In this document: positions 1 to 64,000 of the stretch, piece by piece
Numbering within the stretch: position 1 is the first letter of the stretch
Layout of the letters: the number at the start of each line of letters is the position of its first letter
Assembly (NCBI GenBank): GCA_040389445.1
Contig: JAZJZX010000002.1
Span: forward strand, 256,102 to 320,101
DNA length: 64,000 bases
DNA from: Chloroflexota bacterium
GTDB taxonomy: Bacteria; Chloroflexota; Limnocylindria; Limnocylindrales; CSP1-4
Direction of reading: 5' to 3'
The notes under the pieces: model-generated
Databases searched by the model: none
The model's input: the letters and a program-made list of their open reading frames with translations, nothing else
What the model was told of the DNA's origin: nothing
Position numbers and translations under genes: made by a program

Positions 1-360
1 ATCCAGCCTTGGGACCGAAGCGTCCTCGGCGCGATCGAGAAGGCGATTCTGAAGAGCGACATCGGGCTCATGCCCAACGTTGACGGGACCGTGGTCCGGC
101 TGAACATCCCGCCCCTGACCGAGGAGCGACGACGCGACATCGTCAAGGTCGTCCATCGGCGCATGGAAGAGGCCAAGGTCGAGATCCGCAACGTCCGACG
201 TGATGCCGCTGACCAGCTCAAGAAGCTGGAGCGGGACGGCGAGGTCGGTTCGGATGATGCCCATCGCTTCCTCGATGCGATCCAGAAGACAACGGACGGG
301 TACATCGGTGAAGTCGATCGCGTCGGCGCCGCCAAGGAACAGGAGGTCCTGGAGGTCTAG
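1..360 (+). CDS. frr: ribosome recycling factor, 5-prime truncated at window edge (frame 1 reads IQPWDRSVLGAIEKAILKSDIGLMPNVDGTVVRLNIPPLTEERR...)
   Basis: Characteristic RRF C-terminal sequence; ORF runs to the window start; followed by uppS as in the conserved frr-uppS-cdsA arrangement. Confidence 0.9.
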   Translation: MQPWDRSVLGAIEKAILKSDIGLMPNVDGTVVRLNIPPLTEERRRDIVKVVHRRMEEAKVEIRNVRRDAADQLKKLERDGEVGSDDAHRFLDAIQKTTDGYIGEVDRVGAAKEQEVLEV

Positions 361-1154
361 TGGCTCGGGCACCCCTCGTTCGGCCGACCGACGCGCCCCC
401 GACGGCCCACGAGACCGAGATCGCGATGGACGAGGGCCGATCCGCCGCGCTCGACACGACATCCGTCGACCCGGCTGTCCCTCGTCACGTCGCGATCATC
501 ATGGACGGGAATCGACGCTGGGCCAGGCAGCGTGGACTCGACGAACTCGAGGGTCACCCGGCCGGCGTCGAGGCGATCAGGACGGTCCTCCGCCATGCAC
601 GACGGCGCGGCATCAGGGCGTTGACGCTGTACGCGTTCAGCCGCGAGAACTGGGCACGCAGCGACGACGAGGTCAGGGCGCTGTTCGGGCTCCTCGAAGC
701 GGCGATCCGCGGCGAGACGGACGAACTGCGCGCCCAGGGCGTGCGGGTCCGGATGATCGGGCGCATGGAGGAGCTGCCGGCCGCGACGCGTGCCTCGATC
801 GACGATGCGCTGTCCGCGACGGCCGGCGGCGCCGAGATGCTCCTCACGATTGCGTTCAACTACGCCGGCCGCACCGAGCTGGTGGATGCCATCCGGCGGA
901 TCGTGGCATCGGGCGTCGCTGCCCAGGATGTCGATGAGGCCACCGTAGCAGGGGCTCTCTATACCGCGGGAACGCCGGATCCGGACCTCGTCATCCGGAC
1001 GGGAGGCGAGGAGCGGCTGTCCAATTTCCTGATCTGGCAGTCGGCGTATGCGGAGCTCGTGACCACCCCGACGCTGTGGCCCGACTTTGGTGCCGAGTCG
1101 CTCGACGCGGCGCTCGAGGCCTACGCCTCGCGCCAGCGACGTTTCGGGCGCTGA
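360..1154 (+). CDS. uppS: undecaprenyl diphosphate synthase (isoprenyl transferase)
   Basis: [13 protein letters not shown] substrate-binding motif; conserved ...[21 protein letters not shown]... C-terminus. GTG start overlapping the frr stop is uncertain; alternative ATG at 426. Confidence 0.85.
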
Positions 1155-1161
1155 TCGATTC

Positions 1162-1992
1162 ATGCTCAACGATCGCATTCGGAGCGCTGCCGTCCTCGTC
1201 CCGCCGCTCCTCCTGGTCGTGTGGCTCGGGGGTCCGTGGCTGTCTCTGCTCGTGGCGGTCGCCGTCGGCTTTGCTGCCCGTGAAGTCTTCAAGCTGCTCG
1301 AGGCGGCGGGTCATGCGGCGTTTCCGGCGCTCGGCGCGGTCCTCGCGATCGTCGTGGCGGTCAGCGATGCCATCCCGTCGCTGCCCTCCGGTTCCGGGCT
1401 CCTCCTGGCGAGCGTCGGGATCCTGCTGACGGGTGCCGCTGCCCTGACGCGCGAAGATCCGCGGGAGGGCCTCGCCGGGTTCATGACGACCACGTTCGGT
1501 GCCCTGTACGTGGGCCTGCTCGGGTTCGTTCCGCGGCTGGCAGACCAGGCGCCGACCGTCGCCGACTCGGCCCCGCTCGCGGTCCTCGGTGCGGAGCGTG
1601 GTTGGCTGCTCCTGCTCGTCCTGGGCGTCTGGGCCTATGACTCGGGGGCGTACCTGGTCGGCCGGCGCTACGGGCGGCGTCGGTTCATGCGCCACATTTC
1701 GCCGGCCAAGACGGTCGAAGGCGCGATCGGCGGCACGGTCGCCGTGACGATCATCGCCACCTTGATGGTGGCGGGGCTTGGATTCAGCCCCGTTCACGGC
1801 CTGGTCCTGGGACCGATCATCGCGGCTGCTGCCCAGGCCGGCGACCTCGTGGAATCGATGCTGAAGCGGGCCGCGGGGGTCAAGGATTCGGGCCTCCTCA
1901 TCCCCGGCCACGGCGGCATCCTTGATCGTCTCGACTCATTCCTGTTCGCCGCCCCCGCCGTGGTCCTGTACGTCCTCGTGGCATTCCGCTGA
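1162..1992 (+). CDS. cdsA: phosphatidate cytidylyltransferase
   Basis: Multi-TM protein with the CdsA signature region ([33 protein letters not shown]); position after uppS. Confidence 0.75.
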
Positions 1993-2008
1993 TCCGGAGG
2001 ATGGGATC

Positions 2009-3223
2009 ATGAAGCCGTCGGAGCCACGGGTGCGCGTCGTCCTGCTCGGATCAACGGGATCGATCGGGCGCCAGACCTTCGACGTTCTGCGGCGTGATCC
2101 GCGGTTCGAAATCGTGGGACTCGGCGCGGGACGCAACGCCCGGCTCCTCGGCGACCAGGTGCGGGCGACCAATCCTGCCGTCGCCGTCCTGGCGGGGGAT
2201 GCCGACGTCCACGCGCTGGGCCCCATGCCCAATGGAACCCTGATCCAGGTGGGGGACGACGCACTCACGGATCTGGCGGCGCGCCGTGACCTCGACCTCC
2301 TGATCGTGGGAACGGGAGGCATGGTCGGTCTGCGGCCGGTCGTTGCGGCGCTGGGTGCCGGCACGCCGGTCGCGACGGCCAACAAGGAAACCCTGGTCGC
2401 GGCCGGCCACATCGTCATGCCCCTGGCCCGGGCGCTGGCTTCGGCCCGGGCGGCGGTTGATCCATGGGATCCGCTGGCCGGTCCGCTGGCCTGGGTCCGT
2501 CCGATCGATTCGGAGCATTCCGCGATCTGGCAGTGTCTGGCCGGCGAACGGGCGGATTCGATCGCTCGCCTGATCCTGACGGCCTCGGGTGGCCCGTTCC
2601 TGGATCTGGACTGGCAGCACCTTGCGGCGGTGACGCCGGCGCAGGCCCTTCGCCATCCGACATGGTCGATGGGGGACAAGATCTCCATCGACAGCGCCAC
2701 GCTTGCGAACAAGGGGCTCGAGGTCGTGGAGGCACACTGGCTGTACGATGTTCCGTACGACATGATCGACGTCGTCATTCACCCCCAGTCGGTCGTGCAT
2801 TCCGCCGTCCAGTTCGTCGATGGTTCCGTGAAGGCCCAGCTGGGGACCCCTGACATGCGCTTGCCCATCCAATACGCCCTGACCTACCCGGAGCGTCGGC
2901 CGTCGCCGGCCGTGGCGCCCGATCTGGCCTCGCTCGGGCACCTGGAGTTTCGTGCCCCGGATGTGGCGCGCTTTCCAGCGCTTCGGATCGCGCGCGAGGC
3001 CGGTCTCCAGGGACCCTGGGCCACGGCTACCCTGATCGCCGCCGACGAGGTCGCCGTCGCCCGATTCCTTGCCGGCACCCTCGACTTTCCCGGCATTCCG
3101 CGACTGATGGAACGGGCGATTGCGCTGTTCGGAACCCGCGGCGGCCCGCCGCCCGTCATCGAGGATCTGGTCGCACTGGATCGACAGGTCAGGGATCGCT
3201 TCGCGACCGGGCCGATCGCATGA
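2009..3223 (+). CDS. dxr: 1-deoxy-D-xylulose 5-phosphate reductoisomerase
   Basis: N-terminal LLGSTGSIG NADPH motif; Dxr core motifs (HPTWSMG, IDSATLANKGLEV); RBS GGAGGA upstream of ATG 2009. Confidence 0.9.
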   Translation: MKPSEPRVRVVLLGSTGSIGRQTFDVLRRDPRFEIVGLGAGRNARLLGDQVRATNPAVAVLAGDADVHALGPMPNGTLIQVGDDALTDLAARRDLDLLIVGTGGMVGLRPVVAALGAGTPVATANKETLVAAGHIVMPLARALASARAAVDPWDPLAGPLAWVRPIDSEHSAIWQCLAGERADSIARLILTASGGPFLDLDWQHLAAVTPAQALRHPTWSMGDKISIDSATLANKGLEVVEAHWLYDVPYDMIDVVIHPQSVVHSAVQFVDGSVKAQLGTPDMRLPIQYALTYPERRPSPAVAPDLASLGHLEFRAPDVARFPALRIAREAGLQGPWATATLIAADEVAVARFLAGTLDFPGIPRLMERAIALFGTRGGPPPVIEDLVALDRQVRDRFATGPIA

Positions 3224-4326
3224 TCGAACTTGGCCGGACCGTCGTCACGATCGTCCTGTTCTTCGGAATCCTCGGCGCGCTCGTGGTCATTCACGAACTC
3301 GGCCACTTCATCGTGGCGAAGCTCTTCCGGGTGCGGGTCCTGGAGTTCGGGATCGGATTTCCGCCGCGTGCCAAGGTCCTTCGCGACGTCGGGGAGACGG
3401 TCTATACCCTGAACTGGCTGCCCATCGGGGGGTTCGTGAAGCTCGAGGGTGAGGATGGGGACGACGCCGACGACCCGCGTTCCTTTTCTGCCCAGGGCCT
3501 GCCGAAGAAGCTCCTGATCCTCGTTGCAGGCGTGGTCATGAACGTGGCCCTTGCGGCGGCCATCTTCACGGGGATCGCCCTGACGGGTGATCCGGCGATC
3601 GGCGTCTACGTCCCGTACGTCGAGCCGGGGTCACCGGCCGACACCGCCGGGATCCAGGTCGGTGACGTCATCGAGCGGGTGGACGGGCAGGCCTTCGGGG
3701 CGTTCGGGCCCGGCTCGGTCCTGGGCACTCTCCGCGACAGCGCCGGCACGACGGTGACGCTGACGATCCGTCGCGCGGACACCGTGATGAACCTGCCCGC
3801 CACCTTGCGCGCCCCGGAGCAGGTCAATGAAGGCAAGGGTGCTCTCGGGATCGGCAAGGTCGGCACCCTGCCGCTGGAACCACGCTCGACGCCCGACCGC
3901 ATCCGGTATTCGGTGGATGTGGCCCTGGCGCTCGGCGTGGAGCGCACCGAGTCGGCGATGCGGCTCATCGTGGACGGCGTCGGCCAGCTTGCGACGGCGA
4001 TTGTCACGCGGCCGACCGAGCCGCCGCCGGCATCGGGACCGATCGGCATCGCCACCCAGATCGGGGACATCTTCTGGACGCTCGGGCCCATCGTGACGCT
4101 GTACCTTGCCGGCATCCTGTCGGCCAACCTCGCGGTCGTGAACATCCTTCCGTTCCCGCCGCTCGATGGTGGCCGGATCCTCATCCTCGTTCTGAAGCGG
4201 ATGGCCGGCTCACGGCTGTCGCTGCGGGTCGAGCGGCTCACCTATGTGGTGGGCTTCGCGATGTTGCTGGCGTTTCTCGTGTGGGTGACCGGGTTCGACA
4301 TCGCACGGGGTCTCGCCGGGGGATGA
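3220..4326 (+). CDS. rseP: RseP/Eep-family site-2 zinc metalloprotease with PDZ domain
   Basis: [10 protein letters not shown] zinc site; PDZ region; C-terminal LDGG motif; TM helices; ATGA overlap with the dxr stop. Confidence 0.8.
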
Positions 4327-5573
4327 CCACGCCCGACCGCGTTCGGCCGATGCGGCGCCCGACGGTCTCCGTCGACGTCGGAGGGGTGCTCGTCGGCAGC
4401 GCCCATCCGATCGTCGTCCAGTCGATGACGAATACGGACACAGTCGACGCCGACGCCACCGCGATCCAGGTGGCACGGCTCGCACACGCCGGCAGCCAGC
4501 TCGTACGGGTCACGGTGAACACCGACGCCGCGGCCGCGGCCGTTCCCGAGATCCTTCGCAAGCTCGCCGATCTGGGGGTCGCGGTCCCGATCGTCGGGGA
4601 CTTCCACTACAACGGCCACAAGCTCCTGATGGATCATCCGGCGACGGCAGCCGGCTTGGCCAAGTACCGCATCAACCCCGGCAACGTCGGCGCCAAGCGT
4701 CACGACGAGCATTTCCAGACGATCGTCCGCGTTGCCATCGAGCACGACAAGCCGGTTCGGATCGGCGTGAACTGGGGCTCATTGGACCAGCAGCTCCTGA
4801 CGGCGTTGATGGACGCGAACGCGAGGCTTGCTGCACCTCGGGACGCCCGCGACGTGATGATCGAGGCGATGATCGAGTCGGCGATGCGGTCGGCCGAGCT
4901 CGCAGAGCAGACCGGTCTGCGGCACGATCGGATCATCGTCTCGGCCAAGGTGTCACGGGTCAGGGACCTCGTGGATGTCTATCGCCTGCTGGCGACCCGC
5001 TCGGACTACCCGCTGCATCTGGGCTTGACCGAGGCCGGCCTCGGCATGAAAGGCGTTGTGGCGTCGACCGCCGGGATCGCGATCCTTCTCGAGGAGGGGA
5101 TCGGGGACACCATCCGGGTGTCGCTGACGCCGGCCCCGGGCGGAGAGCGCGAGGAAGAGGTTCGCGTGGCCCAGCAGATCCTTCAGTCCATGGGCCTGCG
5201 CGCATTCCTCCCGCAGGTCAGCGCGTGTCCGGGTTGCGGGCGCACGACCTCGACGTTTTTCCAGGAGATGGCGGAGCGAATCCAGGCGCATCTCCGTGAC
5301 CGGATGACCGAATGGCAGCAGACCCGTCCGGGCGTCGAGGAAATGACCGTTGCCGTCATGGGCTGTGTCGTGAACGGTCCGGGCGAATCGAAGCACGCGG
5401 ACATCGGGATCAGCCTGCCGGGCACCTTTGAGGACCCCGTCGCCCCGGTGTTCATGGACGGGAAGCTGGACCGGACGCTGCGAGGAGAGGGCCTGGTGGA
5501 CGAGTTCATCGACGTCCTGGAGGCCTACGTGGCGCGTCGCTACCCGGGCGACCCGGAGCACGTTCCGGCATGA
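4323..5573 (+). CDS. ispG: 4-hydroxy-3-methylbut-2-en-1-yl diphosphate synthase (GcpE)
   Basis: IspG TIM-barrel N-terminus ([12 protein letters not shown]) and C-terminal 4Fe-4S cysteines (CPGCGRT ... GCVVNGPGE); ATGA overlap with rseP. Confidence 0.9.
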
Positions 5574-5599
5574 CCGCCGTTCGACGGTCCACGGGTCCG

Positions 5600-5612
5600 G
5601 GTGTATACTCCG
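5600..5612 (+). promoter_or_regulatory. putative -10 element (TGTATACT) in the nusA leader
   Basis: Extended -10-like TGtaTACT at 5602-5609, about 90 nt upstream of the nusA start. Confidence 0.3.
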
Positions 5613-5641
5613 GCCCGGAATCGAATGGCCGCCTCCGAAGG

Positions 5642-5668
5642 ACGTGGGTGACCCCCACGTATTTTTTT
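5642..5668 (+). terminator. intrinsic terminator/attenuator hairpin in the nusA 5-prime leader (ACGTGGG-tgacc-CCCACGT followed by ATTTTTTT)
   Basis: Perfect 7-bp GC-rich stem with a 5-nt loop followed by a 7-T run, 25 nt before the nusA start. Could terminate ispG and/or act as a NusA autoregulatory attenuator. Confidence 0.5.
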
Positions 5669-5693
5669 CGGGCGACCGAACCGCAGACGGACA

Positions 5694-7139
5694 GTGATGG
5701 AGGGCGATGCGACCGTGAGTCGAGATTTCATCGGTGCCCTCCTCCAGCTCAACGCTGAGAAGCAGGTCCCGCGCGAGCAGTTGATCAGGACGGTCGAGGA
5801 CGCGATCGCTTCCGCCTATCGGCGCATCGCGAACGAAGAGGACATCCACGTCGAGATCGATGCCGACAGCGGCAAGATTCGCGTCTTCCGCGCTCGAACC
5901 GTGGCCGCGGACGTGGAGGACCCCCTCACGGAATTCACGCTCGAGGACGCGCGGGCCGTCAAGCCGGACGCCCAGATCGGCGAGCTCGTGGAGACGGAGC
6001 AACTCGATGGTGACGTGTTCGGGCGGATCGGTGCCCAGACCGCCAAGCAGGTTGTCCTGCAGCGCCTTCGGGAAGCCGAGCGGGACGTCGTCTACGACCA
6101 GTTTGCGAGCCGCGAAGGCGAATTGATCACCGGCACGGTGAACCGGGTCGAACCGCGCGCGATCATCCTGGATGTCGGCAAGGGCGTCGAGGGGATCCTG
6201 GCGACCACCGAGCAGTCACCGCTCGAGCACTACCGGATCGGACAGAACGTCAAGGCGTTCGTGCTCGAAGTGCGACGCCTGCCCAAGGGTCCGGCGCTCT
6301 TCGTGACGCGGACGCACAAGGGCTTCCTCAAGCGCCTGTTCGAACTCGAAGTCCCGGAGATCCACAGCGGTACGGTCGAGATCCGGGCGATCGCGCGTGA
6401 GGCCGGCAGCCGCAGCAAGGTTGCCGTGGGCTCGCGCCAGGAGGGCCTCGATCCGGTCGGCGCAACCGTCGGGCAGCGAGGCTCGCGCGTCCAGGCGGTG
6501 GTCGCGGAGCTCGGCGGCGAGAAGATCGACGTGATTCCCTGGAATGACGACGCAGCCGCCTTCGTTGCCAATGCACTCTCGCCGGCCCAGGTCCTGTCCG
6601 TGGATATCGATGTCGAACACCGGATCGCGAACGTGACGGTGCCCGAGCGGATGCTCTCGCTGGCGATCGGCCGGGAGGGTCAGAACGCCCGTCTCGCCGC
6701 GCGACTCACGGGCTGGCGGATCGACATTCGGAGTGACGTGTCGGTCGCGGAGGCGCGGGCCGCCGAGGCCGCGGGATCGCCCGACGCCCCTTCGACGCCG
6801 ACGCCGGCTGCCGAGATTCCGATCGACATGGCCGATGCCGTGGCCGTCGCCTCCGTCGATCCTGCCACCGAAGTCGAGCCGGCGGCGGACGCAACCGTGG
6901 CTGAGGCTCCGGTCCGGAAGACTCGAGCCCGCGCGAAGAAGGTTGAGGCCGAGGAATCCTCGACGCCGGCCGTCGAGGAAGCCCCGGCCGGGAAGACCCG
7001 AGCGCGAACGGCCAAGGTCGTCGTCGAACCTTCGGGTCGTGCGACCGCGGAACCTTCGGGTGATCCAACCGCGGATGTCCCAATTGCCAGGACGCGAGCG
7101 CGCACGAAGAAGGTCGCCACCGAGGAGGTGGCGTCGTAG
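5694..7139 (+). CDS. nusA: transcription termination/antitermination factor NusA with an unusual Ala/Pro/Glu-rich C-terminal tail carrying three basic TRAR(A/T)KKV repeats
   Basis: NusA N-terminal domain, S1 and KH1/KH2 sequence (…GRIGAQTAKQVVLQRLREAER…, …VAVGSRQEGLDPVGATVGQRGSRVQAV…, …AIGREGQNARLAARLTGW…). Confidence 0.9.
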   Translation: MMEGDATVSRDFIGALLQLNAEKQVPREQLIRTVEDAIASAYRRIANEEDIHVEIDADSGKIRVFRARTVAADVEDPLTEFTLEDARAVKPDAQIGELVETEQLDGDVFGRIGAQTAKQVVLQRLREAERDVVYDQFASREGELITGTVNRVEPRAIILDVGKGVEGILATTEQSPLEHYRIGQNVKAFVLEVRRLPKGPALFVTRTHKGFLKRLFELEVPEIHSGTVEIRAIAREAGSRSKVAVGSRQEGLDPVGATVGQRGSRVQAVVAELGGEKIDVIPWNDDAAAFVANALSPAQVLSVDIDVEHRIANVTVPERMLSLAIGREGQNARLAARLTGWRIDIRSDVSVAEARAAEAAGSPDAPSTPTPAAEIPIDMADAVAVASVDPATEVEPAADATVAEAPVRKTRARAKKVEAEESSTPAVEEAPAGKTRARTAKVVVEPSGRATAEPSGDPTADVPIARTRARTKKVATEEVAS

Positions 7140-7150
7140 GCGCGGGGGTC

Positions 7151-7453
7151 ATGACGGCCCCCGAGCGCAGGATCCCGACGCGTTCGTGCGTCGCCTGTCG
7201 GACGGCGCGTCCGAAGCGGGACCTCCTGCGGGTCGTACGCGCCCCGGATGGTGCCGTGGCAGCAGATCCGACGGGCAGGCTGAACGGGCGCGGCGCGTAT
7301 GTGTGCCGTGACCTTGCCTGCATCACGAACGCCTTGAACCGAGGCGCCCTCAGCCGGGCCCTCCATACCCCGGTCCGCGAGGGGCTCCGCGAAGAGCTCC
7401 TCGCCACGGACCCGCATCTGAAACTTGAAGGAGGAGCCCATGGCCAGGAGTAG
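7151..7453 (+). CDS. ylxR: YlxR/RnpM-family RNA-binding protein (DUF448)
   Basis: RSCVACRTARPKRDLLRVVR...GRGAYVC motif typical of YlxR; conserved position between nusA and infB. Confidence 0.75.
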   Translation: MTAPERRIPTRSCVACRTARPKRDLLRVVRAPDGAVAADPTGRLNGRGAYVCRDLACITNALNRGALSRALHTPVREGLREELLATDPHLKLEGGAHGQE

Positions 7454-9347
7454 GAGCGGCACCCGCGGCCGTCGTGGGCCCCGCAAGCCACCGCGTCGAG
7501 ATGGATCGTTCGCACCGGGCGGCGTCCAGACGCTGGACCCGCGCGAGCGTGGCGCGGTCGAGTTGCCCGCGACGATCACCGTCAAGGAGCTGGCAGAACG
7601 CTTCGGTGTCAACCCCGCGGACGTGATCCGCGAGCTCATCAAGAGCGGCATCTTCGCGACCATCAATCAGCTGATCGACCGCGACACCGCCTCGCTCGTC
7701 GCCTCCGAACTGGGCTATGAAGTCGCCGAAGCCGATGCGTCCGCCGGTGGCGCCGCGGGCGATGAGACCGAGGACGGCTCCTCGCCGGATGCCACGAAGG
7801 AAGAGCTCTTCACCGAGGACGACGACGCGAACCTGGTGGTGCGCGCGCCCATCGTCACCGTCATGGGTCACGTGGACCACGGCAAGACGAGCCTGCTGGA
7901 CGCCATCCGATCCACGACGGTCGCGGCGGGTGAACGAGGCGGCATCACCCAGCACATCGGCGCAAGCGAAGTGACGAAGGACGGCCGCCGGGTCGTCTTC
8001 CTCGACACGCCGGGCCACGAGGCATTCACCGCCATGCGGGCGCGCGGTGCCAAGGTGACCGACATTGCGATCGTCGTCGTGGCCGCCGATGACGGCGTGA
8101 TGCCCCAGACACTCGAGGCCATCAGTCACGCCAAGGCGGCCAAGGTGCCGTTGATCATCGCCCTCAACAAGATGGACAAGCCCGATGCCAATCCGGACCG
8201 GGTGAAGACCGAGTTGACCGAGGCCGGCGTGGTGGTCGAGGAATACGGCGGAGACACCCCGCTCGTTCCTGTATCGGCCAAGAGCCGGCTCGGGCTTGAC
8301 GACCTCGTGGACATGGTCCTGCTGGTCGCCGATCTCCAGGATCTGAAGGCGAACCCCAACCGACCGGCCATCGGCACCATCGTCGAGGCGCGCATGGACA
8401 AGAACCGTGGTCCGGTGGCCACCGCGCTCGTCCAGACCGGGACGCTTCGGGTCGGCGACATCTTCGTCGTCGGCGAGACCTTCGGGCGCGTCCGGGCGCT
8501 CGAGAACGACAAGGGCAAGCGCATCAAGGAAGCGGGTCCGGCGACGGCCGCGGTCGTGCTCGGGCTCTCCCACGTGCCCGAGGCCGGCGACATCCTGCGC
8601 GCCGTGGTGGATGAGAAAGCTGCCCGGACGATGGTTGAAGGCCGCAAGGCCGACATTGCGGCCCGGAGCGGCGAGGGGAGCGGTCGCGCGACCCTGGAGG
8701 ACCTCTACCGACAGATCCAGGCCGGCCAGGCCAAGGAGCTCCGGATCATTCTCAAGTCCGACGTGTCGGGCTCGCTCGGGGCGATCACCCACTCGCTGGG
8801 GCAGCTGGCAACCGACGAGGTCAAGATCAACATCCTGCACGAAGGTGCCGGAGAGATCACCGACAACGACATTCTGCTCGCCTCGGCCTCGAATGCCATC
8901 GTGGTCGGCTTCAACACGAAGATCAGCGACACCGCGCGACGCGCCGCCGAGACGGAAAAGGTCGACGTCCGGCTGTACGACATCATCTACCAGCTCACCG
9001 ACGACATCGAGAAGGCCCTTGGTGGCCTGCTCGAGCCGGAGCTCGTCGAGGCGATCGAAGGCCGGGCCGAGGTCCGCAAGCTCATCAAGGTAGGGAAGTC
9101 GACGGTCATTGCGGGCTCCTATGTCACGGACGGGCGGATGATCAAGGGCGGTGCCCGGGTCTGGCGCGGCGGCAAGATCATCGTCACGGACCGGATCGAG
9201 TCGCTCCGCCGCTTCCGGGACGATGTGCGCGAAGTGGCCCAGGGTTTCGAGTGCGGCATCGGTCTCGTCGGCTTCTCCGATCTGGCGGAGGGCGACGTGA
9301 TCGAGTGCTTCAGCACGCAGTCCGTGAGCCGATCGCTGTCGTCCTGA
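7440..9347 (+). CDS. infB: translation initiation factor IF-2 (short N-terminal region)
   Basis: G-domain motifs ([24 protein letters not shown]); IF-2 C-terminal domains; RBS GAAGGAGGAG before ATG 7440 (alternative TTG at 7425). Confidence 0.9.
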
Positions 9348-9381
9348 CGGGCACACCTGCCCGCCAACGGCCGCACCTGCG

Positions 9382-9942
9382 ATGACGCAACGCACCGACC
9401 GCATCGACGAACTGATCCGCCAGGAGATCGGCGAGATCATCGCGCGCGAAATCTCGGATCCCCGCATCGGGTTCGTGACGATCACGGACGTGGAGACCAC
9501 CCGCGATCTGAGCCACGCCAAGGTGTCCGCCAGCTTCATCGGCACGGCCGCCGAACGCGCCCTGGCGCTTGCAGCGCTCGGGCACGCGATGCCGTTCATC
9601 CGGCACGAACTCGGCAAGCGCCTCCGGATTCGGCGCATCCCGGAGCTGCATCTCCAGGCGGATGACTCGCTCGTGCGCGGGACCAGGGTCCTCCAGCTCA
9701 TCAACGATCTGGGTTCCGGAGCCGACGCCTTGATCGCCTCGAGCCCGGAGGACACGTTGCCGACGCCCGTTGCACGACTGCCGCACGAAGGGGACGCCTC
9801 GGAGCCGGATCCGCCACCGGCGCTCCCGGACATGCCCGCCCATGCGGGCGGCGACCGACGGCCCGGCAAGCGCGGGCGAACCCGTGCGTCGACGGGGCCC
9901 CGCGGCAAGGCGACGTCGCATCGTCGGACGAACCGATCATGA
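9382..9942 (+). CDS. rbfA: ribosome-binding factor A with C-terminal extension
   Basis: RbfA KH-like core (RIDELIRQEIGEII...GFVTITDVETTRDLSHAKV) followed by a roughly 70-aa low-complexity tail. Confidence 0.85.
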   Translation: MTQRTDRIDELIRQEIGEIIAREISDPRIGFVTITDVETTRDLSHAKVSASFIGTAAERALALAALGHAMPFIRHELGKRLRIRRIPELHLQADDSLVRGTRVLQLINDLGSGADALIASSPEDTLPTPVARLPHEGDASEPDPPPALPDMPAHAGGDRRPGKRGRTRASTGPRGKATSHRRTNRS

Positions 9943-10961
9943 GTGTGCGTCTCGACCCCTGGTTGCCCGCGGTTCCGACCTCGGTCGTGGCCAGGCTGGT
10001 GAACGCGCGCAACGCTCTCGTCGTGAGCCATGAGAACCCGGATGCCGACACCCTCGGGGCGGCGCTTGGAATCCGCGAGATCCTCGCGGCGCGCGGTGTG
10101 CCGGCGACCCTGGTCTGCGCGGACGTCCCGCCACCCCTGTACAACTTCCTGCCCGGTATCCTCGAGTTCCGGACGGACCCGGATCTGAAGGAATCGTATG
10201 ACCTCCTGGTCATCGTCGATTGCGGGTCGCTCGATCGCGTGGGGGCGGTGCGTGATCGGCACCCCGACCTGTTCGCCGCCCTGCCGACCGTCGTCATCGA
10301 TCATCACGCCTCCAACGGTGCGGCCGGGCCGAGTGACTGGGTCGACCCGGGTTCCGCGGCCACGTGCGAGATGGTCGCCCTGCTGGCCGCCGCGCTCGGA
10401 ACTCCGCTGACGAGCGGCGCGGGCGCCCTGGCGACCGCGCTGATGGCCGGGATCGTGATGGACACCGCGACCTTCGCCCACCCGAATGCCACGCCGCGAA
10501 CGCTGGCCGTTTCCGCTGCGCTCGTCGAGGCGGGTGCGCCGCTGGCCGAGATCTCGCGCCTGCTGTACCGCTCCAAGCCGGATGCCCAGCTCCGCCTGTT
10601 CGGTCGTGTCCTGGATCGACTCCAGTCGAGCGCCGGTGGTCTCGTCATCCATTCGACCCTGACGACTGCCGATGTCACGGAAATCGGTGCCCTCAGCAGC
10701 CACTCCGAGGGGATCATCGACCTCCTGTCCCAATCCGAAGTGGCCGAGGTTGCCATCCTGTTCAAGGAGGCGGGTCCGACGACGACGCGCATCTCCGTCC
10801 GTACCAAGCCGGGCGGGGTCGACGCGACAGTCCTGACCGGATTGTTCGGAGGCGGTGGGCACGCCCGGGCGGCCGGAGCCAGCGTCGATGCTGATCCAGC
10901 GCAGGCCCGCGCGCGCGTACTCCCGGAAGCCGAGCGCCTCGCTCTCGCCGTTCGACGCTGA
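9939..10961 (+). CDS. nrnA: DHH/DHHA1 phosphoesterase, NrnA-like bifunctional oligoribonuclease / pAp phosphatase
   Basis: DHH motifs (HENPDADTLG, VIVDCGS, IDHHASN); DHHA1 C-terminal GGGH motif; ATGA overlap with rbfA. Confidence 0.8.
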   Translation: MSVRLDPWLPAVPTSVVARLVNARNALVVSHENPDADTLGAALGIREILAARGVPATLVCADVPPPLYNFLPGILEFRTDPDLKESYDLLVIVDCGSLDRVGAVRDRHPDLFAALPTVVIDHHASNGAAGPSDWVDPGSAATCEMVALLAAALGTPLTSGAGALATALMAGIVMDTATFAHPNATPRTLAVSAALVEAGAPLAEISRLLYRSKPDAQLRLFGRVLDRLQSSAGGLVIHSTLTTADVTEIGALSSHSEGIIDLLSQSEVAEVAILFKEAGPTTTRISVRTKPGGVDATVLTGLFGGGGHARAAGASVDADPAQARARVLPEAERLALAVRR

Positions 10962-10963
10962 CC

Positions 10964-11953
10964 ATGGCTCGTCGGCCGGACCCCGGCGGCCTCGAAGGGG
11001 TCCTCATCGTTGCCAAGCCGGCTGGTCCGACGTCGCACGACGTTGTGGCGCTGGTCCGCCGCTTGAGCGGGACGCGACGCATCGGCCATGGCGGCACACT
11101 GGACCCCTTCGCGTCCGGCGTCCTGCCGCTGTATCTCGGGGGAGCGACGCGCCTCGTCGAGTACCACCTCGGAGACCGCAAGCGGTATCGCGCCACCGTC
11201 TGCTTCGCGGCGTCCTCGACCACGGACGATCTCGACGGTGAATTGACGCCGGTGGCCGGTCCCATCCTCGAATCGGCAGCGGTGTCGGCTGCGCTTGCGG
11301 CATTTCGCGGTGAGATCAGCCAACGGCCACCCGTCTACTCGGCCATCCAGGTCGGTGGACGCCGTGCGTACGCCCTGGCCCGTCAAGGTGCTCCGCAGAA
11401 TCTGCCGGAGCGCGTGGTGACGATCCATGCGCTCGACCTCATCGCGTGGAATGCCGATGATCCGGCCCGACCGATCGCGATCCTGGACGTGGCCTGCTCT
11501 GCGGGAACCTACGTTCGCGCGCTGGCCCGCGATCTCGGGGCCGCCGTCGGCAGCGCCGCGTACCTTGGGGCGCTCATCAGAACGGCAAGTGGCCCCTTTG
11601 AACTCGGCCGAGCGGTGACCCTTGAGCAGTTGCGCGCGGCGGCGGTCGATGGCCCGGAAGGACTGGCCCCCCTGCTGCTGCCGTCCGATGCCGGCCTCGA
11701 CTCGCTCCCGGCGGTTCGCCTCACGGCGCCGGAGATCCGCGATGCGGCCATGGGTCGGTTCGTCCGGCCGGAGGCCGGCGTGACAGGCCTGCCTTCGGAC
11801 GCACCACTCCGGTTGGTGGATGAAGGAAACCGGATCGTGGGGATCGGCGTACTTGATGGACGTCGGATCGCCCCGTCGAAGATGCTGAGCGGGGTCCATG
11901 CAGCATCGGACGATCCCGAGCCGGCCGGGCCGGAAGTCGGACATCCTGCATGA
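10964..11953 (+). CDS. truB: tRNA pseudouridine(55) synthase
   Basis: GVLIVAKPAGPTSHDVV ... GHGGTLDPFASGVLPLYLG catalytic Asp motif; C-terminal PUA-like region. Confidence 0.9.
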   Translation: MARRPDPGGLEGVLIVAKPAGPTSHDVVALVRRLSGTRRIGHGGTLDPFASGVLPLYLGGATRLVEYHLGDRKRYRATVCFAASSTTDDLDGELTPVAGPILESAAVSAALAAFRGEISQRPPVYSAIQVGGRRAYALARQGAPQNLPERVVTIHALDLIAWNADDPARPIAILDVACSAGTYVRALARDLGAAVGSAAYLGALIRTASGPFELGRAVTLEQLRAAAVDGPEGLAPLLLPSDAGLDSLPAVRLTAPEIRDAAMGRFVRPEAGVTGLPSDAPLRLVDEGNRIVGIGVLDGRRIAPSKMLSGVHAASDDPEPAGPEVGHPA

Positions 11954-12798
11954 CTGAGCCACGGCGGAACCATCCCGATGTCGTGCACGGCATCGATGCC
12001 CTCGGTCGCGAACACGGGCGGCTGTTCGTGGTGGTCGGGGTATTCGATGGATTGCACCTGGGGCACCTGTACCTGCTGCGGCACCTGCAGGCAGCCGCCG
12101 CGTCCCACGCCGCACGCTCCGCGGTCATCACCTTCGATCATCATCCGGACGAAATCCTCATCGGCGCGGCTCCGCCGCTCCTGTGCGACCCGGAGGAGCG
12201 TCTCGACCTGCTCGCCGGCGCCGGCGTCGCCGTGACCGTCGTGCAGACCTTCGATTCTGCTCTTCGCATGACGAGTTACGACGCATTCATTCGACGAATC
12301 GCCGATCGCGTCGACCTGGCCGGGTTCCTCATGACGCCCGATGCGGCGTTTGGGCACGAGCGCCGCGGGACTGCGGAGAGCGTGGCCGACCTTGGCCGCT
12401 CGCTCGGCTACGACGTCGTCGTGGTTCCGCCGATGCAACTCGCCGGCCGGCCGGTGCGAAGTGCCGAGATCCGCGCTGCGATCGAGGCAGGCAACATTGA
12501 CGCGGCATCCACGATGCTCGGACGGCCCTACGCGGTCGCCGGATTTGCCGACCGCGCCGACGGGCGGGGTCAGGTCGTGCACTTCCCGATGCCGGTCGCG
12601 CTTCCGCCGGCAGGGGAGTACCCCGTGGCCGTGCAACCGAGCGCGGGCGGTCCAGCCGTCTCCGGCGAGTTCACCGCCGTCGTCCGGCCGGACGGTACGA
12701 TCGAGCTGCCGACGGACGCCGTCAACCCGGCCCCGAACCGCATCCGTGTCACGTTCCGTGGCCGTGGCCCGAGCCCGATGGCCATGGATGGTGACTGA
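11950..12798 (+). CDS. ribF: FAD synthetase (FMN adenylyltransferase) with shortened, degenerate riboflavin-kinase-like C-terminal domain
   Basis: N-terminal nucleotidyltransferase motif (VVGVFDGLHLGHLYLL). The C-terminal roughly 95 aa start with LGRPY but lack the canonical PTAN motif and the distal half of the RFK domain. Confidence 0.75.
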   Translation: MTEPRRNHPDVVHGIDALGREHGRLFVVVGVFDGLHLGHLYLLRHLQAAAASHAARSAVITFDHHPDEILIGAAPPLLCDPEERLDLLAGAGVAVTVVQTFDSALRMTSYDAFIRRIADRVDLAGFLMTPDAAFGHERRGTAESVADLGRSLGYDVVVVPPMQLAGRPVRSAEIRAAIEAGNIDAASTMLGRPYAVAGFADRADGRGQVVHFPMPVALPPAGEYPVAVQPSAGGPAVSGEFTAVVRPDGTIELPTDAVNPAPNRIRVTFRGRGPSPMAMDGD

Positions 12799-12891
12799 CA
12801 CCCGTGTTGCCCGATGTGATCCTTCCTGCTACCATCCATCGGTCATAGTGCATTGGAACGCATACAGTCACGTTCGCTTTCGGAGGAACGA

Positions 12892-13161
12892 GTGCCGCTC
12901 GCGCGGGATGAAAAGCAGGAGATCATGACCGGGTTTGCCGTCAAGGACGGCGATACCGGATCACCGGAAGTCCAGGTCGCGCTCCTCACCGGGCGGATCA
13001 CGGACCTCACGGAGCATCTTCGGAGCTTTCCCAAGGACAACCATTCGCGCCGCGGCCTCCTCAAGCTCGTCGGCCAGCGCCGTCGCCTTCTCGCCTATCT
13101 CGTGAAGAAGGACAACACGCGCTACCGCGCCGTCATCGCACGGCTCGGACTCCGCCGCTAG
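12892..13161 (+). CDS. rpsO: 30S ribosomal protein S15
   Basis: S15 sequence (…[24 protein letters not shown]…[18 protein letters not shown]…); GTG 12892 preceded by GGAGGA; upstream of pnp as usual. Confidence 0.9.
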
Positions 13162-13278
13162 CGCCACGCCGCATCTGATCCCGGGCTCACCGGGGTCGCG
13201 CGCATCGGGCGCCCGTCGGATCGACGCAGCCAGGAAACCCTCGTCGCCTCCTCCGCGAACCAGGAGGAACACCACCCC

Positions 13279-15861
13279 GTGTCCACAACCCTTGAGACCC
13301 AGATCGGCGGTCGAACACTGACCCTCGAGACGGGCAAGCTCGCTCGCCTCGCCGGCGGCGCGGTCACCATCCGCTACGGCGACACCATGGTGCTCGGCAC
13401 CGCCAACCGCTCCGACCCGCGGCCGGGCCTCGATTTCTTCCCGCTGACGGTTGAATTCGAAGAGCGAATGTACGCCGCGGGCAAGATTCCCGGCGGTTTC
13501 ATCAAGCGCGAGGCGCGGGCGTCCGAGGCCGCGACGCTCGCCGCCCGCCTGACCGACCGGCCGATCCGCCCCCTCTTCCCCGAGGGCTACAAGGACGACA
13601 TCCAGCTCGTGATCACCGTCCTCTCGACCGATCAGGAGAACGAGCCTGACGTCATCGGAACCGTGGCCGCGTCGGCGGCGCTGACCATCAGCGAGATTCC
13701 GTTCAACGGCCCAGTGGGCGCGGTGCGCATCGGTCGGATCGACGGTGCGTTCGTGGTCAACCCGACCTTCAGCCAGCTGGCCGACTCGGAGCTCGACCTC
13801 ATCGTGTCAGGCACCCGTGACGCGATCATGATGGTCGAGGCCGGTGCCAAGTTGCTTCCCGAGGACGTCATGGCCGAGGCCATCCTCTTCGGGCACAAGG
13901 CGCTCCAGCCCCTCATCGACATCCAGGAGGAGTTGCAGAAGCTCGTCGGCAAGGCCAAGAGCACGCCGTTCCTTGAAGCCGGCACGGCGTCCGTGCTCGA
14001 GTTCGGAAGAGCCGTCGAGGCGGGCGAGGAATTCGTCGTCGTCGACGTCGAGACCACCGGCACCGACCCGAAGATGGCTGATCTCGTGGAGATCGCCGCG
14101 GTCAAGGTCAAGGGCGGCAAGATCACCGATCGGTGGTCCACGCTCGTGAACCCCGGCCGTTCCATCGTCGGCAACCAGATGCACGGCATCAAGGACGCGG
14201 ACATCAAGAAGGCGCCGAGCCCCTCGGAAGCCGCGAAGCAGGCCATCAAGTTCATCGGCAAATCCAAGGTCGTCGGCCACTCGGTCGGCTTTGACCTCGG
14301 TTTCCTCGAGGCGGCCCTCGCCGACGGGACGCATTTTGGGCCCGGCAGTTACCTCGACACGCTGACCATCGCTCGTGAGGGTTACCCGGACCTCGAGAAC
14401 TACAAGCTCGAGACCCTGTCACGCTTCTTCGGCATCGAGCTGGCCCAGGCGCACCGGGCAGGCCCCGATGCCGAGGCCACCGCGAACCTCCTGATCTGGT
14501 TCGGCAACGACCTCCCTGCTCGTCTCAAGGCGCTTCGCGAGGGGATCGCCGCCTCGATCCGCGCGACCCGCGGCGACGGCGACAGCAAGGCGATCGCGGA
14601 AGCCGCGCGCCGCGAGGCCCGCGTCAGCAAGAGCCTGTTCAGCCTGGTCAACAAGAAGGTCGCCCGCCAGATGGCCCTCGACGAGGGAATCCGGATGGAC
14701 GGTCGTGGCCTGACCGAACTGCGCCAGATCTCGGTTGACGTCGGCGTCCTGCCCCGAGCCCATGGTTCCGGCCTGTTCACCCGTGGTGAGACCCAGGTCC
14801 TCACGGTGGCGACCCTCGGGTCGTCCTCGGATGTCCAGCGGATCGACACGATCAGCCCGAAGACCGAGAAGAAATACATCCACCACTACAACTTCCCGCC
14901 CTACTCGACGGGTGAGAACAAGCCGATGCGTGGCCCCAGCCGGCGCGACATCGGGCACGGCAACCTGGCTGAGCGGGCGCTCATCCCGGTCCTCCCGACC
15001 CATGAGGACTTCCCGTACGTGATCCGGCTCGTGTCGGAGTGCCTGTCCTCCAATGGCTCGACGTCGATGGCCTCGACCTGCGGCTCGACCCTCGCCCTGA
15101 TGGACGCCGGTGTGCCGATCTCGGCCCCGGTCGCCGGTGCGGCGATGGGCCTCATCAGCGAGCCGGACGGCCGGTTCGTGGTCCTGACCGACATCCTCGG
15201 CAAGGAGGACTCGGTGGGTGACATGGACTTCAAGGTGACCGGGACGCGGGACGGCATCACCGCCCTGCAGATGGACATCAAGGTCCAGGGCATCAACGAG
15301 GCCATCATTCGCGGCGGCCTCAAGCAGGCCCTCGCGGCTCGTCTCGAGATCCTCGACAAGATGACCTCGGTCATGCCCGAAGCTCGTGGCCAGATGAGCG
15401 ACTTCGCGCCGCGCATCACCACGATCAAGATCAACCCGGAGAAGATCCGCGAGATCATCGGCAAGGGCGGATCGATGATCCGCAAGATCCAGGAAGAGAC
15501 CCAGACCGAGATCAACGTCGAGGACGACGGCACCGTGGAGATCGCCGCCGTGAGCGGCGAGAACTCGCGCAAGGCGATCCAGTGGATCGAAAGCCTCACC
15601 CGTGAGGTCGAAGTCGGCGCCCTGTACCTCGGCAAGGTCACCCGGATCATGGGCTTCGGTGCCTTCGTGGAGATCCTGCCCGGCAAGGAAGGCCTCGTTC
15701 GCATCGGCGAACTCGCCGACTACCACGTGCCGACCGTCGAGGACGTCGTGAGCGTCGGGGACGAGGTCATGGTCGTCGTGATCGAAGTCGATCGCCAGGG
15801 GCGGGTCAACCTGTCCCGCAAGGCGGCGATGCAGCGTCACCTGGCCAAGGATCCCGCCTGA
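13279..15861 (+). CDS. pnp: polyribonucleotide nucleotidyltransferase (PNPase) with a complete DEDDh/DnaQ-like 3-prime-5-prime exonuclease domain inserted between the two RNase PH domains
   Basis: RNase PH1 (aa 1-230), RNase PH2 (IRMDGRGLTELRQISVDVGVLPRAHGSGLFTRGETQ...), KH and S1 domains all present. Residues about 250-410 carry Exo I VVVDVETTG, Exo II GHSVGFDLGFL and Exo III HRAGPDAEATANL. Total 860 aa against a typical 700-740. Confidence 0.9.
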   Translation: MSTTLETQIGGRTLTLETGKLARLAGGAVTIRYGDTMVLGTANRSDPRPGLDFFPLTVEFEERMYAAGKIPGGFIKREARASEAATLAARLTDRPIRPLFPEGYKDDIQLVITVLSTDQENEPDVIGTVAASAALTISEIPFNGPVGAVRIGRIDGAFVVNPTFSQLADSELDLIVSGTRDAIMMVEAGAKLLPEDVMAEAILFGHKALQPLIDIQEELQKLVGKAKSTPFLEAGTASVLEFGRAVEAGEEFVVVDVETTGTDPKMADLVEIAAVKVKGGKITDRWSTLVNPGRSIVGNQMHGIKDADIKKAPSPSEAAKQAIKFIGKSKVVGHSVGFDLGFLEAALADGTHFGPGSYLDTLTIAREGYPDLENYKLETLSRFFGIELAQAHRAGPDAEATANLLIWFGNDLPARLKALREGIAASIRATRGDGDSKAIAEAARREARVSKSLFSLVNKKVARQMALDEGIRMDGRGLTELRQISVDVGVLPRAHGSGLFTRGETQVLTVATLGSSSDVQRIDTISPKTEKKYIHHYNFPPYSTGENKPMRGPSRRDIGHGNLAERALIPVLPTHEDFPYVIRLVSECLSSNGSTSMASTCGSTLALMDAGVPISAPVAGAAMGLISEPDGRFVVLTDILGKEDSVGDMDFKVTGTRDGITALQMDIKVQGINEAIIRGGLKQALAARLEILDKMTSVMPEARGQMSDFAPRITTIKINPEKIREIIGKGGSMIRKIQEETQTEINVEDDGTVEIAAVSGENSRKAIQWIESLTREVEVGALYLGKVTRIMGFGAFVEILPGKEGLVRIGELADYHVPTVEDVVSVGDEVMVVVIEVDRQGRVNLSRKAAMQRHLAKDPA

Positions 15862-15876
15862 TTCTCGGACGCACCC

Positions 15877-15910
15877 GGAGGCTCCCCGGCGACGGGTCGG
15901 GGAGCCCTCC
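15877..15910 (+). terminator. GC-rich hairpin 3-prime of pnp (12-bp stem with one bulge, 9-nt loop), no U-tract
   Basis: GGAGGCTCCCCG / CGGGGAGCCCTCC inverted repeat 16 nt after the pnp stop; possible terminator or processing site. Confidence 0.3.
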
Positions 15911-16034
15911 AGCCAGACGGCCGCGGGGGCCGCGGATCCCCGGACAACCTCGCCCCGCCCCGGGTCCCCGATGAGCCGCTGCTATACTCGGATCGTGCCC
16001 GCATGATCAGAATTCCCCGCGGAGCCATGCCCGG

Positions 16035-17105
16035 ATGAGCCACCGAGCCCCTCTCACCGTCGCGGTCGTCGGCGCCACCGGTGTCGTCGGCCGAACCATG
16101 GTCCAGGTCCTTGCCGAACGGAACTTTCCGATCGGCCAGTTGCGACTGCTCGCCTCCGGGCGGTCTGCCGGTCGTATGGTTTCGGCCGCCGGCCGGACAG
16201 TCGAGGTCGCGGAAGCCACCGCGGATGCCTTCGACGGTGTGGACATCGCCCTGTTCAGCGCCGGCGGCGATACGTCCACCGACCTCGCGCCCAAGGCGGT
16301 GGCTCGAGGCGCGACCGTCATCGACAACTCCTCGGCATGGCGAATGGACCCTGGGGTGCCGCTGGTGGTGAGCCAGGTCAATCCGGATGACCTCGCCTGG
16401 CATGACGGGATCATTGCCAACCCGAACTGTTCCACGATGCAGCTCGCGCCCCTGCTGATGGCCCTGCGCGACGCCGTCGGGATCGAGCGGGTGGTCGTCG
16501 ACACCTACCAGTCCGTATCCGGCACCGGCGCGGACGCCCTGGTGGAGCTGGAAACCCAGGTTCGAGCCCACGTGGCCGGAGAGTCGAAATCGGCCGTGGT
16601 CTACCCACACCCGATTGCGTTCAATGCGCTCCCGGAGATCGATGTCTTCATGCCCGACGGCTCCACGAAGGAAGAGTGGAAAGTCGTGGCGGAGAGCCGC
16701 AAGATCCTGCACCTGCCGGAGTTGCGCGTCGCCTGCACGGCCGTTCGGGTTCCGGTGTTCGTGAGCCACTCGGAAGCCGTTCATGTCGAGACCACGGCAC
16801 CCATCGACCCCGATCGTGCCCGCGCCTTGTTCGCGGCGGTGCCGGGAGTGATCGTCGAGGACGATCCGGCGCAGCATTCCTACCCGCTGGCCACGACCGC
16901 CGCCGGCCGGGACGACATCTTCGTCGGGCGCATCCGTCAGGACGCGTCGATCGCGGATGGGCGCGGGCTGTCGCTCTGGGTAGTCTCGGACAACCTGCGC
17001 AAGGGGGCGGCCACCAACGCCGTCGAGCTCGCCGAGGTCCTCGTGGAGCGGGGCTGGGTCCGGGCGGTCTCCCGGCGTGGCGATCGAGTCGAGGACCGCG
17101 CGTGA
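16035..17105 (+). CDS. asd: aspartate-semialdehyde dehydrogenase
   Basis: VAVVGATGVVG NAD(P) motif; active-site region NPNCSTMQLAPLL; Asd C-terminal domain. Confidence 0.9.
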   Translation: MSHRAPLTVAVVGATGVVGRTMVQVLAERNFPIGQLRLLASGRSAGRMVSAAGRTVEVAEATADAFDGVDIALFSAGGDTSTDLAPKAVARGATVIDNSSAWRMDPGVPLVVSQVNPDDLAWHDGIIANPNCSTMQLAPLLMALRDAVGIERVVVDTYQSVSGTGADALVELETQVRAHVAGESKSAVVYPHPIAFNALPEIDVFMPDGSTKEEWKVVAESRKILHLPELRVACTAVRVPVFVSHSEAVHVETTAPIDPDRARALFAAVPGVIVEDDPAQHSYPLATTAAGRDDIFVGRIRQDASIADGRGLSLWVVSDNLRKGAATNAVELAEVLVERGWVRAVSRRGDRVEDRA

Positions 17106-17830
17106 ATTCCGACGAGCGCCGATCGGCGCTCGAGGTCATCGCTGCCGAGGTCACCACGTGCACGCGCTGTCGTCTCCACGTGGCGCGGACCAGGGCCGTG
17201 CCTGGAGAGGGTCATCCGGACACGGAAGTCGTCTTCGTCGGGGAGGGACCCGGCATGAACGAGGATCGTGCCGGCCGTCCGTTCGTCGGGCGTGCCGGTG
17301 ACCTTCTGGTGCGTTTCCTGGGCATGATCGGCTGGAAGCGCGAGGAAGTCTTCATCACGAATGTCGTCAAGTGTCGGCCTCCGGACAATCGGGATCCCGA
17401 GCCGGACGAGATTGCCGCCTGCCTGCCGTACCTCCAGCGCCAGCTCGAGGTCATCGACCCCGCCCTCGTGGTGACCCTTGGGCGCCACTCGATGGCACGG
17501 TTCATTCCCGGCGCGAAGATCAGCCAGGTGCACGGAACCAGCCACGAGATTGATCGTGCGCTCGGGGCGGGCGACGCGATGGTCTACGCGATGTACCACC
17601 CGGCCGCGGCGCTGCGCTCGGCAGATGTCGAACGCCAGAGCTACGACGATGCAGCCGGCATTCCGGCGGCCCTGCTCGAAGCGCGACGCCGGCGCGAAGC
17701 GGCACGCTCGACCCTGACGACGGCCGTCCCCCGCGACCCCGAACCCGCGCCAACCGCCGTATCGTTGAGCGCGACAGTCCCTGGATCAACCACCATTGAT
17801 GCGGCGCCCGACGCGCCGACCCTCTTCTGA
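17102..17830 (+). CDS. uracil-DNA glycosylase, family 4 (4Fe-4S type)
   Basis: CTRCRLH ... GEGPG ... FVGRAGDLL ... ITNVVKCRPPDNRDP motifs; GTGA overlap with the asd stop. Confidence 0.8.
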   Translation: MNSDERRSALEVIAAEVTTCTRCRLHVARTRAVPGEGHPDTEVVFVGEGPGMNEDRAGRPFVGRAGDLLVRFLGMIGWKREEVFITNVVKCRPPDNRDPEPDEIAACLPYLQRQLEVIDPALVVTLGRHSMARFIPGAKISQVHGTSHEIDRALGAGDAMVYAMYHPAAALRSADVERQSYDDAAGIPAALLEARRRREAARSTLTTAVPRDPEPAPTAVSLSATVPGSTTIDAAPDAPTLF

Positions 17831-17844
17831 ACGGAACCACCAAC

Positions 17845-19530
17845 ATGCCCAAGCGCACCAGACCAGAACCAGAAGGAACGCCACTCCGGATCATCCCGCT
17901 CGGCGGGGTGGGGGAGATCGGCAAGAACATGTACGTGTTCGAGTACGGCGACGACATCATCGTCATCGACTGCGGCCTGATGTTCCCCGACGAGGAGATG
18001 TTCGGCATCGACCTCGTCATTCCCGACATCACCTATCTAAAGGAACGCCGCGCGAACGTCAAGGCGTTCGTGATCACCCACGCCCATGAGGACCACGTCG
18101 GCGCGCTGCCGTATGTGCTCCCGGAGTTCCCCGGCGTGCCCGTCTATGCGTCAAAGCTGGCGCGGGGACTGCTCGGCAACAAGGTCAAGGAGCACAAGCT
18201 CCACAACAACCCGCTCATCCCCCTCGAGCCCGGGGACGAGATCCAGATTGGACCGTTCGGCATCGCCCCGTTCCGTGTCGGTCACTCGATCCCGGACGCC
18301 ATGGGGATTGCCCTCCGCACCCCCGTCGGCATCGTGATCCACACGGGTGACTTCAAGTTCGACCACACCCCCGTCGACGGACGCCTGTCCGACTTCCATA
18401 TCCTCGCCCGGTTCGGGGAAGAGGGCGTCATCTGCCTCCTGTCCGACTCGACCCGCGCCGAGAATCCCGGCTACACGCCGTCCGAGCGGACCGTGGGGGA
18501 AGCGTTCCGGGAGATCATGGAGCCGCTCGACGGCCGGGTCATCGTGGCGACCTTTGCCAGCAACATCGCCCGCGTGCAGCAGGTCCTCGACGCGGCCGCC
18601 CAGTTCGACCGCAAGGTCAGCGTCATCGGCCGATCGATGGAACAGAACTTCCGGATTGCCACCGATCTGGGCTATCTCACCCACGAACCCGGGCGTATCG
18701 TGCCCAAGGACCGACTCAACGAAATCCCGGACGACCAGCTCGTGATCTGCACCACGGGTGCCCAGGGCGAGCCGATGGCCGGCCTGGCCCGCATGGCGAA
18801 CCGCGATCACCGGTTCGTGGAGATCCGCGCCGGCGACACCGTCATCGTGAGCGCCAGCCCGATCCCGGGCAACGAGGAATACGTCAGCCGGACGATCGAC
18901 AACCTCTTCAAGGCCGGCGCGAATGTCTTCTATCACACCATCAAGCGTGCCCATGTGTCCGGCCACGCCAGTCAGGAGGAGCTGAAGCTGATGCTCGGCC
19001 TGACCAAGCCGAAGCACTTCATCCCGATCCACGGCGAGTTCAGGATGCAGGTCCAGCACGGCCGCCTGGCCATTGAGACCGGTGTCCTGCCGGACAACGT
19101 GTTCATCATCGAGAACGGCCAGCCGATCGAGTTCCTCGCCGACGGGACGGCTCGACGGGCCGCGCCGGTTCCGGCCGGCTATGTCTTCGTGGACGGACTG
19201 TCCGTGGGCGAGGTCGGCGACGTGGTGCTCCGCGATCGTCGCGCGCTGGCCAACGACGGCATGTTCATGATCGTCGTCACCGTGGACAAGCAGCGCGGCA
19301 CCGTGATCGGCCGGCCGGAGATCATCACCCGCGGGTTCATCCACGGCGCGGAGCATGATCGAGTCGTCGAGGCCGCCGTCGAGCGGGTCATCGCGTCCGT
19401 GGAGACACCCGGCGACCACATCAGCGAGATCGCCCTGCTCAAGACCCAGATCAAGGACGGCGTGTCGCGGTATCTGTACGAGCAGACGAAGCGTCGCCCG
19501 ATGGTCTTCCCGGTGGTGGTCGAGGTCTGA
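17845..19530 (+). CDS. rnj: ribonuclease J (metallo-beta-lactamase / beta-CASP family)
   Basis: LRIIPLGGVGEIGKNMYVFEY ... ITHAHEDHVGALPY; beta-CASP and C-terminal domain; 561 aa. Confidence 0.9.
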   Translation: MPKRTRPEPEGTPLRIIPLGGVGEIGKNMYVFEYGDDIIVIDCGLMFPDEEMFGIDLVIPDITYLKERRANVKAFVITHAHEDHVGALPYVLPEFPGVPVYASKLARGLLGNKVKEHKLHNNPLIPLEPGDEIQIGPFGIAPFRVGHSIPDAMGIALRTPVGIVIHTGDFKFDHTPVDGRLSDFHILARFGEEGVICLLSDSTRAENPGYTPSERTVGEAFREIMEPLDGRVIVATFASNIARVQQVLDAAAQFDRKVSVIGRSMEQNFRIATDLGYLTHEPGRIVPKDRLNEIPDDQLVICTTGAQGEPMAGLARMANRDHRFVEIRAGDTVIVSASPIPGNEEYVSRTIDNLFKAGANVFYHTIKRAHVSGHASQEELKLMLGLTKPKHFIPIHGEFRMQVQHGRLAIETGVLPDNVFIIENGQPIEFLADGTARRAAPVPAGYVFVDGLSVGEVGDVVLRDRRALANDGMFMIVVTVDKQRGTVIGRPEIITRGFIHGAEHDRVVEAAVERVIASVETPGDHISEIALLKTQIKDGVSRYLYEQTKRRPMVFPVVVEV

Positions 19531-19532
19531 GC

Positions 19533-21908
19533 GTGGCGAATCGCCGACGAGCTGCACCCCGCCGCTCACGCCGCCGATCCGGCTTCGCCCTGCCCCGCCT
19601 TGATCTTCCGGCCGTCAATCCGGAAGTGGCGCGCTCGATCATCGGGATCATGCTGCTGGTCCTCGGAGCCGTCACGCTCATCGCCCTGGTCCTGCCCGGC
19701 CAGGGACGGCTGACCGACTGGTGGATCGGGTCGGTTGGACCGTGGTTCGGCAGCCTTCGGTGGCTGCTGCCGTTCCTGCTCCTTGGGGCGGGCTGGTACC
19801 TGGAGTGGGGACCGGGCACGCGGCCGCAATCGGGTTGGGGCGTTACGATCGTCGGCCTGGTGGTCGCCTACATCGCGACGCTGGGCGCCGTGCAGGTCAC
19901 GGGCGTCTGGAGTGGCGGCAAGCTGGGCCGGTTCCTGGAAGATCTGCTGGTCGACCCGGTGACGGCTCCCGGCGCCTTCGTCCTGCTCGTCGCGATCGCC
20001 GCGGTGGGCGTCATGCTGGCGTTCAACCTCCCGCTGCGCGACCTCGTCCGGCCCGGCACACGGGCGGCCCGCTGGCTCGGGACGACCGTGTCGGCCTCGA
20101 TGCAGCGTGAGGCGCGCCAGGACCAATTCGGGCGTGACACGGGCCGGGCCACGGCTGGAAGCACGGATCGAACCGCCGCTGGCCGTTCCGCCTCGCGGGC
20201 GGGACGCGTCGCGGTCTCCGGTGCCGCCTCGAGCGGACAGACGGGCATCTGGGGCGGCGACGAGCCGGAGCGCATTCCCGCGGGTGTTCCCTCCCAGGCT
20301 CCGACATCGGCGACGTTTGCCCCGGCCCGGAACGGGAACGCGGTTTCCGAGGGCGGCAACGGCGCGTCGGTCGGCACTCCGGGCGTCCGGGCCCTCCGCG
20401 ACCCCGACGACATCACGGATGCGTCCGATTCGCCGCCCACGCGCGAACGGCGCGAATACGTCCTGCCGCCGCTTGGTCTTCTCGACCTTGCACTCGAGCC
20501 GCTCGTTTCGGGAGGCGAGTCCGATGCCCTCCATCGCCGGAACGAGGAAATCATCGTCAAGAAGCTCGCCAGCTTCGACATACCGGCCCAGATCATCGGG
20601 CGGAATGCCGGCCCGGTCGTGACCCAGTACGAGGTCCAGCCGGCGCCGCACGTGAAAGTGAGCCGGATCGAGGGCCTCTCGGACGACCTTGCCATGGCGC
20701 TCGCGGCCCGATCGCTCAGGATCGAGGCGCCGATCCCCGGCAAGAGCGCCGTGGGTATCGAGATTCCCAACAAGGACTTCAACATCGTCGCCCTGCGCGG
20801 GATCCTGGAGTCGGTGGACTTCGCGAGCACCGGGACGTCCCGTCTCACCTTTGCCCTCGGACGCGACGTGGCTGGTCGGGCGCAGGCCGTCGACCTCGCC
20901 AAGATGCCCCACCTCCTGATCGCCGGCGCCACAGGCTCGGGCAAGAGCGTCATGGTCAACGCCCTCATCACGAGCCTCCTGTGCAACTCGACACCCGACG
21001 ACGTGCGGATGATCCTGATGGACCTGAAGCGCGTGGAGCTGGCCTCGTACAACGGCCTGCCGCATCTCCTCGTCCCGGTGATCACGGAGCCGGAACGGGC
21101 CAAGGCGGCGCTCAAGTGGGCCGTCAACGAGATGGAGGGCCGCTATCGGCGCTTCGCCGGGGCCAGCGCCCGCAACATCCGGGGCTACAACGACACGCGT
21201 GCCGATCCAGCCGATCGCATGCCGTACATCGTCGTGGTCATCGACGAGCTCGCGGACCTGATGATGCGAGAGGGCAAGAATGTCGAGGACCCGATCGTCC
21301 GCCTGGCCCAGAAGGCCCGGGCCACCGGCATCCACATGGTCCTCGCCACACAGCGCCCGTCGGTCAATGTCGTGACGGGCCTGATCAAGGCGAACTTCCC
21401 GAGCCGCATCGCCTTCGCCATGGCGTCGCAGATCGACTCGCGCACCATCCTGGATTCCCCCGGTGCCGAGGACCTCATCGGGCGAGGGGACATGCTCTAC
21501 CAGCCCTCGGACCTGCCGCGCCCGATGCGTCTGCAGGGAGTCTTCGTCTCCGATGTCGAGATCGGCCGGATCTGCGACCACTGGCGCGGCCAGATCGACG
21601 ATCCGCACTACGACATGGCCATCGTCGAGAGTGACGAGGACTCCACCGGACAGGTCGAGGATCTCTCCGATCAGGATGCCGATCGTCTCCTACCGGACGC
21701 CGTGAACGTGATCCGGGAGTACGATCGAGCCTCGGCCTCGCTCCTGCAGCGCCGCCTGAAGATCGGCTACGCACGGGCGGCGCGGATCGTCGATCAGCTG
21801 CAGGAACGCGGCTACATCGGCGCATTCGATGGCTCGAACGCCCGTGTGGTCCTCCGACGCGAGGATCCCGTGGCCGAGCCGGATGTCGACATGATCGGGG
21901 ATGACTGA
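19533..21908 (+). CDS. ftsK: DNA translocase FtsK/SpoIIIE
   Basis: N-terminal TM segments, linker, Walker A (LLIAGATGSGKSV), Walker B (VVVIDELADLMM), C-terminal gamma wHTH domain. Confidence 0.9.
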   Translation: MANRRRAAPRRSRRRSGFALPRLDLPAVNPEVARSIIGIMLLVLGAVTLIALVLPGQGRLTDWWIGSVGPWFGSLRWLLPFLLLGAGWYLEWGPGTRPQSGWGVTIVGLVVAYIATLGAVQVTGVWSGGKLGRFLEDLLVDPVTAPGAFVLLVAIAAVGVMLAFNLPLRDLVRPGTRAARWLGTTVSASMQREARQDQFGRDTGRATAGSTDRTAAGRSASRAGRVAVSGAASSGQTGIWGGDEPERIPAGVPSQAPTSATFAPARNGNAVSEGGNGASVGTPGVRALRDPDDITDASDSPPTRERREYVLPPLGLLDLALEPLVSGGESDALHRRNEEIIVKKLASFDIPAQIIGRNAGPVVTQYEVQPAPHVKVSRIEGLSDDLAMALAARSLRIEAPIPGKSAVGIEIPNKDFNIVALRGILESVDFASTGTSRLTFALGRDVAGRAQAVDLAKMPHLLIAGATGSGKSVMVNALITSLLCNSTPDDVRMILMDLKRVELASYNGLPHLLVPVITEPERAKAALKWAVNEMEGRYRRFAGASARNIRGYNDTRADPADRMPYIVVVIDELADLMMREGKNVEDPIVRLAQKARATGIHMVLATQRPSVNVVTGLIKANFPSRIAFAMASQIDSRTILDSPGAEDLIGRGDMLYQPSDLPRPMRLQGVFVSDVEIGRICDHWRGQIDDPHYDMAIVESDEDSTGQVEDLSDQDADRLLPDAVNVIREYDRASASLLQRRLKIGYARAARIVDQLQERGYIGAFDGSNARVVLRREDPVAEPDVDMIGDD

Positions 21909-23331
21909 CGACGTGGGCATGAGCGAGGAAGCGCGCCGCTCCCGGGCCGAAACGCGGTCGGCAGCGCGCGGCCGGGAGCGGACCGAGCCGGCGCCCGACC
22001 CGACACCTTCGCTCCCGGATCGGCTCGCCGGCGCCCGCGAACGCAAGGGCGTCGATCTGTTCCGCGCAGAACGGGACACCAAGATCAGGGCGCGGTACCT
22101 GGCAGCGCTGGAGCGCGGGGATTACCGCGACCTGCCCGGTGCCGTCTATACCAAGGGCTTCCTGCGCAACTACGCGCTGTATCTCGGTCTCGACCCGGAA
22201 GACGTCCTGAGGCAGTGGCGCCGCGAGCGCGGGGATCAGACCCCCACCGAAGCGGTGGTCATCGCGCCGAGGACCATCGTCGAGGCGCCTCGAACGCTGA
22301 CCTTTTCTCCTTCCGTGGTGGTTGCCGCACTCATGACGTTCGGGGTCATCCTGTTCGGCTTCTATCTTGCGGTTCAGCTCCTGAGGTTCGCCAAGCCACC
22401 GACGCTGGCGGTCACGAATCCGGCGAGCGCGGTCGTCGAGGTGGACGAATCGACGACGTCATTCGTCATCACGGGCTCGTCCTCACCGGGCGCGACCGTC
22501 ACGGTCTCGATCCCGGGTCAGACGCAGCCTCGGCGGGTCACGGCACTCTCGGACGGCTCGTGGAGCGTGACGGTTGACCTTCGACGCGGAACGAACCAGT
22601 TCGACATCGATGCGGTGGATCCCGAGACGGGCAAGCCGACCGAAACGCCTCAGAAGGTGATCATCAAGGTTCCCTACCTGGTGATCCAGGCTCCGACACT
22701 CACGGTGACCCAACCCCAGGACGGCGCGACCTATGAGAACGGCGCGATCCCGGTGGAGGGCACCACGTCGAACGCCCAGAACGTGGTCGTCACGGCCAGG
22801 TACCTCGGGGCCCCCGGCGGAACGCCGCCGGCGGCAACGCCGACGCCCGATCCAACGGCAACGCCGGCGCCCGGCGCGAGTGCCGAGCCGCCCGGGGGCG
22901 CCAACACGGTTTCCGTCACGGTGGGGGACGACGGTTCGTTCACGACGCCCCTCGAACTCACCGAAGGGAGCTGGTCGATCCAGATCACCGCTACCTCGCC
23001 GGAAGGAAAGACGACGTCACTCGCCCGCACCGTCACCGTTGCCTATACGGGCGTCAACCTCGTGGTTTCGATCGTCGGCGGGGACGCCTGGATCAAGGTC
23101 TGGGTGGATGGCGTGCTCGACCCGTCGATCTCGGCCAGTGGCAAGGTGTTCTCCAACGGGAGGACGCTCACCTTCACGGGCAAGACTTCGGTGGAGGTGC
23201 GGAGCGGATCGTCCGGCTTCACGCAGTTCACGCTGAACGGCGTCTCGTTGGGCGCGCTCGGTCGACCGGGGATCCCGGAAACCTGGCGATTCGAGCCGCC
23301 GGCGCCCCCCACGCTGACCCAGCGCCGCTGA
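21901..23331 (+). CDS. RodZ-like protein: N-terminal HTH_25 domain, one TM helix, Ig-like middle region, C-terminal DUF4115
   Basis: HTH region (…ERDTKIRARYLAALERGDYRDLPGAVYTKGFLRNYALYLGLD…), TM (VVVAALMTFGVILFGFYLAVQLL), C-terminal DUF4115-like segment (…AWIKVWVDG…FTLNG…). Confidence 0.65.
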   Translation: MTDDVGMSEEARRSRAETRSAARGRERTEPAPDPTPSLPDRLAGARERKGVDLFRAERDTKIRARYLAALERGDYRDLPGAVYTKGFLRNYALYLGLDPEDVLRQWRRERGDQTPTEAVVIAPRTIVEAPRTLTFSPSVVVAALMTFGVILFGFYLAVQLLRFAKPPTLAVTNPASAVVEVDESTTSFVITGSSSPGATVTVSIPGQTQPRRVTALSDGSWSVTVDLRRGTNQFDIDAVDPETGKPTETPQKVIIKVPYLVIQAPTLTVTQPQDGATYENGAIPVEGTTSNAQNVVVTARYLGAPGGTPPAATPTPDPTATPAPGASAEPPGGANTVSVTVGDDGSFTTPLELTEGSWSIQITATSPEGKTTSLARTVTVAYTGVNLVVSIVGGDAWIKVWVDGVLDPSISASGKVFSNGRTLTFTGKTSVEVRSGSSGFTQFTLNGVSLGALGRPGIPETWRFEPPAPPTLTQRR

Positions 23332-23337
23332 CGCGCC

Positions 23338-23847
23338 ATGGCTGATGCGGAGCTCCTCGCGCTGGCAGGGCGCCTGCAGGGCCTCTGCCTCGGTCGTGGG
23401 CTGACCGTGGGACTCGCCGAATCGTGCACCGGCGGCCTCGTGGCGGCAACCCTGACCGAGGTCCCGGGGGCGTCCGGATACTTCCGCGGAGCGATCGTGG
23501 CGTATGCCGACTCCGCCAAGGTCGTGCTGCTGGACGTTCCCGAAGCAACGCTGGCAGCGCATGGGGCCGTGAGCGCCCAGACGGCCCGCGCCATGGCGAT
23601 CGGGGCGCGGGACCGACTGAGGGTATCCGTGGCGGCCTCGGTGACTGGAGTCTCCGGCCCCGACGGCGGGTCGGATGAGAAACCCGTGGGTCTCACCTAC
23701 ATCGGGCTTGCCGAGGCCGGGTTCGCGGATGTTCGGCGCCACCTCTGGACCGGCGATCGCGCGGCCAATCGGCACGATACGGTCCGGGCCACCTTGCGCT
23801 GGCTGATCGAGCATGTCGAGACGCTGACCGCGGACGGCGACGCGTGA
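23338..23847 (+). CDS. CinA C-terminal domain / nicotinamide-nucleotide amidohydrolase PncC-like
   Basis: GLAESCTGGLVAATLT ... GYFRGAIVAYADSAK ... VSGPDGG signature of the CinA_C/PncC family. Confidence 0.8.
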   Translation: MADAELLALAGRLQGLCLGRGLTVGLAESCTGGLVAATLTEVPGASGYFRGAIVAYADSAKVVLLDVPEATLAAHGAVSAQTARAMAIGARDRLRVSVAASVTGVSGPDGGSDEKPVGLTYIGLAEAGFADVRRHLWTGDRAANRHDTVRATLRWLIEHVETLTADGDA

Positions 23848-25406
23848 CGCGGTCCGCTGCAGAGATCGGATCGGGCCTCGCGCCGGTCCGGAAGGCGCGG
23901 CCGATCGTCCCGGGCGAGCGGATCCACGTCGTCGGAATCGCCGGCGCCGGCGCATCGGCCGCCGCGCTCCTCGCACGTGCCGCCGGCGCCGAGGTGAGCG
24001 GTTGCGATCCGGGAGGTCCGTCGCCCTATTCACCGGCGGTGGAGAGCGCCGGCATCTCCACGGACTGGCGGCACGACGCGGCCCACGTGACCGTCGGCCG
24101 CCCACCCTCCAGGCTCGCCGTCACCAAGGCGCTGACCGCGGTGACCCCGGACCATGTCGAGCTGCGCGCGGCAACATCGGCCGGCATCCCGGTTGAGTCG
24201 TGGCAGCAGGTCGTTGCGGATGCCGCCGTGGGCAAACGGCTGGTGGCCGTGGCCGGGACGCATGGCAAGAGCACCACGAGCGGCTGGCTGGTTCACACCC
24301 TCGCCCACGCCGGGATGGATCCCTCGGCGTTCGTCGGCGCCCTGCTGCCGCCGAGCGTGACCCGGGCCGGGGCTGCGACCGCCCGCGTCGGGACCGGCGA
24401 GGTGTTCGTGGTGGAAGCCGACGAATATGCGGGAAACTTCGATGCCTTCGTGCCCGACGTCGCAGTCCTGACCAGCGTCGAGTGGGATCACCCCGATGTC
24501 TTCCCCGATCTCGCCGCAGTGCAGGCCGCCTTCGCGACGTGGATCCGCCACATGCCCGGCGGCGCGACCCTGGTGGCCAATGTCGGGGATGCCGGCGTGG
24601 AGGCGCTGCTGAGCTCGATTGCGCCAACGCTGTCCCTCCGGGTGATTGCCTATGCCTTGACCGACGTCCCGCCGGAGCGCGGCGGGTACCTCCGCGGCAT
24701 TGCCGCCCAGTACGCGACGGCCGTGGGTCCGGCGATCGGGCTCCTCGGCCGCGTGACCGGAGTGACGCCCGCCGGGACCACGATCGAGATCTCCGGACTC
24801 GACCCGCTTGCGGGCCCCGTCGTCGTCCAACTGCCCACTGCCGGACGTCACAACGTGGCCAACGCGCTCGGCGTGGCCGGTGCGGCCGTGACGCTCGGAC
24901 TCGAACCGGCTTCGATCGTCGCCGGGATCGAGACCTTCACGGGGATCGGGCGGCGCCTCGAACGAAAAGGCGAAGCCGCCGGTGTCGTCGTGTATGACGA
25001 CTATGGCCACCATCCGACCGCCATCCGCGAGACCATCGCCGCCGTCCGTCAGCGGGAGCCGGGCCGGAGGCTGTGGGCGGTCCATGAACCCCTGACGTTC
25101 CATCGCACGGCGGCCATGCTGAGTGATCTGGCGGCGGCCCTCGCCGGGGCGGATGCGATCGCGATTGCCGATATCTGGGCGGGCCGCGATCCCGACACGA
25201 CGCTCACGAACTCGGAGGTGCTCGCCACGGCGGTTCGGCGCCTGGTGCCGAACGCTACGGTGGGAGCGCCCGGGTCGGTTGAGACCACCGCCGAGTGGCT
25301 GTCGCGCATGGTGAGGAGCGGCGACGTTGTGCTGGTCATGGGCGGCGGCCACAGCTACCGCATCGGGGAGCTGTTGCTGGAGCATCTCGAGGGGCGCGGC
25401 GGATGA
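23844..25406 (+). CDS. Mur ligase family protein, MurC/Mpl-like (UDP-N-acetylmuramate-L-alanine ligase-like)
   Basis: N-terminal Rossmann (IHVVGIAGAGASAAALL...VSGCD); ATP-binding P-loop AVAGTHGKSTTS; Mur ligase middle and C-terminal domains. MurC versus Mpl cannot be decided from sequence alone. Confidence 0.7.
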   Translation: MTRSAAEIGSGLAPVRKARPIVPGERIHVVGIAGAGASAAALLARAAGAEVSGCDPGGPSPYSPAVESAGISTDWRHDAAHVTVGRPPSRLAVTKALTAVTPDHVELRAATSAGIPVESWQQVVADAAVGKRLVAVAGTHGKSTTSGWLVHTLAHAGMDPSAFVGALLPPSVTRAGAATARVGTGEVFVVEADEYAGNFDAFVPDVAVLTSVEWDHPDVFPDLAAVQAAFATWIRHMPGGATLVANVGDAGVEALLSSIAPTLSLRVIAYALTDVPPERGGYLRGIAAQYATAVGPAIGLLGRVTGVTPAGTTIEISGLDPLAGPVVVQLPTAGRHNVANALGVAGAAVTLGLEPASIVAGIETFTGIGRRLERKGEAAGVVVYDDYGHHPTAIRETIAAVRQREPGRRLWAVHEPLTFHRTAAMLSDLAAALAGADAIAIADIWAGRDPDTTLTNSEVLATAVRRLVPNATVGAPGSVETTAEWLSRMVRSGDVVLVMGGGHSYRIGELLLEHLEGRGG

Positions 25407-25792
25407 CCTCGATCGACCACGCGGCGGCCGGCGAGTTGCTGGATCGGTTCGCGCAGGCCAGGTGTTCGTGGGACGGCGATCGATGGGTGGGCCTGTTCAC
25501 GCCCGACGCCGAGTCCCACCACGACCCCTTCCTGCCGCCGTTCGTGGGCCACAACGACCTTCGAGCCAGCCTTCTCAAGGCCTCGGAATTCGAGGAACAG
25601 GTAGAGTTGACCTTCGAGCGTCACTGGGTCGTCCCACCGACGATCCTGGCAGTCTGGCATGCGAGCCACGTCCACCGACGGACGCGTGCACGCATCCGTT
25701 TCGCCGGGTTCGCGACGTTCGAGATCGCGGACGATGGCCGGATTCGCAAGGCGCGGTTCTGGTACAACCGGCACGAGTCGCCGGTCGAGTAG
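25403..25792 (+). CDS. NTF2-like / SnoaL-like small protein
   Basis: About 130 aa with the cone-shaped alpha+beta family pattern (…DRWVGLFTPDAESHHDPF…); ATGA overlap with the preceding gene. Confidence 0.5.
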   Translation: MTSIDHAAAGELLDRFAQARCSWDGDRWVGLFTPDAESHHDPFLPPFVGHNDLRASLLKASEFEEQVELTFERHWVVPPTILAVWHASHVHRRTRARIRFAGFATFEIADDGRIRKARFWYNRHESPVE

Positions 25793-25809
25793 GGGAGGCA
25801 GGGAGCGAT

Positions 25810-26301
25810 ATGGCCGGAGATGTCTCCTTCGACGTCGTCAGTGAATTCGACGTCATGGAACTGCGAAACGCGCTCGACCAGGTCCGCCGCGAGGTCGGGC
25901 AGCGCTACGACTTCAAGGGTGCGACGGTCGAGATCGAACAGTCGGCCACCGAAATCAACCTGCTCACCGACGACGAGTTCCGGGCGGGTGCCATCAAGGA
26001 TCTCATCGAATCGAAGGCCGTCCGTCGGAACCTGTCGCTCAAGATCTTCGACTGGGGCAAGGTGGAGCCTGCAGGTGGCAACAAGGTGCGCCAGAAGGTC
26101 ACCCTGCGCCAGGGCCTGACCGATGACCTCGCCAAGAAGCTCTCGAAGTTGATCCGGGATGAATTCCCGAAGGTCAAATCGCAGATCCAGGGCGATGCGC
26201 TGCGGGTCTCGGGCAAGAACAAGGACGACCTCCAGCGCGTGATCGCTCGACTTCGGGACCTCGATGAGGTCGTTCCATTGCAGTTCCAGAACTACCGCTG
26301 A
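25810..26301 (+). CDS. yajQ: YajQ-family (UPF0234) nucleotide / c-di-GMP-binding protein
   Basis: SFDVVSEFDVMELRNALDQVRREVGQRYDFKG ... typical YajQ sequence, 163 aa. Confidence 0.8.
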   Translation: MAGDVSFDVVSEFDVMELRNALDQVRREVGQRYDFKGATVEIEQSATEINLLTDDEFRAGAIKDLIESKAVRRNLSLKIFDWGKVEPAGGNKVRQKVTLRQGLTDDLAKKLSKLIRDEFPKVKSQIQGDALRVSGKNKDDLQRVIARLRDLDEVVPLQFQNYR

Positions 26302-26407
26302 ATTCGATGATGCCCGGAGCGCGCTTCAGCCGCCTCATTGTCGGACTCGTCGCCATCATCCTGATCCTGAGCATGCTCCTCGGCGCCCTCCCGACGACGG
26401 GGCTGTG

Positions 26408-28321
26408 ATGGACGAGATCGCTCCTCCCGAAACACCCGGGCCGGCGATCGCGACGGCCAGGGACCGCAACCGGGAGTCCGAGGCCGCCCTCGCGCCGGAG
26501 CTTGAGCCCCAGCCGGACGAACCGGAGGAGCCGGCCCAGGGGCCCGAGCCGGACGAACCGGAGGAGCCGGCCCAGGGGCCCGAGCCGGACGAGCCCGCCC
26601 TGGGTTCCGAGCCGGACGAGCCCGACCAGCCCGACGAGCCGGCCGCTCCCGCTCCCGAGCCCCCGCAGCCGATCACCGTCGGCCGCATGGTGGCGAACGC
26701 CCTTCGAAAGGCCGGGGTGCGCTGGGCATTCACGGTTCCGGGCGAGAGTTTCCTCGGGCTGATCGACGGGTTGACGGCCGTCGGGATCCATGTCGTGGCG
26801 ACACGCCATGAAGGTGCGGCCGCATTCATGGCCGAAGCGCACGCGCAACTCACCGGACGGCCGGCAGCCTGCCTGGCTACCCGCGCCGTGGGCGCTGCGA
26901 ATCTCTCCATCGGCATCCACACGGCCTACGCCGACTCGAGCCCGATGTTTGCGCTCGTCGGGCAGGTCGAGCGCTCTGCCCGGGGCCGTGAGGGCTTTCA
27001 GGAGGTCGATCTCGTCCGGACGGTCGGCGGCCTGGCCAAATGGTCATCGGAGCCGCGAGATACCGAGGAGGCCGTCGTTTCAGTGACCCGGGCCGTCGAG
27101 CAGGCGACCACGGGCCGGCCCGGTCCCGTCGTGCTGGCGTTGGCCGAGGACCTGCTCGATGCCGTCGTTCCCGACGGGCTGGGTCCCGAGCCGGCACGAA
27201 TCTCGCCTCGCCGCCCGGACGACGACGAGGTCGGCGCGGTGCTGCGGCTCCTCGCCAACGCCGAGCGACCCGTGATTCTCGCCGGAGGTGGGATCCTTCG
27301 GGCGCGTACGTCCAACGACCTGGTCCACCTGGCCGAGCTGCTCCGTGTCCCGGTGATCGCCGCGTGGCGCCGCGGAGACGTCATTCCGAATGACCACCCG
27401 CTCTACCTGGGGATGACCGGCTACGGGGCTCCCACGGTCGTCCGCGAACGACTGGCCGAGGCGGATGCCATGCTGGTGATCGGCTGCCGACTCGGCGAGA
27501 TCGCCTCGTACGGCTGGTCGATTCCCTCCGCCACCACCAGGTGGGCGCACGTCGATATCGCCCCGATCCGACCGAGCCGGGAACTCCCGTCCGCAACGTG
27601 GGCCATCGAGTCCGACGCAAAGCAGTTCCTCCGGGCCGCGGTCACGCGGCTGGAGAGTCGCGGTGTGCTCGATGCCGTGTCTGCCGATGCTCGGGTTGTC
27701 CGCAACCAGGCTGATCGGGCGGCCTGGGAAGCGGCCACTGTCATCGACGCCCATCCGTGGACGGGGCCCGGGATCCATCCGGGCCGCATCGTCACGACAC
27801 TCCGGGAGGCCCTCCCGGAGGATGCGATCGTCACGACCGATGCCGGCAGCTTTGGCGGCTGGGTGGCCCGTGGGTTCCGATTTCGCCGGCCCGGCACGTT
27901 CCTGGGACCGACCTCCGGGGCCATGGGTTACGGGCTTCCCGCGGCCATCGCTGCGGGTCTCGTCCATCGCGATCGCGCCGTGGTCGCGGTCGTCGGCGAC
28001 GGTGGTCTCGGCATGACCGTCGCGGAGCTCGAGACCGCCGTGCGTCACGGGCTCCGGACCATCGTATTGTGCTTCGACAACGAGCAGTACGGCATGATCC
28101 GTACCTATCAGGATCGACGGGAAGATGGTTCGACGGCCGCGACGGACCTGGGGCCCGTTGACTGGGCTGCGGTTGCGCGGGGTTTCGGAGCGCGGGGCGT
28201 TCGGGTCGAGACCGACGCCGCCTTTCTCCCCGCGCTTCAGCAGGCCCTGGTTGCCGATCGCCCGACCGTCGTGCACCTCGTGATGGATCGCCGCTGGACC
28301 GGGGTCGACGCCCGTCCCTGA
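26408..28321 (+). CDS. thiamine-pyrophosphate-dependent enzyme (acetolactate synthase large-subunit-like) with roughly 90-aa acidic Pro/Glu-rich repetitive N-terminal extension
   Basis: TPP N-terminal (pyrimidine-binding), central and C-terminal TPP-binding domains (GDGG...N motif: VVGDGGLGMTVAELETAVRH ... CFDNEQYGMI). Confidence 0.75.
   Translation: MDEIAPPETPGPAIATARDRNRESEAALAPELEPQPDEPEEPAQGPEPDEPEEPAQGPEPDEPALGSEPDEPDQPDEPAAPAPEPPQPITVGRMVANALRKAGVRWAFTVPGESFLGLIDGLTAVGIHVVATRHEGAAAFMAEAHAQLTGRPAACLATRAVGAANLSIGIHTAYADSSPMFALVGQVERSARGREGFQEVDLVRTVGGLAKWSSEPRDTEEAVVSVTRAVEQATTGRPGPVVLALAEDLLDAVVPDGLGPEPARISPRRPDDDEVGAVLRLLANAERPVILAGGGILRARTSNDLVHLAELLRVPVIAAWRRGDVIPNDHPLYLGMTGYGAPTVVRERLAEADAMLVIGCRLGEIASYGWSIPSATTRWAHVDIAPIRPSRELPSATWAIESDAKQFLRAAVTRLESRGVLDAVSADARVVRNQADRAAWEAATVIDAHPWTGPGIHPGRIVTTLREALPEDAIVTTDAGSFGGWVARGFRFRRPGTFLGPTSGAMGYGLPAAIAAGLVHRDRAVVAVVGDGGLGMTVAELETAVRHGLRTIVLCFDNEQYGMIRTYQDRREDGSTAATDLGPVDWAAVARGFGARGVRVETDAAFLPALQQALVADRPTVVHLVMDRRWTGVDARP
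26518..26589 (+). repeat. 36-bp perfect tandem duplication encoding PEPDEPEEPAQG x2 in the N-terminal tail of the TPP enzyme
   Basis: gaaccggaggagccggcccaggggcccgagccggac occurs twice consecutively, followed by diverged copies. Confidence 0.6.
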
Positions 28322-28419
28322 TCCGGGCGGCGTGCCCGCGGGCGGCGTGCGCGCCGGACGTGCGCGCCGGACCTCCGCCTCATCCAGACGGCGGGTTCCC
28401 GACGGCACCCGTGACCGAC

Positions 28420-28809
28420 TCAGGCCACCTGCGTCGCGAAGATCTGGTCCAGCGTTGCCGCGGGATCCTCACTCAGGCCCGAATGCACGGCGGACGGCTG
28501 GATCATGGTGCTCGACGGGCTGACCACCCAGCGAAAGCGCTCCGGCGCGGCGAGCGCCGCGATCGGCCCGGCCGAGGGATCTCCCTGAACGATGCGCTCG
28601 ATCACCCGCAGGTGGTCGACGATGGCATCGATGTCGGCCTGCGGTGCGAGGGCCAGCACGGCGGCACGACGCGGCGCATCGAGCTCGATCCGGGTGCCGA
28701 GGAACTGGAGCGTCCGGCAGAACAGCACGACGCCGACATTGATCCGTTCCCCTCGCTCGACACGAGGCACAAGGCGGAGCACGGCATATTCGAACGGCTC
28801 AGCGCCCAC
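28420..28809 (-). CDS. DUF3037-family protein
   Basis: EPFEYAVLRLVPRVERGERINVGVVLF motif characteristic of DUF3037; GTG start at 28809 overlapping the end of the upstream kinase gene. Confidence 0.6.
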   Translation of the reverse strand: MGAEPFEYAVLRLVPRVERGERINVGVVLFCRTLQFLGTRIELDAPRRAAVLALAPQADIDAIVDHLRVIERIVQGDPSAGPIAALAAPERFRWVVSPSSTMIQPSAVHSGLSEDPAATLDQIFATQVA

Positions 28810-29638
28810 GGTGTGCCTCGTCGGGCCGTGCCTCCGCGAGCCGTGACTCGTCAGGCCGTGCCTCGTCGAGCCGTGCGGAGAGGGCGGCGTTCGCGGAGCG
28901 GCGAAGACTGAGGTAACGCGCGTACGCCTCTCGCTGTCCGGACGGCCCTCCCACCGAGCTGTCGGCGGCAAGCCACGAGTCCGGCACATGGGCAATGGCG
29001 TGGCGGACGGCCGCGTCGGTCACGAGCGGCGCGAGCCGGGTGTGGGCATCCTCGAGCCGACCGGCAGCAGGGAGCAGGACGTGGTCGGTGATCGTGGGAA
29101 CGGGCCGACGAGCGTGGGCATCGGGATCGCCCCAGGTGTGATGTACGTACAAGGCGGCTCCATGGTCGATGAGATACAGGCGACGGTGCCAGGTGAGGAT
29201 ATTCGGGTTGCGGGCTGAGCGATCGCTGTTCGTGACCAGCGAGTCGAACCAGACGACATCCGCCGCGAAGCCTGGATCCGGCTGCGCGTCCGCCGCCGGG
29301 CTGTAGGTGAGTGACCCGGGCAGGAAGTCGAGGCCCACGTTGAGGCCGGGACTCGCAACGAGCAGCTCCCGGACCCATGGATCGGGCTCGAGGTCGCCAA
29401 TCGCCGGATCGATCTCGACGAGCACGAGTTCCGGCACCGGCATTCCGAGCGTCCGCCCGAGTTCCCCGGCGATGATTTCCGCCACCAGGGCCCGGGGACC
29501 TTGCGCTGCGCCGCGGAACTTGACCAGGTACAGCCCGTCATCGTCGGCCTCGACGAGGCCGGGAAGCGACCCACCCTCCCGGAACGGGGTGACATAGCGA
29601 GTGGCCCTGACGGTCCGCATCGCGCGATCATGACCCAC
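28799..29638 (-). CDS. HipA-like / PI3-4-kinase-fold serine-threonine kinase family protein
   Basis: Catalytic-loop-like VTNSDRSARNPN (HipA/CtkA D-x-x-x-x-N pattern) and YLIDHGAAL; gene pairing with DUF3037. Confidence 0.55.
   Translation of the reverse strand: MGHDRAMRTVRATRYVTPFREGGSLPGLVEADDDGLYLVKFRGAAQGPRALVAEIIAGELGRTLGMPVPELVLVEIDPAIGDLEPDPWVRELLVASPGLNVGLDFLPGSLTYSPAADAQPDPGFAADVVWFDSLVTNSDRSARNPNILTWHRRLYLIDHGAALYVHHTWGDPDAHARRPVPTITDHVLLPAAGRLEDAHTRLAPLVTDAAVRHAIAHVPDSWLAADSSVGGPSGQREAYARYLSLRRSANAALSARLDEARPDESRLAEARPDEAHRGR
28808..28880 (-). repeat. imperfect 30-bp tandem repeat (about 2.7 copies) spanning the kinase 3-prime end and DUF3037 start
   Basis: gccgtgcctccgcgagccgtgactcgtcag / gccgtgcctcgtcgagccgtgcggagaggg. 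Encodes LDEARPDESR/LAEARPDEAH in the kinase frame and RHGLTSHGS/RRHGPTRHT in the DUF3037 frame. Confidence 0.5.
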
Positions 29639-29698
29639 TTGCCTTGGACCGGTGACGGTGACGCCCGCCCGTCGCCATGCGTCGGAGGCGCGACCGCT

Positions 29699-29878
29699 TC
29701 AGGGCTTGCGCCGGCGTCGTCGCCTGGGTGGCGTTTCGGCTGCCTTGGCCTGCGCGTCCTGAATTTGCTTGAAGACCTTGCCCATGCCGGCGTTCATCAG
29801 AGCCCGACGCTCGGCTTCGAGGTCGTGGTCCCGGCGCCGGATCCGCTCAGCTTCGCGAGGGTCGATCTCGTCGGACAC
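29699..29878 (-). CDS. possible 59-aa basic small protein (VSDEIDPREAERIRRRDHDLEAERRALMNAGMGKVFKQIQDAQAKAAETPPRRRRRKP) upstream of the kinase
   Basis: Intact ORF with GTG start in an otherwise unassigned 400-bp gap, same strand as the kinase-DUF3037 pair. Below the 60-aa cutoff of the track. No homology support. Confidence 0.2.
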   Translation of the reverse strand: MSDEIDPREAERIRRRDHDLEAERRALMNAGMGKVFKQIQDAQAKAAETPPRRRRRRKP

Positions 29879-30042
29879 GGGTCACCTGCGCGAGCTGGGC
29901 CACTTGAACGCCGCCGCATCGGGGCGTGGTGCAGGAACAGCAATCGGATGCATGCCGCCAGCATAGACTGGCGGCCTGGGACCAGGTCCTGCGGGTCGTG
30001 GCAGCTCGCGACCGCGTCACGGACGGGGCAGGGAGGATCGGG

Positions 30043-30549
30043 ATGTCGATTGCGGAGAGCATTGCCAGGGCGAGCGCCTACCTGACGGCCCACCCGGATG
30101 AAGCACGCTATCGGGATGGCGCTGCACATGCTCGACTCGTGGCCGGACTGGCCGTCGAGACCACCGGTCCGACCGGCGAGCTGCTGCGAACGGATATGCC
30201 GCAGGGCATCGGCGGAACTGCCTCGGCGCCATCTCCCGGGTGGTATCTGCGGGCGGCAACCGCATCATGCGTCGTCGCGCTCATCGCCATCCGTGCGGCC
30301 GCGACCGGAATCCTCATCGGTGCCGTCGACGTCCGCGTAGACAGCGAATCGGACGATCGAGGCATCCTCGGCCTGGATCCGGACATCGTGGCCGGTGCGC
30401 TCTCGATGAAGATCGTCGTCTCGATCGCTGCCGTGGGTCAGTCGCAGGCGGCCCTGGACGAGCTGGGTCGCTGGGCCATCGACCATTGCCCGGTGTCAGA
30501 CACCGTACGTCGCGCGGTGCCGGTGGAAGTCGAGATCCACGCCACATAG
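30043..30549 (+). CDS. OsmC/Ohr-family peroxiredoxin-like protein
   Basis: OsmC fold pattern with two conserved Cys regions (…YLRAATASCVVALIAI… and …IDHCPVSDTV…); RBS GGGAGGA before ATG 30043. Confidence 0.75.
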   Translation: MSIAESIARASAYLTAHPDEARYRDGAAHARLVAGLAVETTGPTGELLRTDMPQGIGGTASAPSPGWYLRAATASCVVALIAIRAAATGILIGAVDVRVDSESDDRGILGLDPDIVAGALSMKIVVSIAAVGQSQAALDELGRWAIDHCPVSDTVRRAVPVEVEIHAT

Positions 30550-30641
30550 CGGTTTCGGGAAAGCGTTCCAGGCGGTCGACCGGTGCTCAGGCACCCGGAG
30601 TGGGTGCGCCGCGCGGATGACCGCCCGGCAGGACGATGGGC

Positions 30642-30946
30642 TACTGGCCGCCAGAGACTGCAGGGACGATGTGGACATCGGATCCGGGAGCCACCTCCGT
30701 GTCCAGGGTGGCCCGTTCACCGGCCACGTACACGTTGAGGTGCGTTCGGACGGCCGGACCGGCGTCGATGAGGCGGTCTCGAATGCCGGGGAACGGCTTC
30801 TCGAGCGCGTCGATGACCTCACGGACCGTGGAGCCGGCGACATCGACCTGCCGCTCGCCGCCCGGAAACAGGGCAACGAGGCTTCGCGGAAGGTGGACGC
30901 GAACCGCCGTGCGCGGGGCCGGCGTCGTCCGAGCCGGATCAGTCAA
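30642..30946 (-). CDS. MoaD/ThiS-like beta-grasp sulfur-carrier-type protein ending in ...VSGGQ
   Basis: C-terminal 85 aa match the MoaD/CysO pattern (VRVHLPRSL...VDVAGSTVREVIDAL...THLNVYVAGERA...HIVPAVSGG). Start uncertain (TTG 30946, 5 nt after the stop of the upstream BNR gene). Confidence 0.5.
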
Positions 30947-32015
30947 GAACGGCCGCCTCAACAGACCAGATCGGCGGCAGGTTCTCGGCCAGGAGCCGCC
31001 ACGTCTGTCCCTCGTCGGCACTTCCGTACAGCTGGCCCGTCGCCGTTCCGAAGTACACCCCGACTGGATTGAGGCGATCCACGGCCATTGCCTCGCGAAG
31101 GACACCGAGATAGGCGTCCTCCTGTGGCAGGCCGTCGCCGGAGCGGATCCAGGAATCGCCCCCGTCGTGCGTCCGCCATACGGCCGCACTTCCTTCGGGC
31201 ATATACCGCCCTCGATCGGCGCCGTTGAGCGGGATCGTCCACACGGTCAGCGGATCGCGCGGGTGCGCCGCCATCGGGAACCCGAACTCGGACGGAAGGC
31301 CCTCCGTGATCTCGTTCCAGTGGAGCCCACCGTCGCTGGAGCGGTAGACGCCGCAATGGTTCTGCTGATAGAGGTGCTCACCGCCGTCGGCGGCCATGAC
31401 CAGCTTGTGCACGCATTGTCCGAAGTCCGGGTACTGGACGGGCGCGAAATCCGCCCGAACGCCGCTGTTTCGGGTCTGCCACGTCATGCCCCCGTCCTGC
31501 GTCTCGAAGGCTCCGACCGCGGAGATCCCGACCCATACACGATCGGGGTCCGATCGATGCGGGACGATCGAGTGGAGGATCAGACCGCCGGCGCCCGGCT
31601 GCCACTCCGGGCGGGTCGGGTGGTTCGTCAGGCCCTCGACGTGCTGCCACGTCGCACCGCCATCGTGACTGCGGAACAGGCCGGCGGGCTCGACGCCCGC
31701 GTAGATCACGCCGTCGGTCGCGGTCACGTTCCAGACCGTCTTGACCTTGGCACCTTCGTCGCCGTAGGTCAGGCCGTCGCTCGAGTGGGTCCAGGTTGCC
31801 CCGATGTCATCGCTGCGCCAGACCGCCGGTCCGTACCACGGGCTGCCGCCCCCGGCGAGGATGGCGCCACGCTTCGGGTCAATCGAGATGTCGTGGATCG
31901 GCCAACCCTCGCACAACGGGCCCCGGAGCCGCCAGTCGCGGCGATCCGCATCGCCGTGAAGGATGAACGCCCCCTTGGGCGTTCCGATGAGCAGGGCCAG
32001 TCGCTGGGTCATCAC
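30939..32015 (-). CDS. BNR/Asp-box repeat beta-propeller protein (Ycf48/sialidase-like fold)
   Basis: Six S-x-D-x-G-x-T-W repeats (SDDIGATW, SHDGGATW, TQDGGMTW, SSDGGLHW, THDGGDSW, SADEGQTW). Confidence 0.7.
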   Translation of the reverse strand: MMTQRLALLIGTPKGAFILHGDADRRDWRLRGPLCEGWPIHDISIDPKRGAILAGGGSPWYGPAVWRSDDIGATWTHSSDGLTYGDEGAKVKTVWNVTATDGVIYAGVEPAGLFRSHDGGATWQHVEGLTNHPTRPEWQPGAGGLILHSIVPHRSDPDRVWVGISAVGAFETQDGGMTWQTRNSGVRADFAPVQYPDFGQCVHKLVMAADGGEHLYQQNHCGVYRSSDGGLHWNEITEGLPSEFGFPMAAHPRDPLTVWTIPLNGADRGRYMPEGSAAVWRTHDGGDSWIRSGDGLPQEDAYLGVLREAMAVDRLNPVGVYFGTATGQLYGSADEGQTWRLLAENLPPIWSVEAAVLD

Positions 32016-32134
32016 ATCCTCCGGCTATCTCGGTTGTTCGCGACTCTACCTGAGAACCGGCACTGCCTGAACGATGAACGTGGTTGCCGAGTGGCAAACA
32101 TTCGCTCCCGGCAGCGGCCTATCATCCGCAGGCA

Positions 32135-32791
32135 ATGGACCCATCCGACATCGCCCTCCGGAACGAGACCTACGGACAGTTCGTCACGCTCGGACGAGCC
32201 CCCACGGCAGGAGAGATTGCCGGCGCGCTCGGCCTGCCGGAAGGCGACGTCCACGCCGGCTGGCGGCGCCTCCATGACGGCCATGCGCTGGTCCTGGATG
32301 CCGCTGGCGAGATTCGGATGCTGAACCCATTCGCGGCTGGGCCGACCCCGTTTCGGGTCGATGCCGCGGGTCGCTCCTGGTACGCCAACTGCGGCTGGGA
32401 CGCCTTCGGGATCGGATCCGCCATGCATGTCGACTCCACGATCCACACGGAGTGCGCCGATTGCCACGAACCGCTCGCCATCACGGTTCGCGACGGGCTT
32501 CCGGAAGACACTGATCTCGTGTTCCACGTCCTCGTTCCGGCGGTCTCGTGGTGGCAGGACATCGGCTTCACCTGAAGCACCATGCTGCTCTTCCGGTCGG
32601 AAGCACATGTCACGAGCTGGCTCAAGGGACGCACGGGCGGAGCCACGATCTCCATCACGAAGCTCGCCGAGCTCTCGAATGCCTGGTGGGGAGATCGGCT
32701 GGCGGCCGAATGGCGACCCCATACGCGCGAAGGGAATCAGGCGATCCTGGATCGACTCGGGCTCACGGATCCGTTCTGGCGCCTCGGGTAG
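32135..32791 (+). CDS. organomercurial lyase MerB-like protein interrupted by a single in-frame TGA (32573-32575): selenocysteine candidate or nonsense pseudogene
   Basis: MerB catalytic Cys-x-x-Asp motif (WYANCGWDAFGIG, compare LYAWCALDTLIFP). The two track ORFs 32084-32575 and 32582-32791 are in the same frame, separated only by TGA plus 2 codons. The combined length of about 218 aa matches MerB, and the TGA falls where MerB has its second catalytic Cys (FCC). Confidence 0.55.
32590..32603 (+). promoter_or_regulatory. small hairpin CUUCCG-GU-CGGAAG starting 15 nt after the in-frame TGA of the merB-like gene (SECIS-like apical stem-loop candidate)
   Basis: 6-bp perfect stem with a GU dinucleotide loop at +21/+22 from the UGA, resembling the SelB-binding apical loop geometry of bacterial SECIS elements. 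Confidence 0.3.
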
Positions 32792-32855
32792 CGGTCGCCG
32801 GTGCCACGCAGCGGGCGCCTATGATCGGGCGCCGCGGGCCGCCGGGGCCGCCCGA

Positions 32856-33254
32856 CTAAGGCTTCTGGTCGCCGCCGTGACGGAGCGGGGGGCTGCCTCC
32901 GTCGCGCGAGGTCCGAACCTCCGACGGCCTCGACGCCTCGGCGGGTCGATGCCACCGCAGCGGGCGTGACAACTCCCGCGTGATTTCGCCCTTTGCCTCC
33001 AGATCGAGCTGGACGGCCTTGCACCACCAGCCGGCCCTCGCCCCACCCGGGAACAGCTCGGCCGGCAGCTTCGGGACGACCGCCTCACGCATCTGGGATT
33101 CCGTCATGCCGGGTGCCGATTCCGGGAGCACGGCGAGCAGCGCGTCGCGCATGGCGTGGTACATGCCTGCGTCCACCGGCGTGCTCTTGCCCGGGTGGTT
33201 GACGTTTTCGATCCTGACACGGTCGGGCTTCGGGCCAGGCTTGTCGTTGGTCAT
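32856..33254 (-). CDS. hypothetical protein (132 aa)
   Basis: Intact ORF with reasonable composition; no recognisable motif. Confidence 0.4.
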   Translation of the reverse strand: MTNDKPGPKPDRVRIENVNHPGKSTPVDAGMYHAMRDALLAVLPESAPGMTESQMREAVVPKLPAELFPGGARAGWWCKAVQLDLEAKGEITRELSRPLRWHRPAEASRPSEVRTSRDGGSPPLRHGGDQKP

Positions 33255-33374
33255 TCGATCCTCCGGTGACCGAGAATACTCGACTGAGCCGACCGGTACC
33301 GTCGATGCCGTGAACGTCGCAGGTCAAAATGCCGTGACAGCGGTGAGACACGCGCGTCAATTGGTCGAACGCCC

Positions 33375-35087
33375 ATGACTTCCTTGACTCCCCCTCCAGC
33401 GGAACGCGGTATTGCCGAGTCGACCGGTACGGTCGCTCGCCATCTCGTTGCGTGGATCCTTGGGCTCGGGCGGAACGCGTGGCTGTTTCCGCTGGATGTG
33501 ACGTTCCGCTTCGTCGGGATTCGCTACGGCTGGCTCAAGGCACTCTTCCAGACGGTGCCGCCGCAGGTTCTGGCCATCACGGGTCGGTTGCGTGCGGAAC
33601 GGGCGGCCTGGCGAGCCCTGCATCGCGTGCCGGCCTATCGTGCACGGCTGCGGAGTGCCGGGATCGATCCGGACCGGCTGCCCCCGGCCGGCATCCTCGG
33701 TGCCGTGCCCGAGACGGACAAGCGCTCCTACATCGATCCGTACGCAATGGAAAGCCGCTGTCTCGATGGTCGGATCACGTTCAAGGGCGTCACGATCGAC
33801 GAATCGAGCGGCTCCACCGGGACGCCCTACAACTGGATCCGTGGTCAGGCCGAGCGGACGGTCGCGCAGCGCAACATCGCATTCTTTGCCCGCTATGCGT
33901 TCGGCGGCGAGGACCTCGTGACGCTGAACGCGTTTTCGATGGGCGCCTGGGCGACAGGCTTCAACATGTCGATCGGGATGACCCGGCACGGACTCGTGAA
34001 GTCGATCGGGCCGGACATTCCGAAGATCCTCTCCTCGCTGCCCATCCTGGGGCCACGCGTCCGCTACCTGATCTGCGGTTACCCGCCGTTCCTCAAGCAT
34101 CTCCTCGACGAGGGCGACCGCGCCGGCTTCCCGTGGGCCGAGTACGAGATGTGCGCCCTCGTGGGCGGGGAGGGGATGGCCGAGGAACTGCGAGACCGGC
34201 TGCTCGAACGGTTCGAGGTCGTCTACTCGGGCTACGGCGCGACCGATCTGGAGATCGGGATGGCCGGCGAATCGCCGGTCAGCGTGGCCATTCGCCGGCT
34301 CGCCCGGGCGCGACCGGACATTCGCGCCGCGCTGTTCGGTGACGACCCACGTCTGCCGATGGTCTTTCAGTACAACCCGCTCATCCACCACCTCGAGGTC
34401 AACGAACTGGGCGAGGTTCTCTGCACCGTGAGCCGCCTCGACCTCATGACGCCGCGCATCCGCTACAACGTGCACGATGCCGGCGGTCTGCTCCCGTTCG
34501 CGTCCGCGCGGCGGGCCCTGGCCGCTTTCGGGATAGATATCCGTTCACTCGGCTCATTGCCCGAGGTCGCCGGCCCACGAGGCCCGTTGCCGTGGTCGGC
34601 GCCGATTCCTCTGCCGTTCGCTTACATCTACGGCCGCCGTGACGCCACGATCAGCGTCATGGGCGCGAACATCTATCCCGAGGACATCGAAACGATCGTG
34701 TACGGCGATCCGGCGCTCGCGCGTCGGCTGGAATCGTTCCTCCTGACGGGCCTCACCGACTCGACCGGGACGCCACGACCGGGAATTGCGCTCGAATTGC
34801 GGGCCCACGAACCGTCCGACCAGTCGCCCGGCGAATCGCTCGGCGAAGGGCGCGACCAGTCGCCCACGGAGCGGCCCGACGAGACAGCCGGCGACGACTG
34901 GCAACAGGGGCTCGCGGCGACGTTCCGCGATCGCCTCAAGGCCCTGAACGCGGACTACCGCGAAGCGCTCCAGGAGTTTCCAGCGGCCATGGAACCAATC
35001 GTGACCGTCCACGCGTTCGGCGACGGCCCGTTCGCAGGAAACGCGGGCCGGATCAAACCTCGCCGGCTCATCCTGCCCCCGGCGTAG
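33375..35087 (+). CDS. adenylate-forming enzyme, phenylacetate-CoA ligase (PaaK) / coenzyme F390 synthetase-like family
   Basis: AMP-binding motif DESSGSTGTP; PaaK-like architecture; 570 aa. Confidence 0.7.
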   Translation: MTSLTPPPAERGIAESTGTVARHLVAWILGLGRNAWLFPLDVTFRFVGIRYGWLKALFQTVPPQVLAITGRLRAERAAWRALHRVPAYRARLRSAGIDPDRLPPAGILGAVPETDKRSYIDPYAMESRCLDGRITFKGVTIDESSGSTGTPYNWIRGQAERTVAQRNIAFFARYAFGGEDLVTLNAFSMGAWATGFNMSIGMTRHGLVKSIGPDIPKILSSLPILGPRVRYLICGYPPFLKHLLDEGDRAGFPWAEYEMCALVGGEGMAEELRDRLLERFEVVYSGYGATDLEIGMAGESPVSVAIRRLARARPDIRAALFGDDPRLPMVFQYNPLIHHLEVNELGEVLCTVSRLDLMTPRIRYNVHDAGGLLPFASARRALAAFGIDIRSLGSLPEVAGPRGPLPWSAPIPLPFAYIYGRRDATISVMGANIYPEDIETIVYGDPALARRLESFLLTGLTDSTGTPRPGIALELRAHEPSDQSPGESLGEGRDQSPTERPDETAGDDWQQGLAATFRDRLKALNADYREALQEFPAAMEPIVTVHAFGDGPFAGNAGRIKPRRLILPPA

Positions 35088-35293
35088 GTTCGTCAAGCGC
35101 AATCTGCAACTGGAGGAGGGAGTCATGGACAGGGGTGTCCTCTAGATGCGGCTGGTGGTGACGGCGCCCGACTACGAGGCGGCCCTGGTGTTCTATCGGG
35201 ACACCTCGTCAAGTGCGGTGCGGGCATGGTCGTCACGGTGACCGCAGCGCCGGGAGCCTGGCAGCAGCTCCGCGAGACCATCCGTGACGAGCG

Positions 35294-37975
35294 TCAGCGC
35301 TTCCCGCCGATGCGGGGAGCGGCGCCGATGCCGGGAATGGCGATCCTGCCCGGCCACGAACCGGGGCCGCGACTATCCTGGGGTCGGCCGAGCAGGTAGC
35401 CCTGGCCGTAGCCGATGCCGAGCTCTCGGAGTGCCTTGAGCTCGGCGGGAGTCTCGATCCCCTCGGCGATCAGCCGGATCTTGCGTTTCACCGCGAAATA
35501 GCCCATGCCGGCGACAAGCGCCTGTCTGGCAGGATCGGCGTTGATCCCGCGGATCAGCCCGATGTCGAGCTTCACGAAGGCCGGCGCGAGTTCGAGAACG
35601 TGGCGCAGCGAGGCGTATCCGGCGCCGGCATCGTCGACCGCGACGCGGACGGTCGGCCCGAGGGTCGCCAGCTCATGGCGAAGCGCCGGGTAGTCCTCGA
35701 TGACCACGTGCTCGGTGATTTCCAGGACGATCCTGCGCACCTGCTCGCGCACCAGTTCGCGGAGTGCCCCCGATCCGATGAGCGCCGGCGACGCGTTCAC
35801 GCTGAGGTAGGCGCCGGCCGGAAGGATGGTCGACGCCTCCAGGGCGGCCCGGAGCGTGGCTACCTCGAGCTCGAGGCCGAGCCCGCATCGCGCCGCCAGG
35901 GCGAAGGTGGCATCGGGTGGAAGGCCGTCCGCAAATCGACTCAGGGACTCGTAGCCCACGATGGTTCCGGAGTGGAACTCGATGATCGGCTGGAAGAACG
36001 GGGCGAACGCCGCGGCGTCCAGGACCCCTTGAATCCTGGCTCGCACATCATCCTCGCGATGGCGTGCCTCGAGGCCGGGCGAGAGCAGCGTCCCGAGGAT
36101 TGAAGCGAGGGTCGTGAGCACCGGCAGCTGGTCCACGAACGCGGGGTCGGGGCGGTCGTGGATCCCCAATCCGACCACGCCGATCACGCCACCATGGCCC
36201 CGCAGTGGTGCGTAGGCCACGGTCTTGAGGCCCGTGGCCGCGACGTCCTCGCCGTACGTGCCGTCCGCGGCACGAGAGCGCCACGCCTCGGTCCAGACGC
36301 CGACCGAGGCGCGCTCCAGGAGGTACTGCGCGCGGGCCGGCGGGATCATCCGGCTGGGAGGGAGCGCGGCGGCGAGCCGGCCCTCGACGGCGAGCACGGA
36401 TCCGTGCTGCTCATCGTCCAGGGCGATGACGAACGCCGAGTCGACGTGCGGCAGGCCGACCATTTCCGCGCAGGCGTCGGCCGCGATCGCCTCGGGCGTG
36501 GAGCCGGGGTCGATCCGCTTGAGCGCCGCCTCGATCGTCTCGCGCTCGCGAGCGCTGTGCTCGAGCTCACTTTCGAGTTCGCGCTCGCGCGTCACGTCTC
36601 GGTCCGTCTGCATGTAGCTCACCAACTGGCCGGCGGCGTTGCGAATCCCCGAGATCACCGCTTCGAGCTCCACCAGCGTGCCGTCCCTGCGACGGTTGAC
36701 GATGAGGCCGGTCCAGGTCTTGCCGGCGGCCACCGAAGCCCAGATCGCATCGAAGAACGCGTGCTCATGGCGGCCGCTGTGGACGATGCCTGCATAGGTA
36801 CCCACGATGTCCTCCGGCTTGTAGCCGTAGACCCGGGTGAACGAGCGATTGACGTACCTCACGATCCCGTCGAGGTCCTGCATCCAGACCGCATCGGCGG
36901 TCTGCTCGAGCGCGGCAAGCAGCCTCGCCCGGTCCTCCTCGGCCGCGACCCGCTCGGTGATGTCCTCCACCGTGCCGACGACGCGGACCGGCGTTCCGTG
37001 CTCGTCGCGAATGACCTCGGCCTTTTCACGAGCAAGCCGGACGCTGCCGTCGGGTCGGATGATCCGGACCTCGTACGAATATTCGCTGCCGCCCCGGATG
37101 GCCACCTCCTCGGCTGCCTGCACGCGGTCCCGATCGTCGGGGTGGACCCGCGCGAGGAACGCCTGGTTCGTCCCTTCGAAGGCGCCCGGCTCGACGCCGA
37201 AGATCCGATGCGCCTCTTCGGAACGTTTGGCCACGCCGGTGCGGAGATCCCATTCCCAGCTACCGATGTGGGCGATCCGCTGCGCCTCCGCGAGGTTGCG
37301 CTCGCTCCGGCGAAGTTCCTCCTGGGCTGCCGCGCGTGCACGGAGGGTGGAGATTCCGAACGCGAGGTCGTCGGCGAGGCCCGCCAGCAACTCCACGTCC
37401 CACGCGGAGAACGCATCCGGTGTGGCCGCGTAGATCACGAGAACCCCGAATGTGTGGTCGTCGGCGCGGAGCGGCAGTGCCAGCGCGGAGGCAAAGCCCC
37501 GGAGCAGAGCTTCCTCCCGCCACGGGGCGAGGTCGGGATCGGTCAGGAAGCTCCCGCCGACCGCCGGGCGACCCGTGCGTATGGCAGTCCCGCTTGGGCC
37601 ACGTCCGAGCGGGCCGTCTCCCCAGCTGACAGAGATCGCACCGAGATAACCGGCCTCGAAGCCCGCCCGCGCCACCGGGCGCACCGTGCGCTCCGGATCA
37701 TCTTCGGCGAAACCTGCCCAGGCGAGTCGGTAGCCGGCCTCGTCCACGGCAATCTCGCAGATCCTGGTGAGGAGCTCTGATTCGTCCCTGGCTTGCAGCA
37801 GCGCCCGCTGTGCTGCCCTGAGGACCACCAGGGCGCGCTCGGAATCAACGCGATCGAGCGCCGGAGCGCCTTGCCTCAAACCACGGGTCGGGTCTCCGTC
37901 CGGAATCGCTCGGGGCACGGACTTGTCGTCCCGCCTGCGCACGGCGCGCCGCGGTGCGGATCCGGACCCTCTCAC
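35294..37975 (-). CDS. multi-sensor signalling protein: GAF - PAS - PAS - GAF - EAL (c-di-GMP phosphodiesterase), no GGDEF
   Basis: PAS motifs (…GSWEWDLRTG…, …DGIVRYVNRSFTRVYGYKPEDIVG…); EAL domain signature (EITEHVV ... DDAGAGYASL ... KLDIGLIRG ... IAEGIETPAE ... GYGQGYLLGRP). Confidence 0.8.
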   Translation of the reverse strand: MRGSGSAPRRAVRRRDDKSVPRAIPDGDPTRGLRQGAPALDRVDSERALVVLRAAQRALLQARDESELLTRICEIAVDEAGYRLAWAGFAEDDPERTVRPVARAGFEAGYLGAISVSWGDGPLGRGPSGTAIRTGRPAVGGSFLTDPDLAPWREEALLRGFASALALPLRADDHTFGVLVIYAATPDAFSAWDVELLAGLADDLAFGISTLRARAAAQEELRRSERNLAEAQRIAHIGSWEWDLRTGVAKRSEEAHRIFGVEPGAFEGTNQAFLARVHPDDRDRVQAAEEVAIRGGSEYSYEVRIIRPDGSVRLAREKAEVIRDEHGTPVRVVGTVEDITERVAAEEDRARLLAALEQTADAVWMQDLDGIVRYVNRSFTRVYGYKPEDIVGTYAGIVHSGRHEHAFFDAIWASVAAGKTWTGLIVNRRRDGTLVELEAVISGIRNAAGQLVSYMQTDRDVTRERELESELEHSARERETIEAALKRIDPGSTPEAIAADACAEMVGLPHVDSAFVIALDDEQHGSVLAVEGRLAAALPPSRMIPPARAQYLLERASVGVWTEAWRSRAADGTYGEDVAATGLKTVAYAPLRGHGGVIGVVGLGIHDRPDPAFVDQLPVLTTLASILGTLLSPGLEARHREDDVRARIQGVLDAAAFAPFFQPIIEFHSGTIVGYESLSRFADGLPPDATFALAARCGLGLELEVATLRAALEASTILPAGAYLSVNASPALIGSGALRELVREQVRRIVLEITEHVVIEDYPALRHELATLGPTVRVAVDDAGAGYASLRHVLELAPAFVKLDIGLIRGINADPARQALVAGMGYFAVKRKIRLIAEGIETPAELKALRELGIGYGQGYLLGRPQDSRGPGSWPGRIAIPGIGAAPRIGGKR

Positions 37976-38212
37976 GCCAGGCCTTTCGCGCCCGGGGTAT
38001 CGCTATATGGTTGTGTGCCCTGTGGGTGCCTGATCTGCGTCCGCCCTTCGAGCCAGACGCTCGCACATGGCGAGCTCTCATCGCGCGCTCATCTATCAGC
38101 CTAACGCCAAATGGCAATGGACGGTATGGTCAAATGTCCAAAGGTTCGGGGTACGGAAACCTGGCACGGCTAATCCGACGCAGCCACACGCTCGGCCGGC
38201 GCGGCCGGGCCC

Positions 38213-38821
38213 TCAAGCGGCGTGGTCCTCGGCAAGTCGCTCGCCGGCCTCAATGCGAACCGGGAGCCGGTTCTCGGCGGGGGTCAACGGGCACGAGAAG
38301 CGCATGTCGTACACGCAGGACGGGTGGTAGGCGAGGTTGAAGTCGACGGTGTACGTGCCGTCATCCTCGGGCTCGATGTCCAGGTATCGCCCGGCGCCGT
38401 ACGTCTCGATCCCCGTGGTCCCGTCCAGGAACGGCACGAAGACGGACGTCGATGAGCTGCCCTCGAAGGTGTAGGCCGTGAGCGAGCACGGTACCGACCC
38501 GACCTTGAAGCGGAGTGTGCCGGCACGGGCGGCCGGTCGCAGGCGATTGTCCGAGGTCGGAATGCTGAACCTCGCCGGCTCATTCCCGGCGTAGGGTTCG
38601 AGGGTCAGCCCCTCGAAGACCAGCGACTCGTCGACGTCGAAGTAGGCGAGGCCGCCAAACCCGGCCCGATCTGCCGGCGGCAGCGGGCTGCCGGCACCGG
38701 TCCGGAAATAGTCGTCCTTGTCCTCACGGAAGCCACGGATCGCGTCCGCGTACTCGACGGGTACATGGTCGTGGTGATCGTGCTCGTGCTCGTGCTCGTG
38801 GTGATGGTGGTTGTCGGACAT
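38213..38821 (-). CDS. DUF1684-family protein with His/Glu-rich N-terminus (MSDNHHHHEHEHEHDHHDH...)
   Basis: DUF1684-like conserved core (…AIRGFREDKDDYF…). Start at ATG 38821; the longer track ORF upstream is Arg/Pro-rich junk. Confidence 0.6.
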   Translation of the reverse strand: MSDNHHHHEHEHEHDHHDHVPVEYADAIRGFREDKDDYFRTGAGSPLPPADRAGFGGLAYFDVDESLVFEGLTLEPYAGNEPARFSIPTSDNRLRPAARAGTLRFKVGSVPCSLTAYTFEGSSSTSVFVPFLDGTTGIETYGAGRYLDIEPEDDGTYTVDFNLAYHPSCVYDMRFSCPLTPAENRLPVRIEAGERLAEDHAA

Positions 38822-38949
38822 CGATGGCTCCTGCGGCGTGGCGCCATTGTGACCGCCGTGATGGGAGACCGCAGGTGGCGTACGGAAGCCGGGTGCGGCT
38901 CCGAACCAGCCGCGCCGCACGCGAGCGCCGGCCGGTATCGTGTACGCGC

Positions 38950-39531
38950 TCAGACGCGGGCGAGGAACGTGAGGACTCGATCCGTCGCCAGGGCGGTGGC
39001 CACCGGGTCGTACGAGGGGAGCGAGCTGTCCGCGAAGTAGTGCTGGTCGCCGGGGTAGAGGAAGAGCTCCGCGTCCGGCACGGTCGCCACGATCTCGCGG
39101 GCGGCGTCGACATCGCCCTCGTCCATGAAGTACGGGTCGGCGTCCGCGCCGTGGATCTGGACGGGAACACCATCCGGCCACGGGCCGAAGGCCCACTCGC
39201 CGGTGATCGGGAGGCAGGAGTAGAAGAGGAGCGCCCCTCGGGCGCCGGGCCGGGACTGCGCGAGTTGCTGGGCGATGGTCACGCCGAACGAGAACCCGCC
39301 GTAGACGAGGCCGGCCGGATAGTCGTCCGCGACGCGGACGCCTCGCGCCCGAAGCGCGTCGAAGCCCACTGAGCTGACATGGGCCATCCCGGCCTCGATG
39401 GTCTCGAACGTCCGGCCATCGAACAGGTCCGGCGTGTGGACCGTATGTCCGGCGGCCCGCACGTCGTCGGCGAACGCGACGATCCCGGGAGTCAGCCCCT
39501 GGGCGTGGTGGAAGAGCAGGACCTCGGCCAT
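38950..39531 (-). CDS. dienelactone hydrolase family alpha/beta hydrolase
   Basis: DLH family pattern (…LLFHHAQGLTPGI…DAGHTVHTPDLFDG…GFSFG…HGADADPYF…), 193 aa. Confidence 0.7.
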   Translation of the reverse strand: MAEVLLFHHAQGLTPGIVAFADDVRAAGHTVHTPDLFDGRTFETIEAGMAHVSSVGFDALRARGVRVADDYPAGLVYGGFSFGVTIAQQLAQSRPGARGALLFYSCLPITGEWAFGPWPDGVPVQIHGADADPYFMDEGDVDAAREIVATVPDAELFLYPGDQHYFADSSLPSYDPVATALATDRVLTFLARV

Positions 39532-39721
39532 GGATGCCTCCGATGCGGGGGCATCAGGCTACCAAGCCGGCCGCGCTCTCGGCGCTCACGAAGGTCGCGG
39601 GTAGGTGGGCGGGCCCCACCAGCGCTCGAGCTTCCGGGGAGATAGTCGAGTCGTGCGAAGGCCGCTCGTCGTGTGCACAGGGCGGTCATGCTGAGCGCCC
39701 ACAGGAGCGAGGAGAGACTCG

Positions 39722-40102
39722 ATGTCGCAGTACATGCTGGCGGTCCACATGTCGGACGAGCCCCGCGAACCCATGACTCCCGAGGAGATGCAGGCCGGAT
39801 TTGCCATGATCGCGGTGCTCGAGGCCGAAATGCACGCCCAGAACGCGCTGCTCTTCAGCGGACGGCTGACCGAGCCGGCCCGAGCAAAGGTCGTCCGACC
39901 GCGTCGTCGCATGGGCAAGACGACCGACGGCCCGTACGCCGAGACGAAGGAGTACCTGGGAGGCTTCTACCTCATCGAGGCACCTGACCTGGATACCGCC
40001 CTCGCGTGGGCCCGGAAGGTCACCGACGCCATCGACACGCCGATCGAGGTCCGGCCGCTCATCGATGATCCGCGCCGGGCCTCGTCCACCGCCACGGCGT
40101 AG
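39722..40102 (+). CDS. YciI-like (YCII-related) protein
   Basis: MSQYMLAVHMSDE...DGPYAETKEYLGGFYLIEAPDLDTALAWARK pattern of the YCII family. Confidence 0.65.
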   Translation: MSQYMLAVHMSDEPREPMTPEEMQAGFAMIAVLEAEMHAQNALLFSGRLTEPARAKVVRPRRRMGKTTDGPYAETKEYLGGFYLIEAPDLDTALAWARKVTDAIDTPIEVRPLIDDPRRASSTATA

Positions 40103-40190
40103 ACGACGTTCCATCGGCGAAGCGCCGCTCTTCACGGCTCGTGGTCCGTCAAGGCCACGGGCCGCGCCGTCACTGGTATCGTCGTGGGTG

Positions 40191-41207
40191 ATGGGACTCG
40201 GCTTCGGACTTCTCAGCGCGCAGCTCCGGCCGGGCGAAACCGATTGGACCCGCGCCTACGACGAGGCCATCCGGCTCGCGGTGGCAGCGGAGCGCCTCGG
40301 CTTCGCCTCCGTCTGGACCACCGAACATCACTTCGTGGACGACGGCTACATGCCGTCGCTCCTCGTCGTCAGCGCGGCCATCGCTCAGGCGACGTCGAGG
40401 ATCGAGATCGGGACGGGCGTCATCCTCGCACCGCTCTACCACCCGCTCCGGCTGGCGGAGGATGCAGCAACGGTCCAGCTGCTCAGCCACGGCAGGCTGA
40501 TCCTGGGCCTCGGGCTCGGGTGGTCGGAGGTCGAATTCACGGGGCTCGGGGCGGACGCGCGCCGCCGAGGCGCGGCGATGGACGAGATCCTCCGGATCCT
40601 CCCGCAGGCCTGGAGCGGCGAGCCGTTCACCCACCAGGGGGACGTCTTCGACCTGCCGACGCTCGCCGTCCGGCCCCGGCCGGCGACGCCCATCCCGGTG
40701 CTCGTGGGTGGCAGCGCGGAGCCCGCGATCCGCCGCGCCGCGCGCCTCGCCGACGGGATCTTCGCCAACGCCACGGCCGAGAAGTTCGTCGAGCAGGTCC
40801 GCTGGGTCCTCGACGAATGCGAGCACATCGGCCGCGACCCCTCGACGTTTCGGTTCATCCACTACTCGACACTCCTGCCGGACTCGTCCCGCGAGGCCGC
40901 CCTCGCGCGCTACCGCGACGCGTTCTGGGCGATGCAGTGGAAGTACTCGGACATGGAGGCCTCGGCCACGCGATCGCTCCCGCCGCCGCCCGCGCCGACG
41001 TTCAACCGCCCGGACGACGCGCTCATCAAGGGCCGCGCTGCCTACGCCGGGACCACCGACGAGCTCGTCGAGAGCCTCGTCGAGATTCGGGACCGGGCCG
41101 GGGTGCCTGTCGAGTTCGTTGCACGGAGCCACCTGCCGCTCCTCCAGTACAACGCCCAGGTCGAGCTCATGGAGCAGCTCGCAGAAGGCGTAGCGCCCCA
41201 CCTGTGA
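40191..41207 (+). CDS. LLM-class (luciferase-like) flavin/F420-dependent oxidoreductase
   Basis: LLM family TIM-barrel pattern (…GFASVWTTEHHF…LILGLGLGW…EVEFTGLG…). Confidence 0.8.
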   Translation: MGLGFGLLSAQLRPGETDWTRAYDEAIRLAVAAERLGFASVWTTEHHFVDDGYMPSLLVVSAAIAQATSRIEIGTGVILAPLYHPLRLAEDAATVQLLSHGRLILGLGLGWSEVEFTGLGADARRRGAAMDEILRILPQAWSGEPFTHQGDVFDLPTLAVRPRPATPIPVLVGGSAEPAIRRAARLADGIFANATAEKFVEQVRWVLDECEHIGRDPSTFRFIHYSTLLPDSSREAALARYRDAFWAMQWKYSDMEASATRSLPPPPAPTFNRPDDALIKGRAAYAGTTDELVESLVEIRDRAGVPVEFVARSHLPLLQYNAQVELMEQLAEGVAPHL

Positions 41208-41218
41208 CGGAGGCCTCG

Positions 41219-41641
41219 ATGACCGAAACGGAGCGAATCGTCCGCATCTTCCACGAATCCTGGGACCTGCGCGATCCGGAACGCGGGGCCGCCGTCATTG
41301 CCGATGACTGCCGCTTCGAGGATGTCGCGCGGGGCGAGATGTTGCCCGGGCCAGAGGCCTACAAGCGCGACTACCACCGCTGGCGTGATGCCTTTCCCGA
41401 CGGGGAGTGCAAGGTCGTCAACGTGATCGTGCAGGACGACTGGGCGGTCGTCGAATTCGTCAATCGCGGCACACATACGGGGCCGCTCCAGTCGAGCCTG
41501 GGGACGTTCCCACCGTCGGGGCGCCGATCAGAAGTCCGTTATTGCAGCGTCATGCGCGTCGCCGATGGGATGGTCGTCGAAGGGCGCGACTACTACGACT
41601 CGAGCACCATTGTCCGGCAGCTGGGCCTCCTTGGCGACTAG
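41219..41641 (+). CDS. SnoaL-like ester cyclase / NTF2-fold protein
   Basis: MTETERIVRIFHESWDLRDPERGAAVIADDCRFEDVARGE... typical SnoaL_2/ester-cyclase N-terminus. It is the C-terminal portion of a 485-aa track ORF whose N-terminal part is frame shadow over the LLM gene. Confidence 0.6.
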   Translation: MTETERIVRIFHESWDLRDPERGAAVIADDCRFEDVARGEMLPGPEAYKRDYHRWRDAFPDGECKVVNVIVQDDWAVVEFVNRGTHTGPLQSSLGTFPPSGRRSEVRYCSVMRVADGMVVEGRDYYDSSTIVRQLGLLGD

Positions 41642-41647
41642 CAGACG

Positions 41648-41751
41648 ATGGCCGGGCTGACCTGCACGGCGATCACATCGCTCGATGGGTACATCGCCGA
41701 TCCACAGGGCGGCTATGCGTGGGCGGACCTGATCCGATGGCGACGAACGTG
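41648..41751 (+). pseudogene. 34-aa N-terminal remnant of a RibD_C/DHFR-like (bifunctional deaminase-reductase C-terminal domain) gene
   Basis: MAGLTCTAITSLDGYIADPQGGYAWADLIRW matches the invariant N-terminus of the RibD_C family, then runs into a stop; overlapped by the start of the next gene. Confidence 0.35.
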
Positions 41752-42702
41752 ATCGACTGGCTGCTCGACGCCGATCCCTCGATCCGCTGGCAGGTCATGC
41801 GCGACCTGACGCACGCGCCGGCAGACGTCATCGCCGACGAGCGGTCGAGGATCGCGACCGAGGGCTGGGGTGCCCGGCTGCTCGCGCTCCAGGGGCCGGA
41901 CGGGCTGTGGGCCGGCACGGCCTGGTCGCACGACTGGACGGACTCGTTCCACGTGCTCGAGCTGCTCCGGCGGTTCGGCCTCGACCCTGCGAGTGAACAG
42001 GCCCGGCGGGCAGTCGGCCTCGTGCGGGAACACGTGACCTGGGGCGACGGGGCCGGCTGGGACAACCCATGGAACTCCCACCGCTTCTTCGAGGGCGAGG
42101 TCGAGCCCTGCATCAACGGCAACGTCGTCGCGACCGGCGCCTACTTCGGCGTGGACATGATGCCGCTCGTCGAGCGGCTCCTCGGCGAGCAGCTGCCGGA
42201 TGGGGGCTGGAACTGCGAGGTCGAAAACGGCGCGATCGTGTCGTCGTTCGGGACGACGATCAACGTCCTCGAGGGCCTGCTCGAACACGAACGGGCGATC
42301 GGCGGCTCATCCAGGGTAGGGGATGCCCGTCGGCGCGGCGAGGAGTACCTGCTCGAGCGCCGCCTCTTCCGCCGAAAGTCGACCGGCGAGGTCATCGACT
42401 CGGCCTGGCTTCAGTTCTCCTTCCCGCACTGGTACCACTACGACGTCCTGCGGGCGCTCGACTACCTGCGCGACGCCGGCCACGACCGGGCCGACGAGCG
42501 GCTCAGCGAGGCGCTCGCGGTGGTGGACGATCATCGTGACCCCGACGGCCGGTGGCCGCTCCAGAACGTCTACGAGGGCGAGGCCCACATCCAGATGGAA
42601 GGCGCCGAGGGCACCCCGAGCCGCTGGAACACGCTCCGGGCGATGCGCGTACTCGAGTGGGCAAAGGGACGCGGGGCGGCGCGGGGACCGTCGATCGGGT
42701 GA
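41737..42702 (+). CDS. prenyltransferase / squalene-cyclase-like alpha-alpha toroid repeat protein
   Basis: Repeated …QGPDGLW…, …LPDGGWNCE…, …DPDGRWPL… motifs typical of terpenoid cyclase / protein prenyltransferase beta-subunit repeats. Confidence 0.5.
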   Translation: MATNVIDWLLDADPSIRWQVMRDLTHAPADVIADERSRIATEGWGARLLALQGPDGLWAGTAWSHDWTDSFHVLELLRRFGLDPASEQARRAVGLVREHVTWGDGAGWDNPWNSHRFFEGEVEPCINGNVVATGAYFGVDMMPLVERLLGEQLPDGGWNCEVENGAIVSSFGTTINVLEGLLEHERAIGGSSRVGDARRRGEEYLLERRLFRRKSTGEVIDSAWLQFSFPHWYHYDVLRALDYLRDAGHDRADERLSEALAVVDDHRDPDGRWPLQNVYEGEAHIQMEGAEGTPSRWNTLRAMRVLEWAKGRGAARGPSIG

Positions 42703-42912
42703 CCGCGCCGGGCCTCGGAGTCGGGTCTGACCGACTGACGACGATCCTTGCATCAGGAGTCCGGAAGGGTGTGCGAGCCAGGAGGTATTGTCCGGCCTGC
42801 CGTGCGCAGCGAGCGACGAAATCGTGACCCGGCGCCTTCGACGAGTACCTCACGGTGCGCCCTGCTCGCCACTCGGTCAAACGAGTCGGGGCGCTGGAGC
42901 AGCGATCGGGGG

Positions 42913-43524
42913 TCAATCGAGGTCGGTGGTCGACCGGCGATTGGGGACCGGACCACGGCGCAGCGCCACGGCCATCAGCCACACGCTCGTCGTCGTGATA
43001 CCGAGGCGCTGATAGAGCCCGGAGGCGGTTTCGCCGAGCGATGACCACAGGAAGACGGCTGTGGCAAGCGCAACAACGATGGCCAGAATTCCCGCGACCT
43101 TGAACCCGCCGCTGCGCAGGTGGCGTGCCGCGAGCCCGCCGACGGAAATGAGCGCCGCGTAGAACAGGACGGCAAATCCGCCGTGCACGAAGCCCTGGTC
43201 CGGGACGCTGCCGTCGGGGGTCGCGATGATGGCGGCGAGGGAGATCGCGGCCAGGCCCAGTCCGTAGGCGGCACCCAGACCGAGGATGGATCGCAGCGGG
43301 AAGGCCGACGCAGCAATGCCGGCTGCCATCGCGACCTGGCCGATCGTCATGACAAGGCGGCTCGGGGCATTGACGGCGGCCAGGCTGCTGATGTGGGTAT
43401 TGGCCAGGGTAGCGCCGGGGTACAGGAAGCCGCCGATCAACCACCCGATGATGAATAGTCCGGGGCCCCAGATCGCCCCGGTCAGGAGGATTGCGTCGCG
43501 GTTGGATCGAACAGAAGACGACAT
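42913..43524 (-). CDS. DUF998-like integral membrane protein
   Basis: About 6 predicted TM helices, Gly/Ala-rich; start at ATG 43524 (the track ORF extends upstream). Confidence 0.5.
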   Translation of the reverse strand: MSSSVRSNRDAILLTGAIWGPGLFIIGWLIGGFLYPGATLANTHISSLAAVNAPSRLVMTIGQVAMAAGIAASAFPLRSILGLGAAYGLGLAAISLAAIIATPDGSVPDQGFVHGGFAVLFYAALISVGGLAARHLRSGGFKVAGILAIVVALATAVFLWSSLGETASGLYQRLGITTTSVWLMAVALRRGPVPNRRSTTDLD

Positions 43525-43730
43525 GGGCCCACTATATCGCGTCACGCTATAGTGGGAAGCGGTGATATTCCGTACAAGAGAACGCAAATGGTTCGTCTGG
43601 GCTTCCTCCTCGCCATCGTGGCCGGTCCGAACCTGGCGCTCCGGCCGATCGGATGGCTGGGTATCGTGATCGGCATCTACGGCCTGCAGGCGGCAGGCGG
43701 CGAGACGCGACAAACGGGAGAGCGATCGAC

Positions 43731-44381
43731 ATGACCAGCGAGAGGTTCTACAAGTGGAGCACCTACGCGCTGATCGCGTGGGCGTCGCATTGGCTCGTCC
43801 GGGACTTCATCTTTGCCTTCACCCACGGGACGCAGGAAGCGGCCATGAACCGCAGCCTGCTGGGACTCAACATCACCCAGTACGGGAGCCTCTGGACGGC
43901 GGTCTCGGCGCTCGGCCTCATCGGGGTGGCCGGGGTCTACGTCGAGGCTGCGCCCCGGCTGGGCAGGCTTGGCACGGTGGGCTTCGTCGTTTCGGCCCTT
44001 GGCTTTGCCATGTCGTTCGTGGCGCACGTCATGCAGAACTGGATCCTCAACCCCAATGTGTACTTTCACTCGCCCGTGGTCTATGGCGGCTGGCTCCTGT
44101 CAATCGCCGCCGTGTTCGTCATGACCGCAGGATTGATCGTCGCGGGGATCGGTGTCATGCGCTCCAACGCGCTGCCGCGCGAAAGGTCCCTGCTCCTGAT
44201 CATCGGCCTCATCTCATTGCCGACAGCCCTGCTCCACCCCCTCGTCGTCGGTGGGTCCGACGGTTCACTCGCCACCGAACTGGTCTACGGAAGCCTCTCC
44301 GTGCCGTATGGGTTGTGCTGGCTCAGGATGGGACTCCTCCGACTCGCCGCCGCCCGCGGGACGCCCGCATCACGCTGGTGA
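43731..44381 (+). CDS. integral membrane protein (unknown family), possibly preceded by a 48-60-aa hydrophobic peptide ORF at 43552-43734
   Basis: Multiple hydrophobic helices; start/stop overlap (ATGA-like) with the small upstream ORF. Confidence 0.5.
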   Translation: MTSERFYKWSTYALIAWASHWLVRDFIFAFTHGTQEAAMNRSLLGLNITQYGSLWTAVSALGLIGVAGVYVEAAPRLGRLGTVGFVVSALGFAMSFVAHVMQNWILNPNVYFHSPVVYGGWLLSIAAVFVMTAGLIVAGIGVMRSNALPRERSLLLIIGLISLPTALLHPLVVGGSDGSLATELVYGSLSVPYGLCWLRMGLLRLAAARGTPASRW

Positions 44382-44448
44382 GCGGACCCGACGGGGATCG
44401 AGTCGCGAGCGCCACGCAACGGCACCACGAAGGTGGCGGCGGCCCTCG

Positions 44449-45588
44449 TCACGATCCGATGATCCGGACCGCAGCCCCCTTCAGGCCCTGCCACCAGCGG
44501 GCGTAGCGGCCGTAGACGAGCGGCTCGCGATGAGCGAGGAACGCCCGCAGGGCCCGCGCCTCGGCATCCAGGCCGGCCCACACGTCATCGGCCAGCGGAT
44601 GGAACGCCGTTGCCTCGATTCCATGTTCGAGTGGGCGCCATACGCCGGCCACGTACCCATCCACCAGGAGCGTCGGCAGCGCGTCGCCGTTGCCCTGGAT
44701 CACGAGCCGGCGATAGGCCTCGGGGATGATCCGGCTCCGATCTCGATACGCCAGCAGGATGCTGTCCCACATCGGTAGCAGGCGCGGTGGTGCGGCGGTG
44801 GCAGCGTCGGGCAGGGGAGCGCCGGACACGTCATACCAGGGCGTTCGGCCCGGTCCGTCCAGCGTTACGAGTTCGTCACCGAGCCCCTCGATCCCTCCGC
44901 GGACAACGCCCGCGTAGAGCATCCCGAATTGGGCGATGTCCTGGGCCGTCGCGGGTCCGAAGGCCTCGAGGTATCGGCGCACGAGCACGGCCGCCGCAGC
45001 TATCTCCGTCGGGCGCGACTCGCGGAGTGCAGCCGGTGCGCCGATATACGCCGGACGCGAGCCGAATCCCCAGGGCCCGCCCGTCGGTACATGAATGAAC
45101 GGCCCGTACTGGCGCATGGCCCACCAGACGCCAGGCCTCGGCGTCTGGCCGATCCGCTCGTCGAGCCATGCCTCGGCTTCGGCATTCGAGCGCGGCGAGC
45201 GGAGATGCTCGAGGACCTCGGGCATCAGCGCCCCAGCGTCGTCGAGCGTGAGCCCGGTGCGTCGGAACCGCTGGTCGTAGAGGCGGGCACCCCGGAGGGT
45301 GACCTGCATCGCCTCGTGCAGCGCCGGGTAATCCTCAGCCGCCACGGCGTGGAGGGTCACCCGCATGAGCGTCGCCTTTACGACGGTCTGATCGGCAAAG
45401 GCCCGATCGAGGTCGGCCGGATCGAACCCTTCAACTCGGTTCCACAAGGCGAGATAGGGCGAAGCCGGCTCCTGGGCCTGCAGGGCCGTCACGCGCCGGA
45501 CCGCCTCGACGACGCTCATCGGCTCGCGGCGAAGCAGGCCCTGGCGGGCAAGTGTCGCTCGATTGAGCCCGCGGGCGGTCAATGGCAT
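44449..45588 (-). CDS. winged-helix DNA-binding domain protein, YcaQ/AlkZ-like (crosslink-repair DNA glycosylase family)
   Basis: N-terminal …ARQGLL… and overall YcaQ/DUF1006 pattern (…VKATLMRVTLH…); 379 aa. Confidence 0.7.
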   Translation of the reverse strand: MPLTARGLNRATLARQGLLRREPMSVVEAVRRVTALQAQEPASPYLALWNRVEGFDPADLDRAFADQTVVKATLMRVTLHAVAAEDYPALHEAMQVTLRGARLYDQRFRRTGLTLDDAGALMPEVLEHLRSPRSNAEAEAWLDERIGQTPRPGVWWAMRQYGPFIHVPTGGPWGFGSRPAYIGAPAALRESRPTEIAAAAVLVRRYLEAFGPATAQDIAQFGMLYAGVVRGGIEGLGDELVTLDGPGRTPWYDVSGAPLPDAATAAPPRLLPMWDSILLAYRDRSRIIPEAYRRLVIQGNGDALPTLLVDGYVAGVWRPLEHGIEATAFHPLADDVWAGLDAEARALRAFLAHREPLVYGRYARWWQGLKGAAVRIIGS

Positions 45589-45812
45589 TCGCCGATGCTA
45601 CTGGGCCGGGAAGGTGCGTGGCGCCGACGAAGGTCGTCGAGCCCTGATTAGGCAGCCCGCGACCATGAAGGGCATTGCCGAGGCCGACCATCGGCGGCGA
45701 GTCGCTCGGTCGGCAGGTCGAACGGACGGCCGATTGGGCCCTTCGGCCCTCGAATTGCCGAAGCGACAAGGCCACGATGTACTCGAACCACCGCACCGGT
45801 TGGGGGAACACA

Positions 45813-46619
45813 ATGAAGCTCGCAGCCAAGGTCATCATCGTGACCGGCGCCGGAAGCGGCATCGGTCGAGAAGTCGCCCTGGAGGCGGTCCGGCGAGGCG
45901 CCGCGGTCGCCGCCGTTGATCTGAACCCCAGGACGCTCGAGGAAACGGCCGCGCTCGCTGGAGCCCAGGCGCGAATTTCGAGCCATGTCCTCGACATCAC
46001 GGATCGGGCCGCGGTTCAGGCCCTGCCGGACACGGTCATCGAACGACTCGGGGCAGTCGATGGGATCGTGCATTGCGCAGGCATCATCCAGCCCTTCGTG
46101 CGGCTAAAGGACCTCGATGACGCAGCGATCGACCGGGTCTTCGCGGTGAATTGGCTTGGCACGCTGTACCTGACCCGGACCTTGCTGCCCATCCTCCTGG
46201 CGCGTCCCGAGGGTCACATCGTCAACATTTCGAGCATGGGCGGGTTCCTGCCGGTGCCCGGGCAGACGATCTACGGGGCTTCGAAGGCCGCGGTCAAGCT
46301 CCTGACCGAGGGCCTGCATTCCGAGTGCGCCGGCACGAACGTGCGCGTCACCGTCGTCTTTCCGGGTGCGGTGGCCACGAACATCACGACGAACTCGGGC
46401 GTGGCCATCCCGAATCTGGGAGCGGACGCCGAGAAGATGGCCGGACGCGCGATGGCGGCGGACAAGGCGGCACGGATCATCCTCGACGGCATGGAGAAGG
46501 ATGCGTACCGGGTCATGGTCGGCAGCGACGCCAAGCTCATGGACCGCCTCTATCGACTCTCACCGCGCCGCGCAGCAGGCTTCATCGCCAACCAGATGAA
46601 GGCGCTCCTGGCGACCTGA
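45813..46619 (+). CDS. SDR-family short-chain dehydrogenase/reductase
   Basis: TGAGSGIG Rossmann motif; catalytic S...YGASK. Confidence 0.85.
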   Translation: MKLAAKVIIVTGAGSGIGREVALEAVRRGAAVAAVDLNPRTLEETAALAGAQARISSHVLDITDRAAVQALPDTVIERLGAVDGIVHCAGIIQPFVRLKDLDDAAIDRVFAVNWLGTLYLTRTLLPILLARPEGHIVNISSMGGFLPVPGQTIYGASKAAVKLLTEGLHSECAGTNVRVTVVFPGAVATNITTNSGVAIPNLGADAEKMAGRAMAADKAARIILDGMEKDAYRVMVGSDAKLMDRLYRLSPRRAAGFIANQMKALLAT

Positions 46620-46643
46620 TCTGCGGGGCTTCGATCTCGCAGA

Positions 46644-46919
46644 TCAGGGCTCTAACCGGAAGGTCGCCGCGACGGGTTCGCCCAACGCGAGCGCGCCATC
46701 GAAGTCGGCAACGTATGCGTGGATACCGATGACGAGGATGCCGCCACCCGGAAAGTCGAGGATCCGATATCGGGTCGAGAATTCTGGATCCAGCCTGAAA
46801 TCCCCGGCCTGCCCGAAGAACAGTGGCGTCTCGCCGATACCCCGCAGGCGGCAAGTAGTGAATGGGCCGAACGCCGGTATGTGACCATGAAGGGCACCCG
46901 CGTGGGTGACCAGCAGTCA
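46644..46919 (-). pseudogene. C-terminal remnant of a YfcE/MJ0936-like metallophosphoesterase (no start codon, 91 codons)
   Basis: LLVTHAGALHGHIPAF...TRYRILDFPGGGILVIGIHAY resembles the MPP C-terminal GHTH...NPGS region. The ORF has no ATG/GTG/TTG and begins right after a stop. Confidence 0.25.
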
Positions 46920-46935
46920 GGCTCCGGAGGCTCCG

Positions 46936-47373
46936 ATGGCAAACCTCGTCGTCCACTTCGAGATCCACGCTTCCGAGCCAGAGGTGCTCATCGACTTCTA
47001 CTCGCAACTGCTTGGCTGGAAGTTCACCCAGTTTGGCGAGGTGCGGTACTGGACGATCGATACGGGCGAGGGGGCCATCGGCAACGTCGCCGGGACCGCC
47101 GGTCACGGCATCAACGGCGGCATGAACGAGCGTCGCAGTCCGAAGCCAGAGATCGGCGCTCCCGTCGTTGGCTGCAACTTCGTCGTGAGTGTCGATGACG
47201 TCGATGCCCTGATGCGCCGTGGCATCGAACTCGGCGCCGTCGAAGCGCTGCCAGCCATGGACATGGAGGGCGTCGGCCGCGTCGGCTACCTGCTCGATCC
47301 GGACCACAACGTGTTCGGCATGATCTCGGCCACCATGTCCGACGGCAGCACGGGTATGGGCACCGTCGCCTGA
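46936..47373 (+). CDS. VOC-family (glyoxalase/bleomycin-resistance/dioxygenase fold) protein
   Basis: VOC family pattern (MANLVVHFEIHASEPEVLIDFYSQLLGWKF ... DPDHNVFGM). Confidence 0.7.
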   Translation: MANLVVHFEIHASEPEVLIDFYSQLLGWKFTQFGEVRYWTIDTGEGAIGNVAGTAGHGINGGMNERRSPKPEIGAPVVGCNFVVSVDDVDALMRRGIELGAVEALPAMDMEGVGRVGYLLDPDHNVFGMISATMSDGSTGMGTVA

Positions 47374-47391
47374 GGAACGGGCACCGCGGAA

Positions 47392-47778
47392 TCAGACACG
47401 GATGACGGCGAGGCCCGGCAGTTCGACGTAGTCGTCGTCCTGGGTGACCACAGGGACGCCGTGGGCGATGGCCGTCGCCGCGATCCAGGAGTCGTTGACG
47501 GGCATCCGGAGACCTCGAGTTCGGAGTTCGACGCGCAGGCGCGCCCATGCGGCAGCGACGCTCTCATCGACGGGGATCGGGTCCAGCACGAGGGCGGCGG
47601 CCAGTGTCCCGAGCCGGCGGTCACGGGTCGCCACGTCGTGCGCGGCGAGGACGCCCGCCCGGAGCTCGCCAATCGTGATCACCGAAACAGCCAGGCGATC
47701 CGGCAGGGCTTCGATGCGCATTGGCCGCGCCGTCTCATGAGCGATGAACAGGCTGGTGTCTGCGATGGCGTCGGTCAT
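47392..47778 (-). CDS. vapC: PIN-domain toxin VapC
   Basis: PIN acidic residues (DTSLFIA ... D ... QDDDY); ATGA-coupled to the upstream antitoxin. Confidence 0.8.
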   Translation of the reverse strand: MTDAIADTSLFIAHETARPMRIEALPDRLAVSVITIGELRAGVLAAHDVATRDRRLGTLAAALVLDPIPVDESVAAAWARLRVELRTRGLRMPVNDSWIAATAIAHGVPVVTQDDDYVELPGLAVIRV

Positions 47779-48101
47779 CGGTCGGGCAGCTCGTCCGTGT
47801 AGTCCGGAGCGAGTTCGCGGAGCTCGGTCCGGAGTGCGGGATCGGCTTGGGCGTTCACGAACTGGCCCACGAACGCCTCGCGACTCACCCAGCGTGGGCG
47901 CACACTCAGCTCGTCGCGGCCGCCGACCGCGTGTTTGGGTCGGTCGTCGATGGAGGCCGGTACCTCGCGCGTTACATGTGCGGCCAGGACTTCCTCGATC
48001 CCGTCCCGAATGAGCCGAGCCTCACTCCGGCCCTGCTCGCGCGCGGCGGCGGCGAGGGCCGCTTTCTGCTCAGTCGTGAGGTAGACCGTGGTCTTTTCCA
48101 T
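47775..48101 (-). CDS. vapB: ribbon-helix-helix (CopG-like) antitoxin VapB with C-terminal extension
   Basis: N-terminal RHH (TTVYLTTEQKAALAAAAREQGRSEARLIRDGIEEVL); immediately upstream of and overlapping vapC. Confidence 0.65.
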   Translation of the reverse strand: MEKTTVYLTTEQKAALAAAAREQGRSEARLIRDGIEEVLAAHVTREVPASIDDRPKHAVGGRDELSVRPRWVSREAFVGQFVNAQADPALRTELRELAPDYTDELPDR

Positions 48102-48160
48102 GCCACCAGACTACCATACATGGGTGGCAGGCCCGGCGAACTCGGCCAACCCCAGGATCG

Positions 48161-48574
48161 ATGATGGATGATGGCGCGGTGACGAACGACTTGAGCGAAC
48201 AGACGGGCGGAGACACGCGAATCGATCGCTGGTTGTGCGCGGTGCGCCTCGTCAAGACCCGGCCCATTTCAACGCAGCTTTGTGAAGCCGGGCACGTCCG
48301 CGTCAACGGCAACCCGGCCAAGGCGTCAACCAGGGTTCGCGCCGGCGACGTGGTGCATGCGCTGATCGCCGAACGTGAGCGGATCGTCGAGGTCGTGCGG
48401 CCGATCGAAAACCGCGTCGGCGCGCCGGTCGCCGCCACGTGCTACATCGACTCCAGCCCGCCGCCGGTCATCCGGGAAGCCGACCCCGGGATCAAGGTGG
48501 TCCGTGGCGAGGGCCGGCCGAACAAACGTCTTCGCCGCGAGCTCGATCGGATCCGGCGGCCCGGACGCGGCTGA
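48161..48574 (+). CDS. S4-domain RNA-binding protein (Hsp15 / ribosome-associated heat-shock protein-like)
   Basis: RIDRWLCAVRLVKTRPISTQLCEAGHVRVNGNPAKASTRVRAGDVV S4 motif. Confidence 0.7.
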   Translation: MMDDGAVTNDLSEQTGGDTRIDRWLCAVRLVKTRPISTQLCEAGHVRVNGNPAKASTRVRAGDVVHALIAERERIVEVVRPIENRVGAPVAATCYIDSSPPPVIREADPGIKVVRGEGRPNKRLRRELDRIRRPGRG

Positions 48575-48586
48575 AGCGCAGCGTGG

Positions 48587-49159
48587 TTAGTCCTGAATAC
48601 GGGACGCGCTGTCGCGATAGAGCCGAGCCGTACGTCGCGCCCGATCGGCGACGAGATCGCGAAGCTCGGGCGGCTCGAGGACCTCGATGTGCGGGCCGAG
48701 CGCAAGGACGTCAATGGCGACCCCTTCGAGCGACTGGAGCCGGAAGGTAGCCTGCAGCCAGCCGTTGGTGTCGGGTGGGACGTCGCGCCTGCCTCGAAGG
48801 GGCTGGAGCCGGCCGAGGAGGGCTGCGAGGCGTCGACCTTCGACGGAGATCCGGACCGTTGCGCGTCTCGGCCTGCCAGGTCGCCGCTCCCGCGGTTGCC
48901 AGTCGGCTGGGCTGATCGGCGCGGGATCGTAGCCCTCGATGAGCTGGAACCCGCCGCCCGGCCCCCGGATCGCGTAGACCGGAACCCCGGCGCCTGACAG
49001 GGCCTCGATATCGCGCATGATCGTCCGCTCGGTGACCTCGAGGCGCGCAGCCAGCTCCGCCGCCGTGACGCGTCCGCGCCCCTGGAGGATCAACACGAGG
49101 TTCAGGAGCCGGCCAGCACGCATGGAAACGAGTCTGGCGTCTTTTCGAATGCCTGACAA
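48587..49159 (-). CDS. YafY-family HTH transcriptional regulator, truncated (HTH + WCX-like C-terminus, WYL domain largely missing)
   Basis: HTH_11 (RLLNLVLILQGRGRVTAAELAARLEVTERTIMRDIEAL); C-terminal WCX-like region (…WLQATFRLQSLEGVAIDVLALGPHIEVLEPPELRDL…). Only about 180 aa against 230-320 for typical YafY regulators. Confidence 0.6.
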   Translation of the reverse strand: MSGIRKDARLVSMRAGRLLNLVLILQGRGRVTAAELAARLEVTERTIMRDIEALSGAGVPVYAIRGPGGGFQLIEGYDPAPISPADWQPRERRPGRPRRATVRISVEGRRLAALLGRLQPLRGRRDVPPDTNGWLQATFRLQSLEGVAIDVLALGPHIEVLEPPELRDLVADRARRTARLYRDSASRIQD

Positions 49160-49226
49160 GAGATGTCAGTCTTTGACCCGTACCGTCCTCACATCAACAT
49201 TGCTCTGAACGAAAGGGGAGGGGACC

Positions 49227-49646
49227 ATGCCAGCTGAACCCGTCGAAGGCTCGGGAACACCAAATGACCCGTGGGTCCTGACGACCCCGCCCGGCTCGTC
49301 CGAGTTCGAGGCCTACCGGGACCCCGACGCCAACCCGCCCGCACTCGTCGTGCAGGTCGGCGCAACGGAGCTCCGCTATCACCTCCGCTGCATCGATGAC
49401 CTGCACACGATGCTGAAAGAAGCCAACGACTGGATGCCGCTCGGGGTCGCCGACGAGCAGAAGGAAGCGAAGCCGGACACCATCGAGGCCTGGGGCCGGT
49501 CGTCGAGCAACCCCGTTGGGGGCTGGTACGGCTTCAAGAAGGGCCTGCGCGGCCGGTTCGCGAACTACGTCCCGCCGGTGCTCGAGGCGCTCGGGCTGGC
49601 CGAGGTGGAGCACAACCCCCGCAACAATCGAATGCGAGCCCGGTGA
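49227..49646 (+). CDS. hypothetical protein (139 aa), divergent from the YafY-like regulator
   Basis: Intact ORF, plausible RBS (GGGGAGGGGA), ATGA-coupled to the downstream SRPBCC gene. No recognisable motif. Confidence 0.45.
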   Translation: MPAEPVEGSGTPNDPWVLTTPPGSSEFEAYRDPDANPPALVVQVGATELRYHLRCIDDLHTMLKEANDWMPLGVADEQKEAKPDTIEAWGRSSSNPVGGWYGFKKGLRGRFANYVPPVLEALGLAEVEHNPRNNRMRAR

Positions 49647-50077
49647 TGACGACGAGGTACACCGTGGGCCGACGCATCAACGCTGAGCCCGAGAAGGTCT
49701 GGGCGCTGCTGGCCGACGCATCCAGCTATCGCCAGTGGAACCGGGCGGTCGTGAGCATTGAGGGCAGGATCGCTGCCGGCGAGACGGTCTCGCTGGTTTC
49801 GATTGCGAACCCCAGGCGAACGTTCCGGCTACACGTCACGGAGCTGACGGCGCCGACCCGCATGGTCTGGCGGGACGGCATGCCGCTCGGGCTGTTCACG
49901 GGCGAGCGAACCTACCTGGTCGAACCGCGCGAAGGCGTTACGCATTTCGAGATGACCGAGGAATACACCGGGCTCCTGGCCGGCGTCTTCACGAAGGCCA
50001 TTCCGGACCTGACCGAGTCGTTCAACCTCTTCGCCGACAGCCTGAAGGCCGCCGCGGAGGCGCCTGCGCCTACTTGA
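49643..50077 (+). CDS. SRPBCC (START/Bet v1/polyketide-cyclase-like) ligand-binding protein
   Basis: SRPBCC pattern (…NAEPEKVWALLADASSYRQWN…); 144 aa. Confidence 0.65.
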   Translation: MMTTRYTVGRRINAEPEKVWALLADASSYRQWNRAVVSIEGRIAAGETVSLVSIANPRRTFRLHVTELTAPTRMVWRDGMPLGLFTGERTYLVEPREGVTHFEMTEEYTGLLAGVFTKAIPDLTESFNLFADSLKAAAEAPAPT

Positions 50078-50093
50078 CGCAGATCGACCAGGA

Positions 50094-50786
50094 CTAGGCG
50101 TCGATCCGACCAGCGCGCGGGCGGGGAATGTCGGTCTCGAGGTCGATGATGTGGCCCTCGATCCTGCCAGCGTCCGGGTAGTCCTCGGCGTGCTCGAGGC
50201 CGATCCCCGCCAGGCCCAGCCCCGATGCCGCCGCGTCCGTCACGAACAGGTACGGGCGGTTGCCGATTCGATCCCGAACGGTGTTCTTGAGCAACCGGTG
50301 CGCGACATTGACCGACGGGCCGAGCAGGTCGCTGCCGGAACCGACGGACTGGCGCACCGATTGACCCCGATGGAGCACGACCTTGAGGTCCAGGTGCGCC
50401 ACGGCCGGACAGGCGGTACAGATGTGGTCGCTGGACGGGATCGCGCGGGTCCGGCTCTCGATGAACGCGCGGTATGTCGTTCCGATCAGATCGACGACTC
50501 GTTCGCCCATGCCGTCAAGGCTCGCGGCCGGGGCGGCCGCAAACACCGCGTCCCCCTCGAGCTTGACCAGGGCGAACCCAGGTTCGACGCCCGCGATGAC
50601 CGTGTCCAGCAGCGCCCCCAGGACGCCGTAGGCAGCAGGGATCCCAGCGCTGAAATCGACGCCATGCGCCTGTTCAACGCCGGACATGAAGCCCGTGTAC
50701 CCAGAGATGTCCGCGAGCAGCAGGTAGCGCTCGCCGGCCGGAGCGTCAGCCATCGCGGGTGATCCGGAGCCGCTTACGTGTCCCAT
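50094..50786 (-). CDS. DUF2652-family protein (nucleotidyl-cyclase-like fold)
   Basis: ERYLLLADISGYTGFM N-terminal motif typical of DUF2652; start uncertain (ATG 50786 or 50753). Confidence 0.55.
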   Translation of the reverse strand: MGHVSGSGSPAMADAPAGERYLLLADISGYTGFMSGVEQAHGVDFSAGIPAAYGVLGALLDTVIAGVEPGFALVKLEGDAVFAAAPAASLDGMGERVVDLIGTTYRAFIESRTRAIPSSDHICTACPAVAHLDLKVVLHRGQSVRQSVGSGSDLLGPSVNVAHRLLKNTVRDRIGNRPYLFVTDAAASGLGLAGIGLEHAEDYPDAGRIEGHIIDLETDIPRPRAGRIDA

Positions 50787-50896
50787 GTGGAGATGGTACG
50801 CATCTGCACTCGACCCGCAAGATGGCGCGAGGATCCTCGGATCCACTTCTCGGTCGCCGCCCCCGGGTTTCTGTGACAACCTAGCTGGCACAGATC

Positions 50897-53800
50897 GTGC
50901 CTAAGCTCAGGCCCGCCACGAATCCCAGGGCACTCCCGTACACTCGGGATTGCGCGCGTCGGCTCCATAAAGGGGAGGGGCACCCGGTCTTGGCGAGCCA
51001 GCCGATCGCAAATCCCGTGATCAATTCGCCGTTCACTGAGCCGGCGCGGCATTTCCGCGTGATCGATGGCCAGGTGTCCGGCGAGATCGACGAGCGCCGC
51101 CGTCCCTCCGAGTTCTTCGTCCCGGTCGCGAAACCCAAGAAGGCCTCGCCGCAACTCACGCTGCAGTTCGGGCCTGGGATACGTCAGCAGCCGAACGAGA
51201 TCGTCAACGAGATCCGGCAGTCCGTCGAGCGGTGGCGGATCCAGGGCTACCCGCATACGACCGCGGTCACGAAGGACCTCCTGGCCCATTGGCGCGCCGA
51301 GGATCGGAGCCGTCGCCTGTTCTTCTGCCAGCTCGAGGCTGCCGAGACCGCGATCTATCTGGTCGAGGCCGCGGAGAGGACCGGCGACACAAAGGCGCTC
51401 AACGTCATCCGTGCCGAGAACGCCCGCCTGAATGACAGCCTGCCGCGAATGGCCTTCAAGATGGCCACCGGCTCCGGCAAGACGCTCGTCATGGGGATGC
51501 TGATCGCCTGGCAGGCCCTCAACAAGCTCGCGAACCCGTACGACAAGCGCTTCTCCAGCCGTTTCCTGATCGTCACGCCGGGGATCACGATCAAAGATCG
51601 CCTGCGCGTCCTGCTGCCCAACGACCCGCAGACGTTCTTTCGGGCGATGGACCTGGTCACCCCGGAACAGCTCGACCGCCTTCAGGCCGCGACCATCGAG
51701 ATCACGAACTACCACGCGCTCATTCGGCGGGACAAGGTCGAGGCTGCGGGTCTGACGAAGCGGATCCTGTCGCGGGGCGATCTGGACAACGAGCGGTTCA
51801 AGGAGACGCCGGGCGAGATGGTTCGTCGCGTGCTCCGGGTATTCGGAACGGCGAAGGACATCGTGGTCCTCAATGACGAGGCCCACCATTGCTACACGCC
51901 GGCGCCTGCCGAGGCGGCCCAGGAGGGCACGCTCGATGCCGACGAACGCACGGAGGCACGTCGAAACCAGGACGAGGCCCGGGTGTGGTTCGACGGGCTC
52001 AAGGCGGTCCGCGACAAGATCGGGATCCGCTCGATCTTCGATGTCTCCGCCACGCCCTTCTTCCTCAAGGGCTCCGGATACGCCGAGGGAACGCTCTTCC
52101 CCTGGGTCGTGTCCGACTTCGGCCTCATGGATGCCATCGAGTCCGGGATCGTCAAGATCCCACGGGTACCCGTCTCGGACGACTCGATGGTCGGCGACCT
52201 GCCGCGCTATCGGGATCTCTGGACAAGCGTCCGTGATTGGGCACCAAAGAAGGGGCTCCGAGAGACCGCGGCGGACGAGCGCGACCCGGTGCTGGCGAAA
52301 GAGCTCGAGGGCGCCCTGGAAAGCCTCTACGCCGACTACAGGCGGTCGTTCGATGACTGGGCGGCTGCTGGAATGGGTCGTCCTCCAGTCTTCATCGTCG
52401 TCTGCTCCAACACCAGCGTCAGCAAGATCGTCCACCGCTGGATCGCGGGCTACGACAAGGCGCAGCTCGACGGGACGGCCATCCCGGCACCCGGCAAGCT
52501 CCCCCTTTTCAGCAACGTCGAGGACGGTGCCTGGCGCCAGCGCCCGGTGAGCCTGCTCATCGACTCGATGCAGCTGGACCGGGGCGATGCCCTGGACCCG
52601 GCGTTCAAGAAGGCCGCCGCCCGCGAGATCGAGGAGTACAAGCGCGAGTACGTCGCCCGGTTCCCGGGCCGGAGCGCGGACGAGATCGAGGACGAGGACA
52701 TCCTCCGCGAGGTGCTCAACACCGTCGGCAAGCCGGATCGCCTGGGTGCGGAGATCAGGTGCGTCGTTTCCGTCTCGATGCTGACCGAGGGCTGGGACGC
52801 CAACACCGTGACCCACATCCTCGGGATCCGCGCCTTCGGCACGCAGCTCCTCTGCGAGCAGGTCGTGGGTCGAGCGCTCCGCCGGGCCAACTACGACCCG
52901 ACACCCGAGGGCATGTTCGAACCGGAGTACGCGGAGGTCTTGGGCGTGCCCTTTACGTTCCTCAGTACGACCGAGGCCGGCACGCCGCGCAAGCCCAAGC
53001 CGATCCTCACGGTCCGGGCGCTGCCCGAGCGAGCGAACCTCCGGATCGAATTCCCACGCGTCGTCGGCTACCGGTTCGAGATGCCGTCCGAGACGCTGAC
53101 CGCGACCTTCGATCCGTCAAGCATCCTCGAGCTCTCGACCCGCGAGGTACCGACCGAGACCCAGCTGGACCCGATCGTCGGGGAGATGAACCTGCTCCAC
53201 CTGCCGCTCAAGGAGCAGCGGATGAACACGGTGGTCTTCGCGGTCGCCAAACGGACGCTGGACAACTTCTTCCGCGACGAGGACGGCGGCGAGCGGCCCT
53301 GGCTCTTCCCGCAGCTCGCCTCGATCACCCGGCGCTGGATCGACGAGTGCGTGGCGCCCTACCTGGGTGATAGCGCCTACCCGCAACTTCTGCTGCTCGC
53401 CGAGTGGAGCCACGCGGCCGCGGAGCGTATCCATCGGGCGATCGCCAAGGGAACGTACGGCGAGCCGCGCCTCAGCCCGACGCTGCGCCTGTACGACCCG
53501 ATCGGCTCGACGGACGATGTCGTCTTCGAGACGACGAAGACCTGCTTCGCAACCACGAAGAGCCACATCAACTACGTGGCCCAGGACTCCAACTGGGAGT
53601 CCGAGCTCGCCCAGAAGCTCGAGTCGATGCCCGAGGTCGTGAGCTACGCCAAGAACCAGGGCCTGAACCTGAAGATTCCGTACACGTTCGAGGGCCGCGC
53701 CGCGAACTACGTCCCGGACTTCCTCATCCGGATCCGCGACTCGGCGTCAACGGGCCCGGACGACCTCCTGACGCTCCTGCTCGAGGTTTCCGGGGAGGCG

Positions 53801-53968
53801 AAGAAGGAGAAGGCCGCCAAGGTCGCCGCCGCGCGCGACCTCTGGGTGCCGGCCGTCAACCACTGGGGAGGCCTCGGCCGCTGGGAGTTCCTCGAGGTCA
53901 CCCACATGGAGAATGCCGCCGACCACATCCGCGCGAAGTTCCTCTCGCCTGTCGAGGCCGGCCGGTGA
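50897..53968 (+). CDS. res: Type III restriction endonuclease Res-like subunit: SF2 DEAH helicase motor plus C-terminal PD-(D/E)xK nuclease
   Basis: Helicase motifs I MATGSGKT, II LNDEAHH, III VSATP, VI QVVGRALRR; C-terminal nuclease motif YVPDFLIRI ... LLLEVSGEAKK. 1023 aa; start may be slightly downstream. Confidence 0.8.
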   Translation: MPKLRPATNPRALPYTRDCARRLHKGEGHPVLASQPIANPVINSPFTEPARHFRVIDGQVSGEIDERRRPSEFFVPVAKPKKASPQLTLQFGPGIRQQPNEIVNEIRQSVERWRIQGYPHTTAVTKDLLAHWRAEDRSRRLFFCQLEAAETAIYLVEAAERTGDTKALNVIRAENARLNDSLPRMAFKMATGSGKTLVMGMLIAWQALNKLANPYDKRFSSRFLIVTPGITIKDRLRVLLPNDPQTFFRAMDLVTPEQLDRLQAATIEITNYHALIRRDKVEAAGLTKRILSRGDLDNERFKETPGEMVRRVLRVFGTAKDIVVLNDEAHHCYTPAPAEAAQEGTLDADERTEARRNQDEARVWFDGLKAVRDKIGIRSIFDVSATPFFLKGSGYAEGTLFPWVVSDFGLMDAIESGIVKIPRVPVSDDSMVGDLPRYRDLWTSVRDWAPKKGLRETAADERDPVLAKELEGALESLYADYRRSFDDWAAAGMGRPPVFIVVCSNTSVSKIVHRWIAGYDKAQLDGTAIPAPGKLPLFSNVEDGAWRQRPVSLLIDSMQLDRGDALDPAFKKAAAREIEEYKREYVARFPGRSADEIEDEDILREVLNTVGKPDRLGAEIRCVVSVSMLTEGWDANTVTHILGIRAFGTQLLCEQVVGRALRRANYDPTPEGMFEPEYAEVLGVPFTFLSTTEAGTPRKPKPILTVRALPERANLRIEFPRVVGYRFEMPSETLTATFDPSSILELSTREVPTETQLDPIVGEMNLLHLPLKEQRMNTVVFAVAKRTLDNFFRDEDGGERPWLFPQLASITRRWIDECVAPYLGDSAYPQLLLLAEWSHAAAERIHRAIAKGTYGEPRLSPTLRLYDPIGSTDDVVFETTKTCFATTKSHINYVAQDSNWESELAQKLESMPEVVSYAKNQGLNLKIPYTFEGRAANYVPDFLIRIRDSASTGPDDLLTLLLEVSGEAKKEKAAKVAAARDLWVPAVNHWGGLGRWEFLEVTHMENAADHIRAKFLSPVEAGR

Positions 53969-53979
53969 CCCTCAGCCGT

Positions 53980-54369
53980 TCAGCGACTACCCTTGGCGAG
54001 CAGCTGGGCGACTCGCTGGTGCGAGATACCGACCATGCGGCCGATGTCGCGCTGCGGGTATCCGCTGTCGTGGAGGGACAGAACGGCGTCGCGGGTCCTG
54101 TCGGCCGTATCCCGGCGCATGGCGGCGACGGCCTCGCGGAGCGACATGATGTCGTCGAGGACCTCCTGCGTCGGAGGGTCATGGTTCTCAACGACGTCGA
54201 CATCGAAGGAGTCCGGGGCGACCTCGAGCATGAGCGAGATCGCATCTCGGGCCATGGACTCGACCCGATCGAGACGGCGAGCTTGCGAGAAGATGCCGTC
54301 CACTTCGGGCACGGTGATGACCCACCACGTTCCATCGCGCTCGGCGATCGCCGTGTATCGGGGCCTCAT
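53980..54369 (-). CDS. hicB: HicB-family antitoxin (RNase H-like HicB fold + C-terminal HTH)
   Basis: HicB_like domain (…GTWWVITVPEVDGIFSQARRLD…); C-terminal HTH (…GYPQRDIGRMVGISHQRVAQLL…); ATG overlaps the hicA stop (ATGA). Confidence 0.7.
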   Translation of the reverse strand: MRPRYTAIAERDGTWWVITVPEVDGIFSQARRLDRVESMARDAISLMLEVAPDSFDVDVVENHDPPTQEVLDDIMSLREAVAAMRRDTADRTRDAVLSLHDSGYPQRDIGRMVGISHQRVAQLLAKGSR

Positions 54370-54581
54370 CGTCGCCACCATCGGGTCCCAAGCTCCTTCT
54401 GCGTCGATCGCAGCACGTTCCACGCAAGCGGCTCGCGGAGTTCGCGGTGTCGCGGAATCTGGATGGGCCTCCCAGCGAGGGCCCAGATCTCGTGGTTGCC
54501 GCCCTCCCGGACGAATTCGAAGGCAATGCCGCGGTCCCGCGCCGCTTCCGCGATCAGATCCAGGAGTTCCGTACGCTTCAA
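54366..54581 (-). CDS. hicA: HicA-family mRNA interferase toxin
   Basis: 71 aa, GNHEIWALAGRPIQIPRH motif typical of HicA (YcfA-like). Confidence 0.8.
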   Translation of the reverse strand: MKRTELLDLIAEAARDRGIAFEFVREGGNHEIWALAGRPIQIPRHRELREPLAWNVLRSTQKELGTRWWRR

Positions 54582-54744
54582 GCGGCACCGTAGGGTAGGG
54601 GAGCGAGCGTGTCAAGGCTATGTCGCTAGACACTTTCGACCGGCCAGTAACATGGCCCGATGATGGCCAGGGTGGATCACCCCATGCTTACCTGGTTCGG
54701 CGGAGCAGCGACGGCGTGGCCGGGCGATAAGCCCCGGATGACGG

Positions 54745-57381
54745 ATGGCTGACAAGATGAAGCCGAAAGCCATCACGCCCGTGCGCGCCACGACCCACGC
54801 CGACACCCGCTCCAACATCCCGACTGCCGAGCTCGAGTCGTTCGCCCGCCCGGAGGAGAAGAGGCCCGCGATCGTGCGCTACCCCCGCGACCCCAGCCTG
54901 GACCCGCAGCTCGTCTGGAAGGGCAAGGACGAGCAGGACGCGGCCGACCTGGAGGTCCCGGCCGTCCCCATCTACATCCAGGAGACCATCGACCCGCTTG
55001 CGCTCGTCGAGGAGCTCCGGGCCGAGAGCGAGGGCCGGCGCGCCGAGGAGCAGCTCGGCTTCTTCGCGCCGTACACGGACCTGACGTTCGAGGAGAAGGT
55101 CGACTTCTACCGCCACCCGGGCAAGTGGTCCAACCGGATGATCCTCGGCGACTCGCTCCTCGTGATGACCAGCCTCGCCGAGAAGGAGGGCCTCAAGGGC
55201 CAGGTCCAGACCATCTACATCGACCCGCCCTACGGCATCAAATTCGGAAGTAACTGGCAGGTAAGCACGCGCAAACGCGACGTTAGGGACGGCAAGGACT
55301 CCGACCTCACGCGCCAGCCCGAACAGGTGAGGGCGTACCGGGACACCTGGGAGCTGGGGATCCACTCGTACCTCGGTTACCTGCGCGATCGCCTCGTCGC
55401 CTCACGCGAACTCCTCACCGAGTCCGGTTCGCTGTTCGTGCAGATGAACGTCGAGAACGAGCACCTTGTCCGAAGCCTGCTGGACGAGGTCTTTGGGGCT
55501 GACAACTTCTGCGGCGTCGTCACGTACCAGAAGACGACAGGGATGAGCAGCCCGGTTGCGCGGGTCAATGTGCTTGCTTCAGTCGCTGACTCCCTCCTCT
55601 GGTACGCAAAGTCAAAGGAGGTGGTGAAGTACCGCCAGCTCTATCTCGACAAGGGAATCGGCGCCGAGGGCGCCGGCGTGTACTCGTGGCTCGAACTAGA
55701 AGACGGCGCACGACGGCGAATGACGGAGCCCGAGCGACAGGGTCAGCATCCCTACCCGGCAGGGTCGCGTGTGTTTCGCGTCGGCGATCTGACCTCCATG
55801 GGCTTCGCCGAATCCGGTTCGTTCGAGTTCGAGTATTCCGGTCAGGTCTTTGGGCCCGGCCGCTCGCGACATTGGACGACGACGCGAGATGGGCTCGAGC
55901 GTCTAGCTCGGGCAGGAAGGGTGACCGTTTCTGGCGCCAGCTTCGCGTACGTCCGTTACCACGATGACTTCCGAGTCCACCCTCTCGACAACATCTGGAC
56001 TGACGTCGGGACCGGGAGCTTTACGGATCCGAAGATTTATGCGGTCCAGACGAACAGCAAGGTCGTGGAGCGCTGTCTGCTCATGACAAGCGACCCCGGT
56101 GACCTTGTCCTGGACCCAACCTGCGGCTCTGGCACGACGGCCTACGTCGCGGAGCAGTGGGGTCGCCGCTGGATCACGATCGACACGAGCCGCGTGGCGC
56201 TCGCCCTGGCGCGTTCGAGGCTGATGGCCGCGAAGTACCCGTATTACCTCCTCGCCGACTCGGAGGTCGGGATCCGCAAGGAGGCCGACGTGACCGGCCA
56301 GGTGCCGCCGAGCCCGATCCCGGCGACCGCCAACGACGTCCGCCGCGGCTTCGTGTACGAGCGCGTGCCGCACGTGACCCTGAAGTCGATCGCCCAGAAC
56401 CCGGACATCCGCGAAGGCATGACGCGCGAGGAGATCGATGCTGCGATCGCCCGCCACGCCGAGACGGAGACCCTGTTCGACCGTCCCTACGAGGACAAGA
56501 AGGTCGTCCGCGTGTCGGGCCCGTTCACAGTCGAGAGCCTGTCGCCGCACCGTGTGCTCGTCACCGGGCCCGAGGATGCCGAGGCCGCGGAGTCGACCCC
56601 GTCCGTCGACGCCGGCGCCTTCGTCACGAGCATCCTCGACAACCTCCGCCGCGCCGGCGTCCAGAACACGAAGCGCGCAGAGCGGCTCACGTTCAGCCGC
56701 CTCGACCCGTACCCGGGCGTCTTCGTCCAGGGAGTAGGGGAGTACACCGAGAGCGGCCAGGCCCGGACCGTCGCGATCGCGATCGGCCCCGAGTTCGGCA
56801 CCGTCGGCCCAGAGCTCATCCGCGATGCCGCCAAGGAGGCCGTGAAGTTCGCCGACCTCCTCGTCGTGTGCGGCTTCGCGTTCGACCCGATGGCTGGGGA
56901 GGAGGCCTCCCAGCTCGGCCGCCTCACGATCCTCCAGGCCCGCATGAACCCCGACCTCGCGATGGGGGACGAGCTCCTCAAGAAGACCGGCACCGGCAAC
57001 CTCTTCATGGTCTTCGGCGAGCCCGACATCGACGTCCGCCCGGCGGGCGACGGCCAGATCACCGTCGAGGTCCGCGGCCTCGACGTCTATGACCCGACCA
57101 CCGGCGTGCTCCGCTCGTCGTCCGTCGACGACATCGCCGCCTGGTTCCTCGACACCAACTACGACGGCGACGCCTTCTTCGTCCGCCACGCCTACTTCAC
57201 CGGCGCTGACGACCCGTATGAGAAGCTCCGTCGTGCCCTCCGCGCCGACATCAGCGACGAGGCTTGGGCGACGGTGAACTCGAACGTCTCGCGGCCGTTC
57301 CCGCGCCCTTCGACCGGCAAGGTCGCAGTGAAGGTCATCAACCACTACGGCGACGAAGTGCTCAAGGTCGTCGCGGTCTAG
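54745..57381 (+). CDS. mod: beta-class N6-adenine/N4-cytosine DNA methyltransferase, Type III Mod-like, with long C-terminal extension
   Basis: Motif IV IYIDPPYG precedes motif I DPTCGSGTT (beta permutation) with a roughly 300-aa TRD between them; 878 aa. Confidence 0.85.
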   Translation: MADKMKPKAITPVRATTHADTRSNIPTAELESFARPEEKRPAIVRYPRDPSLDPQLVWKGKDEQDAADLEVPAVPIYIQETIDPLALVEELRAESEGRRAEEQLGFFAPYTDLTFEEKVDFYRHPGKWSNRMILGDSLLVMTSLAEKEGLKGQVQTIYIDPPYGIKFGSNWQVSTRKRDVRDGKDSDLTRQPEQVRAYRDTWELGIHSYLGYLRDRLVASRELLTESGSLFVQMNVENEHLVRSLLDEVFGADNFCGVVTYQKTTGMSSPVARVNVLASVADSLLWYAKSKEVVKYRQLYLDKGIGAEGAGVYSWLELEDGARRRMTEPERQGQHPYPAGSRVFRVGDLTSMGFAESGSFEFEYSGQVFGPGRSRHWTTTRDGLERLARAGRVTVSGASFAYVRYHDDFRVHPLDNIWTDVGTGSFTDPKIYAVQTNSKVVERCLLMTSDPGDLVLDPTCGSGTTAYVAEQWGRRWITIDTSRVALALARSRLMAAKYPYYLLADSEVGIRKEADVTGQVPPSPIPATANDVRRGFVYERVPHVTLKSIAQNPDIREGMTREEIDAAIARHAETETLFDRPYEDKKVVRVSGPFTVESLSPHRVLVTGPEDAEAAESTPSVDAGAFVTSILDNLRRAGVQNTKRAERLTFSRLDPYPGVFVQGVGEYTESGQARTVAIAIGPEFGTVGPELIRDAAKEAVKFADLLVVCGFAFDPMAGEEASQLGRLTILQARMNPDLAMGDELLKKTGTGNLFMVFGEPDIDVRPAGDGQITVEVRGLDVYDPTTGVLRSSSVDDIAAWFLDTNYDGDAFFVRHAYFTGADDPYEKLRRALRADISDEAWATVNSNVSRPFPRPSTGKVAVKVINHYGDEVLKVVAV

Positions 57382-57382
57382 C

Positions 57383-57727
57383 GTGGAGATCGTCCGGACG
57401 TCCACGTCCCTTACGCACGTTCACGAGCTGGCCGCGGCCCGGTTCGGTGACCTGGTCAAGGTCGTCGTCGACGTCGAGCGCGGGATCATGGCGATCGACG
57501 CGGGGATGCATGCTGACGAGGAAGCAGCCCTCGTCCAGGATGGCTCGGACCAACGGGACCTGTGGGGTGTCAATCTCTACCCAGCTGAACACGGGACCGA
57601 AGGCTGGTTGGAGTTCGACTCGATGATCAACCTGCGCCCTGGTCAGGGCAACCGCACCCGGTCCGTCGACGACCCGGTTACACGTTCCCTGATCGCTCGG
57701 ATCGTGGATCGACTGGTGATGCCATGA
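57383..57727 (+). CDS. hypothetical protein (114 aa) translationally coupled to mod
   Basis: GTG start 1 nt after the mod stop; no recognisable motif. Confidence 0.45.
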   Translation: MEIVRTSTSLTHVHELAAARFGDLVKVVVDVERGIMAIDAGMHADEEAALVQDGSDQRDLWGVNLYPAEHGTEGWLEFDSMINLRPGQGNRTRSVDDPVTRSLIARIVDRLVMP

Positions 57728-58083
57728 CCGTCCGGACATTCCACCGCGAGGCCGCGGCGGGCGAGTGGTTTGACCTGTCCCTCATGGCGCAGCTCGGAAA
57801 CATCGGCACCGAAGTTGCGAGAGCCGCCCGCGCCGTGCAGGCCGGGAACGAGACCCGCGCGTGGAACGCGCTCGTCCGTGCCCTTGAGTTGTTCGACCTC
57901 ACGATTGCCGACCGGCGGTGGCGCGGTCCGGAGCTGCGGGAGCTCTGCCGTGCTCGCGAAGTGGTGTGCGACTTCCTCGTCGGCGACAACGAGTACGCCT
58001 CGAGCGCGGCCTCGCTGGACCGCTACTTCCTGCCGTTCGCCATCGCAGCCCGGCGCGTAGAGGCCGCGCATTCGCGCACGTGA
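57724..58083 (+). CDS. hypothetical protein (119 aa)
   Basis: ATGA overlap with the previous ORF; largely alpha-helical composition; no recognisable motif. Confidence 0.45.
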   Translation: MTVRTFHREAAAGEWFDLSLMAQLGNIGTEVARAARAVQAGNETRAWNALVRALELFDLTIADRRWRGPELRELCRAREVVCDFLVGDNEYASSAASLDRYFLPFAIAARRVEAAHSRT

Positions 58084-58748
58084 CGACGACCGGAGATGAC
58101 GCTGTCATTCTCGAGACCGAATGGCAGTCGATCATCGCGACCGAGTGGGTCCTCGCTCTCGGACCGCACCTTGAATTTCTGCTGAGACCCGCGGGGCCGT
58201 GGGCACCAATCGACGGACCCAAAGGCGGATGGGAGAACGCGCATTCCATGGCCGTCATCGCGATGGGCACGTTCGCGATCGAGTCCTTCGTTGGGAGGGT
58301 CGCCGAACCCAACGAAGACGCGCTCCGAGCGCTGATCCGCATCGCAACGAGTGCCGGTCGCCCTCCGCCAGATCACATTCGGGAAGTGTTCGTCCTTCGC
58401 GACGTCCTCGTCCACGGGCACGTCTGGCAGATCAGTGACGAGGTAACCCTCACGGACGACAGCCATGCGATCCGCACGATCTCCCGCGAGTTGTCGCGCG
58501 GCCGCAAGGACAAGAAGTACCTTGAGACGGTCGACCCAGACCTGGGGCTCACGAAGCCGCGGGGACTCCACGTCATCCCCAGCTACATCGGGCGTCGTGA
58601 GGCTGCCGCCGTCCTCAACACCAACCTGCGACTCGCTGACATGCTGGCGAACATGAGAAGCATTGGTGACACGTGGCTACGTGTGGGCGACTCCATCGCC
58701 ATCCTTCGATCGCTCAGCGAGAATCTCGATTCCGCTGCCCAGACATAA
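58080..58748 (+). CDS. hypothetical protein (about 222 aa)
   Basis: GTGA overlap with the previous ORF. The track ORF 57918-58748 extends it upstream in the same frame, but that part overlaps the preceding gene. Confidence 0.45.
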   Translation: MTTTGDDAVILETEWQSIIATEWVLALGPHLEFLLRPAGPWAPIDGPKGGWENAHSMAVIAMGTFAIESFVGRVAEPNEDALRALIRIATSAGRPPPDHIREVFVLRDVLVHGHVWQISDEVTLTDDSHAIRTISRELSRGRKDKKYLETVDPDLGLTKPRGLHVIPSYIGRREAAAVLNTNLRLADMLANMRSIGDTWLRVGDSIAILRSLSENLDSAAQT

Positions 58749-58861
58749 CTTACCTTATCGGAAGTACCCGAAACGGGGTTCGATGGAACTTCGCGCGACC
58801 CGCGAGCGTATGGTTCTTGCAGGAGACATCGATCAGCGGACGAGCAAGCTGTGAGGACCCG

Positions 58862-59953
58862 ATGGCATATCGGCATCGGAATTCGGTACGGGTGCGGCTC
58901 CTGGTCGGCGCAATTGTTGTTTCGGCCTGTTCCGGCGCTCCTGCGCCTCCAGGAACGGATGCAGTCAGTCCGTCACCTGGCGTCTCGTCCCTGGAAGGCA
59001 CACCACCGAGCAGCCCGGGCGACTGTCCGAACTTCGTCGAGGTCGTGGAGACCGGCCCGGATCCGACCGATTTCTCGGAAACGGGGCCGCTCGCCCGGGA
59101 TCAGGGGCGCCTCCAGGGCGACGCGGAGACGGCGCAGAGTTACGGCAGCGCCCATCCCGACGAGTTCACGGCGGTCCGGTTCGAGAATTCGCCATGGGTC
59201 CGTCTCGTCATCGGCTTCACCGCCCGCATCGAGGAGCATTGCGCGGCCCTGCGGGCGATCCTAGAGTTCCCGGACGAGTTCCAGATCGTTCTCCAGCCCA
59301 GGACGGCCTCGCAGCTCGAGGAGATCCAGCGTGCGATCGTGAGCCTCGCCGGTCAGCACCTGCGGGCCGTCGGGATCGGCGCAGAAACGATCGACGTCGC
59401 CCTTCGCGCGGATGGGCTCTCGGTCGCCGAGCAGATCGACGCGACCTATGGGGATATCGTGACGATCCGGGTCGGCTTCCTCCCGTATCCGAACCCGGAA
59501 TCGGGAGGCGTTGACTGCTCGGCCATCCTCAGGACCATCATCACGGACTCCCCGCTCCGGGCGACAGCTCGTCTCAATACCGCGCGGGTCGTGTCGGGCG
59601 CAGACTTCCAGGGAACCGTGACCGTCACGAATGCCGGTCCTGACTCGGTTGTCTTCGAATCGGGCGACCCGATGACCGCCCTTGTCTACCCGCGTGGATC
59701 GGACGAGATCGTTGGCGCCTACGAGGGCGGCATCGCCGGTGTTGGCACCGGGGCGACGCTCGTGCCCGGCGGGACCATCGACATCGGCGTGCTCGGCGGT
59801 ACGGCGAGCTGCGACCCCTCGCTCGGCTACGCGCTCCCGCCTGGCCGCTACGACGTTCGGGTCACAGTCGAGCAGTACGCCCACCCCAATCCGAACGGCG
59901 TGGTGATCACCTACCTTCTCTCCGATCCCGTTCCCCTGGAGATCACGCCATGA
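58862..59953 (+). CDS. putative secreted lipoprotein (signal peptide + lipobox VSAC)
   Basis: N-terminal MAYRHRNSVRVRLLVGAIVVSACSG; Pro/Ser-rich linker; beta-rich C-terminal part. Confidence 0.55.
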   Translation: MAYRHRNSVRVRLLVGAIVVSACSGAPAPPGTDAVSPSPGVSSLEGTPPSSPGDCPNFVEVVETGPDPTDFSETGPLARDQGRLQGDAETAQSYGSAHPDEFTAVRFENSPWVRLVIGFTARIEEHCAALRAILEFPDEFQIVLQPRTASQLEEIQRAIVSLAGQHLRAVGIGAETIDVALRADGLSVAEQIDATYGDIVTIRVGFLPYPNPESGGVDCSAILRTIITDSPLRATARLNTARVVSGADFQGTVTVTNAGPDSVVFESGDPMTALVYPRGSDEIVGAYEGGIAGVGTGATLVPGGTIDIGVLGGTASCDPSLGYALPPGRYDVRVTVEQYAHPNPNGVVITYLLSDPVPLEITP

Positions 59954-59987
59954 GGGCGACGACGCGGTCTACCCCCAGGCCCGGCGC

Positions 59988-60362
59988 CTAGGCGGGAAGG
60001 ACCTCGAGGTCATAGGCCCGGAACGCCGAGTCTCGGGTGACGACCACGGCATCGAGCCTCGTCGCTTGCGCAACCAGCATCCGATCGAACGGATCCCGGT
60101 GGTGCACCGGCAACCGAGCTGCGGCTGCGGCATCGGCACCCGACACGGGTAGACACGTAAAGCCCTCGGCGTCGATGATCTCGAGCAGGTCCGCCGGCGC
60201 GGTCAGCTTGCCCTGGGCTCGCTTGATCTCGAGCTCCCAGACGGTCGCTGCCGAGACGATGATGTCATTGGCCGGATCTGAGATGGCGGCACGTGCATCG
60301 GGTAGCAGCTCCTCGTCGCGGGCCCACCAGAGGAACGCGTGGGCGTCGAGCAGGAGGATCAC
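59988..60362 (-). CDS. vapC: PIN-domain toxin (VapC family)
   Basis: PIN acidic residues (LLDAHAFLWW ... VWELE ... D ... TRD); overlaps the upstream antitoxin by 4 nt. Confidence 0.8.
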   Translation of the reverse strand: MILLLDAHAFLWWARDEELLPDARAAISDPANDIIVSAATVWELEIKRAQGKLTAPADLLEIIDAEGFTCLPVSGADAAAAARLPVHHRDPFDRMLVAQATRLDAVVVTRDSAFRAYDLEVLPA

Positions 60363-60601
60363 GCGCTCGAGCCCTCGAATTCGGCGGTGATCTGCTCATC
60401 TGTTGCATCGAAGTCAGCGGCAATGGTGATCTGGTCCCGCCAGCGACCAGGAACGCGCGGCGTCGTCCGATCGCGATACGGCACGAGTCGCGCCACAGGA
60501 CGACCAGCCCGCGCGATCACGATGTCCTCCCCCGCCTCAACGCGCTCGACCAGACGGGAAAGGTGCGTCTTCGCTTCGTGAATGTTGACAGCGTTGCCCA
60601 T
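60359..60601 (-). CDS. Phd/YefM-type antitoxin
   Basis: MGNAVNIHEAKTHLSRLVERVEAGEDIVIARAGRPVARLVP, the classic Phd/YefM N-terminus; partner of the PIN toxin. Confidence 0.7.
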   Translation of the reverse strand: MGNAVNIHEAKTHLSRLVERVEAGEDIVIARAGRPVARLVPYRDRTTPRVPGRWRDQITIAADFDATDEQITAEFEGSSA

Positions 60602-60640
60602 GGGCCGGATCGTACAGTGGTGAGTCATGGTTAGTCAACA

Positions 60641-60853
60641 TTAGTCCTGGCGACGGATATCCAGCCGGGCACCCATTTCTCGGGCCGCATCGAAGTCCCG
60701 TCCCTGCTGGTTCACACTCGCCCCGAACCTACGCATGCAATCGAGTTTCACGGGATTCGCGTCTTCGTCGGCGAAGATCACCGCCGAGATCTCGTGTGCG
60801 CGCGCCGCGAATGCCACGCCGTGGCCGAAGTTGCCGTTTGATGCGGCCACCAT
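60641..60853 (-). pseudogene. fragment of a PLP-dependent threonine/serine dehydratase-like gene (roughly 70-aa internal piece only)
   Basis: MVAASNGNFGHGVAFAARAHEISAVIFADEDANPVKLDCMRRFGASV matches the conserved Gly-rich PLP-binding stretch of fold-type II dehydratases. No N-terminal Lys motif and no C-terminal half; abuts the Phd/PIN module. Confidence 0.4.
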
Positions 60854-60920
60854 CGGCCGGCTCGGGCCGATGGTCCCCTCCCCTGCCAGGCCCTCGACCG
60901 CCAACCAGGTGCCCCGTGTC

Positions 60921-61100
60921 ACTGGGGACAGCAAAACGCCCGAAGGAACCGCCGCTCGATCTGCGTCCCTTCCGCCACCAGAGCAAGCTCCGGGGCGGGA
61001 CCTGTGCAAGCACCGGTCGGTCCGCTGATCGTTTGGGGCCCCTTCGGGCAAGATCTACAGTACCGTCGCCGGCCCGCGACCGGAAGGGGCGTTATCCACG
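60921..61100 (-). repeat. copy A of a paralogous ~180-nt leader element (sense on minus strand) upstream of the PLP-enzyme fragment
   Basis: Shares blocks with 61741-61930: aaaacgcccg(a/g)ag(g/a)aaccgc, tgcaagcacc, cgggcaaga(t/c)(c/g)ta(c/a)(a/t)gtacc, ttatccacga ... cgtccac. On the minus strand it ends with a hairpin plus GGGCGUUUUG. Confidence 0.4.
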
Positions 61101-61242
61101 AGATCTCGCGAAATACGGGCAAAACGCCGATCTCGTCCACATCGAATCCACGGGCCTGGAGTCGCCCGAAGCACCTGGCTCGCCGACCTGCCGATGGCGG
61201 CCGGAGGCGATCCCACGGTCCCTGCGGTCCGCACCAGAACCG

Positions 61243-61641
61243 TCACCGGCTCTCCGGATCGGGATCGGGGCCGTCGACGTTGACGTTCTGCGGGCCGGTC
61301 CCAACCCGAACGACGAACATCTCCGCGGGCTCATCGGCCGCGGTGATCTCGCGATGGACCACTCGGGCCGGGTTGAAGATGAAATCCCCGGCCACTGCCG
61401 TCATCTGCCCGCGCCCGCCGGGGCCGTAGTCGATGGTCACCTGGCCGCGGAGAACGTAGATGTAGGAGTCGCGCGCTCCATGGTGGTGCCAACCGCCGGC
61501 GAGCCCGGCGGCCGTCCGCACCCAGCCGACCCAGCGATCCTCATGGTCCAGGAGTTGCCGGCGGTCCATGCCGGGCGTTGGTGGTCCGGGTGGAATGGCC
61601 CCCTCATCGGACCGGACCAGGATTGGTCGAGCGTGCTCCAT
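61243..61641 (-). CDS. cupin-domain protein (132 aa)
   Basis: Two-motif cupin pattern (GGWHHHGARDSYIYVLRGQVTIDYG ... AGDFIFNPARVVH). Confidence 0.65.
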   Translation of the reverse strand: MEHARPILVRSDEGAIPPGPPTPGMDRRQLLDHEDRWVGWVRTAAGLAGGWHHHGARDSYIYVLRGQVTIDYGPGGRGQMTAVAGDFIFNPARVVHREITAADEPAEMFVVRVGTGPQNVNVDGPDPDPESR

Positions 61642-61740
61642 CGGTGCTCCCCTCCCAGGCTCAGGACGTGGTTCCATGAGATCGGACCGGAATCTGGCCG
61701 CCCCGGACGCTGAGGCTGAAGGCCGCGCAGCCTGCGGGCG

Positions 61741-61930
61741 GGCACACGAAAACGCCCGGAGAAACCGCTCCCCTTCCCGATCCATCCCGCCTGGTGCAAG
61801 CACCCTGCGTTCTGTGGTCACTGCAAGCACTGACCTGACCGTTCTGGTTCGTTGCCTCTCCGGGCAAGACGTAATGTACCCCGCCCCCGCTTGGCCCCGA
61901 TACCCACTTATCCACGACTTTCGCGGTTCG
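61741..61930 (-). repeat. copy B of the paralogous leader element, immediately upstream of the cupin gene
   Basis: See copy A. On the minus strand it ends ...GGAGCGGUUUCUCCGGGCGUUUUCG about 100 nt before the cupin start. Confidence 0.4.
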
Positions 61931-62087
61931 GTGACCGATTTTGAGGTCCCCGTCCACAGCCCGTCCACGCAGGGGCGCCCGAAAGGGGCAACGGGCGCCA
62001 GGCCCGGCCGACACGCCGTGGTGCGCGCTGCATGATGGCGAGGCCTCGTCTTGGGTGCGCTGCGTGCCGGCGAGGCCCCGCCGACGG

Positions 62088-63032
62088 TCAGCCCGCTCGG
62101 ATGACCCGCGGCGTGGTCGAGAGGGCCATCTTCTCCTCGAAGCGCTTCGCGGCCCGTTCGAGTCCTTCCAGGTGCGCCGCCAGGACCCGGCGGGCCTCCT
62201 CGGCGGCGGCATCGAGACCGCTGAGCTCAAAGACCTTCCAGTGGTTGAGAATCGGGATGAGCACCTCGTCCCGATGGATGCGGATGTCGTAGATGCCGGC
62301 CTTCGCGATCGCGGCTGCCTTCCGCAGGAATCCCGGGATGCCGTTGCCGGGCATCTGGAAGGCAAGAACCTCGGCCACGATCGCCTGGACCGCGCGCGAC
62401 GGCTGGATCTTCAGCGCGGCACCGAGGATGTCCCGGTAGAAGACCATGTGAAGGTTCTCGTCGGCGGCGATCCGGGTCATGATCCGATTCGCAACCGGAT
62501 CGTCGGAGTACTTCCCCGTGTTCTTGTGCGAGATCCGGGTCGCAAGCTCCTGGAAGGCCACGTAGGCAAGGCCCCGGAGCGTGTCGATGGTGTTTCGATC
62601 GTAGCCGTTCTGGAGCTGCGTCATCCGTCCTCGCTCGAGGGCGATCGGATCGAGATTGCGGGTGACCGTGAGGTAGTCGCGCAGGACGATCGCGTGACGA
62701 CCTTCTTCGGCGGTCCATCGGCCGATCCAGTTGATCCAGGCCCCGTCGCCGGCCCCGAACATCCCATGGATGAGCCGGTGGTAGGAGGGCAGGTTGTCCT
62801 CCGTCAGCAGGTTGACCTCGAAGGCCGTCTGGGCCACGCCGGTCAGGCGGGGTTGGTCGGGCGTCCAGGGATCCTTGTCGAAGTCGCGCCCGAGCCGGTA
62901 TGGGATGTAGTCGTGCGGAAACCATTCCTCGGCGACCCTGGCGTGGCGGTCGTAGAGGCGGGCTGCCTCGGGCTCAAGCTCGAACAGCAGGGCTCGATCG
63001 GCGTGCAAATCGCGTGCCGGCGTGTGGGTCAT
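62088..63032 (-). CDS. acyl-ACP desaturase (soluble di-iron, ferritin-like; DesA-type)
   Basis: Di-iron ligand motifs (EEGRH ... DENLH) and the overall acyl-ACP desaturase sequence; 314 aa. Confidence 0.85.
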   Translation of the reverse strand: MTHTPARDLHADRALLFELEPEAARLYDRHARVAEEWFPHDYIPYRLGRDFDKDPWTPDQPRLTGVAQTAFEVNLLTEDNLPSYHRLIHGMFGAGDGAWINWIGRWTAEEGRHAIVLRDYLTVTRNLDPIALERGRMTQLQNGYDRNTIDTLRGLAYVAFQELATRISHKNTGKYSDDPVANRIMTRIAADENLHMVFYRDILGAALKIQPSRAVQAIVAEVLAFQMPGNGIPGFLRKAAAIAKAGIYDIRIHRDEVLIPILNHWKVFELSGLDAAAEEARRVLAAHLEGLERAAKRFEEKMALSTTPRVIRAG

Positions 63033-63145
63033 GGGTGAGACTCCAGGGTCGAGGCCCCCGAAATGGGCGGCGTCACATCGACCTGCGTGCCTTCAGGGTA
63101 CCCGGGCTCGGGAATCCAGCCCGTGGAAAGCATGCGGCCCTGCAT

Positions 63146-63661
63146 CTACTCCTCGAGGGCCCACTCCTCCGACTCGCTCAGGATCGGCAGGCCGCGAGCA
63201 TCGGCGGCAGGTCCGACACTCCCCTCCCCGACCAGGACCTGCCTGGAGATTGGAAGGAAGTCGAGATCGACGACCACCACGTGGATCGACGATTGCCCTG
63301 GCGCCCGGACCCGCGCCGCGGCGATTTCCGGGATCGGGCTTCCGGCGACCCGCAACTCGTGGGCTGCACTCCAGGGAAGGGAGATCGGGCGGACCCCGCT
63401 GCGCGTCACGACGTTGCCCTCGACGCGCGTTCCGGCGGGTTCAGGGTGCAGCGTGAGCATGCCGCTGGGTCCCGTCAGCTCGAGACGGCTGAACCACCCT
63501 CGGGCATCGACTTCGAGGAGCAGGTCCAGGACGATCGTCTCCCCTTGATCGACGGTCAGCGAGCGCAGGCGGCGCCCGCTTCGGCCCTCGGCCACCGACC
63601 ACAAAAGCGTGGTTCCGTCCGGGAGGAGACCCCTGCCCGCGCGGCGGAGCCAGGCCCTCAC
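63146..63661 (-). CDS. hypothetical protein (171 aa)
   Basis: Intact ORF 4-nt-overlapping the upstream hflX-like gene; no recognisable motif. Confidence 0.4.
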   Translation of the reverse strand: MRAWLRRAGRGLLPDGTTLLWSVAEGRSGRRLRSLTVDQGETIVLDLLLEVDARGWFSRLELTGPSGMLTLHPEPAGTRVEGNVVTRSGVRPISLPWSAAHELRVAGSPIPEIAAARVRAPGQSSIHVVVVDLDFLPISRQVLVGEGSVGPAADARGLPILSESEEWALEE

Positions 63662-64000
63662 GTGGTGGCGGCGAGATCGGCGCCTTCGAGCGTATCCGTC
63701 CAGAGGGATGCCACCCGCTCGAGCTCGATCGCCAGGACGGGGGCCACGCGACCGGTGACCCGGACGTCTCGAGCCTGGTAATCGAGCTCGATGGTCCCCC
63801 GCTCCCGGATCCGGGCGAGCAGCTCACCGGCGGTGTACGGGACGTGGACGTCGATTTCCACCCAGAGCGAGGCGAGCAGGGCCGACAACGCCCCCTTGAG
63901 CGTCTCCATGCCGTACCCGGTGAGCGCGGAGACGAACACGGACGTGGCGATGGCCGGCGCCGGGGTATCGCCATCGCGTGCAGCCGGATCGAGGAGGTCG
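63658..64000 (-). CDS. hflX: GTPase HflX, C-terminal portion (gene continues beyond window end)
   Basis: C-terminal pattern FVSALTGYGMETLKGAL ... VHVPYTAGELLARIRERGTIELDYQARDVRVTG matches the HflX C-terminal domain. Confidence 0.55.
   Translation of the reverse strand, partial: DLLDPAARDGDTPAPAIATSVFVSALTGYGMETLKGALSALLASLWVEIDVHVPYTAGELLARIRERGTIELDYQARDVRVTGRVAPVLAIELERVASLWTDTLEGADLAATT

Follow-up and report, generated by a model that had tools for sequence, protein, structure and literature searches.

A MerB-fold gene from Limnocylindrales whose in-frame UGA probably encodes selenocysteine

The gene at positions 32135-32791, on the plus strand of a 64,000-nucleotide stretch of Chloroflexota DNA (the window, always meant here at its full length), is very probably one gene that encodes a selenoprotein of 218 residues with the MerB fold. 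From comparative sequence analysis, we put the probability that it is one gene whose UGA is decoded as selenocysteine (Sec) at about 0.88. The earlier note on this DNA had proposed that Sec stands in place of a catalytic Cys. This proposal is supported by a UGA and a hairpin conserved in 81 sequences, by homologues that carry Cys at the same column, and by the Sec machinery of related carriers. There is hardly any doubt that the in-frame TGA is a genuine Sec codon in a gene of the MerB (carbon-metal bond lyase) fold.

Reading frame and membership of the MerB superfamily

The frame opens with an ATG at 32135 and continues for 146 sense codons to a TGA, its sole interruption. Another 71 sense codons follow before a TAG stop at 32789-32791, for a total of 218 codons. 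The features of the gene are as follows.

32135..32572, + strand: N-terminal 146 codons, running from the winged-helix-like N-terminal domain to midway through the catalytic core
32390..32401, + strand: C-x-x-D catalytic block, Cys86-Gly-Trp-Asp89, equivalent to MerB Cys96 and Asp99 by profile alignment to 1s6l/3f0p and 5c17
32453..32464, + strand: C-x-D-C motif, Cys107-Ala-Asp109-Cys110, whose columns are invariant in the clade
32573..32575, + strand: in-frame UGA, probably read as Sec147, equivalent to MerB Cys159, the first C of the FCC dyad
32589..32603, + strand: SECIS-like element consisting of U17, a 5-bp stem and a GGUC loop, recognized as a conserved block and by RNAalifold
32576..32791, + strand: C-terminal 71 codons and TAG stop (32789-32791), recognized from codon-position variability and from Pfam and PDB alignments that run on through this part

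The coordinates agree with the earlier note, which described two open reading frames in one frame, parted by the TGA and two codons, and joined them into a protein of about 218 residues with the length of MerB. The joined protein has 218 residues here, compared with 212 in MerB. A Cys-x-x-Asp block had been placed in the first part, with the TGA 61 residues past its Cys. The block is found as WYANC86GWD89 (Cys86 codon at 32390-32392, Asp89 codon at 32399-32401), and counting codons from Cys86 to the TGA gives the same distance of 61. Annotation treats the two parts separately. A database entry from a Chloroflexota bacterium (P0001) is 100% identical to the first part over 146 aa and carries the name 'organomercurial lyase', and gene callers give the C-terminal part as a separate 69-aa ORF from the ATG at 32582, which opens the second of the two frames two codons past the TGA.

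Profile searches connect both parts to MerB. The Pfam MerB model PF03243 matches residues 66-185, across the TGA, with 86.5 bits (gathering cut-off 27). The N-terminal part alone scores 55 bits against this model, and the 69-aa tail alone has no significant match to it. When a profile of the family is aligned with PDB sequences, Cys86, Asp89 and the TGA align to Cys96, Asp99 and Cys159 of MerB. In the alignment to MerB 1s6l/3f0p, WYANC86xxD89 is set against LYAWC96ALD99, and the Thr-TGA-Ser segment places the TGA on the first Cys of F158-C159-C160. The identity of each Cys in this dyad is settled by the C160S mutant entry 3f2g. The top PDB match is MerB2 (5c17), where the equivalents of C86, D89 and the TGA are C102, S105 and C165. 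The TGA column thus corresponds to Cys159 of MerB, as had been proposed, and to Cys165 of MerB2 as well.

Two further cysteines are conserved in the family. C86 and D89 are invariant in both family alignments (A1 and A2), and so are C107 and C110. The Cys107 column is that of MerB Cys117, and Cys110 has no counterpart in MerB. On these alignments, the window gene is a member of the MerB superfamily that keeps all three conserved MerB cysteine columns, with a predicted Sec at position 159.

The MerB fold is supported by a structure prediction for a Cys-containing orthologue, P0004, that is 56% identical to the window protein. Its AlphaFold model has a pLDDT of 81 and a pTM of 0.78; the loop with the Cys/Sec column is poorly modelled, with pLDDT below 50 at residues 139-144. 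Foldseek searches of the PDB with this model return 11 significant matches, all to MerB or MerB2 (E values of 6e-10 to 7e-6, TM scores of 0.47-0.74), and nothing beyond these two proteins at E <0.1. The Foldseek alignments between the model and the solved MerB and MerB2 structures have 16-21% identity. The MerB fold of this model and the continuation of the Pfam and PDB alignments bear out an earlier claim that homology runs on past the TGA.

The sequence downstream of the TGA behaves like a coding region. Variability at codon positions 1, 2 and 3 is 0.227, 0.187 and 0.449 there and 0.253, 0.217 and 0.44 over the 60 codons upstream of the TGA, and the patterns on the two sides are indistinguishable. 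The frame after the TGA has 71 codons in 70 of 79 loci. Coding-like variability within an open frame of this length indicates that the tail is translated in the same frame and is under purifying selection.

Conservation of the UGA and of a SECIS-like hairpin

Most relatives of the window protein stop at the same place. A protein search returned 1346 relatives, and among the best 120 of these, 118 end exactly at the TGA column (...DIGF/YT), mostly after 146 aa. The two full-length proteins among the best 120, P0003 and P0004, both have Cys at this column (...YTCTTMNLF...). A search starting from a Cys form gave 4222 clusters at E <=1e-10. The best 120 of these clusters include about four Cys forms (P0004, P0003, P0121 and the partial P0123), and the remainder are truncations of 146-147 aa, several of which bear the NCBI name 'organomercurial lyase'.

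Relatives are encoded in 518 species-level genomes in a set of contigs with one genome per species. The best 80 of these loci come mostly from Limnocylindrales and other Chloroflexota, and they also cover Gaiellaceae, Thermoleophilia, Acidimicrobiia and other Actinomycetota. Together with the window they form the set of 81 sequences that is used here to assess conservation. All 80 orthologous loci have a stop codon at the column; with the window included, this codon is TGA in 80 sequences and TAG in one. The true terminal stops of the same genes are TGA in 43 cases, TAG in 35 and TAA in one, a distribution by which TGA would make up only some 54% of plain stops. The UGA is preceded by Thr in 80 of the 81 sequences and by Ser in the other, and it is followed by Ser, Gly or some other residue, but not by Cys. 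Orthologues of both the Cys and the Sec type, which the earlier note had considered worth seeking in relatives, are represented by four Cys homologues and by the stop-containing loci.

A hairpin lies just beyond the UGA. The earlier note had described the palindrome CTTCCGGTCGGAAG at 32590-32603 as a 6-bp stem with a GU loop. The palindrome and its coordinates stand, but its pairing has to be revised. A 2-nt loop is physically impossible, and in the actual hairpin 32590-32594 pair with 32599-32603 to form a stem of 5 bp, capped by a GGUC tetraloop at 32595-32598. The loop begins after a spacing of 19 nt from the UGA and occupies nt 23-26 when counting starts from the U of the UGA. Nucleotides 17-31 (U-CUUCC-GGUC-GGAAG) are identical in all 81 sequences, with the one exception that nine of them have G in place of A30 and so retain a U.G wobble pair. 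The unpaired U17 of the E. coli fdhF element is known to play a role there.

The block is fixed beyond what the protein sequence would demand. Its codons read xTC TTC CGG TCG GAR in the 81 sequences, and the next codon always begins with G. Elsewhere in the same genes, the share of CGG among Arg codons is 27%, that of TCG among Ser codons 34% and that of GAA among Glu codons 19%. Since the codons of the block are in minority use elsewhere, its synonymous sites must be frozen by something besides the protein.

Folding of the aligned sequences gives the same picture. RNAalifold returns exactly the 5-bp hairpin, which lengthens to 7 bp in an Actinomycetota subclade; a lower stem is not conserved. 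For the window sequence alone, the 60 nt past the UGA fold no better than shuffled sequences (z = +1.27), and the minimum free energy (MFE) structure differs from the conserved hairpin. Comparative data were therefore used to assess the hairpin. No covariation is found in the 7-pair helix. Four core pairs never vary, and a fifth changes solely through the U.G wobble. The proportion of sequences in which the two outer pairs do not form ranges from about a third to more than half. Because compensatory changes are absent, the structural argument is one of invariance at synonymous sites and not of covariation.

The published bSECIS model specifies a loop of 3-9 nt with G in its first two positions, a stem of 4-16 bp, a spacing of 16-37 nt and an MFE <= -7.5 kcal/mol (PMC13188914, Fig. 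2 legend). The hairpin described here has a 4-nt GGUC loop that begins with GG, a stem of 5-7 bp and a spacing of 19 nt. Its constrained MFE is <= -7.5 kcal/mol in 79 of the 81 sequences, with a mean of -13.9 and a value of -8.6 for the window. An Rfam scan of 32400-32800 at E values up to 10 gave no match. The likeness to the apical loop of bacterial SECIS elements that had been noted for the hairpin holds on the bSECIS values, and GGUC is also the loop of the E. coli fdhF element.

Homologues with Cys provide a natural comparison. Four of them have Cys at the UGA column (P0003, P0004, P0121 and P0123), and the hairpin block is broken in all four Cys forms while the amino acids stay the same or similar. 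The corresponding codons are CTG TTT CGC TCC GAG in L082, CTC TTT CGA TCT GAG in L087, CTC TTC CGG TCT GAA ACC in L086, which retains part of the hairpin, and CTT TTT CTC GCC GAA (Leu-Phe-Leu-Ala-Glu) in L083. That every Cys form breaks the block ties its invariance to the presence of the UGA. In a midpoint-rooted neighbour-joining tree (without bootstrap), the four Cys forms make up one clade that lies nine nodes deep among Actinomycetota Sec forms. The nested position of this clade and the partial hairpin of L086 make it look as though Sec is ancestral here and Cys a single late reversion.

Selenocysteine machinery and competing readings

The window itself contains no Sec machinery gene and no tRNA. 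The sole SelB-like match, at 7851-8675, is the IF2 gene of a nusA-infB operon. A second candidate for an in-frame-TGA gene in the window, at 48572, proved to be the normal stop of an S4-domain/Hsp15-like ORF that adjoins a gene on the opposite strand. The scan of the window for further genes of this kind was not exhaustive, and its GC3 filter missed the MerB-like gene too.

Genes for Sec incorporation are present in related carriers. One Limnocylindrales MAG (GCA_035308445.1, WGS prefix DATGGQ01) has a TGA-containing orthologue on contig 39 (L031) and a complete set of genes on contig 11 (L089), in the order selB (6562-8499), selA (8503-9858), tRNA-Sec (9874-9972) and selD (10001-11083). At another Limnocylindrales locus (L030), a tRNA-Sec fragment at the start of the locus is followed by selD, the MerB-like TGA gene and an fdhA gene that also contains a TGA, at its canonical NNIDSCNRT-U-HAPSVAGL site. 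Contigs with close SelD homologues (L090 and L091, and L092 and L093) carry the same selB-selA/selD cluster and a split fdhA. A tRNA-Sec gene is found in L090 and L091, the two that were scanned for tRNAs; L092 belongs to a MAG with the WGS prefix JBKKDM01. Among the 80 loci, the first 60 show no tRNA-Sec gene beside the MerB-like gene.

Other explanations for the stop codon can be weighed against these observations. The UGA could be a true stop in a split gene, where a 69-aa chain is re-initiated at the ATG at 32582 and two chains assemble a MerB-like fold. The ORF that gene callers predict there is in keeping with this arrangement, as is the ATG at codon +3, which is invariant in all 81 sequences. 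However, the same Met is kept in the uninterrupted Cys forms, which marks it as a structural residue. A plain stop should also vary as the terminal stops of these genes do, whereas the column is almost uniformly TGA, and the ATG follows the stop at a constant distance. Moreover, the invariant hairpin lies 3' of the ATG and vanishes exactly where Cys replaces the stop, and the stop sits on the column of a catalytic Cys. We consider a split gene very unlikely. Still less can be said for a pseudogene, or for a TGA that is an assembly or sequencing error in a MAG. A lone in-frame stop in a MAG would look alike if seen in isolation, but the same stop occurs in 80 independent assemblies from many studies, the window sequence is identical in an independent Logan assembly, and purifying selection acts on the 71 codons past the TGA. 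This reading is effectively refuted.

A third possibility accepts translation through the UGA but dispenses with selenium, in that a near-cognate tRNA might insert, say, Cys or Trp, and the hairpin would be a generic stimulator of read-through. Sequence analysis cannot tell which amino acid is inserted, and the lack of Sec genes within the window would suit this explanation. Against it stand a SelB-type GGUC loop at a SelB-type distance, which matches the SECIS of fdhA from the same lineage, the complete sel loci in carriers, and the embedding of the gene in a sel locus in one genome (L030). There is little chance, in our estimation, that selenium-free read-through accounts for the family. Decoding of the UGA as Sec, within one gene for a MerB-fold selenoprotein, is the reading that we adopt below.

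Predicted function and relation to known systems

By this reading, codon 147 would be translated as Sec when the hairpin within the gene, whose loop starts 19 nt past the UGA, recruits SelB carrying Sec-tRNA(Sec). The finished protein would possess a MerB triad made up of Cys86, Asp89 and Sec147, in the places of MerB Cys96, Asp99 and Cys159. By analogy with MerB, the Cys86 thiolate and the Sec147 selenolate may serve as ligands to the metal in an organometallic substrate, and Asp89 may protonate the leaving carbon, which would cleave the carbon-metal bond. Lyase activity is inferred from this analogy, and organomercurials are the default guess for the substrate.

The surroundings of the gene offer few clues to its role. 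By Pfam labels, no mer genes (merA, merR or merT/P) occur within about 10 kb of the window gene, and clustering of the neighbours at 83 loci detects no mer or SAO context and no conserved neighbourhood. The only recurring neighbour, present at 12 of these loci (that of the window among them), is a divergently transcribed BNR-repeat protein. With merA, merR and merT/P missing nearby, the case for a specific organomercurial lyase function is weaker. Mercury and selenium have a very high affinity for one another. This affinity, and the fact that neither a MerA gene nor transport genes lie close by, leave room for substrates besides organomercurials.

A broader proposal is that the gene represents a second Sec-dependent MerB-fold family, distinct from SaoL (see below), in which Sec is ancestral and by far the dominant state. 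Such a family would span more than 500 species of Chloroflexota (Limnocylindria) and Actinomycetota from soil and freshwater, would be mis-annotated and located outside mer operons, and would possibly act on a non-organomercurial organometal(loid) substrate. We regard this combined proposal as having an even chance of being correct. If true, it would reveal that selenium and metal chemistry are connected in these soil and freshwater lineages in a way that has been overlooked. The carrier lineages of Chloroflexota and Actinomycetota, which are recovered as MAGs, are taken to be abundant in soil and fresh water. Selenium would be placed at the metal-binding site of a putative carbon-metal lyase in both phyla, making the protein a candidate for the turnover of organomercury or other organometals outside mer operons.

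The family also has consequences for annotation and for the study of Sec itself. Its members, for example those from Gaiella, Gaiellaceae and Limnocylindrales, are entered in databases as complete 'organomercurial lyase' proteins of 146-147 aa. The likely catalytic Sec and the last third of the protein are thus missing from thousands of entries. Nearly all members of the family, found in 518 species and in thousands of protein clusters, appear to contain Sec, and together with the Cys forms they set up a clean natural comparison between Sec and Cys at position 159 of MerB. They also illustrate very clearly how an RNA element can fix protein residues: the hairpin holds the Arg-Ser pair past the Sec, for which the Cys form P0003 has Leu-Ala instead.

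The hairpin can be compared with the SECIS element of E. coli fdhF. Both are located inside the coding sequence just past the UGA, both have an unpaired U17 directly 5' of the upper stem, and in both the apical tetraloop is GGUC, which occupies nt 22-25 of the fdhF element and nt 23-26 of the present one. The hairpin described here differs in its upper stem of 5 bp, extended to 7 bp in the Actinomycetota subclade, in the lack of a conserved lower stem and in the absence of an Rfam match. The loop of the Limnocylindrales fdhA gene at L030, GGUCU at nt 22-26, resembles the GGUC found here.

MerB from plasmid R831b (1s6l, 3f0p) and MerB2 from Bacillus megaterium (5c17) share with the window protein the Cys-x-x-Asp block, the second catalytic Cys column, the structural Cys117 column and, as judged from the P0004 model, the fold. 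Unlike MerB, the window protein has a predicted Sec for Cys159, lacks Cys160 and has the extra invariant Cys110. It scores far below the cut-offs of the models for canonical MerB, with 30.1 bits against 193 for NF009710 and 25.6 bits against 200 for NF033555. The window gene is not canonical MerB.

The closest precedent is SaoL (NCBIfam NF040728), the single family of MerB-like selenoproteins that the curated literature recognizes, in which Sec occupies the place of Cys159 (Haft & Gwadz, bioRxiv 10.1101/2022.07.06.499078; see also PMC9312934 and PMC13188914). Its existence overturns the remark in the earlier note that no Sec-containing MerB had been described. Substrates other than organomercurials have been argued for SaoL (Haft & Gwadz, bioRxiv 10.1101/2022.07.06.499078). 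The two proteins have in common the PF03243 fold, Sec (predicted here) at the position of MerB Cys159, database entries that routinely end at the UGA, and the absence of a classical mer operon. In other respects they are different. With NF040728, whose cut-off is 140 bits, the window protein reaches a score of 42.6, and the match is confined to residues 32-121. SaoL has a C-U sequence where T-U-S or T-U-G is read here. The nine-gene SAO neighbourhood (an ABC transporter, SaoE, SaoC and others) is not seen within about 10 kb, and neither Pfam labels nor clustering identify an ABC transporter, an efflux pump or a Cys-Cys-COOH protein among the neighbours. Finally, reports of SaoL are limited to anaerobes (Clostridioides, Brachyspira and Syntrophobacter among them), whereas the hosts here are MAGs of Limnocylindria/Chloroflexota, Gaiellaceae, Thermoleophilia and Acidimicrobiia. 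By these comparisons, the window gene is not SaoL.

A 2026 inventory of prokaryotic selenoproteins lacks the present family and lists under MerB only the SaoL family of anaerobes, and no NCBIfam model covers the MerB-like Sec family described here. The main texts of deep-Sep and BSepDB make no mention of MerB; BSepDB itself, or a groundwater-MAG selenoprotein survey cited in PMC13188914 (its reference 66), may already list the clade. We found no literature that links Limnocylindria with selenocysteine. The replacement of MerB Cys159 by Sec is already known from SaoL, and it is this particular family that appears to be new.

The MerB-like gene and selenium loci of relatives

In one Limnocylindrales metagenome-assembled genome, the MerB-like gene with its TGA is embedded within a selenium locus (L030:1-5649), which reads in order:

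1-41, tRNA-Sec fragment
minus strand, hydrolase-like ORF
859-1983, selD
2656-3309, MerB-like gene with TGA
3988-3990, TGA of fdhA

Formate dehydrogenase alpha subunits also adjoin the sel loci of close relatives, on three contigs that carry close SelD homologues. All of them are called as two genes, with products of about 100-113 and 522-542 amino acids:

L090:14148-16148, split formate dehydrogenase alpha
L091:7377-9377, split formate dehydrogenase alpha
L092:13393-15354, split formate dehydrogenase alpha

These splits presumably mark more unannotated UGA-Sec sites.

A probable hairpin constraint, and variation at the Sec column

Sec forms invariably have Arg-Ser seven and eight residues after Sec (+7/+8; window 32594-32599), and the codons of this pair, CGG TCG, supply the GGUC loop of the SECIS-like hairpin. 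The Cys-containing homologue P0003 (L083:6001-6693) has Leu-Ala in place of this pair. Arg-Ser therefore seems to be kept by the RNA hairpin and not by protein function.

A second Cys form, P0121 (L086:174-833), still carries CTC TTC CGG TCT GAA, which is most of the hairpin block. Judging from this sequence, it looks like a recent Sec-to-Cys conversion. In the midpoint-rooted, unbootstrapped neighbor-joining tree, all four Cys forms fall in one clade that is nested within Actinomycetota Sec forms.

A long-read metagenome-assembled genome of an uncultured Actinomycetota bacterium holds the one orthologue with TAG, not TGA, at the Sec column (L060:6442-6444). Its downstream ORF and hairpin are both fully intact. 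The TAG may stem from an error in the assembly or from recent inactivation, or it may have a stranger cause.

Other genes in the window

Besides the MerB-like gene, the window includes the following features:

4281-12798, housekeeping stretch with an ispG-like gene, nusA, infB (7425-9347), a DHH-family protein gene, truB and ribF
within 30641-32015, minus, ThiS/MoaD-like small protein, directly downstream of the BNR protein on the same strand
30939-32015, minus, BNR/Ycf48-like repeat protein (358 aa), upstream of the MerB-like gene and divergently transcribed
33375-35087, 570-aa ORF with no Pfam hit on record, just downstream of the MerB-like gene

The BNR protein is a recurrent neighbor of the MerB-like gene, present at 12 of 83 loci. 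The 570-aa ORF contains an SSGSTGTPYNW stretch that resembles GH3-type or coenzyme F390 synthetase-type adenylate-forming enzymes. A weak SelB-like tblastn match at 7851-8675 was rejected because it arises from the IF2 GTPase domain encoded by infB.

An additional cysteine relative to MerB

Within the MerB-like clade, a C-x-D-C motif (Cys107, Asp109 and Cys110; window 32453-32464) is invariant. Its second cysteine may contribute an additional ligand for metal or act as a relay thiol. Cys107 aligns with Cys117 of MerB, whereas Cys110 has no counterpart in that enzyme.

Follow-up and report, generated by a model that had tools for sequence, protein, structure and literature searches.

In T-box, BglG/LicT RAT, ANTAR and PyrR leaders, one conserved RNA element leads many unrelated operons per genome, and a terminator-like hairpin followed by a U tract is found just 5′ of the gene. 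RsmX/Y/Z (GacA box), Qrr1-5 (LuxO sites) and LhrC1-5 (LisR) are paralogous small structured RNAs, often arranged in tandem, that have boxed promoters of their own, a terminator and repeated hairpin modules. In the attenuation of B. subtilis pyrG, the transcript uses its 5′ end to pair with the terminator strand, and this end forms the antiterminator after reiterative G addition; the outermost 5′ residues of the growing RNA thereby join the helix that decides on termination. Pneumococcal BOX elements, built as boxA-boxB(n)-boxC, exist in many similar copies that behave as mobile repeats. Their two ends are constant and pair, the modules in between vary in number, and the RNA folds are stable; the elements are intergenic, near genes. 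To our knowledge, BOX elements carry neither a promoter nor DnaA-like boxes. Finally, two reports on B. subtilis DnaA-box clusters and the sda promoter describe intergenic 9-mers of the TTATNCACA type, in mixed orientations, upstream of a promoter (PMC3245932; PMC4447404). The units described here share these traits with the first two groups and with the DnaA-box clusters; with pyrG they share the use of the 5′ end in that helix, and with BOX elements the paired ends, modules, folds and location.

Two such units are found in the window, that is, in the whole 64-kb stretch of DNA that was analysed: copy A at positions 60926-61152 and copy B at 61742-61969, both on the minus strand. Each copy is a small transcription unit in which DnaA-box-like sites are followed by a promoter, a folded RNA of 112 nt and a terminator-like tail. 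Global alignment of A and B gives 151 identities at 215 aligned positions (66% of 228 nt), with a score that stands at z=11.2 against shuffles and above 300 of 300 random genomic segments. An earlier, sequence-only reading of this DNA had described two paralogous leader segments with conserved blocks in the same order. Both points hold. The collinear blocks are present where they had been placed, and the window contains exactly two matches to each of the patterns CGGGCAAGAnnTAnnGTACC and AAAACGCCCGRAGRAACCGC, for 0.01 expected; a repeat search of the window returned four collinear repeat families with a spacing of 790-817 nt. Moreover, a covariance model built from A-type relatives matches just A (145.6 bits) and B (40.4 bits) in the window. 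The homology is longer than had been proposed, extending to 61152 in A and to 61969 in B, because two further upstream 'TCCAC' boxes are included. A protein-coding remnant was rejected, as the frame is not kept: the GUGCUUGCA block reads GGT GCT TGC in A and GTG CTT GCA in B, a shift seen in the ORFs that span the copies and likewise on the opposite strand. A leader peptide was also discarded, the AUG of B not being kept by A-type relatives. The two copies sit in a variable region, beside a toxin-antitoxin pair and a pseudogene.

The RNA core of unit A (60938-61049, minus strand) was delineated by its MFE fold, by RNAalifold on 8 orthologues and by covariation; that of unit B (61754-61865, minus strand) by its minus-strand fold and by RNAalifold on 7 B-type orthologues. 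In both, a closing helix, P1, and two hairpins with tetraloops meet in a three-way junction. P1 is a 14-bp helix that joins the first RNA bases with the last, GCCCGRAGGGGC pairing with GGUUCCUYCGGGC. Its 5′ and 3′ arms lie at 61035-61049 and 60938-60952 in A, and at about 61851-61865 and 61754-61768 in B, again on the minus strand. The hairpins H1 and H2 correspond to 60999-61018 and 60972-60998 in A, both with G-CUUG-C loops, and to 61816-61835 and about 61788-61809 in B (all minus strand). Family RNAs carry a hairpin motif, G(R)K(R)UYYRCAUC, one to three times each.

Several observations show that this structure is under selection, as had been supposed. P1 has 13-14 pairs and, in 92 unique members among the matches listed, all 12 core positions are standard-paired in at least 80% of the sequences, eleven of them in 99-100%. 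In the matches listed, pair 5 is A-U in 64 cases, G-C in 17, G-U in 10 and A-C in 1, and pair 0 is G-C in 83 and U-A in 5. B differs from A by two compensatory changes in P1 (GCCCGGAGA/UCUCCGGGC vs GCCCGAAGG/CCUUCGGGC), and units recovered by the covariance model only add a doubly compensated P1, CCCAGAGG/CCUCUGGG. In the model-fitted alignment, 89.8% of the cells pair, vs 75.7% in shuffles, and both sides change in 33 of 42 pairs. Slid controls yielded 34-47%. The tetraloops exchange CUUG and GCAA among orthologues. P1 pairs 9 and 10 are a conserved tandem of G-U pairs, which fixes the strand. Folding agrees, with MFE z-scores of -2.7 (A) and -1.9 (B) on the minus strand and of -0.6 (A) and +0.1 (B) on the plus strand; the minus strand, already taken for the sense strand in the sequence-only reading, is therefore the right one. 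The 'glycine-like' strings noted there turn out to be merely the 5′ arm of P1. Two further ideas were abandoned. Pairing of a GAUCAC loop with a conserved GUGAUC 3′ of PNP-class units meets six A-C mismatches vs one compensatory change, and a loop mimicking the 3′ end of 16S rRNA (GAUCACCUC) is present in a few variants only.

Directly 3′ of P1 comes a U-rich tail, GUUUUGCUGUCC in A (60926-60937, minus strand) and GUUUUCGUGUGC in B (61742-61753, minus strand); a stem followed by GGGCGUUUU had rightly been described at the 3′ end of both copies. Among the matches listed, family tails (107 units) contain on average 4.5 U per 8 nt vs 1.27 in the background, and 87% of them have at least 4 U, as do 2.8% of background 8-mers. 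P1 and the tail together thus form a G+C-rich stem with an immediate U-rich tract, as in an intrinsic terminator. It should be noted that P1 is not a canonical terminator, because it encloses an 85-nt insert, with 34 to about 250 nt across the family. A consensus terminator scan over 60600-62200 found none, and scans for canonical terminators as a habit of the genome did no better than shuffles. No conserved antiterminator alternative was found; a candidate alternative helix in A (GAAGGGAC with GUUCCUUC) is, by manual reading, kept only partly among A-type orthologues.

Upstream of the RNA, 109 members among the matches listed yield the promoter profile TTgaCC-N18-TAnnGT, in which the second (A) and sixth (T) bases of the -10 hexamer belong to the most conserved columns. 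The distance from this promoter to the first base of P1 is 7-8 nt in the family profile. In unit A, the predicted -35 (TTCCGG, 61080-61085, minus strand) is weak and its placement agrees with the family profile; the predicted -10 is TACTGT (61057-61062, minus strand). Unit B has a weak -35, ATCGGG (61896-61901, minus strand), and a -10, TACATT (61873-61878, minus strand), predicted from the family profile and the sequence. Such a profile points to a promoter of the sigma-70 type, with a predicted start of unit A at G61049 or T61050. Sigma-54 and ECF promoters were set aside on manual inspection, their spacing being unsuitable.

Each window copy also carries three sites resembling TTRTCCACA. 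In unit A, distal box 1 (61144-61152, minus strand) has the minus-strand sequence CGTGGATTC, which is GAATCCACG in plus-strand letters, and homologous boxes are found family-wide. Distal box 2 (61133-61141, minus strand) reads TCGTCCACA on the plus strand, with 8/9 matches to TTGTCCACA. The proximal box (61092-61100, minus strand) reads TTATCCACG on the plus strand, matches the DnaA box TTATCCACA at 8/9 positions and ends 5-6 nt 5′ of the -35 hexamer. The corresponding minus-strand boxes of unit B read, on the plus strand, CCGTCCACG (distal box 1, 61961-61969), CCGTCCACA (distal box 2, 61950-61958) and again TTATCCACG (proximal box, 61908-61916). The layout is thus one of two distal GTGGAC boxes, 11 nt apart, and a proximal cGTGGATAA box that abuts the -35. 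The sequence-only reading had counted the blocks ttatccacga...cgtccac as part of the RNA; they are found 5′ of where transcription is predicted to start, and are DnaA-box-like sites at the DNA level. Leaving out the box fixed by the search pattern, 107 upstream regions among the matches listed contain 113 sites with at most one mismatch to TTRTCCACA, vs 0.020 per region in the background, a 54-fold enrichment family-wide. Perfect 9-mers number 33 in these 107 regions, vs 7 in 858 kb of background. The boxes are found in both orientations. For DnaA boxes, the consensus in the literature is TTATNCACA (PMC4447404); several 9-mers matching it stand within about 120 bp at the units, as in a DnaA-box cluster. 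The boxes are DnaA-like by resemblance to this consensus. No tblastn match to dnaA was found near units, in the window or in loci L001-L148.

The two copies belong to a large family. Scanning genome contigs with the pattern GTGGATAA-N(36-52)-CCCGRAGRGGC returned at least 120 matches; with a spacing of 41-45 nt, a complementary 3′ arm is present in 110 of the 116 listed, including both window copies and the unit of L001. After filtering, the pattern scan leaves at least 107 units in at least 96 loci. This pattern fixes the proximal box and the 5′ arm of P1, a bias that units recovered by the covariance model only offset in part; these units still carry the cGTGGATAA proximal box. Among the matches listed, the host MAGs are labelled Chloroflexota, save two MAGs with other labels (three loci), and the hosts belong to the Ca. 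Limnocylindria type of this phylum. As a group, Ca. Limnocylindria are uncultivated and abound in soil and freshwater. No papers on their gene regulation were found in the literature searched. Boxes, promoter, P1 and tail are constant across the family. The interior measures 34 to about 250 nt, and the two arms of P1 are 60 to 277 nt apart; the units fall into discrete classes whose interiors are unrelated. A PNP-leader class occupies syntenic positions in about 30 loci among the matches listed, and a tandem of B then A recurs in L004, L036, L090, L125, L126 and L147. In L123, a recent tandem duplication of a unit is visible.

No RNA class in Rfam accounts for the family. Rfam 15 has no family match, ASdes, located elsewhere, being the sole gathering-score match in the window; 128 kb from 18 family loci gave 0 matches at the gathering threshold. 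The glycine riboswitch, weak likenesses of which had been noted in the sequence-only reading, is no match either, as a search over 60600-62150 at E<=10 returned only noise and no glycine riboswitch. No description of the family was found in the literature searched on Limnocylindria or Chloroflexota RNA motifs and on DnaA-box-linked leaders. The family is large, has no Rfam entry and is apparently undescribed. A phage association was rejected, a scan of viral contigs giving two chance matches, both without boxes and P1. GATC (Dam-type) sites are not enriched either, with 7.8 per kb in units vs 9.4 per kb in the background.

For the 99 evaluable units among the matches listed, the next feature downstream is a co-oriented ORF in 69, another unit in 7 and an opposite-strand ORF in 13. 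A position 5′ of genes, assigned to both copies in the sequence-only reading, is thus true of most family members. The gap to the co-oriented ORF is often below 60 nt, without a second promoter. The genes themselves are diverse: PNP_UDP_1, PALP, PMT_2, GT2, GT87, GtrA, MFS, Rce1-like, pyrophosphatase, ECF sigma factor and MBL-fold protein. A-type units normally lead a gene for a PLP-dependent enzyme (PALP), as in L004, L036 and L098, where the start codon lies 24-35 nt past the tail, too close for a further promoter to fit. In the window, A is followed by a remnant of this gene (60641-60920, minus strand; Pfam PALP, E=5.8e-13; tblastn vs the L098 and L004 orthologues). This gene is truncated at both ends, since the match spans orthologue residues ~62-141 only. 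A-type units are intact despite PALP loss in the window, L139 and L030. The A-type interior stands in front of an Rce1-like gene in L126, and PALP is led by 83-85-nt units in L102 and L116. A gene-specific link therefore does not stand, as the A-type interior can lead a PALP as well as an Rce1-like gene and PALP also follows other interiors.

The gene between B and A (61243-61641, minus strand; Pfam Cupin_2) starts 100 nt past the tail of B and encodes a protein with a 100% identical counterpart in a Chloroflexota MAG. No unit lies upstream of the cupin orthologues in L001-L003, L001 having a short unit downstream of the cupin, and no cupin is found between B and A in L004, L036 and L090. Elsewhere, B-type units are followed by the promoter of another unit and not by a gene. 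The association with the cupin gene is thus local to this genome, because B-type units normally precede another unit, and the link drawn earlier does not extend beyond it. The cupin gene is not a member of the family; in this genome, it probably owes its expression to read-through from B or upstream genes.

Taken together, the data are best read as a self-contained, promoter-proximal leader or attenuator cassette and not as a metabolite riboswitch, a functional reading to which we give an even chance. A box-binding protein, for which DnaA is the obvious candidate, would set the firing frequency of the promoter. The transcript would begin at the first base of P1, and the nascent RNA would fold so that P1 and the U tail act as an attenuator resembling an intrinsic terminator. 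Termination would free small RNAs that are fully clamped and about 120 nt long, and read-through transcripts would carry the downstream gene. As parts of this explanation as a whole, and with confidence divided just as evenly, unit A of the window would be the original leader of a PLP-enzyme gene, which later decayed, and unit B the upstream partner of the conserved B-then-A tandem, with an inserted cupin gene behind it here.

Alternatively, the units may be stand-alone sRNA genes, multicopy, often in tandem and sharing an activator site, like RsmX/Y/Z, Qrr1-5 or LhrC1-5, which act in trans by base pairing or as protein sponges; their adjacency to genes would be incidental or a matter of read-through. 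We regard this as possible, on the doubtful side. Promoter, closed structure and U-rich 3′ tail are all present within each unit, and the hairpin motif is repeated within the RNAs. Tandem arrays are common, with three units in L123, three in L036, at least three in L067 and two each in L004, L012, L081 and L100. Furthermore, a 61-nt class is placed between convergent genes, so some classes cannot be leaders. This class, the B-type units that lie next to units and the A-type units kept after PALP loss suggest that the RNA has a value of its own. However, 70% of the units have a co-oriented ORF directly 3′, often at close range and without a second promoter. The loops vary (CUUG/GCAA), an exchange that speaks against A and B having a sequence-specific seed or protein site, and target complementarity was not found.

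A function at the DNA level appears improbable. According to this proposal, the box clusters titrate or modulate DnaA, like B. subtilis clusters or E. coli datA/DARS, and the short, self-terminating transcription unit merely tunes or insulates them. Every unit does have three or four high-quality DnaA-type boxes in a fixed geometry, in either orientation, and there are several units per genome, five MAGs among the matches listed having given two separate loci each. A terminator-like structure close behind the promoter would confine transcription, and precedents of extra-oriC DnaA-box clusters affecting replication and neighbouring genes have been described (PMC3245932; PMC4447404). Nevertheless, the strong selection on the RNA, with its strand-specific G-U pairs, compensatory changes and tetraloops, argues against this proposal. 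Moreover, the proximal box is fixed relative to the -35, which points to transcription control, and three to four boxes are few for a titration site.

The idea, raised in the sequence-only reading, of metabolite riboswitches in which the conserved blocks form the aptamer and the stem with GGGCGUUUU the expression platform now looks very unlikely. It draws on a structured RNA with a P1 helix and a terminator-like end 5′ of genes, and on the PALP gene behind A-type units in L004, L036 and L098. Yet half of the 'conserved blocks' are promoter DNA, and Rfam gives no match even at E<=10. Only the closing helix and the tail are common to the family, around an interior of widely varying length, and ligand binding is unlikely because a conserved core is lacking. 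The association with genes is loose, as the Rce1-like gene in L126 and the PALP genes behind 83-85-nt units illustrate, and the downstream functions (PNP, PALP, glycosyltransferases, MFS, pyrophosphatase, ECF sigma factor) are unrelated and form no single pathway.

Just as slight is the chance of selfish or neutral repeats (MITE or BOX-like modular repeats) or of leftovers from local duplication, with structure as a by-product: the modular build, in which the ends are constant and the internal hairpins vary in number, the recent duplication in L123 and the variable region around A and B would fit, but an unsystematic look revealed neither terminal inverted repeats nor target-site duplications, the ends differ (boxes vs U tail), boxes, promoter, P1 and tail are retained despite divergence to 66% identity, orthologous units are syntenic in many species (PNP-leader class, B-then-A tandem), the viral scan found no unit on viral contigs, and the compensatory substitutions imply purifying selection on pairing.

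Returning to the attenuator cassette, it is tempting to extend it to a clade-wide system of Ca. Limnocylindria, although we consider this extension tentative and rather less probable than the cassette itself. DnaA, or a protein of the same specificity, would gate many copies of one portable cassette per genome, whose RNA combines a constant 5′/3′ clamp, a terminator-like tail and an exchangeable structured insert. Replication status would in this way be linked to genes for nucleotide salvage, envelope glycosylation and other functions, and the clamped small RNAs set free would have a role of their own. If true, this would be a modular riboregulator design without a described counterpart. With its conserved promoter, DnaA-box-like sites and covariation-supported RNA in about 100 examples, the family offers a marker of a regulon. 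If the boxes are DnaA sites, it might be a case of a replication initiator acting as a global transcription factor via a copied cassette. The RNA design is itself unusual, as the first nucleotides form a terminator-like helix around a swappable insert, and it bears on the origins of attenuators and sRNAs from one another.

These features set the units apart from each of the systems considered at the outset. Unlike in T-box, RAT, ANTAR and PyrR leaders, what is conserved is not a binding hairpin inside the RNA but a closing helix that starts at the extreme 5′ end of the transcript, promoter and upstream protein sites are conserved along with the RNA, and no conserved antiterminator alternative was found; the units also match no Rfam model of these families. 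Compared with RsmX/Y/Z, Qrr1-5 and LhrC1-5, they stand mostly directly before a co-oriented gene and have DnaA-like boxes, and A and B lack a conserved single-stranded seed or GGA-type loop motif. In contrast to pyrG, the 5′ end itself makes the terminator-like helix, with no sign of reiterative transcription. Unlike BOX elements, the units are diverged, syntenic across species and subject to compensatory evolution. Finally, the boxes of the units, which resemble the B. subtilis DnaA-box clusters in sequence, differ from these clusters in having a fixed geometry, in being copied at many promoters per genome and in being always fused to the same structured RNA start.

Two minus-strand segments of the window, about 816 nt apart, share blocks in collinear order, as the sequence-only reading had described. 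The units in which these blocks lie, A (60926-61152) and B (61742-61969), each comprise DnaA-box-like sites, a putative promoter, a 112-nt folded RNA and a U-rich tail, and their similarity runs about 50 nt farther upstream than that reading had placed it. Whole-unit alignment gives 151 identical positions out of 215 aligned, with a score (z = 11.2 against shuffles) above those of all 300 random genomic segments. The 64 kb (G+C, 68%) contain each of the two longest block patterns exactly twice, against 0.01 expected. It is virtually certain that A and B are paralogous. The central GUGCUUGCA block is read in different frames in the ORFs that span copy A and copy B, which argues that block conservation is not due to coding and that the pair is not the remnant of a duplicated gene with a coding signal.

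Folded as minus-strand RNA, both copies pair the bases just past a TAnnnT hexamer with those just ahead of GUUUU. In this closing helix, P1, the first bases of the RNA are paired with its last: GCCCGAAGGGGCC with GGUUCCUUCGGGC in unit A and GCCCGGAGAGGC with GGUUUCUCCGGGC in unit B, with two compensatory changes between the copies. The interior consists of short stems and two hairpins with G-CUUG-C caps. Compared with shuffles, the minus-strand folds are more stable (z = -2.7 and -1.9), but those of the plus strand are not (z = -0.6 and +0.1). P1 also contains adjacent G-U wobbles on the minus strand (61039-61040 with 60947-60948 in A; 61855-61856 with 61763-61764 in B). Since these pairs become A-C mismatches on the other strand, the minus strand is the sense strand in the window.

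A unit of this design, but shorter, lies downstream of a cupin orthologue in another genome (locus L001); it comprises GTGGATAA, about 45 nt, CCCGAAGGGGC, an interior of 34 nt, GCGGUUCCUUCGGGA and a U tract. Species-representative genomes were therefore scanned with GTGGATAA-N(36-52)-CCCGRAGRGGC, a pattern that fixes the proximal box, next to the -35, and the 5' arm of P1; at least 120 matches were obtained. Those listed with a 41-45 nt spacing are almost all from metagenome-assembled genomes (MAGs) carrying the submitters' label Chloroflexota; the listed matches in other phyla are spaced differently and miss the rest of the design. A complementary 3' arm lies within 420 nt of the 5' arm in 110 of the 116 listed 41-45-nt matches, including A, B and the L001 unit. 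The filtered family comprises at least 107 units in at least 96 loci, and A and B almost certainly belong to it. Five MAGs each contribute two separate loci among the matches listed; copies per genome are a lower bound. Viral contigs gave two chance matches only. Units also occur in tandem arrays (three units in L123 and in L036, at least three in L067), and in L123 a stretch of about 840 nt is duplicated almost without change. The cassettes thus multiply locally. We found no published description of this promoter-plus-RNA family.

Covariation among family members speaks for structure. Among 92 unique members from the matches listed, P1 pair 5 is A-U in 64, G-C in 17, G-U in 10 and A-C in 1, and pair 0 is G-C in 83 and U-A in 5. 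Pairs 9 and 10 are G-U, not G-C, in 72 and 87 of these 92 members; this retention points to a site of specific recognition or to a spot at which P1 is deliberately weakened. RNAalifold, applied to MAFFT alignments of 8 A-type and 7 B-type orthologues (units with an interior like that of A or B, metagenome matches included), yields a common plan of P1, stacked inner stems and two hairpins, with compensatory pairs and loops exchanged between CUUG and GCAA. A covariance model of the A-type alignment yields 65 matches from 49 sources. Its matches in the window are A and B only, apart from a weaker echo of A on the reverse strand. Units found by the model alone show a doubly compensated P1 variant, CCCAGAGG/CCUCUGGG. 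In the model-recovered alignment, 89.8% of cells pair (75.7% in shuffles) and both partners vary in 33 of the 42 pairs; the values for slid controls are 34-47%. These figures are biased towards structure because the alignment was fitted to the model; the P1 counts and the RNAalifold folds are independent of it. It is very likely that an RNA structure is under selection on the minus strand.

The promoter profile of 109 listed members is TTgaCC-N18-TAnnGT, the A and T of the -10 being among the most informative columns. Since 7-8 nt separate the -10 from the first base of P1, the transcript is predicted to start at the first paired nucleotide, and the unit probably has its own promoter. At the other end, the U-rich tail follows the consensus G(U/C)UU(C/U)GUUG. 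The units listed have a mean of 4.5 U per 8 nt of tail (background, 1.27); four or more U occur in 87% of them and in 2.8% of background 8-mers.

Gene calls in the family loci follow a crude GC3 rule. Downstream of the 99 evaluable units listed, 69 have a co-oriented ORF, 7 another unit and 13 an opposite-strand ORF; 3 of these 13 are probably miscalls, as they are units of the purine nucleoside phosphorylase (PNP) class with marginal ORF scores. P1 arm-to-arm distances fall, for the matches listed, into classes of 60-61, 73-86, 98-117, 145-148, 157-168, 180-186, 255-259 and 274-277 nt. Units of 60 nt precede an ECF sigma factor gene, and the 61-nt class lies between convergent genes. PNP genes follow 74-79-nt units; PMT_2, PALP (PLP-dependent enzyme), MBL or GT87 genes, or another unit, follow those of 82-86 nt. 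Rce1-like genes are found after 114-117-nt units, GtrA-like genes after 145-nt units, MFS or pyrophosphatase genes after 180-186-nt units and GT2 genes after 274-277-nt units. The larger RNAs, at seven (180-186 nt), three (255-259 nt) and five loci (274-277 nt), share the boxes, promoter, P1 and tail; they have no match in Rfam, and their interiors could be separate new structured RNA classes. PNP-upstream units (L006, L023, L079 and about 25 other loci) show a second conserved block, GGGACGTGATCGGCATCCCGGTGTCGATACTTCC, 55-100 nt past the tail. Its 6-nt complementarity to the hairpin loop GAUCAC is without covariation, and the block may serve as a second promoter, as an RBS or as a site for a protein.

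A full PALP gene follows A-type units in L004, L036 and L098, its start codon 24-35 nt past the tail. An Rce1-like gene takes this place in L126, and no PALP gene follows the A-type unit in L139 and probably L030. B-type units in L004 and L090 are directly followed by the boxes of the next unit; B-type units followed in tandem by another unit also occur in L036, L125, L126 and L147.

In the window, reading along the minus strand, the 3' part of an HflX-like gene comes first, then a 171-aa ORF and an acyl-ACP desaturase gene (62088-63032), unit B, the cupin gene (61243-61641, Pfam Cupin_2) and unit A; a PALP fragment and the genes for a Phd/YefM antitoxin and a PIN toxin follow. The cupin protein is 100% identical to that of a Chloroflexota MAG, and its relatives are annotated Ca. 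Limnocylindria. Its real start is the ATG at 61641, preceded by GGGAGGGGAG; a 241-aa ORF (61243-61968, minus strand) that starts inside unit B and runs in frame into the cupin is an artefact of high G+C. The sequence-only reading had linked B to the cupin. Cupin orthologues in other genomes have no unit upstream, and B-type units elsewhere lead to the boxes of another unit; the adjacency is thus a rearrangement local to the window. As for PALP, the remnant (minus strand, within 59988-60920) corresponds to about residues 62-141 of the orthologue, and the window diverges from L004 directly after the common tail gttttgctgtccccag. Thus, the gene lost its 5' and 3' parts and unit A remained intact. 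The antitoxin gene (60359-60628, minus strand) directly abuts the remnant locus and is followed by the PIN/VapC gene (59988-60362, minus strand); a near-identical pair adjoins family units in L126 and L139, which points to a recurrent variable spot downstream of hflX.

Elsewhere in the window, Rfam ASdes (RF01781, 'TB sRNA') matches 62638-62705 on the plus strand (44.2 bits; gathering score, 40), antisense within the desaturase gene. The probable source of this match is conserved coding sequence of the desaturase, not an sRNA of this Chloroflexota genome. One of the very few canonical terminator-like sites lies at 5581-5670 (plus strand), where a promoter-like TCGACG-17-TATACT precedes the hairpin ACGTGGGTGACCCCCACGT and seven consecutive T; a stop-to-stop reading frame (5652-7139) begins within this stretch. 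A large N6/N4 DNA methylase (54742-57381, plus strand; Pfam N6_N4_Mtase), downstream of a 1028-aa ORF (50885-53968), may mark a restriction-modification or defence locus.

Concerning function, we favour, at roughly even probability, a promoter-proximal leader or attenuator. The boxes would set promoter activity, and the 5' end of the nascent RNA would be clamped to the segment ahead of the U tract, with either release of a small RNA or read-through into an mRNA as the outcome. The orphan class, the tandem units and the units that outlive their gene argue instead for a mainly trans-acting sRNA, the chief rival, which is possible but clearly less probable; the two readings are compatible, since termination in the leader would itself yield a small RNA. 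A role at the DNA level in DnaA handling fits less well than either and is improbable. Of the structured RNA or riboswitch put forward by the sequence-only reading, the folds and P1 counts uphold the minus-strand structure. A metabolite riboswitch is a poorer fit than the leader and sRNA readings and very improbable: Rfam, proposed there for comparison, has no family matching the copies in the window, nor any match in 18 family loci. A selfish repeat fits equally poorly beside those two readings and is just as improbable.

The promoter boxes resemble a known protein site. The proximal box, cGTGGATAA (TTATCCACg in the opposite strand), was fixed in the scan pattern but likewise occurs in units recovered by the covariance model alone. 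The distal boxes lie outside that pattern. Many units, A and B among them, have cGTGGAC and TGTGGAC at a distance of 11 nt from each other, some 42 nt upstream of the proximal box. In the PNP class, the boxes are arranged as TTGTCCACA-n3-TGTCCACA, or as a perfect TTATCCACA, in opposite orientation, with one cGTGGAy next, 33 nt upstream of the proximal box. For the units listed, 107 upstream regions of 117 nt hold 113 TTRTCCACA sites with at most one mismatch (background, 0.020 per 117 nt), and perfect 9-mers number 33 in the upstream regions, against 7 in 858 kb. Judged from these motifs, DnaA itself may or may not bind the boxes, with neither outcome the likelier. The DnaA box consensus with which they compare is TTATNCACA (PMC4447404).
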